Positions 1 to 64,000 of a DNA stretch of 64,000 bases are shown in pieces. A model generated the notes under the pieces. The model did not search any database, was not told the origin of the DNA, and saw only the letters and a program-made list of their open reading frames with translations. The position numbers and the translations under genes are program-made. Source of the stretch: Lytechinus pictus (Eukaryota); contig NC_087251.1 of NCBI RefSeq assembly GCF_037042905.1, forward strand, positions 40,116,001 through 40,180,000. The letters run 5' to 3'. The first letter of the stretch is position 1, and every line of letters starts with the position of its first letter.

Positions 1-33
1 CAACTCTGTCATACTATGGCTGTTACTTGTCAG
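1..33 (+). CDS. RAD51: RAD51 recombinase, partial internal exon (end of Walker A region)
   Basis: Reads QLCHTMAVTCQ then donor GTAAAA at 34; joins in phase 0 to LPIDMGG. The exon start lies outside the window. Confidence 0.95.
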
Positions 34-1116
34 GTAAAACTTGCTTTTCATTTACTAGAAAGGAGTCAATTTCATAGAAATGAGATAATAGAGAAGAGCA
101 TCAAAATCAGTTTGGAAATGAGAAATGTTTAAAAAAAAATTCTCTTTTCACTTTCTATGGTGATCCTCAAATTGGCAATGTTGCTTCAAAGTGACTGATG
201 TAGCAGTACACCCTTCTCTATGTTTTGTACTCTAAATTTGTTAGTTACCCTAGTATCTCTCAAGAGTCAGTAGGCGGGTCCCCAAAAAGTTAATGAGTGT
301 GATGCAGACCAAAACACCCCTTTTCATTCGGTCATTGTTGACCATCTGGTAGAGCTACATGAGGGTCACCTAACTTCCACACAGAATTTTGAAATTTTGA
401 CTAGAAAATTATTTATGCGACTAGAAAATTATTTATGCTAATTTTTGCAACCTTTATTCATAAATCACAAAATATGCCTTTTCTCCTTTATTTGTTGATC
501 AATTTCAATTTTATTTGCTATATATGATAGCTCTAGGTGGGGATAAACAATTTATTTGCAGAATTTTGAAACTCATTAAATATGCTAATTTGTACATATT
601 TTTCAAAACTCACAAAAAATGCTACTTATTTATTTGTTGACTGATTTTTATTTATTTATTTTTGTTCCATCTGAGAGCCACAGAAGTTTAACCAAGGTTC
701 TAAACAGAATTCAGAAATTTTTTACTAGAAAAATTATTTATGCTAATTTATACAAAATTTATTCATAAATCACAAAAAATGCTTCTTATCGGTCATTTCT
801 TCAGCAATTTCAATTCTGGTTCCTCAATTTAGGTCACCAATATAATTCATTACAGTGTCAACTTGGCTGAAATTATAAAGTGTGTTTAATTTCGTTCCAA
901 GGTGCAGGATGAGCTCCACATCATTGAAGTGCTAGTTATCTTTCCTTTTTTAAAAAGAGTTTGTGTATAAAAATCAACCAGTAATAGTATCTGCTTAACA
1001 ACACTGATGCAAGCTGATGCAACCTGACCAAGTATAGTTAGAACTCAAAGCCAATTCAAACATTTATTTTTAATCCATCTCTGATATTAATCCATCTTTG
1101 ATATTTTGCCATTCAG

Positions 1117-1211
1117 CTTCCTATCGATATGGGTGGAGGAGAAGGAAAATGTTTGTACATAGATACAGAGGGTACATTCCGACCGGAGAGACTAATTGCT
1201 GTAGCAGATAG
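1117..1211 (+). CDS. RAD51: RAD51 exon (95 nt)
   Basis: ttcag|[32 protein letters not shown]|gtgagt; absent from the ORF track. Confidence 0.97.
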
Positions 1212-1261
1212 GTGAGTGTCAGAAGGTCACTGAGCCATTAGCCCTAACCAGACCAGGCTTT

Positions 1262-1553
1262 TTTATTATACGCCCGTCTCGACGGGATGTATTATGGTAT
1301 CACACTCGGTGTCCGTCCGTCTGTCTGTCCGTCCGTCCGTTAACTTTTCCTTGTAGATGCGATAACTTCAGTTTAACTTAATCTAGGCTCGTATATTCAT
1401 GATACTCATGATACTAGCATGAATCCCAGGAAGCCTATTGAGTTTAAGGTCAAAGGTGAAGTCGCCTCCTTCCACTTTTCTTGCTTAACTAACAACTCCA
1501 TTTTCCGTGTTACAGGCGGGCATATTATGTGCTTGCCTTAGCGACACTCTTGT
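1262..1553 (+). mobile_element. Helentron-associated (HINE/DINE-1-like) non-autonomous element
   Basis: T-rich flanks, subterminal inverted motif (CGCCCGTC..GACGGG), (GTCC/GTCT)n microsatellite, GGTCAAAGG core, 3' end ...CTTGTTT. Confidence 0.55.
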
Positions 1554-2298
1554 TTATTATTTTTTCTGCTATTTTTACCACAAACTTTTCCTCAGGGTGA
1601 ACTTCCCCTTTAGCCAAAATCTTAAAGTGGGTTGTACATGTACATAACAAATAGCGAATAGGCATGAGTTTGATGGTACAAGATTTTGCACGAGGTGAAA
1701 GAAAGATTCTCAATTCAACAAGGCTACGCCTCGTTGAATTGAGGTGTCTCTTTCACTGAATGCGAAATTTCGCACCATTGCAAGATCTAGAATATTTGCT
1801 ATTTTTGTTGTATAACTCTTCAGATGTAAGCTAAAATACGAAAAATAATTTATTTTTTTCTTATGTTTATCTTGCTGGCAAAATCCCTCTGCAGCAGCAA
1901 TGCGCATTTAGCCAGCAAGCCCTACGCGTATTGCACCTACGTTTATTTACCAAGCGCAATGAATTGAATCGTATTATGACGTCTAGACTGTGCAATGGTA
2001 CATTATGGACGGCACGTGTGCAACGGTACGAATGTTTGACATTCAGCCTCCCATTTGCTTGCGTACAACAAGCTAAGTAGGCATTGTTCAAAACAAAATA
2101 TGGTCTGTTTCACAGAATTCGGGAAATACTCTGTGGATGGTCTTTGAGAGTGATTTAATACGTGACAAATGACATGATTTTGTACAGAAATCTTTTTAAA
2201 TGAGATGAATGATTTATGACTGCTAAAAGAAAGATATAGAGCAAATGATTACTGTAAGTAACATTTTGATGATTATGTGTTGTTATGATTTTATTCAG

Positions 2299-2412
2299 AT
2301 ACAATCTATCAGGAAGTGATGTTTTGGACAATGTAGCATACGCTAGAGCCCATAACTCGGATCATCAGTCTCAACTTCTCCTTCAAGCTTCAGCTATGAT
2401 GGCAGAATCAAG
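2299..2412 (+). CDS. RAD51: RAD51 exon (114 nt)
   Basis: ttcag|[38 protein letters not shown]|gtcaga; phases compatible with neighbours. Confidence 0.97.
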
Positions 2413-2483
2413 GTCAGAAAAACACCCCCATTTCAAGAACCCTCACCTGTCTATAAAGACCATATATTTGGTTTCCCTTGAAT

Positions 2484-2780
2484 ATAATAATAATAATAAT
2501 AGTCAGTTATTGTATAGCGCATAACACTATGAATAAGGTCTGTGTGCGCTTCCAAAGGACTTGGATATTATTACACTGGCTTTAGCCCTGCAGCCTTTTT
2601 ACAGCGCGGTGGCATTTCCAGGAATAAATTCCTGCCAGGTAACCATTCACCTTACCTGGGTTGAGTGCAGCACAATGTGGATAAATTTCTTGCTGAAGGA
2701 AACTACGCCATGGCTGGGATTTGAACCCTCGACCCTCTGCTTCAAAGTCCGGAGACTAATCCACTGGGCCACAACGCTCC
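2484..2780 (-). mobile_element. tRNA-derived SINE
   Basis: Minus strand begins GGAGCGTTGTGGCCCAGTGG (A box) ... GGTTCAAATCC (B box), central AACCCAGGT core, (ATT)n tail. Confidence 0.85.
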
Positions 2781-3642
2781 TCGTTCCCCCATTTTAATTT
2801 TTATTGCAGGCAGTCCACCTGCTCACACAGATCAATTTTCATATTTCTGTTTGGTGGTCTTTATAGACAGGCTGAATAATTCATAAGGGTCATTCCATAT
2901 CAAATCACCCAATGCATGGGTTTAATCCAACCATTTTTTATTTTGATCAAAATTGGTTTACTTGTTAAGTGTGATCCCACAGTCCCAACTTTCAAATTTT
3001 AGGTCAATCGGGTCAGGAGTTCACGAGATTCGGCCCGTTGAATTTTGAGATTTTCTGCACAATTGGGCGTGTTTGCCTACATTTGAACCGTCGTATCTCA
3101 AAAACCACTCGGCCAATCTTCACAAATTGGGTATTGATGGAAAGGGAATTAAATAAGGATTCCGAATCTGCCATCACTTTTATGATTGGAACATATTGAG
3201 GTGTTTTGACACTTTGACCTAAGTTTTGACCTTGAAATTGACTTTGTGGATCACGAGACCTTGACATTATTTTTCATGAAATGTAAGCCCCGATTTGTTC
3301 TTTACAATATATAAAAGTTTCAGAGACGCAATATTTTTTGTTAAGGAGCTAATAAAATTGAAAGTATGCATACCACCAGAAAAATTTATAATGAACAGTA
3401 TTAAAACATGTACAGTATGTACATACTGACCCTAACCCTAGGAGACCTGCGTATTATGTTTCAGTCGGAGGTCACATGGTAAGGTCAAATGTCATAATGT
3501 CATAATTTTCTTATTTTACATCCGATTTTGTTACGCTTGTTGGATTGTTCTCATTTTATTAAAAACAACTTTTTGTTGGGGTGGACTTGTCCTTTAAGGA
3601 TACATTTTTTGAAGTAAATGCATGATTTTCATTCATCATCAG

Positions 3643-3772
3643 GTATGCATTGCTGATAGTGGACAGTGCTACAGCACTTTATCGTACAGACTATTCAGGA
3701 CGAGGTGAGCTAGCATCAAGACAGATGCATATGGGACGCTTTCTAAGGACGTTGCTCAGACTTGCTGATGAG
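3643..3772 (+). CDS. RAD51: RAD51 exon (130 nt; Walker B and L1 loop)
   Basis: atcag|[43 protein letters not shown]|gtaatg. Confidence 0.97.
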
Positions 3773-4681
3773 GTAATGTTATGTGATAAGGCATATCTCA
3801 CATATTCAGTAATATACCAGTACATAATCAATACTTAATACTTCTACAGGAAGTATCATAGGAAATCAAATGTTTACCAATTCCAACTTTCCTAAGAAAG
3901 TATTACTCATTCTTCTTCCAGCTAAACTTCTGACGCACACACATTTTATGGGTTTCTTATTCACTACATTTCATGTTCTCACTAAAAGGTCAACTCCCCC
4001 CAATTCTGAGTAAAGTTATGACGTGCAGATTGTTTTGGTCAAGCGTCCAAGGTTGACCATCACCTGTTTGGTTGTAAAGAGTCTGGGCCAGACCAACATA
4101 AAAGGTGTTCACTTCTGAACCAAATCAGATTGGAGATATAGATAACAGATTAGTTTTACAGAATAGAGATTGGAGTTTAGAGCTACAGAAAAGTATATTA
4201 CATTAGTTTGCAGCATTTATATTATCTTCATCTTCAGAGTATAGTCACCATCAGACTTACTCATGTATTTGTCATTATCAAATAATCATCTTTAATAAAT
4301 AAATGTATATATGACCTGTACATCCTGCATCGATTCGTCTCATTTAAGTCTGGTTGAAAGTAAAAGAGCAATAAGACCCAACGGCAACACAACAGTAATT
4401 TAATCTGCAACTTTTTTTTTTGGGGGGGGGAAGGAAGGGGATGAAGGTCAGCCAGTCAAATTAACAAAGATTTCTATTTCAGTCTGATGCAGTAAAATAA
4501 AGAATCTTCAGATCAGAAGTATTTTGTGATTTCTTTCTGTGGAAATATGTAAATAGAACTAATTTTAATATAACAAGCCAAATACAAGTTTCTCCAAACA
4601 TAGCCATTTAATTCTCTGTCTTTGTTATTTGTAGGCTTTGGATATCAAAGGTTTAATATACATTGATTTGTTGTGAGATCA

Positions 4682-4852
4682 GGGGGCCGTTTCATAAAGC
4701 TATTCGTAAGTTAAGAGCGACTGGTGATCCTTTCTTACGCGCTAAACCATCGCCAATGAACATGTTGGTATATACTATTTACCACAAGAAATGATCACCA
4801 GTCGTTCTAACAGTCGCTCTCAACTTACGAACAGCTTTATGAAACACCCACC
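4682..4852. mobile_element. Short MITE (Harbinger-like ends)
   Basis: Imperfect TIRs GGGGGCCGTTTCATAAAGCT / AGCTTTATGAAACACCCACC with further internal inverted symmetry. Confidence 0.6.
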
Positions 4853-5236
4853 AGAATTTTAAAATACTTTGTAATAATTTTCTCCAATGCAAAATAAGCT
4901 AAGTCATTTCTATAAATATAAATTTGTGAATTAATTATAATTATGTGAATTTTCTAAACTTATGATTCTTATTAGAAGAATATTGCATGTTTATCAATTT
5001 GAGTGGAAAAAGCATATGGCTGTTTAAAAATGTTGCATTATATTGTAAATTGCCAATATAACATCAACAGAATCTTTCACATTTGGGCAATTCCATAAAA
5101 TATGTATGCAGGACCCGTATTTGTGGGACCTTCCTGATAATGCTGTAAAATGATCATGGGTGGGTAGTTCATGAGATGAAGTGAGGATGGAGAAAAATTG
5201 AGGTCAAATGTACAAAAAAGAAGAGATTATTTGGAA

Positions 5237-5583
5237 GAGCCGTGGTGTAGTGGTTCTGACTCTCGCCTTGTAAACAGAGGGTCGTGTGTTCGAATCCCAC
5301 CGCGGTCTAGCGTCCTTTGGCAAGGCGTTAATCCACACTTTGCCACTCTCGACCCAGGTGCTAAATGGGTACCCGGTAGGATGCGAAATATATTGTGTTT
5401 GATTTTGCCAGCGCCATAATGAGGCTGCAATGAATGCAAGGAATGCTCCCCAGGGAGTGGAAATTGTGCACTTTTTGTGCGGGATTGAAATGAATCCAAT
5501 GACCGGGGTAATAATATGCTGTAACATGCTTTGAGCCATTCTGGAAAAAGCGCTTTATAAAAATTGGCTATTATTATTATTAT
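5237..5583 (+). mobile_element. tRNA-derived SINE with Meta-like core
   Basis: A box TGGTGTAGTGG, B box GTTCGAATCC, core CTCGACCCAGGTGCTAAATGGGTACC, (ATT)n tail. Confidence 0.85.
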
Positions 5584-5679
5584 TTTTTTATGGAATCATG
5601 TATATTGGAAATGCCCATTCATGAAAGCATCTTGCTATTGGTTTGACGTAAATGCATATATATCTCATGTTTATTTCAG

Positions 5680-5801
5680 TTTGGTGTTGCTGTGGTGATA
5701 ACCAACCAGGTCGTTGCTCAAGTAGACGGTGCAGCGATGTTCACATCTGATCCTAAGAAACCAATAGGAGGTCACATCATGGCTCATGCTTCCACTACAA
5801 G
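5680..5801 (+). CDS. RAD51: RAD51 exon (122 nt; L2 loop)
   Basis: tttcag|[41 protein letters not shown]|gttaat. Confidence 0.97.
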
Positions 5802-6194
5802 GTTAATACTAAAGGCTGATTTCAATTTCCAACGATGCAATTTAGTATCTATGTGTGAGATGATTATGTTGATCTTTTTTTCCCCTTGAATATATATATA
5901 ATTGAGTCGAAGTATAGCGGTGAAGGCTTGAAGCTACACTACACAAGATTTAATTATAATCCCATACATTCGTTGTTTCCTGTTAAATCATAGAATTAAA
6001 ACAAGACTATTTGTGAGATATATTACAAATTTTCCACAAACTCTGAAACTTATATAGTTTTCTTGCCTTGATTTAACCCAGTAGTCAAATTCTTTATCAC
6101 TTGTCATATTTTGTATATTCCTAATTGCAATGTTTATCTATAGTTTTTTTTAAAATACTTTGTGATTTAAACAATTTGGGTGATATTCTGATAA

Positions 6195-6816
6195 CTCTAG
6201 GCCAGGGGGGAGGCCCCCTCAACAATTTGCACAATATTTTCGCTGCGCGAATTTTTTTTACCTTGCCGCTCATTTACTATATTCTTTCAGCTCTTGCGCA
6301 TCTTTTTTAAGACCAAATTTGCGATGCCCGGGCAAGCGGTTCCAAACTCACGTAACATTTTGTATAAAGTGCATGTCAGACCACAAATTGCTCAAAACAT
6401 GATTTCGTGAACAAAGTAAATGCAAATTGTGTTTACAACCAAAAATCATAAATGTATGATTATTTTGCTGGTCTGAATGGATTTATTTTATGCTATTTAT
6501 GATCTCAAGAGTCCTTGACAAAGTTCATAGAAAAAACAATGAAAAACAAGGTCAAAAAAAAAAAGAAATACATAAGAAATTGCAAAAAACTAAATAATAC
6601 ATAAGAAATTGATCTGACATCGCAATTTTTTTCACGCACATTTGCTAAGAACACCACAGAGAGTTTCTACACCAAAAATTAGAACATTTGGAGCTTTATT
6701 TAGGGAGTTAGAGGAAAAAGTATGATTTTGCATGCTAATTACGCATCAATTAGCATAATTGGTTAATAGCAATTTGTATGAATATGATCTCCCAAAGTAC
6801 CCTGGCCTAGATAGGG
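6195..6816 (+). mobile_element. piggyBac-type MITE, internally deleted copy of the 26192-26956 family
   Basis: Right end CCTGGCCTAGATAGGG-TTAA; body collinear with 26192-26956. Confidence 0.8.
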
Positions 6817-7091
6817 TTAAACCTTGGTTTAACCCTAGTCAAAATTGAAATATTTGTGACAGTTATAATGTAACAATTAATTGATTAAAATTCATTATAT
6901 TTTGGTATTTTTCAATTTTTCCCATTTCAGGACGCAATGAATTTTTGGAAAACTTTTTTTTGAGGAAGGATAAGAAAATTGTTTAGTTGATGAATAAGTT
7001 GACAACTGGCACTCCATAAAAGTATGGTCTAAGTTAACCCAGATTTAACCATGGACCTACTACATCGTTGTGTTAGGTCCATGGTTTAACA

Positions 7092-7533
<442 letters not shown>

Positions 7534-8099
7534 TCTTATCAATGCTATCACCGGAAAAGTTTATGAACTCTTTATTATCAGGGCCAACCTGAGATGGCCT
7601 ACCTTGTATGGACATTGGTTTAGTTAATCTTGCTTCGATTAGATGAGATCATGGTGCACCATAGTGGTACATAGAGTCGGGACATTGGAACAATATCTAT
7701 GAAGACTAGACTGGGAATATCCTGATCAGCCTGGATATCATTAATGTCATAATCTCATATTCCATGCTAATCTTCTCAATGTATCTTCTCCCATATTTTC
7801 TGTTGAGATTGAACTTCTGATTGAGCCATTTGTACATAGCTTGTACTACCAGAAGATTTCTTAAATATAGTGTATTGTATGAAAGGACATCAATTCATTT
7901 ACTACTGATGCTTTGTTACATGTACTCTGTATAATACATTGTTCAGCAGATCATTTCTTGTTTTTGTGATCAATATCGTTACCCTAATAAGACGGGAGGA
8001 GGGGGGGGGGAGCCGATTCAGCCCCCCTCAACATTTTTAATGATAAATCCGCTGCGCAATTTTTTTTACCGCGTTGCTCACTGACTTTTTACCTTTTAA

Positions 8100-8823
8100 C
8101 CCTAAATCTTCCGGGGTATTTTGATTCTTGTCATTCCCTGGGGGGGGGGGGCATTATGGCCCCCCCTTAAGACCTCACCCGCGGATTGCGCGATCACAAC
8201 GAAAATTTGCATGATGGTAGAGAATGACGTAATCTACTCAGTTGCATTGGTAAATTTCACTGAATTTATATATTTTTATTTTATATGAATTAATTATGCT
8301 AATTTATTCATGAAATCATACTTTTTGCTCTGATTCACTAAATAAAGCTCCTAGAATGCTATTTTTTGGTGAAAATATTCTTTATAGCATTCCTAACAAT
8401 TGTGAATGAAAAAAATTTTGGTACCAAGACCGATTTCTTATGTATTTTTATTGTTTTTTAAATTTCTTATGTATTTCTTTGTTTTCTATGGAAATCATTC
8501 CAGACTTAATTCTGATCATAAACAAGGCAAAATTAATTAAGTTTAATCAGTAAAAGTAGAAATAATGATACATTTATGAATTTTGGCTAAATACACAATT
8601 TGCATTTGATTTGTACATGAAATCACGTTTATGAGCAATTTTGGGTCTGACATGCACTTACATAATGTCGTAATTGCGTACCCGGGCGTCACAAATTTGG
8701 TCTCAAAATTTGCGTGAGTAAAAAGTCAGTGAGCGGCGAGGTTAAAAAATTTTGCGCAGCAGATATATCGCGAAAATTGTTGAGGGGGGGCCATTATGCC
8801 CCCCCCCCCCGGAAGAATTAGGG
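8100..8823 (-). mobile_element. piggyBac-type MITE nested in a related MITE (host ~7982-8920)
   Basis: TTAA at 8096-8099 and 8824-8827; TIR CCCTAA(A/T)TCTTCCGG; the host element resumes at 8828. Confidence 0.85.
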
Positions 8824-9385
8824 TTAAGTCTCGTCCAACTTTTGAGACCAAAATTGCAACTCCCAGGTTCACGGTTCTGAAATTACGCAACATTTTGTAA
8901 GTGTATGCTGACCCAAATAGATGTATCATTATTTCTCCTTGTACTGATTAAACTCAAATAATTTCATCTTATTTATGGTCAGAATAAAGTCCCAGTTAAT
9001 TTCCATCGAAAAGTTAAGAATATCATTTACAATGTATCTATTCATTTCTTTTCATTCTCAAGTACCACACTTTTTAAAGATAAATGTTTAGAATACTTAG
9101 CAGTGAAAACCATGTTCATAAATGTTATAGATTATAATTACAAGAGATTCAAAGATAATTAGTACACTACTAACTGTTACCAAATGACATCAAATAAAAA
9201 TACATATGCTTGAAGATCTTCCATATAAATATATACATCTGAAAGTCTGTATTTTATCAATGCGCTTTGCATTGGTATTAGTAGACATATAACACTGCTT
9301 CTGTGTTGGCATGAGCAATAGTTAGTGCAAATGCTAATTAATTTGTAACTAATTAAGTTCATTCCAACTGGAAGTTCCAATTGGA

Positions 9386-9843
9386 CCAGGACCAAAATCC
9401 AGTTGAATCCAATTAGAGCAAAACCAATTGAAACCAGTTGGTCAACTGGTTTCAATAGGGAAATTGGAACAACTGGTTCCAATTGAAACCAGTTACCAAT
9501 TGGTTCCAGTTAAAACCAATTTGGCAAAAGGAACCAGTTGCCAATTGGTTTCAATCGGTTCCACTTGAAACCAATTAGGCAACTGCATCTCAGTTGGTTC
9601 CAGTTTTTCCAATTTCCCTATTTAAACCAATAGAATCCAATCGGATTTCCAGTTACCCAACTGGTTCCACTTAGAAGTCATTTCCAGTTGGAAGACATTT
9701 CCAGTATCTCAACTGGTTCCAGTTAGGATTTCAAGTAGCCCAACAGGTTTCAATTGGAAATTGTTATATTCCAGTTAAAACCAATTGAAACCTATTGAAA
9801 CCAGTTGGAAATCCAACTGGTTTCAATTGGATTTTGGTCCTGG
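9386..9843. mobile_element. Fold-back/MITE filled with CCAATTG/CCAGTTG repeats
   Basis: Perfect 16-bp TIR CCAGGACCAAAATCCA / TGGATTTTGGTCCTGG; related degenerate array at ~50500-50700. Confidence 0.7.
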
Positions 9844-10019
9844 GGCGTGCTAGCTAGCTGTCAATAATGATTTTTTTTTTGGTGTGAATTTGGTTTTTCT
9901 TTTGGTACTGTTATTAAAAGCAAGGATTTGTGGAATCCCTGATGTAAATATCCTCAAATTTGTTTATTGAATTCATTTATCTGTTGGAAGTTTTAATAAG
10001 AGAGAAATTAAACCTTTGA

Positions 10020-10545
10020 CCCTATCAATAACGGGGGGGGGGGGCTTGGAGGCTCCTCTCAACATTTGGCACAATATTTTCGCTGTGCGAAATTTTTTAC
10101 CTTTCTGCTCACTGACTTACTTTCAAGTCTTGCGGTTCCAAAATTACACAACATTTTGTAAGTGAGACACAAAATTGATCAAAAACACGATTTTGTGTAC
10201 AAAGTCAATGCAAATCGTGTTTTCAACCAGAAACCATAAAATGTATGTTATTTTTACTTTTGTTGGTCTAAATGGATTTATTTTATGCTGTTTATGATCT
10301 TAAAAGAGTCGTTGACAAGGTTCATTGAAAAAACAATGAAAAAGAAAAGGTAAAAAAAACAAGGAAATACATAAGAAAATTGCAAAAAAACAGTATAATA
10401 CATAAGAAATTGATCTGATATTGCAATTTCTTTCATCGCAAACAATTTCTACACCAAAAACTAGAAAAGGAAAAGTATGATTTTGCATACTAATTACGCA
10501 TAAATTAGCATTATCAATTAATAGCAATTTTCATGAAATAAATTA
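10020..10545 (+). mobile_element. Truncated piggyBac-type MITE (same family as 26192-26956)
   Basis: CCCTATC..poly-G start and collinear internal sequence; right end missing. Confidence 0.7.
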
Positions 10546-10653
10546 CTATACAGTTTTTTTTTTAAGAGACTGGGAAAAATTAATCTCACTGAAAATTTTT
10601 AGATTTGATTTTGAAGAAATCTATTTCTTGTCATCTCTCAAAAGGTTCATTAA

Positions 10654-11242
10654 AGGGGAATCCAACCCAAATAAAAACTTGTTATAAGGAAAAGAAAAAA
10701 CAGACAAGTTGATAGGTGAAAGTTTGAACAATATTGGACAAACAACAAGAAAGTTATGAATTTTTAAAAGTTGTAAATATTGGTAATCACTATACCCATG
10801 GAGACTTCAAATTGGCCGCATATGGGATGCCATAGTGATGTAAGGCAAGGACTACTCTTTCATATACTCCAATACATATTATGGCTAGAATGTCATTTTC
10901 CCCAAAAGTTTTATTTTAAATCATATTTTTCTTTCATGAGGACATAAAACAATATACTACCTGGGCTATATTAAGATTTCTGCCCCAGGGGAATGGGTTC
11001 TTAGGAGAAAACCACAAATCCCTTATAATAAATTACATGGCCTATGTGAAAGTTGTCCTTGCCCCTTGTCATAATTTACTTACCCAGTTGCCAATTTGAA
11101 ATCTACATATTAGTGATCTCAATTTTAAAGCAGATATAACTTTCTTATTGCTTGTCTGATTTCTTTCAAACTTTCACCATTCTGTTTGATTTATTTTTCT
11201 CCTTCCCAACACAACATTTTATGGCCAAGGCTGGATTCCCCT
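10654..11242. mobile_element. Kolobok-type MITE
   Basis: TTAA on both sides; TIR AGGGGAATCCA / TGGATTCCCCT. Confidence 0.75.
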
Positions 11243-11719
11243 TTAATACATTACATTGGTATTCCTATGTGTTTATTAATTTTGCATTTTTTTTTTTTTG
11301 GGGGGGGGGGGGAATTTGTTTACTATGTTGAACACTCATGGCATTGTCCTCTTACATGTTTGTTGTGATTATCCTAAAATGCACATAATTAATATGGAAC
11401 AAGTGCATTTCTATTTTGTATGAAGTCTCGTAAAGAAAATATTAGTGAGACTTCAAAGAAATCGAAAATTTTAGCCCGGCCCATTGACTTGTACACATTT
11501 CATAATCACTTTGCAAATTATCGAGAAGGCCGTCCCAGTCTCTTACACTAAGACCATATCAGAAGCCAAAACAATATATTATTGGAAAACTGAAGAACTA
11601 GAATACAACAATGCAAGTTTCATGCATTGATCGTGCTGCATTAAACACTTGAATTTGTAATTCTTGATTTATGGGTTTCATTGCGCTTCTCAATGACCCA
11701 AATTCTATCCATGTGGTCG

Positions 11720-12242
11720 GAGTTAGGTCAATCAAGTATTACTGAAAATCCTGCCCGAGTTTCAAGTCACATGACCAAGGTCAAAGGTCATTTAGGGTCA
11801 ATGAACTTTGACCAAGTTGGGGGTATTTGTTGAATTACCATCATAACTTTGAAAGTGTATGGATCTGATTCATATTACCTGGACATAAGAGTAATCAAGT
11901 ATCACTGAACATCATGTGCGAGTTTCAGGTCACATGACCAAGGTCAAAGGTCATTTGAGGTCAATGAACTTTGGCCATGTTGGAGGTAATTAAATTGCCG
12001 TCATAACTTTCAAAGTTTATGGATATAGTTTATGAAATGTGGAAATAGGGATATTCAAGTATCACAGACAAGTCTTAATTAGGTCACATGATTAAGGTCA
12101 AATATCATTTAGGGTCATGTATTGTATCATTATATGAATGGTGTTTTTTGTTAAATATTTTATAGTAGTTTTCAAAGTCAGCACTGCTGCTATATTGATT
12201 CGCGTAATTCAGGTGAGACTGCCAGAGGCGCTCCACTTGTTT
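11720..12242 (+). mobile_element. Helentron-associated element with internal satellite array (partial)
   Basis: Tandem ~140-bp units with CATGACCAAGGTCAAAGGTCA; ends CCAGAGGCGCTCCACTTGTT; inverse of the 31456-32128 copy. Confidence 0.65.
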
Positions 12243-13639
12243 ATTTTATTTATATTTTATTTTGTTATTTTAGCCCAAACGCCATCTGGACCCTTGTTTT
12301 TTCTTTTAGCATGTTATTACGCTGCATGCCTATACTAAAGTCTAATTGCGATTTTGACCCCTTTACCATTTTGTCAAATAGTCAGGCAATACCCATTTTA
12401 TCTAATATTCATTGGTCTAAAACCACTTAGTTATTATATGGTTAGATGAACTGTTTAGGAACCCAATTTTCTATTGAAAAAAATAACGAATAATGGTAGA
12501 CGAAAAAGAAATTATAGACTATCTGGGCATTAGTTTCGGTGGGTATTAGATCAAGTGTATAGTGCAGTGTAGACCAAATGTCAAGTAGATCAAATTGATA
12601 GTAGGGTTATCCAATGCGAAGACTAGCTATCTGAGAACAAGAACAAACTGCGCTGCTTGTAGACCAAATGAAAATGAACCAAAACTGCAGAGGCAAAAAT
12701 TACAGCTTAAAAAGGCAGGGGTTAACTGGTAGAGATGAAAATGGTAGAGCTATAAATGGCGGAGGAATAGCAGCTGTAAAATGAGACAGGTAAAAAGTAA
12801 TTGTATACTGAGACCTACATCGATAAGTCAACAGTATTAAAGTAAGTATCACAAATTTTCAACTAAAATCATAAATTAATTCCTTGCGAGTTTTCTCAGA
12901 ATAAAGTTATGATTTTTTGAAATTTGTTAAAAGTGCTCTAAGAAACGCGTTTTACCAAACAGCAAGGGATTACTCTAATGATTTAAGCTAAAAATATCGT
13001 TTTCTCACATAGAGGTGGATTGCCATTCCTATATTTAACAATCATGAGGGCGTTCAGGGCACTTTTTAGAAAGAAAAAAAATCATAACTTATAATTCTAA
13101 GGAAACTCGTCATGGCTTTAGTTGGAAATGTGGTTATTTATTTAATAGTCAAGAGCCGAACCTGGGGGGGGGGGTTAAATATATATCGCACATGTTCAAT
13201 GAAATTCATGAACTAATAATCACTTTAATTGCTATTTTGGAAATAAAAGTAAGATTTTTGTTTAAGCATTTTTTGGGGGAAATGGTCATTCACTTTTCAG
13301 AGGTGAAATAATGGGGTGAAAAATAAAAAGTCATATCTTACGTAATAAAACAAAAGAAATAATGAGTAGGTCATGGCTACCCACGTTTGCATACCGAACA
13401 AGATGTGCTATATAGCCTAACTTTCATTTAAAATGAAGCGAAACTATGTAATAACTTTCATATTTCTAATCCAATTTTGATACAAACCAACTTTTTTTTT
13501 ACGATGGACTTCCCTTTAACATTTTATCAAACCAAAGAAACATGCAGTATTCAGTTTTATTGAAACGACATTGACGGAGACAATCTCTCTGAATCCACTC
13601 ACAATAATTAAATAGTCAAATTGACTGGTTGCCAAATAA

Positions 13640-14000
13640 AAAGAAGACCCCCGCCCTCACAAAACGACGAATGTACATCCTTGATAGGACTATTGTTGTT
13701 ACGCACCGAGGCGAAATCTAGCGATTCATGGCGGGACATTTTGAAAAAAGCGGCTGTGTGGCAGAAGAGAGCATGAATTTCACCAACAGGACAAGTACGA
13801 CAACTAAAAACTACTCACAGACGGGAATAAAACAATAAAATAACAACGAGAGAAGGATTTAAACAGCGGGCATGTGTTCTCAAACAAAACTGGGCATCCT
13901 TCTGGTTTTCTTTTCCTGATAATTATTACTGCGTACGATCGAGAGTAAAATGATGGGAACTTCAGGAAGCGATTTCTAACATAGGTTTGGTGATAATCAG
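13640..14000 (+). promoter_or_regulatory. Putative promoter and non-coding first exon
   Basis: Locally CpG-rich, CCGCCC box near 13650, ATGGCGG motif, strong donor CAG|GTAAGT at 14000/14001; no ORF. Confidence 0.4.
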
Positions 14001-14649
14001 GTAAGTATTATGATTATTTTAATGTCAAAAACACTGTTTTAAGGACGTCTTTAGAAGTTGCTCAAGTGGTGTTTTACAATCACCGAGATTCACTCTTACT
14101 ATGTTCAAGTTTATTGTGCTCAGTAACCACTGTGTGGTGAATAAAGATTGGCAATGTTTTGTTTAATTTCTTTTGATCTAGTGAATAAATGCTTGACTTC
14201 GGGGCACAGTCAGTTTAATTTCTACGACAGTTATTATATGCCTTGGTTAAAAACTAAATTAAATCCTCATTTTTTTTCTTATCAAAATACAAATTCCATC
14301 GATAGGGGCCTCACGAAAATATGCTCAATTTTTTTCTTCAGCGCTTTGGTATGTTTGGTGAATACATAAAAATAACAACCCCAAGATTATAGAGAAAATG
14401 AATAAACTTTAGTAATTGTCTGTTTAAAAAATGACATCTTGATTTTTGTTGGGGTTTGTGTTGAATATTGCAGTAAAAAGGTTGTTTAATATTTCAAGGA
14501 CGTTGTTTACGACCGTCACTCTAAGTTACTACTATTGTTTAAACTTTTAAAACAATTTGTTTAAATTTTAAGCAAGTTGTTTAAAAAATGAACAACTTGT
14601 TTAAAAATTTCATCAAGTTATCTTGAGTAAAAAAGCACACTTTAAAAAG

Positions 14650-16180
14650 TTTGAAGCGCGATCTAGCAGATTCTTCTGTATACTGACCTGAAAGCGGGCA
14701 TTTCACGTGCCATTTTGATTTATTAAGAAGATATGTATAAGTTTATATCACTAAACAAATAATGCGAGCGCGAAGTTCGAGCTGATTTTTTTTTCATATC
14801 AAGATCTGTAAACGGCCCACATCTCATTTAAATTATTGCAAAAACAAAGCGCGAGATGAAAGACTTTGATAAATATCGACTTAATTTTTTTTAATTATAG
14901 ACATGGATACGAGATATGTCCTATCTCATCGAAAAAAACATGCAGACGTGGAGCATATATACTGTACTGACCTTAATACGAATATTCTAGCACTCGGTCT
15001 TTGTATATCTATTCCAATAAAGGAATACCTACCTCAAAAGCAGTTTGTACAATTTTACAAATTCCTACAAATACGTATCTTAGTCAACAACAAACAAAAT
15101 GCAGAGGGGGCAGAGCCAAGTACAAATAGAGGGGGGAGGGGCACATGGAGAAAGGGCACCTTTTCTTTCGAAAATGCATGGCACTATATCTTAACACGAA
15201 GAAGAAAAAAAATGACTTATCTACCCACTCACGTGACTCATGAAACTTTGAAGACCCAGAGTCCCAGACAAAGCCCAAAGTGAAATTGACAAATCATACC
15301 AGTCGAAAGCTTAATTAATATAAACTAATTAACACAGAAATTTCAGCTTAATGCATTTTCACCGCTTTCCAGCTGATTTTTTAAAATATATTCTGATGTG
15401 AAACTGCGTATAAATTTAAGCATATTGAATAAAGAACAAGCTGCTAATCTCAATAAACGCACGTGCTCGTGTTTCAGATTTAGACCTAGAATCTGGTCAT
15501 TCTAAATATATTTTTTATCATGAAAATCAATAATGCAAGCGCGAAGCGCGAGCTGGAAATATTTGATATTCCGATCGTAAATAGGGTCCATTTAAAAACT
15601 AATTCAAGCACTGTATAGGAAAATTGTGAAGTGGATATCCGGATTGCACTTAATAAATTATTTTGAACTAGGACAAGGGCATTCTTAAGACATTTTCTCA
15701 TCATATGAAAAATGATGACTATCTTCCTATAAGCGCGAGATAATGCTTGTCGACATTCCAAAAAAAAGGGACAATCTAATTATTAGCAATTTATGAAAAT
15801 ATTGTTATCTTATTTATTTATTAATGTAATGAACCCTGTGAAAGCGCGAGATTTGATGATATTAATGCCTGAAAACTGGACATTTTAAAACACTTTTGTA
15901 ATTAGGAATAGAAAGCATGTGTTTATATATATATATAACATTTAATACGAGCGCAAATCGCGAGCAGAAAATAAAACGGACATTTACAGATCACTGTTTG
16001 TAATTTTGTAAATTTGTAAATCAAACAAAATAATGAAAGCTCAATGTCCGAGCTAAAATATGTTTTGTATATTGACTTCAAAACTTGACATTTTAAGCTC
16101 CATATCAGCCTATTCATTTAGCAAGATATGTCTCTCATCTGCAATGCGAGCGCAAATTTAATATTGTGATATAAAGATTT
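14650..16180. repeat. Degenerate repeat with periodic GCGAGCGCGAAGCGCGAGC motif
   Basis: Motif variants near 14765, 15535, 15950 and 16145; the reverse-complement form recurs at ~62280-63350. Confidence 0.5.
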
Positions 16181-17439
16181 TTCGAAATTATTTTCCAGGG
16201 GAGCGTTTTATCAACAATTTCGTCCGACAAGTTGTCAGATCTGACATCTTTCCTTGAATCTGATTGGCTAAGAAGCACTGTTACTATGGTAACTGTCGGA
16301 TAAAATGGGACTTTGTCGGAAATACTCCCCTGATATTCTCCTCACATTATTTCATTTACTCGTCTTCCTCCTCTTTTTCCTCTTCTTTCTCTTTTTTCCT
16401 CTTCTTTTTCTTCCCCCCTATTTCTCCCTTTTTTTTATCCGCCAATAGGGGAATGGGCCAGGCCCCTCGCCCCCTGGATCCGCCTATATAGATTTTTCAA
16501 TTTCACTTTTTGGTCTGGTCTGGGTCTTCAAGGCACGTAGGATTATTCTTACAATTTTTCCCCCTTCATTTAGGAACACTTGTTCTCAAAGAAAAGGAAT
16601 GCCATCAGAACATCAACAGAACAAACTAGAAAAGAAAAGGGGCATTTATTAAAAGTATATAAATAAGGGTATATTAAAATAGGGCATTTAATTCTACTCT
16701 CCCTTTTCCTACTTTTTTCTTATCTTCTATTCTTTACATTCGTTTTCTTTCCCTCTCTTTCGTCCTTTCCTTTTCCCTAATTCCCTTATCTTTCTCCCTC
16801 CTTTCTCCTTCTTTTTCTTCCCCCTCTCTATTTCTCTTCTCCTTTTTTTTTGTTGGGAAGGGGGGGGGGGGGGGAGTGCTCTAGCTCTGGTGCCTTGTGC
16901 ATAGTTTCGTAAATTTTTTTAAAAAATATCAAAGTTACTTAGCTCCGCCTCTAGAAGTGAAGTCCACTTCAACAAAATTGGTTTGAATAAGCAGAAAAAA
17001 ATGCAACAATCATAACGCTGAAAACTTGATTAAAATCGGATGTAAAATAAAAATGTTACGCCATTTTTAATTTTCGAATTTTCACAAAATAGTTATGCAT
17101 ATCCTTCTTGTAGACCAATGACGAAAAAGATGACGTCATGCACTCACTAGAATATTGTATTCTACTTTCAGTTTTATATGAAATAACAAATATTTAAATT
17201 CATTCCTCATTATAAAGCATATAAAATAAGTTTATTTCTCCATAGACATATACCATTGCTGTAATTGTGATTAAATGAAGAGCTTCCTTTTTGTCAAATG
17301 TGCAAAAAATAAAAATATTATATAATACATATAATGAAATATTAAATGAATAGTGTTCGTGTGATACCATCTCTCTCATATATTGCATATCACCGTGATG
17401 TGCATAAGTTAATTTTATTTAAAAAAATAAGCGATTGTT

Positions 17440-18120
17440 TGATGTCATCATTATATCAGCCATGTTCAGCTCACTGCAAAGTTAAGGCCTCCTCATGTTG
17501 GTGCCAAAAGGTGCTTGTCTTGTGCTGATGCAATTCACTTTATGCCAATGAACTTTGAGAGCTTGTCACTCCATTTCAGTGTTTGTCTACCCCGATTTTG
17601 TGATCCTATATAGCCATGGTCTCCATTCTGTGATGCGTTTGGTCCATCTATTATCATGAGATCTTTAAGGTGGCCAGCTCATCTCATCACCATTTCATTG
17701 TTTTAATTGCTTTGATTTAATATGTCTATATTACAGTCTATTACTCTAGTCTGGCTCCTAATCCATTGTATGGTTTTTCTGTCACGTTTTGATATCCGTA
17801 CATCGTACATTCCACACTGTGTTGAGTGCATGGTTTTTAGTTTCTGTTCCATTTTCTTTGTTACAGACCAGGTTTCGGAACCATAGGTCATTGCCGGTAG
17901 AACACATTGATTAAAAACTGTTCTTTTAAGGTAAATTAGCATATTGCTCTTAATAATGTCACTGGAATTCCCCAAAGCGTTCCATCCAGCCCTTGCCCCT
18001 TTTAACTTCTTCCGTCAGTTCTTCATGATCCATTCTGATGTGTTGCCCAAGGTAGATATAGTGATCTACTCTTTCAAATTCAGAGTTATCCATTGTTATG
18101 CCCCGTGGCAATGTATTTTA
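17440..18120 (-). mobile_element. RTE-clade LINE, 3' RT fragment (decayed)
   Basis: LKRTVFNQCVLPAMTYGSETWSVTKKMEQKL...RDRKTIQWIRSQTRV is typical of the RTE RT C-terminal region; frameshifted. Confidence 0.8.
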
Positions 18121-19074
18121 ATGTATCTTTAGTTTATTTTATTTTTATTTTATTTTTGTTTTACATTAGATTTTGACAAAAATTCATTGTGCTTGTTTAT
18201 TTTGCTCATTTTATGCAAATTGCAAATTTATATATTCGAGTTGTCTTGAACAGCAAGTATGTGTGTCAACAGGAATCAACTTAATTGGTTGCATGGATTT
18301 TTCAGATTGATACGAGAGTAACGATGTTCGATGACATAAAGAAAAACGGAACATATATCAGAATTGTTTCATTTGTTTTCTGTTCTGTTTTGTTTTTCCA
18401 TCAGCAAAGAATTAATCCGGAGTGGTCCAAGACTTTCAATAAGATCGATTGCCATCTGTTGCAAGTACACCCTAAGCCACAATTGGAAATGGAATAGAGA
18501 TATATACACTCGACAAGACTACACATAACCATCCATGCGGCCTGGTCAGCGTAGAAATTCATGGAGTAGGAATTAGTTGTATAGGAGAAAGTGGCTTGGA
18601 ACTTGAAAGGCATCCGCCCATGCATCTGCACGCAGCTATCTGATGGAGAATGGCCATGCAAGTCGACTGACTTCCTCCATGCACGAAATGACTCAATTTT
18701 AGTATGAGAAGGAGTAGGACGTGGATGGTCGACTTCTGTCGACGAGTATCCTGAAAATACCATGGTGGAAAGTTCTCCCGATGTAGTCCATCGTGGTGAG
18801 GAGATCAAGATCAAGTTGATCTTCCGCTTGCCTGAGGAACCCTGGGGAGGGAGCAGGGAAGGGAGGGGGGGGGGGGGTTCTAGAGCATATAAAGTAAAAA
18901 GGGTATAACAATTTCCAAACCCAAGAAGTAATCTCCAACTCTGGATACGTAAAAAGGGTATTATAAAGGCTAGAGAAAACATGAAAAATACTTGTTTAGG
19001 CGGGTATCGTTCCTTTGAGAAGGGATCTAATGAAGAATGTTTACTTTAGGGTCAATTTTGAAAGTCCATGGACG

Positions 19075-20105
19075 AGCATCCATCCATCCATTCCACCAAC
19101 CATCCATCCATTCACCCATTTATTCATTCATCTATCCATCCACCCATCCATCCATTAATCTATCCGTCCATTCAAGACAGCCATCCATCCATTCATTAAA
19201 GGACAAGTCCACCCCAACAAAAAGTTGATTTGAATAAAAAGAGAAAAATCCAACAAGCATAACACTGAAAATTTCATCAAAATCGGATGTAAACTAAGAA
19301 AGTTATGACATTTTAAAGTTTCGCTTAATTTCACAAAACAATTATATGCACATCCTGGCTGGTATGCAAATGAGGAGACTATGACGTCATCCACTAACTA
19401 TTTCTTTTGTATTTTATTATATGAAATATGAAATGTTCTTATATTCTCCTCATTGTCAAGTGATACAACAATTAATTCCTCTCTGAACTTGTGGAATTAG
19501 CATTGTTTAATATTATATGGTTCAGTCAAGTTGGTCCTTATTGTCAAATCTGTAAAAAATAAAATATTGTATAATTCAAACAATAACAAACAAAAGAAAC
19601 AGTGAGTGATGGATTGTGCATTATCACATGTTTTGTGAAAAATAAGCGAAACTTTAAAATGTCATAACTTTCTTATTTTACATCCGATTTTGATGAAATT
19701 TTCAGAACTATGCTAGTTTGAGTTTTCTCTATTTATTCAAGTCAGCATTTTCCTGGGGTGGACTTGACCTTTAATATTCATGCGTGCTCGCATACATGCA
19801 TTCATCTATCTATCTATCTATCTATCTATCCATCCATCCATCCATCCGTCCGTCCTCCGTCCGTCCATCGATTAATTAATTCATGTATGCTCGCATACAT
19901 ACATTCATCCGTCCATCCATCCATTTATTCATTCATTTATCCATCGATCCATCCATCCATCCATTCATTCATTCGTTCATTCACTCACTTAGCCATTCAT
20001 TCATGCATTCACTTAGCCAATCATTCATCCATTCATTCACTCAGCCATTCATTGATTTGTGTATGACCACATTCATTCTTTTATTTATTCATCCATCCAT
20101 CCAAT
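19075..20105. repeat. (CCAT/TCAT)n microsatellite interrupted by a MITE
   Basis: Degenerate tetranucleotide arrays at 19075-19195 and 19790-20105; these explain the spurious SIHP-rich ORFs. Confidence 0.85.
19200..19770. mobile_element. Kolobok-type MITE, full-length
   Basis: TTAA on both sides; TIR AGG(A/T)CAAGTCCACCCC. Partial copies at ~3490-3594, ~16955-17450, ~50080-50494 and ~61260-61308. Confidence 0.85.
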
Positions 20106-20515
20106 CACTCATTTGTTCATACGAATGTCAAATGAACAAAAATTGTAATATATATATATTTATATTGTAATTTTTTTATGTTGTCTGATATTGATTACTT
20201 CCTCTCTTTGAGTTATGTTTATTCAGTTTACATCTTTTAGGGTGATTATCTTCATTCACTCTTGGTGCACAGGTTAGATGCAGAAGTGTAGAAAATGTGT
20301 AGACCATACAACCTCTCAGATGCAAATTCACATTACAGATTAAAAAAAAAGACTGCCGGTGATAAGGCAAATATTTCAATGGACCGTTTTGAAGTGAATT
20401 AATTTTATGGATATTTCTATCTCTTTTTTTTTTTTGGGGGGGGGGGGGGATTGGGGTGCTGGGACTAAGTAACGATATATTTCTGATATCTGCTTTTGAT
20501 GAATTAGTCCATTCT

Positions 20516-20721
20516 GTACCGACCGCACAGAAACGTTGTAAGTCTAATAGAACGTTAACAGTAAGCCCAGTCACATCTTCCGGATTGTGAAGTCAAAACG
20601 CGTATTTCAATGTGTAAAGTATGTATTGTTGTAACATTAGGCTATGCTGCCACATTACCTGTTGTAACAGGGCCTCTGTGAACGCATTGTTACCTTAACA
20701 ACGTTTCTGTGCGGTCAGTAC
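20516..20721. mobile_element. Short MITE
   Basis: TIR GTACCGACCGCACAGAAACGTTGT / ACAACGTTTCTGTGCGGTCAGTAC (one mismatch). Confidence 0.7.
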
Positions 20722-23700
20722 TGGTAATTATCACCTGACAAACTTTAAAGTCTTCAAAAATAAGCTTTATAGAATTTGACAAATAAAAATGTTTCGTTGT
20801 ATGCTTTTGATTGCTCCCATCTCCCCGAAGAATAAAATACGATAGTGCTATTTTACAAGTGCACCTGGTAAATCCGAACTATTAGTTGCTGTGTAAATGA
20901 AATATGGCCAAATTTTTTAAGAATTTGTTATTTTGCCTTGATGATAAATTAATAAATGATTGTGTTACAACTATTGGCGGTGATTCCGGGTGAAGGGAAC
21001 ATGCCCCCCTTCCCCTTTGATTTTTAAAATTTTGTACAGAAGTTTATTGGAGAGGGCTGTCGTCCATCCCTCCCCCCATATGGACCAAAAAAATCCCATG
21101 AAATCGCCGCCAATGGTTAAGCTCCTTTTGGCTACTTGTATTTATTCTGGTACAAAACTTTTTCCTCTCTGCCATTTCTCCCTCTCTTTCTTTCTGTCCA
21201 TCCCTCACTTCCCCTCTGTCTCTTTCTTCCATTGTCTCTCTCCTCTCCTATCTCAACCCCCCCCTGCAGATCTTATTTGCTCATGAGCAAAGAAGATGAT
21301 GATCTACCTCTGAAGGGATTTTCACATTTGGTTTTGCGACCGTTTGGTTATATTAAAATTTGCCCATGATCGTAATGGTCGAATGACTAATTTTGAAATC
21401 CCCTTAATGTATATTCTGCCTACCTCATTTTCTTACAGATTTTGAAAAATAAACTTAGTGAAATGCATCTTCACATGAATTAACTATATTCAAAACTTGA
21501 GCAAAACATCTTATATTAGATGTTACAAACTTTGGAAAACTCAAATTTGTCTAACTAAACATAACCTTTCACATTGCCAATTTGAAATAATACTCATTTT
21601 TGTTTTGTAAATTCCATATAATCTGTATGTATTGCATTTCTTAATGCATTGATGATAAATCAAAAATATGAACCAAATAGATGACAAAATACAGCACATC
21701 TTAAAAGACTATTCAAGCAAATTTAGAATATAGTTCAAAATAAAAATGTATTGAATAAAATTATTTTGATTTTGTGAAGTTCACTCTTCTAAAATATAAA
21801 AAAATTAAGATATTTTTAAATGTCGAACTGACAAGATTCTTGTAACTTATAAGCTGAAAATTGTTGTGGTTTTGCATTTCACTAATTTTATAAGATAATC
21901 ACCTGCAAAATTGCCACTAACTTCAATATTTGGCTTATACAGTGCAGAAGGTAATTTGAATTGTGAGAGTCATTGAAAACGAGACGGAACTCGCCTACTC
22001 CTTATTACAAATGTTCAGTGATGTATCACTCGGTTAATTCATAACTTAAAATTTCATCTCCGCCTTTCTTCTCAAATCTTGGAAAAGATGGAAATTGCAC
22101 CTGGAAAATGTAGGCCCAAGAAATTTTCTTTAAAAAAGAAATGGAAGAATACAATCAAGCATAAGCCTTCTAATTTTTGGTTTACCTTCTGCACATTGTA
22201 CAACCTAAAAGCTGGCCGGTATTCTGAAAATCGTGTTTTCTTTGCATTACCTTTTCTATATTGCATGCCATTACAAATTTTTAAATGGTATTCATGGCTG
22301 CTTTATATACATTTTTTTGCATATTGCCTATATTCGATATGAAAAAAGGGAAGTACAATGAAAATAAGTCCAGGTTACTTAATATTCAATTTTAAGGAAA
22401 AGTACAGAAATTTAATAAATAATGACATTCTACATAAGTTAATAACGGGGTTGTAAAAATGACACGATTTTTCAGAATACAGGCCCTGTTGCATAAAAAA
22501 TATAAAATAGTGATATGGATCCTAATCAAATGATTGGCTGAAATCGATCACATGATCAGTAATACATTTTAGCTAACAGGGAAAAATTGCCAAAATTGGT
22601 GCTACTAATGATCATATTTTCTATATAGCGCATATCACATCAACATTTCTCTATGCGCTAAGGAAAAAAAACGGTTCTTTTGACTGGTCATGGTGAAGAG
22701 ATGGTTTATCAAATGGGAATTCATATCACTATCTTATAAAACAAATAATGCACATCATGTTGCTTGGGCATTAGAATAATTGCACACACTTGTTACTTTA
22801 GAAACATTCCAAACACTCTCAGCTCTGCCTTGAGGATATTGGAACTTCCAGTTACATTGTTTATGATTTTTTCTAATGCCCTCTATGATGTGTATTGTAT
22901 AAGGTCATACCATCCAATGGTAGCTAACATGGAAACAGATGGCAAAATGACTATATAGTAGTTTTATGCAACAGGGCCCTTGGCACCCCACTCCCAATAA
23001 AAAAGGGAAAAGGGGTGTCAAAACGGATGAAAAAAGGGGGCAGGTTGAAATTGATAGTGGGGGGGGGGGGGCAGGCAGGTCAAATTGATAAGGGAGGGGA
23101 GGGATTTGTCACAGTATGTATAAAGATACACAAATGAGCCTAAAATAAGTTTTAATTTATAAGATTTTTAATTCATTTTTTCAAAGAAAGTGAACAAAAA
23201 AAAAATGACCAGCAGCCAAGAAGATTCATTCAAGTATACAGGATACCATAGCAGCTGACCTCTGAATTCAATGGGGCAAACCCCACCCCTCACAAAATGG
23301 CCAGCAGCCTTGTCCGAGCTGGGGTCTTCTTGACAAAATCACACAATATTTGACATCACCACTGAGAGACCTATTTTTCAGTGTACAGAGAAGGGCACTG
23401 GATACTGTTGTGCGTGGTATACAACTTGCTACAATGAAAGGGCTTTGTTAATGATTTTAATGATATTCTATGTAGCCAATAGTATGCAAGACCAATCAAT
23501 CGATTTTCCAAGTGATTGTGTTCCCGGGGGCAACAGTTACTACTTTTTTTTTTTTTGGGGGGGGGGGAACTTAATTCATATTCATCTGAAATTTGCCTCA
23601 AGAAGCAATTTCTTTTAACCCCCCCTCGATCTTTCCAAACTACTCCCCTTCCTTGACGTAAGATTCTGTCTTTTAATCGCCTTTGTAGTCTTTTCATTCG

Positions 23701-24614
23701 CCCTTGAACAAAACAACCACCCTTCCTTACAACCATCTCCCCCTCCCCTCTCCCCAATTCAACACTAATAGCATTTAATCCACTGATTGTGCTCTATTCG
23801 TATACCTCCCTGTACTATCCATCCAGGGAAGCATTTCATGAAGATTTTTGTCAGTGATTTTTATCAAAAAATCCTTGCATCTGATTGGCTTAGAGCAAAT
23901 CAGTGATAATCACTAACTCCCTGTATCTGTCTATTTTCAATCATTTCACATCCTTTCAACATTAACTATCCATGACTGACCCTACAGAGTTCTAATTTTC
24001 AATTTAATATTTTTTTAGTATTATTACTAATCATTTTCATTAAACAAGTCAATTTATATCACATTAAAAAAATAATTTTGGGTGCTTTTTTTTTTTTTGG
24101 GGGGGGGGGGCTTTTCTTTTCAAGAGCAAATGGAATATATTAAAAATATATTGCAAATAAATTAAATATACCCTTTTCCGTACATGATGCAATAGCGTTT
24201 CTATGAATTTCAATGAACACTGCATTTTGATCAAAATAGAAACCAATCGGGAAAATACTTGACTATTTTTTCCCCTGTCAAGCTAATTTATTCATTCACC
24301 ATCATACAAGAACCAAATGTTTGCTTGCCTACTGTATCCATCATGCCACCATGAACTCTGAGTGATCAGGCGAGGCACCGACAATGAAAGATAGATCTAA
24401 TGGGTTAGGACCTCAACATAGGCTTGTCCTGAGGGAGTACACTTCATATCCCACAATGGTTTATAATCCCCCATCAATCATTACAATACAATGCATGAAC
24501 CCTAGTAGTGAAGCAAAATGTCAAATTTCAGAGAAGACATCCAATAAATTATTTTGAAAAAATCTTTCCATGGATATATTTAGCCAAATAGTCATCAAGA
24601 ACCAATGACAACTC

Positions 24615-24835
24615 TCACAGACAGCACCCAATAAAATTGCCCAAAGTTGTTCCAGACTAGATGGAGGAAACCACTTCTTTAGCCAAAGGGTCACGGAGAG
24701 TTGGAACAGTCTACTAAAATATGCAATGTCAAATCTAACAGACAGCACCCAACAAAATTTCCCAAACTTGTTCCTTGCTGGATATAGGAAACCATGTGTT
24801 TAGCCACAGGGACAGTGTTGGAAAAATCTAACAAT
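24615..24835 (+). mobile_element. CR1-type LINE 3'-end remnants in tandem
   Basis: Two diverged units beginning ACAGACAGCACCCAA, resembling the decayed R.H..KL...RK.FFSQRV...WNSL terminus of CR1 ORF2. Confidence 0.45.
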
Positions 24836-25152
24836 CACAGCCCTACACACAGACCAGAAGATGGATGAATGAACAACCTAGCATCACTTCATGTCATCAA
24901 GCTTCAGGACCTGGCTGAGAAACTTCTCTGACATGATCAGAGGAACCATAAGCAAGAAGAAGGAAATAATTCTATGATGGTCTGCAAATTATGCATTGTA
25001 TGATCATTGCAAAGAAAATGAAAGACTCACAAGTCCCCATGAAAGATTTTTAGATGGCACAAGATCAAAGGATATTGAAATTCCGAATCATTGAGTGGAG
25101 GCCCTTCTCCCAAAATAACCGGCAATGATAAGCAGGTACATGCATAACTTAA

Positions 25153-25629
25153 CCCTATCTAGCCCGGGGGGGGGGGGGGGGGGGGCTTTTAAAAAAAGAC
25201 CTCATATTTAGATTACATCCAAGTATTTTACTTCATTCAGCCATATTTAAGCAAAATACTAACAAGTAACAACCATTTTGACATCATGATAAAGTTTGAG
25301 CCAAATAACGCGCAATGTATGTTATCATCTGAGCGCAGAATGTATGACTGCGCATATCACGTTTGTAAACTACGGTATATGCTAGCCAGACTTTGGTATG
25401 TGGCTGACTTATATTTAAGCCAAATACAATTGAATACCAAAGATGGATGTGTTTTTTTTGTGTTTTTTAAAGGCAAAATACTGAGTAAAATACTAGTACT
25501 TAAAATTCTGGCCTAAGTATCAAATTGAATACCGGCCCTAATCGACGACCAAGATCTGGGGGGGGGGGGTGGCTAAAAAGCCTTACCCCCCTGGCTATGC
25601 AATTTCAAAATAGCCCTGGCTATATAGGG
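25153..25629. mobile_element. piggyBac-type MITE, different internal sequence
   Basis: TTAA-CCCTATCTAGCC ... GGCTATATAGGG-TTAA. Confidence 0.75.
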
Positions 25630-26191
25630 TTAAACACAGTACACTGTAACTTCCCCTCACTTTAAGGGATTACATTTCTGAATACCTGAACATGATGAAG
25701 TTTCCTTTACACAGGAAATCTATTCAAAATTCTTTCCAGATAAAGAATGTTTCCTCAGAAAATGAATGTTGACAAACAATTTAAGAATCTGCCTTATCAG
25801 AATTCAAATAAGTGCATTGTGGTTTAATAATAGAGTTACAGACTAAGCCAGAAAATGTATCAGATGTACGTAGCTTCCCTTTTGGTGACAAGATCAGCAT
25901 GCATGAGGAGAAAAATAGTCTTTATTGACTCTGACTCTATAATACCAAGACTTCACATTGCCTTTCATTTCATCAGATGCAAATAAATCTGGGAAAATCT
26001 CATAAACACAGGAAAATATCAACAAATGGCTGGAAAAGACACAAATGACCACCTGGAACTAGATCCACTGAGAATTCCTCTAATGCCACCACAAAGAGGC
26101 CGACACTCTCACAAGATATCGGCATTTGTGAATCCAAGAAGTGTGCGACTTGTATGAGGTTTTGAAGAGCTCTGGATATCATGCATATTAA

Positions 26192-26956
26192 CCCTATCTA
26201 GGCCGGGGGGGGGGGGGGGCCCTCGGAGGCCCCCCCCTCAACGATTCGCGCAATATTTTTGCCGCGCAAAATTTTTTGACCATGCCGCTCGCTGACTTTT
26301 TACTCTTAAGTCTTGCGCAACTTTTGAGACCAATTTTGCGTCACCCGGGTACGTGGTTCCGAAATTAAGCAACATTATGTAAGTGCATGTCGGACAAAAA
26401 ATTGCTCAAAAACGTGATTTTGTGTACAAAGTCAATGCAAATTGTGTTTTCAACCAAAAATCATAAATGTATGATTATTTTTAGTTTTGCTGGTCTAAAT
26501 GTATTTATTTTATGCTTTTTATGATCTCAGAAGAGTCCCCAACAAATTTCATTGAAAAAACAATGAAAAACAAAAGGTTAAAAAAACAAAGAAATACGTA
26601 AGAAATTGCAAAAAACAATATAATACATAAGAAAATGATTTGATATCGCAATTTTGTTCAAGTACACTTGCTAAGAATACCACAAAGAGTTTCTATTCCA
26701 AAAATTAGAACATTTGGAGCTTGAGATAATAGTATGATTTCGCATACTAATTGCGCATAAATTAGCATAATTACTTAATAGCAATTCGCATGAAAAAAAT
26801 TACTATACAATTGTGTAAATTATGTCCCAGGCAACCCGCATGCCAATTTTCGGCGTGATCGCGCGGTCGACGGCCGAGATCTAAAGGGGGGCCTGGGAGG
26901 CCCCCCCCCCCCCCCCCGGCCATATGAACTCTCAAAATACCCCGGCCTAGATAGGG
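26192..26956 (+). mobile_element. piggyBac-type MITE, full-length
   Basis: Perfect TIR CCCTATCTAGGCCGGG / CCCGGCCTAGATAGGG with TTAA duplication; internal GGGGG..CCCCC hairpins. Confidence 0.9.
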
Positions 26957-29109
26957 TTAAAGCTGAAAGGAGCACCATTCCTTGTGGTCAGAGAGTGATT
27001 GAAGATTATCGCAACATTACCAGATTCCAAACACCAAATATAAAGATGTCACATGCAACTTAAACAAATTTCTGGAAGTCAGTATCCCTCTCTTCAAACA
27101 TACGTTGCCAGTTCCTCCGTCTTCTCTTTGTGCAAAATAAATGGTTACCTGCGTCAATTTGGAGTGCAAACCAGTTTTTGATCGATCTTGACAAATGTCA
27201 CCGAGCTCCAAAGCCATATTGGCTAAACCGCTCCATCAATATTTCAAATATCAATATGGGTCAACTTGAAACACTATACTGGCAAGGCTCTAGAAATCAA
27301 AATTTGACATTGCACTTCTAAAACAAGATTCCAGACTTACATATATTGCTTTAATTGAAGGAGATTTTTTTTTACACACCGTGGAAAAACCATTCAGGTG
27401 CATTATCCTCGTAAAAATGGGTGAAAAATTCATATCCGAAGTTGAAGATTTGGACAAACAAACCTATATTGAGAATCTACCTTATCATCACATATCTTAA
27501 CATTCGTGCAGTCCACATTATCTCTTCTCATTCTGTGATTACATGATGGATACACACTCGGCACTCACACAACCCTTATGTTTCTGGTGCTGCCATCGGC
27601 TTTAGCACAAACATGAGGTTCATGAAGGTAAATGGTGAAATGACCGCGATAAAGTTTGAAAATAGTAATTCAAATTAGTCTGACCCCAAAAATAACACAT
27701 ACAGAAAAGGAGAATAAATATTTTGCAACATATTTTACATTGCTCTATCATTGCTCTGCTTTAAAAAAAATAACATGATCAAAGTCTGTATATATAAATA
27801 CATATATAAAAATTTCTTATAAAAATTGTTTATCTTTTTATCAAATTATTAACTCAGTCATGGCAAATATCATGTTGCAACAATGTGAAACAAAGATATA
27901 GTTAGAACAGCTAGAACAGATAGTACTGGGAGGTATATAAAGAAAGACTATACCCCACAAAAGGATACAGGAATGGGAAGAAATAACAGTAAAGGTCAAG
28001 AGAAGGGATTGCAGTCATTAAAAGAAAAGAGAGAGAAAATCCTGATATGGGGAAAATTGCCACCCAATATTTTCACAAATGTTATTGCCCTCAGTACATA
28101 ATTACTGGAAAACCGATTGCATTGTCTTGCATACTCTAGGCTACACAAAATATCATTGAAATCATTATCAACGCACTTACATTGTGGTAAGTTGTATACC
28201 ATGCACAACAGTGTCCAGTGCCCTTCTCTGCATACTGAAAAATAGATCTCTCGGTAGTGACGTCACTAATTGTGTGATTCTGGCAGGAAGATCCCAGCTC
28301 AAACCAGACAGGAAGCCATGCTTGTAAGGTTTAGGGCCTACCACCATCAATCGAGGTCAGCTGCTACGGTCCTGCAACTTGAATAAATCTTCCAGGCTGC
28401 TGGTCTTACATAATTTTATAAAAAAATAAGTATAAAATCATGAATACAAAACAAGTATATAGTACAGACAAGCAAACATTATTGGGCAGGTCCAAGCTAT
28501 CTGGCATTATATGTGACATAAGAGACAAATCAAAGGAGTGTTTCACAAAGATTTGAGTGTGACTAAAAAATTGCTCTTAATTTCCACTTGCATGTGGAAA
28601 GAAACAGATCACCATATTGATTGGATCACCCTCAGTAGATGCACTCTACTGTGTATGAATCAATGAGACTGCACATGAAATATCATATGCACATTAACAA
28701 TTAGGCAGGACTTTCAGTCTATTCGTGAAACAGTTCGAAGAATCATTTTGCTAGATTTATAAAACTTTTCAAAAATCTAACACCATGACTATATACTCTG
28801 GATATAATGAAACAAAAAGAAAAACACATCACTAGCAGTCTAGCACTATATATTACTGGGACTAATGAAACAAAAATTGATATAAAATAGATGGATTCAT
28901 GAGCTTCGTCACACCCATATGCAAGAGGTAAGTTTGAAGTTGAATCTTCACACATTTATTTTTTCATGAAAAAAAAATATTTTTGGGGTACAAAATGACC
29001 TCTGTGACTTTTTTCATCTCGGGACCAATTTAGTTAACTTCTTTCAATAACTATTGATCTGATATTTTGTCCAAAAACATTCTTTCCGAAACATGAGTTA
29101 TCCTGCAAT

Positions 29110-29210
29110 GAAGTGTACTTGGGTGTTTGTTGTGTTAATGACATAGTTGAATCCTTTGAAATATCACATTTCATTATCTATGCAGATGATACAAAAAATA
29201 TTTTGTGAAA
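29110..29210 (+). mobile_element. LINE RT fragment
   Basis: VNDIVESFEISHFIIYADDTK contains the YADD catalytic motif. Confidence 0.55.
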
Positions 29211-29706
29211 TTAATATAAAAAAATAGACTGAATTAGCTTAGAACTGCTATTCCTGCATTTGAAATAGCCTTAATCTCTTATTTAGAATATGAAATAAAA
29301 AAAATTATCATAAACTCTTTTTGTATCATAATAAATTATGAAACTGGATAGAACATAGTAATGATATTCATGGAAAATAAGTGTATATCAAGCTATTGTG
29401 CTGCATTACGCACATATTCAAATGGGGGGGGGGGGATCTTTGTGTTCAAGGTGGACACAAGTGAACTTTCAAGCAGCCTGCAAAAAACTAATGTCAAAGA
29501 AACTCTTGTATCTATTTTTTTTTCTATTTAACTTTTCTCATCTAAAATTCTGACAGTATGAAGAAGAAGATACCGTATTTCTTTTTTCATTTTGAGGATC
29601 AAATTTGTTATTTTGGCTATTTACAGAGAAGCTTCCCTGGCAACTTATTGTTGCTTTGTGGGTGGCTGGTCACATGAAAAAGCAATTACAAATAAAATCA
29701 GAGAAA

Positions 29707-30428
29707 AGGACTGGGCTATTTGAGACATAATGAGGACTGGGGGGGGGCATGATAGGCTTGATGGCCCCCCTTCTGATCTCGGCCGCCGTTTGCGCATTCT
29801 TTACCGCATAAACTACAAGCCAGTATAAAAAAAAAGAATTCTGAAAATAATTTTTTATTCATTATGAATAATATATGCAAATTTATTCGTGTAAACCATT
29901 ATTTGCATATTTAACACCAAATTTCACTTCAAATTTTCTCTTTTTTTCCAGATGTCATATTTGTAAACTAATTTAAAGGTTTCCTCAAAGAAAAATTGCG
30001 AAAGCCAATTTTTTCCTCATGTATTTCTTTGTTTTTAGAATTTATGTATTTCTTTGTTTTTTCATCTTTTGTTTTTCATTTTTTTTTTTAATGGAAATTA
30101 TTACAGACCACTTAACAACTAAGTTAAACTCTATATTAATTAGGCAGACCAATTAGAATGAAAAATAATCACACTTTTATGAATTTCATCTCCCACAGAC
30201 TTTGTACAGAAAGTATAAAAATTATCAATTTTTGGCATGACATTGTCTCGTAAAAAGTCACGTAGCGTCCCGATGCTATACCCGTAGGTCGCAAATTTGG
30301 TCTCAAAAGTTTTGCGAGACTTGAAAGAAAAAAGTCAAAAAATTTTGCGGAGCTACCTTTTGCGTTTCGGAAATATTGTGCAAAGCGTCGAGGGGGGCCA
30401 TCATGGCCCCCTCCCAGTCCTAATAGGG
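29707..30428 (-). mobile_element. piggyBac-type MITE, diverged relative
   Basis: Ends CCCAGTCCTAATAGGG-TTAA; interior similar to 8100-8823. Confidence 0.65.
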
Positions 30429-31455
30429 TTAAGGGGTATCACATAATTGGTGCAGAGCCATCCAGAAGCAAGTTAAGAGTCTAGGGCGAAAGATTGAAGA
30501 GAACTTCGGCAACTCAAATAAATGATGACCCTGGGATGGGTTAAATTCGCGCTTTCCAATTTTTGATTTCATTAATCCAGTACAGTATTATTATTGTGTG
30601 CATAAAGTAAACAAGCCTTTACGTTCCCCTTTAAACAATTATTCTACGACAAGTAGATCCAGGGTAAAAAACCAGAGATAAAATTCATTCGAGGAAAACT
30701 CTGGAAAACCTTTGGGTCCACTTTTGCGGAATAGTAAACACAAAATAAACACAATTACTAACTTCATGTAAACCGAGTTAACTCCACAAAAACCTACAAG
30801 CCCTAATTACCACACCATATTTATTATAAACCTCATGATACTTGGAAATCATTTGTAACCTTGTGCACATATTTTCTCCTAGTAATCATGCTCTACATTC
30901 TATGCATCCATTAATCAAACAACAGATAATTCAGATAATTTGGAAAGTCAGCAAATAATTAGGGACAGTGATTTTCTGTTTACCAGTAAATCAAAACGAA
31001 AAATCTGTTTTGGTTCTATACTTTTAGGGAGAAAACTCACTGCAAAATGGAATTCGTGCTTTTTATGTGTCCATTTTCTCAAAAACAAATTTCATTCTCG
31101 ATCAAGTTTGAAACAGAATAAAAGGTTTTAAGAAAGAGAAAAGGTCTTTTTTTTAAATTTAAACTGAAAATCACTGTTCAGAGATAATAGCTTGGACCTG
31201 CTCCTTTGAGATACACAAAAGTCATCATAAAATACCTAAAAATGGGTTCATGACAGTGTTGGAAAATTCACAAAATTGAACACTTTGGGGCGCTAATATT
31301 GTCTAAAAATAAATTTTCTACATACAGCAGAATGATGAGAAATGCTTTTGCAGCGTAAGTGCTTGTTGCAAAAAATGTAGCTCTTAATATGAAAGAAATA
31401 GCCCCAAAAAGTCAGCAATCACCCCCATTGTGGAAAAAAATAGCCCCTAAAAAAT

Positions 31456-32128
31456 AACAAGTGGAATGCCTCTGGCGGTCTCACCTGCATCACGCAATTC
31501 AATATAGCAGCAGTGCTGTCTTTGAAAACTACTATCAAATAATTATTCACAAAAAACACCATTCATATGATACAATACTACGTTCATTGACATTTGACCT
31601 TGATCATGTGATCTAAAACTTGTCAGTGAAACTTGATTACCCCTATATCCACACTTTATACACTATATCTATAAACTTTGAAAGTTATGACAGCAATCTA
31701 ATAATTACCTCTAAAATTACCAAAGTTCAATGACCTTAAATGACCTTTGACTTTGGTCATGTGACCTGAAACTTGCACAGATGTTCAGTGATACATGATT
31801 ACTCCTATGTCCAAGTTTCATGAATCAGATCCATAAACTTATAAAGTTATAATGGTAATTCAACAGATACCCCCACTATGGCCAAAGTTCATTGACCCTA
31901 AATGACCTTTGACCTTAGTCATGTGACATGAAACTCAAGCAGGATGTTCAGTAATACTTGATAAACCTTGTCCAAGTTTCATGAACTAGGTCCATATATT
32001 TTCTAAGTTATGATGACATTTCAAAAACTTAACCTTAGGTTAAGATTTGGTGTTGACGCCGACGCCGCCGCCGTCGGAAAAGCGGCGGGTGCCTATAGTC
32101 TCACTCTGCTATGCAGGTGAGACAAAAA
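31456..32128 (-). mobile_element. Helentron-associated element (HINE-like) with satellite array
   Basis: Subterminal GTCTCAC..GTGAGAC inverted repeat, (GCC)n microsatellite, GACCTTTGAC-containing tandem units, opposite end ACAAGTGGAATGCCTCTGG. Confidence 0.7.
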
Positions 32129-35100
32129 CCATTTCCCATCCTGGTTCATAAGTAGCGAATGCAGATAGTCTTTTAAATCAGCATTTGGTTCGTTCAATTT
32201 GATTTACATGGTGGAAATTTCCATGTTAAGTACATAAGTGGAGCACCAAAAACAGAGCGTGTATAATGTCTGGTGTCAAAGTAACAGTCCCTGGTAGTCA
32301 TCTCTCTCAGAGATAAGAAAAAGAGGTATTTACAAAACAGGTTCCTTTGTTGTATGTTTCAAAGGATATAACATTTGGTCTTTCTTTACAGGTGGATTAC
32401 ACATCATGTCCATGTATGTACCAACAAACGATCGCACCAGACATTCAGTGCAGATGAAGATGTCAAGATTGGTGTCACATCTTTAGCTCTGGAAGACTTT
32501 CCCAGATAGGGGGTGCATCCATGTTGTACACCGAGTGACATGACTGCAAGTATAAGGAGAAAGAACAAAACATTATTCGAAGTTCTAACAATATATCCTG
32601 TATAAAAATTGTACTGTGACACATCTACATAGGATTTAATACAATTTTGCATTTAGGACAAATGTACTACCGCTAGACTACACTGAAACAAAATTTAATT
32701 TGGGGATTTGCATCAATTCATTGACATCATCAAAAACATCTTGCTAATTAACTCGATTACATTGTATCTAGTTCTCATATGTGCATATTGCAGCATAAGG
32801 CATGATGTTTACACACATATATTTCCAACATTGAAAAATAATTTCTCCAAAATGTTTTCTGCTAAAAAGAGCCTCTTTGATGAAGAAGTACACTGTGTCA
32901 TAACTGAAATCATACATCATCTAAAATCACTCTACCTAGTCATGGTTCATTTATCGGTACATCAATCTAAATCTGTAAAATCATGAAATATTGGCTGAAA
33001 ATGATTACACTCAAGATCACAAACACAGATAAGCACAGGTGGTACAGTGTATCATCATTGCTTGGGAAAAAAAGAAGACCCAATGCCTGCCTGGAATGCC
33101 TTTTTATTCTGTCCATTTCTCACCAATTACACATTTTTCTACAAGAATCATCTGGTACATATTTGTTCCTTGTCAAATACATACAAACACTTGGGTGGTC
33201 ATTTTATTGGATTCTGTTTGAACTCATTTATATGTTGTCACTAGAACTGGGCATTTATGTTTAAGCAAAGCTGGTTTAAGAACCAATCTCACTATATGTT
33301 GAGCTAACAATGTGATACGGATCATTCTTGTTATAAAGTCCAATTAGGTGTTATGGAAGGTGATCGCAATCGTGCTTGCAAACTAACACCAAACTTGAAA
33401 TCACTCAATATTGCATTATTGGCATTCCATAATTAAGATTTATTTCAATGAACTGCAACTATCTTTATTTCCCTATACTCACTTTACATAGCACTGTCAT
33501 CTATCAGCTGTGTAAGCCTCCTCTCAGCCATGAGGTAAAGCTGTGAACCAAAGAAAAGTAACAACTTAATTATTCCAGTCCTTGTAAGATGAAAAAGTAA
33601 TCAAGTTTAAATAAAAAAGGTGATTGCAAAAGTAAACTTCACTGTACTGAAACCCGATACAATGCATACATGTAGCTCCTATCAATGGCTGACCAAAGAG
33701 TTACTACGGTGACAGACCACTCCCATCTACGTTTCATGGAAGACATACGATTGAAGGCAGTGACTGGATTTGGTTTATAATAATGTGAGGATAAGATTAG
33801 GTTCAGAATTATGATTAATCAAAATGAACAATTTTTTCAAAATTAAAGGAAAAATGAAATTATTTTATTTGAGAATAAAATCCAAAGTTCATTGGCCTAA
33901 AATAACATTTGACCATGACTTGAAAACATGCTATTCTTTTACTATCATTTGTAAAAGTTTCAGGTGAACTTTCATGACAGAATATAATTATTGATATCAA
34001 ATATTAAACCATCTCACACAAAGAAATTGAATACTTTATCAAAGTGATTTGAGGCCCGACATTGCACAGCAGGTTGCCTCTATGGGGAATTAATCAGATT
34101 TTGGCCATTGTTAAATATGCCCTGATATTGCACCAAAAAAACATTTATAAAAAATAAGTATTTTTAATGCACTGCTACAATGCCCCATAGAGATAAAAAT
34201 AATAAACATTGCACAACTTACCACTGGATCTCACAGCATATTTCTGATAATTTTCTTGACCTTTGACCGAGTTTGTCGAGTCCATCTTCCAGTGGTGACA
34301 AGACATTTGCTCCTGCAACAGTTGCTCCGAACTTCGTTTTATGTAAGATGTAGGGTTAGGTTTGCAATAGGGTCCTATGTTAGGTTTAGGGTAGGGTATA
34401 GCGTTAAACCCAGGGTTGAAGTTAGTCATTTGTTTAGTGTGTAGAATTTAAAACAAGAGCAATTGTTGCTGGAGCAAAAGTCATGGAATCCCTCCAGCAC
34501 AACAATGACTTCTTCCTAACCTTGTCCATATTGCTTGCTTCATGTTAGGTGACTTCTGAGGACTTCCAGATAAACCCTTGATTTCAGGACTTTGCTCTCT
34601 TGGATAGCACTTTGTGCCTGCTGCAGAGAGAAAATGTTAATTCAAGACAAAATTTAATTCTTACTATTCAGTATTGAATTTGAAAAATGAAAGAAATCCT
34701 CTCAAAGTGATTGCGAAATTATGTTTAAAATGCATTGCCAATCCAAAATTTCACAATTTTGGATTTCAAGAATGTTTATGCTCTTCACAATCCCTTTCTT
34801 GTGCAGACAGAAGAGCTTCTTGTGCAAAGAAAAGTTTCTTGATACAGGTAACAGTATTATAAACTATAAATTCAGTTTTGACTTTCTGATATTGAATATA
34901 ACAGATAGAGCTATCAATGGAACCCTGACTAAAAAGTTCTTGCATTCCCCTAACCCCTTTGTATACAGCTAAAAACCCCTTGATTAAGTATTCAACTTGG
35001 ATTTGAATTAAATGAAGAGAGAAAGAAAATAAAAGCACAATTTAAAAAAGCTAAATGTTGTGTGAAAAAGTATGCTCTCTGCTGGCATTAAAACACAGAT

Positions 35101-35269
35101 AGCGTTATGTGTACATGTACCTATTCGTGTCATGGCAATCACACCCGTTCATCTTGCTTTTAGTTTGTTAAGTATACACACCAAAAATGAACTTCAACTA
35201 GGACTAGTCCTGGCTCTCAAAAGGAACAAAGAAGAAGTTACAGCAGGGTTTGTGAAACCATGGTCATGG

Positions 35270-36320
35270 TGACAACAGAAAGGAGGCTTCAGTTTGGACA
35301 AATGCAAGAACTCCAAGCTGAAGACCCACAGTCGTTCAAAAGGTACCTGAGAATTACCCCAGTTATATTCATCTAGTACATCATCGAATCCAGAAGCAGT
35401 TTACATAGTTCGGAAGAACTATCACTGCATGCCTGAAGCTGGCCATGAGGTTCAGGTACATGCCAACTGCTGATACCTACATTTCATTGTCATTTGACTT
35501 CTGGACATCATCTGAATCAATATCCCCTTTCGTACCCGAGGTCTGCAGGGCCACTGCAGCTGAATACAAGGAAGTACTACCCTGCCCCCCTAACCCCAGT
35601 AGGATGGCTCGAAACAAAGGTGGAATATACCCCATGCTTTGGGAGCATTAGATGGCAAGCACATAGCCATCAAGAAACTAGATCACTCCGAAAGCCTTTA
35701 TCACAATTATAAAGGTTTCACTAACATTGTCCTCATGGCACTGGTGAACAGTAAGTACAAGTTCATTTGGTTTGACACCAGAGGATTGGACCAATCCGAC
35801 CAACAATCCGATGCGCAGATCTATAACAACTGCAAATGGGATGACAGCATCAAAGACGATAGCATTGGGTTCCCAGATCTATCACCAATCCTGAACGACT
35901 GCAGGACACTTTTAAATGTTTTCCATTACTTAAGGATGACATCTTTCTTATGAGAAACACAATGACAAGACCTTACAGGCATGCCAATGTCACACATCAG
36001 CAGAAGATCTTCAATTACCATCTCTCACAAAAGGAGATGAGTTGACAAGAACTTTCAATGATTGAGTGAAAGAACACTTCAAACTCCAAAGATTATGAGG
36101 ACTATAGCCACTGCTTGTATTTCCTTCATAACCTTACGATAATGGGGAATGCCAATTTGGATTTTGGCCAGATGTATGCAGAAGATGAAGTCTACAACCT
36201 TGTTCCAGGGGCATGGAGGGATAAGCACAGATGGAAGAGGTAGGCCGAGCAGTTGAACGTGGTAACATCAACAATGTGGCAGAGAGGTAACAAAGAGAGG
36301 ACCCAGCAACTTGCCTGTAT
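35270..36320 (+). mobile_element. PIF/Harbinger DDE transposase, decayed
   Basis: GALDGKHIAIKK...LYHNYKGFTNIVLMALVNSKYKFIWFD...SDAQIYNN and downstream IFNYHLS are HARBI1-family motifs; multiple frameshifts. Confidence 0.9.
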
Positions 36321-36439
36321 TAGTGTTGCAAAATTCCCGTTAATTTTTGTGGTGGAAACTTTCCATGGGAATAAACAGGAATTTGTGGGAAGATTGGGAA
36401 TTTCGGACAATCTTGGGGAATTTTCAAAAAACAACTACA

Positions 36440-36720
36440 TTCACTTCTTTATACCTATAAACTATAACAGGTTCATGGAAGCAACACACCCCAACAGATT
36501 TGGTAGAGATACGTGGACGACACATTAGTAATCAATTGTGACCATATCTACAAATTCACCGATTATATCAACAACATTGACCAAAACTTCACTCTTGACG
36601 AAGAAGTTCAGAGGTCATTCAACTTCTGGGACACGATGGTCTGTGTAAACAATGATCCAATTATAATCCATCAGTGTTTACAGGAAACCAGCCTGTACTG
36701 AATCATATTTGAATATTTGA
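36440..36720 (+). mobile_element. Penelope-like element RT fragment
   Basis: W*RYVDDTLV...FTDYINNID..FTLDEE...FNFWDTMV, then (frameshifted) VYRKPACTESYLN; PLE RT motifs. Confidence 0.75.
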
Positions 36721-36729
36721 ATTTGCTTA

Positions 36730-38075
36730 TAGAGAAGGTAGAGGAGTAGACGATGCAATTTTGACATTTCTACATAATGTATATAATCACTTGGATTACG
36801 CAGGTAATTCTGTTAGATGCTTATTCATTGATTTTTCAAGTGCTTTCAATACAATTGTACTGCATATATTTGCTAACAAGCTTGTAGAGATGAAAGCACA
36901 TCCTACCCTTATTTTATGGATTCAAGATTTTCAAACGAAAGACAACAATATGTTCACATGGGAAACGTAAACTCTCATGTCAGATCTATTAGTATTGGAG
37001 CGCCCCAAGGCTGTGTTCTTTCCCCAGTGTTATTTTCTATCTACACAAGTAATTGTAAGAGTGTATTGCCAAATTGCCACATCACAAAGTATGCCGATGA
37101 TAGGGTAATTTTGGGCTATATATCAGATATAAGAAAAGAAAATGAGTATGTCAGTTGCGTAAATTGGTTTGTAGAGTGGTGTGAACGCCACTACCTCAAA
37201 TTGAATGTCTGAAAGACAAAGGAAATGGTCATAGATTTCTGGAGAAATCCACAAGCAAGACAGCAGATTATTATTCAAGGGTCAGAAATTGAAAGAGTGC
37301 AAACTTATGAATATCTGGGAACAACTGTATGTGAATTTCTCAACCGGTCACCAAATGTCACCCTTTTTAGGAAAAAGTGCAATCAGAGAATGTATTTCCT
37401 GAGAATGATGAGAAAAATGCACGTAGATAAAACTATACTAATTCTCTTTTACAGATCACTAATTGAAAGTGTCGCTACATACAACATCATCTGCTATTTT
37501 TGTAATGCAACGCAGGCAGATATAAAAAAAAAAAGCTAGACAGAACAAGGGGAGTAGCCCAACGTATAATTGGATGCAATGATTTAGATTCGATGACCAT
37601 TCTATATGAGGAAAGAGTAGTGGCTAAAGTAAAAAAGAATCATGAATTACCCCACCCATCCACTCCATTATAACTATAACTACAATAGGTAGAGTTTTCG
37701 CCTTTGCGTACCGAGATCTGCCCGAGCAAGGACGAGACAATCTTTCACCCCAAACTCGGTCCACCTCTTAAACGCTACTGCACAAAGATACTGATCAATT
37801 TGACAATTAGCCACCGAATGAGTGTATGCCCGGATTCTTGATTCTTTACACTTTAATCTCTATTCAGAAGTTATTATTGTTACAAGATTTTGACCATGTA
37901 AACCCTACGTTTAAATTATGTTTAAATTAAGTTTATTATTCCTGCTGACTTGTTGATTTATTCATATTTGTCATCTCATTTGTAAACTTCATTTCCTTGT
38001 AAGCATTATTTTGTATTTGTAATGCACCAGTGAAAGGCAAATTTCCCGTCAGGGGATAATAAAGTTATCAATTCA
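36730..38075 (+). mobile_element. 5'-truncated Rex1/Babar (L2-group) LINE, decayed
   Basis: VRCLFIDFSSAFNTI, GAPQGCVLSPVLFSIYT, KYADD, TKEMVIDF, QRMYFLR, FYRSLIESV; 3' UTR with AATAAA near 38058. Confidence 0.9.
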
Positions 38076-39241
38076 ATAAGTAATAATCAACACCGCACTT
38101 ACTTTATACTGACTCTTGTAACAGACTGGGTTTCTTTCAAGGTCATACCCATTAATGGTTGATTGTTGACAGCTACCAGCTTGTCTAATTTAGGAATTCT
38201 ATTATGTAACATTTGTACAAGTCTTAAGAGGGTTTATAATCATGTTTACTCAATGTCAAAAAACTTGATAGCATGATAACAAAGATAGGATATCTAATTA
38301 TGATTACAATATCTTGATAGATTTATCATTTCTTCTTCTTCTTTGATCTCTTTTTTTTTCTTTCTCTTAAACATAATAACTCTTGTATCTTTGTATCTTT
38401 CTGAATGACTTTCTGACAGTCTTTTGTTTTTTTTACCTTCTTCATTTGGTAAGATAGATATTCATTTTCTTTATAAACAAAATTTGTAACGCATTCAATC
38501 ATCTTCATACAAATTCCTTTCAAGAACAAATTCCTTTTAAGGAACAAATTCCTTTATTCCTTTCAAGGACAGTTGACAACTTACAAAACCAACATTTCAC
38601 ACAGGAATTTAAAATATGGGAGTAGTCCCTTCATCGTTTGGGACTTAAATTTTCGTACTCGACCCTCAGTAGTACGAACTCTCGGTGGAATCGAACCCCA
38701 AAGTTCCTGGGGGTACCCTCGGTGAGCACTTCGAAGGAATGAGATATTGCTGAGCAAATTTTTGGACTCTCTTTACCGCCTTGGACGTGCGATGCGATTA
38801 ACCAAAGAATCCGAAACCGGTGCATCGAATTCCGTTGCGCCTTTGTACAGGTCGCAATCAACAGGGAGGACCACTGCATCTTCAGGCCTTTCGACAGAGT
38901 TTAAATCAATGTCAGGGTCATAACTGTCGGCCCTGCCGGGCGATGTCCAGACGGATGTACAGATGGATGTGTTGTAGCATGGAGCTACTCCAACGTTATT
39001 ATCCGTGCTTGGCACGTGGGGTTGTCTCACTCTTAGTCTTGGACACAACGTCCATGAACCGAGACATTTTCAGCTAAACCGACTGACCGACCAGCTTGTC
39101 CTCCAGAGTTTCCCCCTTTCTTGCTCTCAGCATTTTGATGGTATCTCCGGGCTCCTCTGACTGCATGCTGGTAGAAAATAATGTGTCCTAACTGCCACGG
39201 CACAAATGAAAAGATGCTTGCCCGTCCTATCGACTACTACT

Positions 39242-39400
39242 TGTTTCAAGTTATATTATGAGTCAGAAACAAACAGAATTACACAGCTTCTGTATGGTCG
39301 AGAGAGTAGCAGTTAATAAGTACTAAACGTTTGTAGCGCCCTCTTTTGGCAGGATCATTACATGCTCCTCAAATCTCATAGACATGCATATATTGTAACA
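39242..39400 (-). mobile_element. Gypsy 3' LTR (left boundary approximate)
   Basis: Minus-strand polypurine tract AAAGAAGGGAGGA (39413-39401) immediately followed by TGTTACA. Confidence 0.65.
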
Positions 39401-39809
39401 TCCTCCCTTCTTTGAGCTTTGTGCTAGAGAGAATGTAGATAATTTAAAAAAAATATCAGTGATAAACCAAACAATTAATGTATGTAAATATTTCCAAAAT
39501 ATAAAACCAAATACCAGTTTATGAGACTTTCACATTTTTGTAGTTGCAGAAAAAGAATTGAGTTCAAAACAGTTCTTCCAGTTGCAAACAAAATGTTTTA
39601 AAAGTCCAGGTTAAATTGTCCAGGTTGATTTCACAAAATAAAAAGTCCAGATAGATGAGTTGATGAAAGAGTTGGTTGTTGGTTCAGTTCTGACTTCAAA
39701 AATTGCTTGATTAAAAAAAAAAAAGTTGTTTAAGAAATGTTAGTGTTCAGTTTGTTTATTTCAGCATTCACTCTCTTTTCTGCTTTGGTTTAAATGTTCA
39801 AAACGTAAC

Positions 39810-40378
39810 AAAATCACTCATCTTAAGCGGTTCGCGTCGCTGACGTCTAGATCTTCTCAGGGAAGCTGGGTTGGTTGCTTCTGTTTCTGAGGTATTCAAG
39901 TTTGTATTTCTTGCCAGTAACAGGATTTCTGGTTATCACCTTACACTTGCCAATAGCCTGAGTTGTAGCTTTATTCCACATAGATAGACGGATGTTTGCA
40001 CTCTGAACTACATCCTCCTCTTTTAGATACTTTTGTGGTAGAAGATTCACTGTTGCACCTGAGTCCAGCTGGAATGGTACCGTCTGATTGTTGATAAGCA
40101 TGTTACAGATAATTGGCTCTTTGTCCATATCCACTGCATTAATTTGCACAAAACTAATGCTTTCAGCTGAGGATGAGTAGTCATCATCTCCGACATGGTG
40201 AACATTCCTGGTCTTGCACACTGAAGATTGCTTGAAGTGATTAGGCTTACTGCAAGCTTTGCACTTTTGTCCCCATGCTGGACAGGACTCTTTTTTCATC
40301 TCATGAACCCTGTTACAGAACTTGCACTTCTTAACCTCTGATTTACCTTTCTGTAGATCTTTCCCCTTTGGTTTCTGC
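39810..40378 (-). mobile_element. Gypsy gag C-terminus and aspartic protease joined to the pol C-terminal tail
   Basis: CKFCNRVH...CPAWGQKCKACSKPNHF..C knuckles and FQLDSGATVNLLP protease motif; then, in another frame, LRRSRRQRREPLKMSDF*; no RT, RNase H or integrase core. Confidence 0.9.
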
Positions 40379-42003
40379 CACTCCTCATCCCGACCATTCG
40401 CCATACAGCAAAAGGTAGGGGATGGGACTAGAGGTATGTGAGGTGTAGTCATAGACAAAATTCTTAATAAAAATGTAAAAGTAAGAGAGTTTGACTTACC
40501 AGTCTTTCCCCCCGAACAAAATGTTGATCTTCCTTCCGTTGTTGCTGTAATTTATCTTGGAATCAACGATATATTGTCATTTATCGCAAGACTCTTTGAA
40601 ATATCGTTGGAATGTATCGGGAAATTTGTCATCCTCAGCAGCGCATAGACTTCTACGTAGAGGATGTAACGAGCCCTCTTGTGCTCAATTAAAGAAAGCT
40701 AACGGAAGCGACCACACCACTGACCTCTACAGAGCTGTATAAAGATGCTTCTCACCACAGATACCTGTTTCCGGTGATGCTTCTATTTCGAAGCTCCGAG
40801 ATCCAGTGATAGTAGTCTCTTTCTCCCCTGACACTCGATATTAAAAAAAAATATTTTATACACAAGAATAATTGTTGTAGCGCCATCAGCTTTGTTTATT
40901 CTGCAATGAACTGTATCTTGTCGTATGGTGAAAGGAAATATGATGCTTTTTTTTGGGGGGGGGGGTTATTGCTTCTTCTTTTGATCCCTCTCTTTTTGTT
41001 GAGTACTATCATTGTAAGGGTTATTAATATTATTTTGGTTTTTCTATTACTTTTCATATTGTTGTTGAATATTCATTTTCATCATCATATCCCTTTTGTA
41101 AGCCCCCATTTTGTACTGCCCTGGAATTAGTATGGGTGAAGGGTGAAATATAAAAAGAATGAAAAGGGGCAAGGAACTCAAGTGATAAAACAGAACATAA
41201 TTACGTTCCAATTTTTTTTTATTGAGTTTCTTTTATTTATCCCCTTGAAAGCCATAGAACAGATTTGTTTTGCATTCATTTTATGTGATAATTTGTAAAA
41301 AAATTTAATTTCATTTGATTGAAATAAATAAAATTATCTTGAAACTTCCCCGCCTTCCCCCTTGAAAATTTGTATCTGCCCCTAAATAGGCCTTTGTGGT
41401 AAGAGATTTTTTATTTTATTTATTTTTTGATGAAAATCCTTTAGGTTTGGAGTTTAAATCAATGAAACAAACTTGAAAATTCATACTGTAAAGCGAGGAT
41501 TGATTGTCTTGATTGAGGCTATTGTGACTTCCTTACCAGAATGCATTAAAAGCAAGTCTGTTCGTCGAAACCTCAGAGGTCAGTGGTCCAAACGGGTTGA
41601 TAAGCATCTATGGTTTCGTGAGATCTTTATTCTTTTTTGATTTGTCACTGTCAAACACCATAGACGTAATGGAGGCAGCTGGATGAGGTTCACGTAGAGA
41701 AATCGGTGAATTTTTATTCATTTTTTATATCATATTGATGACTTAAATCACTATTCCGTCAAAATAACAATTTAGAGAGTAAAAAGGCCCTAAGCTTTCG
41801 ATCCTAGCAGAATATTCGTCGGAGGCAAAATGACAAACATATAAAGTGGAACAATTTGAATAAAGACATCAGTCCAAGTTTGCATTGATTCGCGATGCTT
41901 TGGACAAGGGATGGGGGGAAATGAGCAATGTATATTTTAACTATTGCACGGTATAGTGCCGAGAACGAGGTTAAATATTATAACCTCGTTCGTAGGATGA
42001 GTG
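40379..42003. mobile_element. Non-autonomous DNA-transposon-like insertion splitting gag
   Basis: TGGTTTCTGC repeated at 40369-40378 and 42002-42011; ends CACTCCTCATCC / GGATGAGTG; removing it rejoins gag. Confidence 0.7.
41788..41826 (-). ncRNA. Minimal type I hammerhead-ribozyme-like motif (Penelope-like terminal repeat fragment)
   Basis: Minus strand GCCT CCGACGA ATATTC-TGCTA-GGATC GAAAGCTT AGGG; the core reads CCGA instead of CUGA. Confidence 0.45.
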
Positions 42004-42546
42004 GTTTCTGCATGCTATTTTTTTCTTCCAGACTTTGGGAAATGTTTCTGTCCAACCTTATGTATGTCTTCATTCTTTTGACTCAGAGCTTTCACTTGGA
42101 CAGATGTAGCCTCTACAGCTTTAGACACGTCTATAGCAGTTGTGAGGTCAAGGTCAGATCTCGAAATGAGAAGTTCTCTCATACGATCATCACGCACACC
42201 GAGTAGGACACGATCAACAAGCAGCTTGTCTTTCATACAGTCACAGAATCCACACGTTTTGCTCATCATACCAAGAACCGTGGCATACTGCTCAATGGAT
42301 TCATCAATCTCTTGATTTCGCTGGTTGAATTTAAATCTCTCAAAGAATTCCCTGCTCTCCCCAAGGAAATGTGTGTTAAACTTTCATAATCACAGAACAT
42401 TTGATGCTATCAGCCCAGTGGCAAATTTCATGCCATTGTAGACGCGAAGACATTAGGGTCCAACACTGTGAAGGAGAAGGGCAGTCTGATAACTATCAGA
42501 ATGTTGAGAGAGATTTGTTAGAATAGAGTAATTTTCCCATTGCTGG
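42004..42546 (-). mobile_element. Gypsy gag N-terminal part, decayed
   Basis: QQWENYSILTNL...TALLLHSVGP, ERFKFNQRNQEIDESIEQY, CGFCDCMKDKLLVDRVLLGVRDDRMRELLI..DLDLTTAID. Confidence 0.85.
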
Positions 42547-44214
42547 CTCCACATTAGGGAGTTCGGTGAGTTTTTGATTTTTGTACAGCACCCCCATTAA
42601 TTTGGTATCATTGGAAAGATAATTAAAAGAGAAAAAGAATGGTAGTAAAATCAGCTCCATACCTTGAATATTAGAGAAGTTACAGGCAATTTTAGCTTCG
42701 CGAATCTCCATTTCATGTCTGTCGCCTTCCATTCCCCCGGTAAGAAATATCATGAAATAGAGTCTATTTACCCCCCCCAGATATTATATATCTATAGAAA
42801 TCTATATATGGTATACATATATATATATTTATATTTGAATATAATTTTATTAACAATTGCCCCCACTCCCCAGACAAATATCACATTCACAACACAAATT
42901 TACAATGAATTTCAACAATAGAAATATCACAAGGCAACATATTTCCTAATTAAAAGACAAACTAAAAAAATTTATGCCATATAATTACGTAATGAGTCAA
43001 AACAAGGTCGACGAGATTCCTCATTTTCCATGTGTGCCTTTTTTTCAAGCATATGCGATTCCATGCGATTGTATAAATGCATAAACATTGTATACCATTA
43101 CATTCAGAAAACTTCAAACTTTCAGAAAATATGGGTTTCTACTAGGTTTCTCCCCCTCCTTCATGCTCTTTTTACATGTTTTTCATCAAGAAAATACCTT
43201 AAAATATGGCAAAAAAAAAAGACTTATTGTTCTCTCGACTTTGAACACCAGGAAAAATGCTCTAAACCTCGACAATCTTGGTATAAAATGAAAGCTTAGA
43301 ATATCCCGTAGCGTATAATCACCGTCGACAACGGCCTTATTATGCAAGTTTGATGCCCCGGAAGTAGTATCAGAGTGCAGAGGTCAGTCAGAAATTTTAA
43401 CAAAATGGCGGCCTCCAGTGAATACATGATCGCGTAGTGTTCCGAAGTCAACGGATTTCAAAACTCAGAATTTTCCACTTTTCCAGAGATTATAGTCAAA
43501 TAAACGGTATCAAAAGAACAAGAAACTTCTCCTCTACACATAGATGTCTTCAGAAAGGTAAAAGATCAATTAGAAAAAGTTTTGAAAGTTTTGAATGGAA
43601 GGCTTAGCAAAAGTAGCTCCATGCTGAAGCTTTGAAGGACTATGATTATCAGTCATCATGCAATCAACAGTAGTAACAGTATGTCAGGATGGTAATTCAC
43701 ACCAACAACCACTTGTTCACTGCAACCATCCTGCCTGTGGGGAATCTACAGGTACATGTAGGACTATGGTATACCAATGTTGTACAGAGCACACACTTTA
43801 AAAAATCATTAAAATATCACTTTTGCGACCAAAATTACTAATTTCCATACAGCAGGCCTCTACAAAAAAAAAATCATCACTTGCCCTGTCGGGCAAGTGA
43901 TAAAAAAATTTGCTTGCCGGATAGAAAAAACTGCTTGCCCGATTTATTTTCAAAAATTATTTTGCTCTGAACTTGATTTACCCTTGGCATTTCTTTTTCT
44001 TGACTCTTGTTCAAGTTGTTCTGGTCGCCGATCACGACGACAAAAGTCGCCTATTTTAGTCTGATGACTCATTGCTTATTTGGTTGGAAGTTGAAGCCGA
44101 GTCGTGGCCAGGGTGACCAGATTTCACAAAATGAAATACAGGACAATCAACAACAAAAAAGATCAAGAAAGAAGGCTACACAGTGTTAGACTTGTGAAAA
44201 AAAATATACAGAAT

Positions 44215-44695
44215 TAGAAGGGAGGGTGAAAGTCAAAATAAAGAAGAGAAAGACAAAAAGAAAGTAAGAAAAAAGGGGGAGGAAAGAAAGAATGAAGGAA
44301 AGAAAATGTTTCCTTCATTCTTGGAAAGAAAGAAGAAAACAGGAAGGAAGGAGGGAAGGAATGAAGGAAGAAAGGGAAAGAAAGTATAAGGGAAAAGAAA
44401 AAGGACAAAATGAAATAAATAATGAAAGAAAGAAAGGAGGAAAGAGAGGGAGGAAAGAATGAAGGGAGGCCAGAATGAAAAAAAAAGAAGAAAATAATAG
44501 GAGAGAAAGAACGAAAATAAAAACGAGTGGAAGGGAGAAGGAAATAAAAAAGGAAATGTAATAAAGAAGGCAAGTAAGAGAAAGAAGGAAAGAAAGAAAA
44601 TGAACCGAGAGAGAGAAAGGATCAGGAAGTAAAAATAGATATGTAACAAAAAAGGGCAAGGAAGGATAGAAAAGAAAGAAAGAGGAAAAGGTTCA
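44215..44695. repeat. GA-rich low-complexity tract
   Basis: (GAAA/GGAA)n-like; source of spurious F/S/L-rich minus-strand ORFs. Confidence 0.85.
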
Positions 44696-45659
44696 AACTT
44701 CAAGCAAATAAAAACAATCCAATCATATAACAAAAATCCTAATGATATTTGGTGTTTTTTAAAATATATTTTGAAAATTAAAAGTCAGTCCGAAGCTTGC
44801 ATGCATTCAGCGCGATCTAGCTCGAGAGTCGACTGGCTCGCGATCGCTCGTGTACGTCTGTACATGTACTTGTAGCGCTGATGTATTAGAGTATGCGCTC
44901 AGAGGGCGAGAGAGGGGTTTCCCCAGCTAGCTCCTTCGTCGATTAGTAGCACATGCGCACAGTGTAGTTTTGAAAGTAAGATGGCAGCCCCCATCGAACG
45001 GGACTGCTGGCGATAAATTGGCGCTGATTTGACATGTTTCCACTGTTTTTTTACTGGTATGACATTGTATGAGAGATAATTGGCCGATAATTCTCTGCAC
45101 AAGGTACTACTAGATTTCAATACATATTCAAATTAACTTGAAAGATGACAATAACAGAAGTAACGCATCATCATGAAAAAAAACCAATCACACATAAGGA
45201 GTCTTACAACATAAATATTCATGATAAAGGAATTGATAACAAAAATAATTGTCAAGTGTGGGATGCAAGAAATGAAAGATGGATGAGGGTAACAAAGGAG
45301 ATGGGGATAACAAAGATAAATCAGGATAAAAGGCAAGAATGCTGATGGAGACTGAAGAAAAGGGGAAAGTAAATTAGGGTTGTTTTGGGGTAGAGCAATG
45401 TCCTGAAAATGAGAGAGGGGTTAAAAGTAATGAACTTGTAACCAAAACTGAAAGAACAAACCAAACTGCAATAAACTTGAATAATGTACAAACTAGTTCC
45501 CTAAATAATATTCCTTTCGCCAAATAAAATGTCCTCATTTTAGGATCTCAAAGCAAATTTTAAGTAAACATGGTCATGTAGGTTACACTTCGTAATTCTG
45601 AAGGTTCGTAATTCCGAAACACGTAAATTGCCTATACCTCGATGTTCGTTAATCTAAAT

Positions 45660-45841
45660 ATAACCAATTACCTTGAAAACAATTTATGTCTAGGTTAATC
45701 AGTCATAGTGGCTGACGTAATAGACGACAGATATCACTCTTGGGCCTTTTTATCAAAGTGGAGACAATGGCAGAGTTGTGATTCGAACTCACAACCTTGC
45801 AATTATGAGTCCAATGCTCTAACCACTGGACCACACGACCC
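45660..45841 (-). mobile_element. tRNA-derived SINE, 5' part
   Basis: GGGTCGTGTGGTCCAGTGG (A box) ... GAGTTCGAATC (B box) followed by a non-tRNA body. Confidence 0.75.
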
Positions 45842-47134
45842 GTCAATGTGCCTCCTTTATAATGAAATAAGCTGCAGCAATGAATATCTTATGCACTAAA
45901 TCAGTCGTTAATCCATTTTTTTCATTCTTGGTAGACAAAAAAAAAGAAAGCGAATTTCATGTAAAAGTGGGGATGTGATATCATCAAGTTGCTCATTGAA
46001 TATTCATGAAGACATGCCTACAACTGTTGAACCAGTCATAGTATTCTCAGCCCGGAGCATCCCTTTAATTTATAGAAATTAATCAACACATTTTTCATGC
46101 GATAATTTCTTCTCATACAACAGATTGATGACACTCCCGAAAATTTTCCAGCAAATGGAACTCCCACCCAGAAGCAAAAATTTCTAAAAAGCGTGACACA
46201 AGAAATCATTGGCCGTGTGTGGTCAATCCACGACCCCACTGATGTATTAAAGCAGTGTCACCTCAGCCTGTGATTGTTTCAAAAAGAGGGGGACGAGCAG
46301 AGAAGTATTGGATCTGCCCTACGTATATTGCCTCTGCAAAACGGGTAATATCATGATGTCAAAATCTTCTTTTGACAAGTATAACAAGGTGGTTCAAGAA
46401 CCATGTGTCTTGCCTGACATCGCGATCAATGAAATATGCAATATGATACTTTTACCTTATCTTCGTCATAGACACATGTGTGGTATTGGTTATTTTACCA
46501 TGTGTAAACACAATTGATGCAAAAAGTATTTAAGAAATGAGAGCAATAACAAAAACTTGACCTTTTGACCCATAGATGACCCTTGAACATGATCATGTGA
46601 CATGTGACATATACAGACATATACCCAGTCTTCTTAGGGTTAAGCGTTATTCTTGTTCTTTTTTTCTCAATTGATTAAAATCAACATTTTCAGGAGGGAT
46701 TTGACATTTAAATAAGATACTTGGGCAAGTCTGTTTACTACCCTCTTCCGCTTGGTTATATATTTTTTATTCTTCTTTACCACAGAAAAGGAAGAAGAGA
46801 TGATCATGTGTAGTAATTCATTCTGCACCCGTGGTCTCTTCTTCCATTTAAGTGAAGTGGGATTAAGTGAGGATACATTACCACCAGAAAGAAGAGATTG
46901 GTATTGCAGCGAAAGCTGAAAAAGCACCAACAGGTCCCCCTTTTGCATTTGTGCAAAACACACGAAGAACAAAGTGAGAGTGGAATGTGCCAACAAGCGA
47001 TGCCCTTATGGCCAAATATTTCATCTATCCTGCCTTGGCATTGATAAAAGGCCAGGTAAAACCCCCAAAATATATAATCTAATCTAATATATAATATAAT
47101 ATATATATATCTAACCATGGACCTACTAATCTAG

Positions 47135-47352
47135 GGGGTGTTGCAGGAAAATATTTGCAATCAATCGCAAATATTCTGTTGCAATTTTACAATTGATTGA
47201 TCAGTTTTAACTATAGCAAATCAGATTAGATTCCTTGTTTCATGGAGCAGATTAGCAATCAATCCCAAATTTGCAATAAATTGTACGGCATATGCTTGAT
47301 TTCGGGAAGGAAAATAGACATGCAATTGATCGCAAGTTTCTTGCAACGCCCC
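47135..47352. mobile_element. Short MITE
   Basis: TIR GGGGTGTTGCAGGAAA / TTTCTTGCAACGCCCC. Confidence 0.7.
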
Positions 47353-47370
47353 ATTAGTCTGTGATCTTAA

Positions 47371-48115
47371 GGCCACCACACACCTTACGACCAGACTGGT
47401 CTGCGACTGAGTGAGGGGAGATGAATCGCAAGGTAGTCATAAGCTTCGACACCGCACACCTTGCGATCCGATCTGTGACTCACGCATGCGCTTTTTGCCA
47501 CAGCAACAGAAAAAGTACGCTTACTCGTGCATGTGCGCTTTGTTTATCATAATACGCGTCGTGCAACTCGGCTTTCTGATTGGCTGGAAGTTGGATTGAG
47601 CTTGCAATCCAGTCATAAGGATTCAACATGCCAAATCTTTACGATACTTTCCTTGCTACTTGTCTCTGACCGCTCTGCGACTCTCAAGCTGACAAGAGCT
47701 GTGACGTAAGGTGTGCGGTGGCACACCGACTGGTCTACGACTGCCTTGCGACTGCGTGAGGGGAGATGTGACATCACAGCTCTTGTCAGATTGAGAGTCG
47801 CAGACCGGTCAGAGACAAGTCGCAAGGAAAATATCGTGAAGAGTTGACATGTTGAATCCTTATGACTGGATTGCAAGCTCAATCCAACTTCCAGCCAATC
47901 AAAAAGCAGAGTTACACGACGCGTATATGATCAACAAAGTGCCTACGCAGTAGTAAGCGCATTTTCTCAGTTGTTATGGCAAAAAGCAAAAAGCGCATGC
48001 GTGAGTCGCAGACAGCGTGGTAGTCGGATCGCAAGGTGTGCGGTGTCGAGGGTTATGACTACCTTGCTATTCATCTCCCCTCACTCAGTCGCAAGCCAGT
48101 GGCAGTGCGGTGGCA
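47371..48115. mobile_element. Long palindromic MITE in an intron of the DUF6589-like gene
   Basis: TTAA on both sides; ~47400-47700 is the reverse complement of ~47775-48092. Confidence 0.8.
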
Positions 48116-49712
48116 TTAACGGATCGACATTTTGCTAAGTTGTTAAATTATCGATAGTCAGCACAATCTGTGGTATTAAATACTACATGATTGGGCAATT
48201 AAAGTCATTTATAGAATACATCAATACTTGTGTGAAAGGGTACTGGTTTGACAGCACAATTTAACAGACTATATAGGGACCCACTTGAAAACCTCTGAAG
48301 TAAATGAACACAAAAATCTGCATAATCACAGTGAAATCACTTTTGAAAAAGAAAAATTAAATCTTAAATTACACGCACAACCACCATATAGAGAGGGTTG
48401 AACATGTGCATTAGCTAATGGTTACTGAGTGATGTAAGGAATGTAAGGCTTGCTAGCACAGACCTAGAAAACAAACAATTGCAAAATAATTCTACCTATT
48501 GAAGTCTTTGAATGTCAATTTAAAGCATTAAAATCTCCAAATGTTATCAACTACGGATAAAAGAGATCAAAACCATTTAAAATTGACTTTTCGTTCATAT
48601 AAAACGTAAATCTCATCTTTCACCAAGATCAGTGATACAAACGCATTCCAATTCTATTAAAAGATAAAAACAAAGTGTGATACAAACTCTTCATCCATTA
48701 CTACACTTGATCAAGCAAGCATGCATTTGTCCTAAATGTGTCTGATATTATTGTATTTAAATATTCATGTATTTACAAACCTATAAATCTCTAGGAGAAG
48801 GTTGGAAATGTCCAGTCTGTGAACATCAAACTGACGAATCACGAGAAGATGGGATGTATCAGTATGCTATTGCAGTCATTTGGGAGGGTCTCATGGATGC
48901 GGTGAGAAGGTCTGCAGTAAGGGAAAACAATGGTGAATTCATCATTAGTTTCTGGCGGCTGGACATGTTTCAGTTCTTCAAGAACCAACACAGCACTATC
49001 TCAAGATTGGACACCGTTTGCTTGCAAGTAAGTAACGCCTAAATAATGAACGATGTGCGAGAAGAGCCAATGGATTTACCGCAGCGAGGTCCGCAGGACC
49101 GAGTGCGCTCCCTCCATTTTGCGAGTCAGGCACAGAGTTCATTATTTAGGTACTCTATGCACAAGAATGCATGGATTGTTTGTATTATACACCCCCCCAT
49201 GTTTTTGAGTTGCCCTGTATGCTATATTTGTCTAAATTCCAGATAATTCCTGACCTCGAGTGCAGGATAGTGCATTTTGGATGCAAGAGCGCAATTCACT
49301 GAATATCATGTGATCCGTTTTGGACCAATCAGATTGCACAACATTCTTGGAGTTGTATAATACACTATTCCATCATTGGCGTCAAGGAATAACAATTTTT
49401 CTTCAGTGGGCGTTTCATTTTTAACATCACAAAATCTGGGTCACATGATGCTTTTTAAACCAATCAGCATACATGATTTAATTTATGTAGGATATAATGA
49501 AAAGCATACTGTAACACTAAATAATTATTTATATTTTATCATATCAAGGCATACAGGGGTGGATGCCCAGAAGAATAGCACATGATCTCCAATGGAATCG
49601 TACAGTTAACCTCAAGGGGGGAAGAGGAAAATGCATACCCATGGATCGCTGCAATGAGTTTTTCAATTGTAGCACCAAAGGTAAATATACATATGGAGTG
49701 CAATACGACTTA

Positions 49713-49872
49713 TACCTTGGTCACATTTGCTTTACGGCGGCAGTACGGCGAGTCGAAAACAGCCTTTTAACATTTTTTTGTACCAACTACATATAGGTGG
49801 TTTGAATTGAAATTAATAAAACAACTGTTCGACTCGCCGTACAGCTGCCGTAGAGCAAATGTGACCAAGGTA
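49713..49872. mobile_element. TA-flanked palindromic MITE
   Basis: TIR TACCTTGGTCACATTTGCT / AGCAAATGTGACCAAGGTA; a relative lies at ~55866-56033. Confidence 0.8.
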
Positions 49873-52800
49873 TAAGAGGCATAGATGTGTTGGTTTCTGT
49901 GGGCTAGTATAAATCAACTTAATCAAGTTCAGGGAAGTGGCTGGCAATGAAAATGGAACAAAGTACCATCCCCGGTCCCCACAAGCAGAAGCACACTTGA
50001 TTATGCCTAAAATATTGCTTAATCTCTATTTCTTCTTGGGTTGTTTCGCCGCCAGATATTTGGTATATGTGGTATTATATCCTGATGGTGTCATCCCCTC
50101 ATTATTTAATTTTATTTTATAAAATATGGAATATTCTATAATTTTCTTCACATTGTAGAAAGAAATGATTAATTCCTCCCAGGACATGTGGAATTAGCAT
50201 TGTTAAATACTATGCTATTCAGCCAAATGGGTCCTTATTGTCAAATCTAAAAAAAAAAAAAATATTGTATAATCAAAATAATACAAAAGAAATAGTGGGT
50301 GACAGACATCATCGCTTGTCTCATTGGCATGTCACTGAGTTGTGCATATCACATGTTTTAAGAAAAATTAGAGAAACTTCAAAATGTCATAACTTCCTTA
50401 TTTTACACCCGATTTTTATGAAATTTTCAGCGTTGTGCTAGTCTGATTTTTCTCTATTTATCCAAATCAATATTTTTCTTGGGTGGACTTGACCATTGTA
50501 GCAAATTATTGAAACTGGTTGTGTCGAATTGGTTTCAACTGGCTTTAATTATAGGGAAATGACAACAGCCACCTGTAGTTCCAATTACGAACAAATTAAA
50601 GCTACCACGTACTAGCAGAGTAGTTTCAGTTAGAACTTCAGTAAAATCAGTTGGCAAGTTGTTTCAATTGGTTTTGTTCCAATTAGTTTCAACTGTGTTC
50701 AACAATTATGTGCACCTTGCCACAAATTACTTTCTGCCCTTCTGCCAACTGCTCATCGAACAAAATAACAGTTAACACAGGCTTTTATATAATTGTTATA
50801 AACTCTTACCTTTTTAACAGACGTGCTTAGAAAGAGCAGAAAGCTTACGACGAAAAATATGCAGAGAGCGTCGGATCTAGGGGGTCCCCTTGGACGAGAC
50901 CTCTGCAACACCTCAGCAGGGGCACAGCGAAGCAGCAATGCAACAGGAAAGTCTTCTACATGTGTGATAAAGAGAGAGCTCATTATCAACTTTACCGAGC
51001 TCTTCCACGGGAAAGAATTCTTTGCCATCAAAGGAAAAAGGCATCATCCTTCCTTCAAAGGTTTCCAGAGTCTTCCCACATCTGTAACTGAAGAAAGGAA
51101 AGGGGCATTGAAGAGCGCCTTATTGTGTTTCAGCGCCAAATTGGATTGGAAGAGACCTGCGATAAATCATTCAGACGACACGGACATGGACTTGCCCAGC
51201 GTATCTGGATTTGTAGCCCATCACGATATTACTTATGAGTCAAATGACACTAACATCAGGACCGAGTCTTCGACATCGGATTCTGCGACATCGGATTCTG
51301 ATTAAGAACGAAGGCCAAGTAGCTGGCGTCAGTCAGTATAGGCAGGTCCTCATTAAAAGTGCTATTCATGACTATTTTTTGCATATGTTGGGGCCGATAA
51401 CTGCTACTGCTAGTGTCATAACTAGTATACCGTACCCAGCTGTTGTTGTGTGTTCAGACAGGTTGTGAGTCCGGACGATCAGTTTTAGAAAGTCATTTGG
51501 AAAAATGTGCAAGCGAAGGTTCATTTTAGTACAAAATATTATGAAATAATTCCCGCTTTACTTACTGAAAGCCTGGTATATTTGTACATCATTTTATCTA
51601 ACATCAAATGGATCTCAGAATACCACCCGTTTTCTGAAATAATGACGTCAGAATATTGGTATAGCGAAAAATATATTGAGGTCTGACGTCACACATCATA
51701 GTTGATATTCGGTCACATGATACTATTTGAACCAATCACTATATACAGGATTCAAAAGACAAATATTCTTTTAACAAAATCGATGGTCGGACAGTGCTCT
51801 GCGGCCGCTTTTCACCAAAATTGCAGCTCATTGTAGCAGATCAATGCGACCGGAACGGCGTAACAAAAAATATGCGAAGCTTTGGAGCGGATTACTTTCT
51901 TCTTTTTTCTCGATAAGAAGAAAAATGCTATGCTTTGGAGCGGCTTTCTTTGTTCTTTTTCTCAATAAGACAAAAATGCTATGCCTTGGAACGGAAATTT
52001 GAGTGTAAAAATGGGGGTCCCCTCCGCGGCACATACCCACTATGCATTATATACTGAGTGCCCCCCCCCCCCCCGAGATATTTCCCGGGGATATTTCGTA
52101 CACTTATAATAATACAAGGGACATTATTCAATGAAAGATTTTGTGAAATTAAAAGAAATTCATTTTAAATCTTAACTTAAATCGTTAGGTGCGCAGACTT
52201 GGGGACCACCATACCAGCATACATTCTTTCTACCTCCTTTACCTCCATGAATACAGTCAACATCCCACGTCCACTAGTAACACATTGACACACCGACCAT
52301 AGTTTTTGTGTGTTTGCATGATAAATCGAGTGCGTAGCTTTAGGACCCCGATCGGGTAGCGAAAATGAGCGGTGTTCAGAAAACACGGCGGGATTTTCGT
52401 ATTAGTGAGTTTTGTGATATTTTCTTCTTGGTTAATGATCTTTGGAATGTTTGCCACGAATTAGTGAAAGATAATTTGTTCAAATATTAAAATAAGTTTT
52501 TATCGTTTGTAAACAAAGTGCGTATAGCTTTCGGTCCCCCATCAAATTCACTTTGCACACGATTCGGGTATTTTGATGAGAAAGGCTGCATCAGGGGGAA
52601 GAAGGATACATCCGAGAAATTAAGGTCACACTATCATATAAAATAAGAGTGGAGTTTGGTTCTACCGGCCATGCAATATGGTTGATATGATGAAGTTCCA
52701 TCTGCGTGCTCATTATTTTCGTTATTATGTCAAGATCTAAAGCAAAATGTTCGTTGTTGCACTTAGTACTTAGTTAATATTTCATGCAGCAGATACAGTG

Positions 52801-55369
52801 ACAGTTCATTGACTTTAGCCCAGTTTGTTACTTACAAAAAGGAAAGAAATCTCCAATTATTCTGAATGTGGATATGGATCTTAGTATGTGTAATAAATCA
52901 TTAGCAAAGAGAATAAATGAGATAACCTGAGATGAATTCAAGTATATTAGAAAAGCTACAGGCAAAGTGACCCTGTTGGAGATTATTCAAGGAAAAAAAT
53001 CCATCAAGTTCTAGCGGAATGATAGCTTTACCTGATACTGTAATTTTATTAGCTTAAAAGTATTCATGATCTATCAAGTCCATAGTTCTAAACGCTTTTG
53101 AGAAGTCAAGGAAAGAAAATGATCTACACTAGATCTATGCCCTAAATTATTTTGTTTCATCGCACACCATACTGGCTTCGTCACTTTTGGTTTAGTGACC
53201 CATTTTTGCTTTCCATGCATGCGGGCATTTTAAAGGTCATTTCGAATGATTGAATTTTTCTACATATTTTTATACTATCATATGTGTATTTTTTTTCGTG
53301 AAAAATCATTTGTATTTGATGTATATCCTATATTACGAAACAATAATTTTTCAGATTGATAGACCTTGATGTCGATTTTTAATACGTGTGGGAGAACACG
53401 TTTATACTCTTATTTTTTATACTTCCCTAGATGAATACGGCCATTGAGAGAATTTTAGCAAAAATGTGTCAACTTAGTCATCAAAATTGTCTTTGGAGTT
53501 ATATAGGCCCTTATTCTGAAGTCTTGTTTAAATGAGACCATGGTTTAACTCTGTGCTAGAATTGTGAAAAACGAACATTGTCTATTTTGTAGGTTTTCGA
53601 TGTTTACCATGCGCTTTCCCCTCTCCTTGTATAAAAAAGAGGACTACATTCTCTAGGTTCTTTAGCCTTCTATGCTAGAACAGTTTTGGAGACTTTTAGA
53701 GGTCACCATTAATAGTTAAAACACAACTTTATACCATAGTTTTTGCAAACTTTAGAATACGGGTCATAAACGCCTGACCAGTCAACAGAACTGAACTCTT
53801 CTCCGAGGCATCCAATGCTTTTATCAGTAAAGTTGCGGATTATGAATTTATTTTACAGTTTTGCGTGTGATTGCACTGTTGGGAAAATGGGTAAAAATAA
53901 GAAAAGGGTCGGATATTATCTTCGCAATAATAAAAGTTCGTAAACACCTAGATTCTTTATTTAAGTTATCTGTTTGTATTAAAAGTGCAATAAAAAGCAC
54001 TACACTTCTTAATTTACACTTTTTAAATCGTTTTCATTTGATTTGTTTACAAATGATTGAGTAAAAGGAAGGGGGATGAATACGAGGAAAGAGCAATGGA
54101 AAGAGATGTATTATAAGAGAAATAATAAGAACTTTAAATGGCAAGTTCATCCATAAAAAGACAATTTTAATAAAAATAAACAAATTCTCACCATTCCTTT
54201 CTATTTTTTAATATAAAATATGAAATATTCCAACTTTTCCTCATTGTCATGTCAAACGAATCTTTAATCCCCCTGAACATCTGGAATTATACCACTGTTT
54301 TAGCATTCTATGAATCAGTCACACTTGAAAAAGAGGATAGAACATCGTCAAATATTTCACCTTCAAATCACCCAGGATATGTTTTGGAATATACCATGAA
54401 GGTACGTGTCAACCTTGTTTTTAATATATGCAGTGGCATAACTACGGGGGCACGTCCCCCTCCCCCCGCCCATCTGCTGGCCAAAAAGAAAGAGAAAAAG
54501 AGGGACAAAGAGAAACTAATGTACTGGAAGAAGAAATTGGTGAATATTATCATTTTATATCATATTACAGCATAATTGTCATAGCTTTTTGATTCGTGGT
54601 AACATCTAAAACGGGTTCTCCTTAGGTGAAAGGAGCACTAAGTACACGTTTGTGAGGGGGGATACGCTCGCGTAAAAAGGGCACCTTTTCAGTGCTTCAA
54701 AAAGTGTGTGTGGGGGGGACTGTGTCCGCGGCCTCCCCAGAATCGCCACCCCTGCTTTTCGTTAATTCAGACTAAAAGATATGACAAACCGAAGTATATG
54801 AACAATCTGAAAAACGAATATCCAGTCAGCCCCCACCCACCCATCTACATATATATTTTTTTAAATGAATGAAAAATGGGTTGCTTTATCATTTCCATTT
54901 GTTCGTCGTCTATAACGGCAGATGAATGATGTTGAAGACAGATACGGTGATTACATTTTATCATACACTAACCTTGTTTTCTTGTCACTAAGCGTCAGCT
55001 TTAAGTCTTATAGAGCCAAAATAAAATACTGTTCAATCAGGAGTGCAGGTTTCCACCATCCAAATACGTCCAACTTCACTGCAGAATACGGAAAGACAAC
55101 TAGACTGCATCTCATCTCCTCTCATCCTACAGCTACAAAGGACATGCGAGATTCGGGGATTCTGTGAAGGGTCAACAAAGAGAAAGAGCAATGAAGAGAT
55201 TTATCAGGTATAATTATAGCTCCTGTGTAATTACAAGTAACCCTCCACTGCTCTACATCACAAGATCAATTCTTATTTATTTATATAATGTAAAGAAAAT
55301 ATTGATTGATTTGATAACAATAATGATGATAAAAATAGTAATAAGGAGAATGCTAAGAATGCACATTTT

Positions 55370-57153
55370 AATTTGTGATACTGTCCTGTAGTACTTCCCT
55401 GTGATACTGGTCTGCGGAATTCCTGTAGTACTGTCCTGTCATACTATCATGTGATACTATCCTGTGATACTGTCCTGTAGTACTAGTAGTAGTGTGGTAG
55501 TGGTTGTAGCGGTTGTGGTGATCGTGTCCTGTCATACTTCCTGCCATACTTATGCGGTTATTACCACAGGAAGTATCACAGGACACGGACCTGTTGTACT
55601 CCTGTTGTACAGTTCTGTAGTACCGTCCCAAATTACGTGCACGTAATTCCTGCAGTACTTTCCTGCGATACTTCCTGCAGTACATATCACAGAGTACTAC
55701 AGAAATTTTTTGTAAGGGCCCCTACCCCACCCCCGGACAATTCCACTCCCCCACCCTGGACAATTACCCCCCCCCCCCCCGACAACTACACTGTAGTCTG
55801 TACCCCTATCCAAAAATCTACACCTAACCTAACCTAACCCTGTTTCGGGGGTAATTGCCCTGTGGTAGGATACATTCGCCGGCTGGTGGCCTTACGGCGA
55901 GTCAAAATTAGCCGTTTTAATCATCCTTGTACCAGCTACTACCAGCTACACATGGGTGGTTTGTACAGGAATACCTAAAACTGCTGATTTTGTCTCGCCG
56001 TAAGGCAACCGGTCAGCGAATGTGACCAAGGTATTAATAATACTTGCTTATTGTTGTGTTAGAGGGAAGGATTCTGGGTCGAATCTAGCTTTCTTTATGT
56101 GATCTCAAAATGGCAGCAATGTATGAATAGTGAAAGTAATTCATGTGGCATCTCAATGTTGGTGGATATAAATCTTTGTACATGTATTATCCTAAAGATG
56201 AAATGTTACTGCATTATTCTAGCAGTCATTTATAATATCAAAGATGTTCTATACTGTGCATAGTACAACTCATACATAATAAAGGTATGTGAATATGCTT
56301 TTAACGTCTTTGCAAATTTGTGTTTTTTTTTCACCCCTCTTTATTAGTCAAGATGTCAAAGTTGTTGTGCTGGATCACAGGAAATTCTTACAAACTACTA
56401 CGCCTAACAAACCAGTGCAGGACGGTGTCGTGAGAAAATCGCACAGACTACTACAGGACAATACCATAGGATTGTCACAGGAAATCAACAAGAATACCCC
56501 TGCAGGATTACCACAGTAAAGTATCACAAGAAGGCTGCAGGATGAGACCAATAATGCCACACAAGATATCAAAGAACAGTATCACATGAATACCACAGGA
56601 CAGTACTGCGGTAAGGTCTCTTGGTATTCCTGCAGTACTGTCCTGTAGTACTGTTCTGTAGTACTTTCCTGTGATACTGGTCTGCGGAATTCCTATAGTA
56701 CTGTCCTGTCATACTGTCCTGTGATACTATCTATCACCACAGGATAGTATCACAGGACAGTACTACAGGAATACCAGACCAGTATCACAGGACAGTACTA
56801 CAGGAATACCAGACCAGTATCACAGGACAGTACTACAGGACACAGTACCAGAAGCCTGCGGTATTCCTGTTGTACTGTCATGTGATACTGGTCTGGTATT
56901 CCTGTAGTACTGTCCTGCGATACTGTCCTGTAGTACTTCCCTGTGATACTGGTCTGCGGAATTCCTGTAGTACTGTCCTGTCATACTATCATGTGATACT
57001 ATCCTGTGATACTGTCTTGTAGTACTAGTAGTAGTGTGGTCGTGGTTGTAGCGGTTGTGGTGATCGTGTCCTGTCATACTTCCTGCCATACTTATACTTA
57101 TCTACACCTAACCTAACCTAACCCTGTTTCGGGGGTAATTGCCCTGTGGTAGG
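55370..57153. repeat. Rearranged array of GTACTGTCCTGT-type repeats with local duplication
   Basis: ~55374-55552 is nearly identical to ~56916-57094, and ~55818-55868 is repeated at ~57101-57153; inverted blocks lie between. Confidence 0.7.
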
Positions 57154-57299
57154 TTTGTGCACAGGGTAAACATGACTTGATATTGATTTTCTTTGCTTGA
57201 ACATTAGAAATTATAAGATTTCAATGAATATTATTTGTAATCAAAGAAAGAGAATTAAAATAATAATCTTAGGATTTCTATCAAAAAATAAAAACAGAT

Positions 57300-59160
57300 T
57301 GATTTCAATTGTCTAGTATTATCTCATTATTGTCTTGTTATTGTGGTCTCAATAAAATTGTTGATATTATTATTGTCTCATCATCGTTTCATTATTGTCC
57401 CAATTATTATTATAATAATTATTATTATCATGATAATCATTTTTGTTTCATTAATATTATTTTCTAAATAATTATTACAATTATAATTACTATCATTATA
57501 GTAATTATTGTTATAATTATTTCATAATAATAATCATTATTGAAATAATAATTATTATTGTCTCAATAATTATAAGGCCTTTAATTATAATTATGATTAT
57601 TTTTATAATTATAATTATAATAATTTTTATAATAACAATCATTATTGATGACTTATCAATATTACTGTCTCAGTAATTATTACAAGTACAATTACTTTCA
57701 TTATAATTGTTATCATTATAATTATTTTATGATAATTATTATTGTTGGAATAATAGTTATTATTGTCTCAATAATTATAAGGCTTTTAATTATAACTATT
57801 TCTACAATTATATTTATTTTAATTATAAATAAGTATTATTATTATAATGATTATTATTGATATCTCATTAATATTATTGTCTCAGTAATTATTACAATTC
57901 AAATTACATCATTATAATTGTTATCATTACAATTATTTTATTATAATAATGATTACTGTAATAATTATTATTGTCAATAAATACTAGAATTGATGTCTCA
58001 TTAACATTGTCTCAATAATTATTACAATTATAATTATTAGAAAGTCAAAAAGGGGCCTAAGCTTTCGATCCTAGCAGAAGCTTCGTGGAGGCAAAATGAC
58101 AAACATATAAAGTGGAACAACCATAATATAGACCACAAACAAGCTACAGCAACACTAGAAACAAGGAGACAAAAGGGGCATTAGTGAGTATAGAGAAGAC
58201 CAATCAGGTTAGTGAAGGGGATGAAAGAAAAGGAGTAGGCAGACACAAAGGGAAGTTAGGGTAAGGCCAGTAAAAGACCTCAAGCCAAGAGGGATTAAGA
58301 TAATGAGGCAGGCAACATCAAACAGGATCTGGAACAAAACAGTGATAGAGGGATGAATAACAAGAGAATTAGTGAGAGGTGGGTCAAACAGGTTACAAAG
58401 AAAGGCTTAATAAACTGGTGCATAAGAGTGGGGGAAAAAAAGGAAAAGAATAGGGAACAACTGATAATGTGCAAAAGACATATAAGTATATATGATAAAG
58501 CATTAAACAAACTAAGAGAAGAAGGTAAGTGTAAATATGTATCTATAGGTGATATGTATATAAATATATCCAAAAAAGAAATGTATATGAAACAATATAA
58601 ATACACATATGGTGTAACTGATATTGTAATCCGCTAGGTGTGACGGGAAAAAAAACATAAGACTATATAGTAGAAAAAAACAAACAAACAAACAAAGAAA
58701 AAAAAAAAAAAAAAAAAAAAACCCTGTATATGTGAAAAGGAGAAAGCAAATTGCCTAAAAAGGTAAAATCAAATATAGAAGAGAGGGGGTGTATTATGAA
58801 GAAACCATAGTATACATGTAAATAAGCAAATGTGGTAAATCTAAAAGAGGTGAGTGGAGAAAAAAAAAATTATATATATATATCATAATTATTATATTGC
58901 CTGAATAAGGAAGGAAAAATGGGAGCTGAGCTTGTATGAGATATGGGAGGAAAGTAGAGGAAGAAACTATAATGTAACTATTCAAAAGAGCTGAGGGGAA
59001 AAATTATCATTATAATCATAATTGTTTTCATTATAATCATAATAATTATTATTGTAATAATAATTATTATAATTGTCTCATATTATTAATGTCTCATCAT
59101 CACTGTTGCCTCATTATTGTCTTCTCTTATTTTTTCATAATATCTTCAAAATAATAATTG
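57300..59160. repeat. (ATT/AAT)-rich low-complexity tract interrupted at ~58040-59000
   Basis: Degenerate ATTATTGTCTCA-containing array on both sides of the interruption. Confidence 0.75.
58040..59000 (-). mobile_element. Penelope-like terminal repeat (pLTR-like) with hammerhead-like motif at 58055-58092
   Basis: First ~80 bp nearly identical to 41779-41854; minus strand GCCT CCACGA AGCTTC-TGCTA-GGATC GAAAGCTT AGGC, preceded by long pyrimidine-rich sequence. Confidence 0.5.
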
Positions 59161-59689
59161 ACACCATAACAAAGGTCCATAAATCAGATATCAAATTCAT
59201 GAAACACATCTCATGTATGTAAACCTATTTCTAAATTAAATTCATGAAATGAGCTTTCTGTGCCATTCAAAAATACGACTTTCATTAACAATACCATATT
59301 CTAGACATTCAGACGCATTCCAACAAAAAAATCACTTATCAAACAAAATTCTTGAAGTTTACTTGCAGTTTTGCTCTTAATACTTATTTCCCACGAATTC
59401 TACCAAATTATTTTCAAAATAACAATTTGATTTTCATAATTAACAGAGCTCAAATCGTAATTTAAAAAAATATACAACGGCTGAAACATACTGTGTCTGA
59501 ATACCAAGACTAATCTCAGGCCCAACGCAGTGGGGATGACGCTCAAAACAACCCTGCTCGATCAGCCGAGTCAGATTCACAAACACCTCATGACACTCAA
59601 AACTGAAGCTCATATCCGCAGGCTCTCTACGGACCAAATTTGATTAGAATTTAACAAAATGTTCTCAAATATACAATTTTATTACTGAC

Positions 59690-61250
59690 CGAGTATACAA
59701 GGGATCCGATGATTACAAGCAAAGAAAAATAAATACCTGAATATTAGGTCCTTCCCTCGCATGAAGGTAATGGATACTCCGTCTTGTATATTTCCGATGT
59801 TTACCGAAGATGTACGAAGCAACCGCGGGAATTTTTTACCAATCAAAATTAGCGGAATAAAGGAAGAAACTGACTCTGTCTTTTCGAGCAATGCCGAATG
59901 CAACTCCAGCGCTCGGCCAAAGTGCTGAGCGGAGCGAACTGTGTGTGTTAGATATGCGCTCGCCATTCACTGCAATGCAAAAATCTACGTCTAGCGCACT
60001 CTAGGCGACACCCCAATACTTACCCGTGCTAATAAACTGGGACTCCACTCACGCGCATTTGGGCCGCCCTAGCTTAGAACTAAGCAATATTATCTAGAAA
60101 TTGTTAAACTCTAGTCATGAAATATGTTCTATTAAATAAATTGATAATGTTTAATCGGTACTCACCGGTTCTTTTGTTGCATTTTCAGACCATTTCTCAC
60201 AATTCTTCGTAAATATTTGCGGCATAGACAGCTATACATCCATCTTTATTAATAAATGGAGCGCCCTTTACGATAGTTGTTAATGCCGCGGAGAAATCGT
60301 TAGGCATTTTGGCATGTGTTCAAGGCGTTCTTTCTGTTTTATTTTTTATATTGAAGATTGTGCATTTGTTCAATAGCGCCGTCTATGATTCCGATTCCGA
60401 CCTGGCGCTGTTTAACTTCAATCTCTTTCACCTAAATTAGCGATGAATGATAGCATTATAAAATATATATTATTAACGTCTGACGAAAAGAATAACCAAC
60501 CGATCAGCTGACGAGAACGCGAATCACGTGATCTTCATATCAGCTTCGATCGCGAGTCAGAAGTGAAGAGCAACTGCCCAGAAAATCAGGAAAAAGCCGT
60601 GAAAATGTAAGTTCCCCTTCATTTCTTTCATTTTTTTGTTGTTGCTAACGATGCATTTACACTATAAAATTATAATTTAAATAAGAGAAAGGAATATAGC
60701 TTGTACTTGTGATATAATATATAAATATCCTGTTCTCAGAGATTTCTAACCAAAAATACTACTGATGTCGCCTATGAGGTCCATACATGTAATGTTTGGA
60801 CCTCATTGGTACTAGGAGTGGTCTAGCGCTGTGTCCGCGCAATCGCCCGCCCGACTGAAGACTGAAGTTAGCAACCTAGATATTGAGCACTCACACAACA
60901 TGCGAGGTTAGTATACTAACCTCGCACAACACATGTGATTTCATAGTGCATTTTGACGTTTTCATTCATCACACGAATGTGAGGGACTAAACTACGCCAA
61001 ACCTTTCAATATTTGTCCACTATGTTAATCTTGATCGTATGATCAAGTTTATTTGAAAAAGCAATTATAAATTATTTATTAAAGTGTTTTTATCGCTTAC
61101 CTCCAAATCTCAACCAGGATACTTCGCTCGGTCCGTCCTTAGTCATCCTTCGTACTGCGGTGGAAATTACGCAAACAACAATCGAAATGCGAAATTTTCC
61201 TATCGAACATTCTCGATTCAAGTCGTCGGCGCATAATAGGAAATTGTACC
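59690..61250. promoter_or_regulatory. Putative bidirectional promoter / first-exon cluster
   Basis: CpG-enriched, CACGTG E-box near 60525, plus-strand donor AAT|GTAAGT at 60607, minus-strand donors near 59689, 60023, 60165 and 61100. Confidence 0.4.
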
Positions 61251-61704
61251 AAAAATCAACATAGTTCTCTATTTATTCAAACAATTTTTTCTGGGGTGCA
61301 CTTGACCTTTAAGAGATTTTCCAATGAAAATATTACATGGAACTTGGAAATACAAATCATAATTTGGTTGAACAAAATGTTTTCTGTTAAAGTATAAAAC
61401 AGAAGAGGAACATATCCTTCACGTATTTTTATATCCAAAATATGTTGCCTTAGTATGGAATAATCACAATGACATAAAATGAAAATGGGTAAAGTACCTT
61501 TCTAATGATCATTGAGATTTCGCCTGTGGAATCATTGTTTGATAATTTTCAAAGCTTTAAATAGATGAAAATGTTCATTGAGAAAATATACATATATATG
61601 TATGAACAAAATGATAATGTCCCGATTGTTTCGCATTACGTGTGTTAGATTGCGGGCGTTTGTGTGTGTGTGTAGGAAGCAAGATGTTCGTGTTAATGTT
61701 TGCA

Positions 61705-62205
61705 CAAAAAAGGAGAGGGAAAGGGAAAGGAAAAGGGAGGGGGAAAGGTAGAGGAGAGAGAGGGAAAAGGAGACCATAAAATAGAAAGAAAACAAAGGAA
61801 AGGAAGAGGGGAAGGGAGAGGGAAAGAAAAATGGAAAGAGCGAGAAAAGAGTACATAGGGGAGGGAGAAAGGAAAGAAAAGAAGGGAAAGGAAAAAGCGA
61901 GAAAGGGAATGGAGGGGGCGGGAAAGGAAAGGAGAGACAATAAAAGACAGATCAGGGGAGGGGGAAAGGTAGAGGAGAGAGAGGGAAAAGGAGACCATAA
62001 AATAGAAAGAAAACAAAAGAAAGGAAGAGGGGAAGGGAGAGGGAAAGAAAAATGGAAAGAGCGAGAAAAGAGTAGGGGAGGGAGAAAGGAAAGAAAAGAA
62101 GGGAAAGGAAAAGCGAAAAAGGGAAGGGAAAGGGAGAGAAGAAAAGAAGGGAGAACGAAAATGGGGAAAGGGAGAAGGAGAGGGGATAATGAAGGGGATA
62201 GGAAA
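61705..62205. repeat. GA-rich tract with ~220-bp tandem duplication
   Basis: GGGGAGGGGGAAAGGTAGAGGAGAGAG...GAGACCATAAAATAGAAAG-type unit occurs at ~61735 and ~61955. Confidence 0.85.
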
Positions 62206-63039
62206 ATGTCAAGTTTGAAGATCTGAATATTAACACTAAAACAAAATTAGACTCCCATGTTTTATTTATAAAAATACAATCTTTTTCATGATTATAAAGG
62301 TTCAACGTCCCTGTTCTAGGTCTAAACTTCAACATAAATCTACTGGCGCTTCGCGCTTGAATTCTGGAGGTCATTCCTCTTTTAAAAGTATAGGTAATCT
62401 GTCGGACTTTTCAAATCCCAAATTTAAATCTTAAGCGCAAATGCCCTCGCATTATTTTTCATTTAGATACAGTCCTGTCATCAATATCAAAAACTCTAAG
62501 CGCGAGCTTCGCGCTGGCATCATTTTTGTAAGTGACATTTATGATGTTGTTCATATTTTAAAAATGTCCATTTGTTGAGGTTTAAATGTCCAAAAGTTCA
62601 GCGCTCGCATAATTTGTAAGGTAAATAGACCTACCCTTTTAATTGTTATACAACGTCCAGAATGCAGTTCGGAATATTGAAAATAACTATTGGTCCCGCT
62701 ATTTCTGCCCGTGCGACAAGCATTTATCATTTTGAATCATGAGATTCACCTTTAAAATATGATGAAAAAGTATCGTTAAGACTGAATTAAGAAAAAAAGA
62801 AGCTCACGTTTCACGCTCGCATTTTAATTGATCCGTTAGCTTGTGATAATAATGGTGACTTCGTTAATATATCTTAGCGGACATGTCCACCTTTTGGTGC
62901 TTCAAGAAAAATAAACACAACACACAAATAATAATAGAAAACGAACAAGAATAGAATAGATAGTTACCTATCCCACTCATGAATTCTTATTTAACAGTCC
63001 CCAAAACGTATTTTTTTTCGTGTTAGCTTATTTCATATA

Positions 63040-63048
63040 CATATATAT

Positions 63049-63081
<33 letters not shown>

Positions 63082-63102
63082 TATAGGCGTAAATAAATCA
63101 AG

Positions 63103-63177
<75 letters not shown>
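63040..63177. repeat. (TA)n microsatellite
   Basis: Two adjacent runs of TA repeats. Confidence 0.95.
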
Positions 63178-63179
<2 letters not shown>

Positions 63180-64000
63180 TCTCCTCATCATGGTTATAAA
63201 AAGTGCTCAGAATGTTTTATTTTCAAGTCCTTGTATCAGAATTTTCAGCTCGGGCAGCTCTATCGCATTTTGATTACTATCCTGTTGATTTATTTACTTG
63301 AACAAAATATTTAAAATGTCCAGCTTTTAGAACAGATATCAAAAAAAGGTATTCACCTTTGATCATAGATGAGGAAGAAGAAAAAAGTGAAAAAAAATAG
63401 GAAACAAACTAACGAATTAATGTGACATAATTTTTCTTCATTTCAAGGCGACTCTTTACATTTCATCATCGCTGATGGCGCTACAATAGAAAATACCGCT
63501 TGACAGCAAAAAAAAAAAACAGAAAGAGGAAAATAATGCTGAGCGTCTAAAATGCAGCTAGCAGTACAAGCTGCAGAACCGTAAACAAACATCTTGTGAA
63601 TAATATCGCGCGCCCTCTTTAAGCAAAAGTTTACAACCACAATTACCCTGCGGTATCTACGTGAAGATCACGAGAAAATGCATTTTTTTTCTTAAAAACA
63701 CACCAAAGAGAAGACAAGAAACGATCCATATGGTTCGGTAAGTGTCATAGCACAATTAGAAACATTATTTTAAAAGGAATGGCTTAGTTATTTTAGTAAA
63801 AAGGGTGTGAAAAATTTGCGTGCACCATGTGCATATGAATCCTTCGCACGCGAGATGCATTGATCCCATGAGTGATATTGAGGTATGATCGATTACAATT
63901 TTTTTCTCGAGCATGGCCTATATCACGAGTATGCCCGGAAAAGTGTCAAGACGTCAATGATGAAGAAGTATATGACAGTATATAAAAAATCATCATCATT

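What the first reader, a model, noticed from the sequence alone, without database searches (positions are those of the whole stretch)
46124..51305. Hidden five-exon DUF6589/AcademHP-like transposase carrying two tandem ING-type PHD fingers
Seen: five GT-AG exons that splice into one protein after correcting two single-base frameshifts and one TGA. PHD1 spans exons 1-2 (YCLC..MIMCSNSFC..FFHL..WYC). PHD2 spans exons 2-3 (FCIC..VECANKRC..FHLSC..WKCPVC). They are followed directly by D..YQYA..GL..AVRE.NG..W..H.Y, WNRTVN..G..G..IPMD..NE..N and a C-terminal R.HPSF. Established (from memory): these motifs typify DUF6589 proteins, and animal AcademHP DNA transposons carry a PHD finger within the transposase alongside a RecQ-type helicase gene. 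ING-type PHDs read H3K4me3. Inference: a decayed, intron-containing transposase with a duplicated chromatin-reader insert, which could steer integration toward active promoters. The N-terminal exons and the helicase are not visible here.
Basis: partly seen in the sequence, partly recalled or inferred. Interest (0 to 1): 0.72.

Follow-up and report, generated by a model that had tools for sequence, protein, structure and literature searches.

The report
Dead Academ transposase fragment, twin PHDs
This is the broken back half of a sea-urchin cut-and-paste jumping-gene enzyme that carries two PHD zinc fingers, a design shared with relatives in molluscs, acorn worms and starfish; here both fingers lack the key tryptophan of the methyl-histone pocket, so they likely do not steer insertion to promoters in the way first proposed.

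Summary
In detail: five GT-AG exons, two frameshifts (one is a net +4, not single-base), one TGA where sister copies have Cys, and two PHD fingers inside a DUF6589 (Academ) transposase. This copy is dead. No 5' exons, helicase or termini were found in 174 kb around it.

The family was once functional (dN/dS 0.14 against a sister copy). Its nearest paralogue lies in a 36-kb element with TAG-type inverted ends and an 8-bp target duplication. Twin fingers are common in this lineage (25 of 33 database relatives).

The promoter-targeting idea is not supported for this subfamily. Both fingers lack the cage tryptophan, and PHD1 has Glu for one zinc Cys. CpG-rich insertion flanks occur equally in a family whose ends match a PHD-less Academ element.

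Strict AcademH membership is not shown: the target duplication is 8 bp, not 9-10, and there is no helicase in the nearest bounded copy. The scan already reported this family elsewhere in this genome (e1-8148343). Verdict: ordinary transposon debris of a known kind, with small family-level oddities.

The parts
46124..46344 (+). First surviving exon: end of the insertion-domain helix, linker, first two Cys of PHD1
   Evidence: 82-87% DNA identity to three fragments on C4
46247..46251 (+). Frameshift 1, net +4 bases against two sister copies
46326..46919 (+). PHD1 (spans intron 1): cage positions Tyr/Met/Phe (Trp lost); zinc ligand 6 is Glu; ligand 8 codon is the TGA
46786..47055 (+). Exon 2: rest of PHD1 and most of PHD2
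46917..46919 (+). Premature TGA; Cys codon in sister copies
46941..48820 (+). PHD2 (spans intron 2): full C4HC3 ligands; cage positions Phe/Arg/Ile (no Met, no Trp)
47133..47346 (.). Interspersed repeat inserted in intron 2 (many copies at 92-95% identity)
47365..48105 (.). Palindromic MITE inserted in intron 2; 2,327 genome matches to its terminal motif
48795..49027 (+). Exon 3: end of PHD2, return to the DUF6589 helical core
48992..48996 (+). Frameshift 2, one base short against the C3 paralogue
49549..49680 (+). Exon 4: WNRTVN motif and the inferred catalytic Glu (49656-49658)
   Evidence: role inferred from the fold of a relative
50082..50497 (.). Interspersed repeat in intron 4
50821..51305 (+). 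Last exon with R.HPSF motif, acidic tail and stop; 73% DNA identity to fragments on C8

Best explanation
This is a dead, 5'-truncated remnant of an Academ-superfamily cut-and-paste transposase gene whose insertion domain carries two PHD fingers, and in this sea-urchin subfamily the fingers likely served as a methylation-blind chromatin or structural module rather than as H3K4me3 readers. Shown: the gene structure, the lesions, the loss of the 5' half, the family of copies, past purifying selection on the finger exons, and the loss of the cage Trp. Predicted from a relative: a DDE/RNase H core with a large helical insertion, as in P, hAT and RAG transposases, with the fingers plugged into that insertion. 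Sister helicase-bearing Academ elements in this genome carry a C2H2 finger at the same spot. Inferred: the active parent bound TAG...CTA inverted ends, cut itself out and inserted with an 8-bp stagger, and also moved hundreds of short non-autonomous copies. Its preference for CpG-rich sites is likely a general Academ trait and not set by the fingers.
For: The read-through scores 310 bits against a DUF6589-protein profile. The copy is sister to the C3 paralogue (support 99-100) inside a PHD-bearing clade (96) that is sister to helicase/C2H2 AcademH elements, apart from the long single-ORF elements. The C3 paralogue keeps the first Asp exon (one frameshift), the second Asp and the EFHK motif, and lies between 32-34-bp inverted repeats with an exact 8-bp duplication. 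That terminal motif has 697 genome matches against 2 for the control. An exact 8-bp duplication was seen in 14 of 22 end pairs, and none had 9 or 10. The model of relative P0278 (pLDDT 80.7) matches P-element transposase (Z 9.7, rmsd 5.2, 285 aligned), retroviral integrases, Hermes (Z 8.4) and ING PHDs. dN/dS is 0.14 over 140 codons against a C4 copy. No 5' exons or helicase were found in 174 kb. CpG density in flanks 10-500 bp was 3.9 and 3.4 per 100 nt for the linked family, 3.2 for the PHD-less-type family (p 0.16 between them), 2.3 for a TTAA MITE and 1.9 for background.
Against: The termini belong to a paralogue about 45-52% identical in protein, not to this copy, and the link between those termini and the transposase rests on one locus. 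That element is itself internally deleted. Four longer elements with the same ends held no transposase trace. Phe in place of Trp could keep weak methyl-lysine binding in PHD1. No binding was tested.
Confidence: 0.8

Rival explanations
1. The same dead Academ remnant, but its twin PHD fingers did read H3K4me3 and steered insertion to promoters.
For: The nearest solved structures are ING PHDs. PHD1 keeps the Tyr and Met cage positions. 30 of 32 twin-finger database relatives keep Met plus Trp in at least one finger. Flanks of the linked MITE family are about twice as CpG-rich as background, repeated in a second set of 20 sites. In the 100-500 bp bin alone that family slightly exceeds the PHD-less-type family (p 0.047, one of four bins, uncorrected).
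Against: Trp, the main cage residue in ING2 (PMC4225485, passages), is Phe in PHD1 and Ile in PHD2 here, and is also absent in the C3, C4 and C16 copies of the subfamily. The CpG bias is shared by the family whose ends match a PHD-less element.
Confidence: 0.12
2. A domesticated or host gene whose lesions are assembly errors.
For: dN/dS is 0.14. Splice sites are intact. Some more distant twin- and single-PHD genes in this genome have long open frames with altered catalytic Asp motifs.
Against: There are three independent lesions, one of them a net +4. The first 400 or so profile positions are missing in 106 kb upstream. The closest copies are scattered or tandemly amplified fragments. Low dN/dS between copies is expected for a transposon family that diverged while active.
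Confidence: 0.04
3. The 8-bp termini around the C3 paralogue belong to an unrelated (for example hAT-type) element that captured an Academ fragment, so the parent of this copy was an ordinary AcademH(P) with 9-10-bp duplications and a helicase.
For: 8-bp duplications are typical of hAT (recalled). The C3 element has no helicase and begins 640 bp before the first Asp exon. Helicase fragments face the twin-PHD genes at two C16 loci.
Against: The termini share their first six bases with the bona fide AcademH element on C10. An exact duplication flanks the whole 35,868 bp. No other transposase was seen in 69 ORFs of four longer copies.
Confidence: 0.3

Closest known systems
AcademH lineage of the Academ superfamily, PHD-bearing sublineage AcademHP (Kojima 2020, Mob DNA 11:15; paper not held; the name AcademHP and its PHD trait are recalled; TSD and helicase traits are from a passage of PMC10045372)
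   Same: DUF6589 transposase with introns, PHD inside the transposase, TAG...CTA termini in the nearest paralogue, tree position sister to helicase-bearing elements, and helicase fragments facing two twin-PHD relatives.
   Different: Two fingers rather than one (whether that paper describes two could not be checked); 8-bp rather than 9-10-bp duplication in the nearest bounded paralogue; no helicase found for this copy or that paralogue; non-canonical fingers.
AcademX (helicase-less, nuclease-fused; 3-4-bp TSD per PMC10045372, passage)
   Same: DUF6589 core.
   Different: The long single-ORF DUF6589 elements of this genome (taken as AcademX-like; their nuclease was not confirmed) lie on a far branch and have no PHD insert.
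ING/Yng1 PHD fingers (PDB 2g6q, 9m4s, 2jmi)
   Same: Best sequence and fold matches for the fingers.
   Different: Cage Trp lost in both fingers here; zinc ligand 6 of PHD1 is Glu.
P element, Hermes (hAT) and RAG1 transposases
   Same: Predicted DDE/RNase H core with a large helical insertion between the second Asp and the Glu (relative P0278).
   Different: 7-10% identity; in RAG the PHD is on the partner RAG2 (established knowledge), whereas here it is inside the transposase.

Membership tests
Academ superfamily | DUF6589-type transposase | tested here: met
   310 bits against a profile of 41 database relatives; relatives pass the Pfam PF20231 cut-off; single exons of this copy stay under it
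Academ superfamily | DDE/RNase H catalytic core | tested here: met
   Fold of relative P0278. This copy keeps only the Glu exon; both Asp exons are lost but are present in the C3 paralogue
Academ superfamily | Terminal inverted repeats with target duplication | tested here: inconclusive
   None found around this copy; present around the nearest paralogue
AcademH | RecQ-like helicase gene in the same element | tested here: inconclusive
   None in 174 kb around this truncated copy or inside the internally deleted C3 element; convergent fragments at two C16 twin-PHD loci
AcademH | 9- or 10-bp target site duplication (PMC10045372, passage) | tested here: not met
   Tested on the nearest paralogue and its MITEs, not on this copy: 8 bp in 14 of 22 pairs, none 9 or 10. 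The control AcademH-type family gave 9 bp in 9 of 13 pairs
AcademH | Groups with helicase-bearing elements rather than with AcademX-like ones | tested here: met
   midpoint root, SH-like and SH-aLRT support only
AcademHP (definition recalled) | PHD finger inside the transposase | tested here: met
ING-type H3K4me3 reader | Tyr/Met/Trp aromatic cage | tested here: not met
   PHD1 Tyr/Met/Phe, PHD2 Phe/Arg/Ile (cage residues from PMC4225485, passages)
ING-type H3K4me3 reader | C4HC3 zinc ligands | tested here: inconclusive
   PHD2 complete; PHD1 has Glu at ligand 6 in all subfamily copies that keep the His, in none of 150 database hits
ING-type H3K4me3 reader | Selective binding to H3K4me3 | not testable with these tools
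   Needs a peptide binding assay

The most novel reading that the evidence does not exclude
A sea-urchin branch of PHD-bearing Academ transposons has its own signature: 8-bp target duplications (a length not given for AcademH or AcademX in the passage read), possibly no helicase, and a tandem pair of rewired PHD fingers (cage Trp lost, one zinc Cys replaced by Glu) kept under purifying selection. It mobilised several hundred MITEs. Across Academ, one site in the insertion domain would be a swappable cassette (C2H2, one PHD, two PHDs, rewired PHDs) that tunes how the enzyme grips chromatin.
Probability: 0.3. Interest if true: 0.45.

Novelty: new member of a known kind. Interest (0 to 1): 0.25.

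Why it matters
This copy does nothing today. The value is in the family. It gives a natural comparison, within one genome, of Academ elements with and without PHD fingers, each with hundreds of insertions, so the question of whether transposase-borne PHD fingers direct integration can be tested with existing annotation. The first rough test here says the CpG bias does not need the fingers. It also warns that such genes are mislabelled in databases as host chromatin proteins ('YNG1-like').

Tried and rejected
Homologue search with exon 3 alone among longer proteins: 1 candidate, no hit. Sequencing runs for 46090-47130: none was listed, so the lesions and expression could not be checked against reads. 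Metagenome contigs: the alignment query had no searchable stretch, and the single-protein query gave 56 pattern matches with none confirmed. DNA searches for close copies and for this copy's ends were crowded out by MITEs, as only 40 candidates are scored per search, so the copy count is a lower bound. Inverted-repeat plus duplication scans found no ends around this copy or around the C16, C2 and C1 PHD genes. Foldseek gave no match at E 0.001 or better for the whole model. Monophyly of twin-finger proteins was supported in FastTree (95) but not in IQ-TREE with 14 rows left out, so a single origin of the duplication is not claimed. PHD counts in the tree labels are unreliable for truncated rows; the C3 paralogue is labelled 1 but has two. 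The Kojima 2020 paper is not held. Seven searches for Academ, DUF6589 and PHD terms found no paper on twin PHDs or 8-bp duplications in Academ. That is weak evidence because the key paper, its supplements and Repbase are outside the library. No complex was predicted because methylated histone tails cannot be modelled here.
Full report
Observation. The five exons are at 46124-46344, 46786-47055, 48795-49027, 49549-49680 and 50821-51305, all with GT-AG ends. Read through with X at three breaks they give 439 residues. This scores 310 bits (E 1.7e-96) against a profile made only of 41 database relatives; the best of 200 shuffles scored 0.7. The breaks are a net +4 near 46247-46251 against two C4 copies, a TGA at 46917-46919 where those copies have Cys, and one missing base near 48992-48996 against the C3 paralogue.

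State of this copy. It covers only the second half of the profile (positions 466-848 of 853). Profile searches of all six frames over G000:C7:40,056,001-40,230,000 found no 5' exons and no helicase (controls in the same run found both at other loci). No termini were found. Upstream lie repeats and LTR-retroelement debris, and the introns hold at least three later insertions. The copy is dead. Reads could not be checked.

The family. It holds at least 26 DUF6589 matches. The twin-finger exon has 29 matches. The closest are tandemly amplified fragments of exons 1-2 on C4 (77-87% DNA) and of exon 5 on C8 (69-74%). dN/dS against a C4 copy is 0.14 over 140 codons (dS 0.62), so the finger exons were under selection while the copies diverged. 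The nearest near-complete relative is on C3, with the same introns and about 52% identity in exons 2-3. It keeps the catalytic Asp exons and lies in a 35,868-bp element with 32-34-bp inverted ends and an exact 8-bp duplication. It lacks the first 200 or so profile positions and any helicase, so it is internally deleted. Its terminal motif has 341 + 356 matches in the genome against 2 for the reversed control. 14 of 22 end pairs examined show an exact 8-bp duplication, three more show 8 bp with one mismatch, and none shows 9 or 10.

Wider distribution. The finger exon finds 157 cluster representatives. The longer ones are DUF6589 proteins of Mya, Ptychodera and Acanthaster, and a shorter one is from Tegillarca. 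Of 33 relatives of a twin-finger query, 25 have two fingers, 3 have one and 5 (partial matches) have none; the query biases this count toward two. In trees built without the finger columns, this copy pairs with C3 (99-100) inside a PHD-bearing clade (96). That clade is sister to two helicase-linked elements that carry a C2H2 finger at the same site. One of those, on C10, is a complete AcademH: convergent helicase and transposase, 112-bp ends, 9-bp duplication. Helicase fragments also face two twin-finger genes on C16. This copy fills under half of the tree columns, and the root is a midpoint.

How it worked. A model of the complete relative P0278 (pLDDT 80.7) aligns best to P-element transposase (Z 9.7, rmsd 5.2, 285 residues), retroviral integrases (Z up to 9.4), Hermes (8.4) and RAG1-type proteins (about 5); its fingers align to ING PHDs. 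So the parent was very likely a cut-and-paste DDE enzyme with the fingers plugged into the helical insertion between the second Asp and the Glu. This is inferred from the fold and the alignment. The 8-bp stagger and the mobilisation of MITEs are inferred from one paralogue.

Do the fingers read H3K4me3? In ING2 the cage is built on W238 with a Tyr and M226 (PMC4225485, passages). Here PHD1 has Tyr, Met and Phe, with Glu in place of the sixth zinc ligand. PHD2 has Phe, Arg and Ile. These changes are shared by the C3, C4 and C16 copies of the subfamily, so they are not decay. The Glu variant occurs in none of 150 database hits, and 30 of 32 twin-finger database proteins keep Met plus Trp in at least one finger (35 examined, 9 of them picked by me as twin-finger). 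The lineage as a whole may well read H3K4me3, but this subfamily likely does not.

Insertion test. CpG per 100 nt in flanks 10-500 bp out was 3.9 (30 flanks) and 3.4 (20 further flanks) for the C3-linked family. It was 3.2 for 28 flanks of a family whose ends differ by one base from the PHD-less C10 element (9-bp duplications in 9 of 13 pairs), 2.3 for 30 flanks of a TTAA MITE, and 1.9 for background. Both Academ-type families exceed background (p below 1e-5). They do not differ from each other (p 0.16); one of four bins gave p 0.047. Limits: both flanks of one insertion were often counted, sites are the first listed ones on a few contigs, background is my fetched transposon-rich DNA, CpG is only a proxy for promoters, and the enzyme that moved each MITE family is inferred.

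Comparison with what is known. PMC10045372 (passage) gives 9-10-bp duplications and a helicase for AcademH, and 3-4 bp and a nuclease for AcademX. PMC10799480, PMC12210899 and PMC9004415 (passages) add nothing on PHDs in Academ. The primary paper is not held, so AcademHP and its PHD are recalled, and its text or supplements may already describe two fingers or 8 bp. I file this under the Academ superfamily, PHD-bearing branch. It works like AcademH(P), but strict AcademH membership is not shown.

Verdict. Real, correctly read and dead: a new member of a known kind. The 8-bp duplication and the rewired fingers are modest family-level leads. Interest 0.25.

Noticed in passing
G000:C10:32259752-32276882 (L077-L079): A complete 17.1-kb AcademH element: 112-bp identical inverted ends, 9-bp duplication, convergent RecQ-like helicase and C2H2-bearing DUF6589 transposase; its terminal motif has 1,080 genome matches.
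   Followed up: partly
G000:C16:9.36-9.38 Mb and 9.46-9.50 Mb (L048-L050, L036-L039): Two inverted twin-PHD DUF6589 genes with an altered second catalytic motif group with a starfish protein (P0116, support 98, long branches) and face helicase fragments; possible old domestication or an old dead family.
   Followed up: partly
G000:C2:52.97-52.99 Mb and 53.04-53.05 Mb (L022-L023, L082, L084): An inverted pair of single-PHD DUF6589 genes with long open last exons, altered catalytic Asp motifs and no termini or helicase found; candidate domesticated genes.
   Followed up: partly
G000:C4:22.37-22.41 Mb (L052-L055) and G000:C10:13.05-13.07 Mb (L025-L026): Single transposase exons amplified as tandem arrays (758-bp and about 1,958-bp periods); the C4 region also repeats a canonical PHD exon beside integrase-core frames.
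   Followed up: no
window 39847-40551 and 42015-42383, minus strand: LTR-retroelement-like gag and aspartic-protease fragments (weak Pfam hits).
   Followed up: no
window 51781-52075: A young repeat of about 294 bp with at least 39 copies at 97-98% identity just downstream of the gene.
   Followed up: no
L149:3685-4086: A weak C8-domain hit (E 0.0015) inside a 4.9-kb element with the 8-bp-type termini; possibly a captured host exon.
   Followed up: no
window 55352-57095: Arrays of a 13-bp unit in both orientations, resembling foldback-element arms.
   Followed up: no
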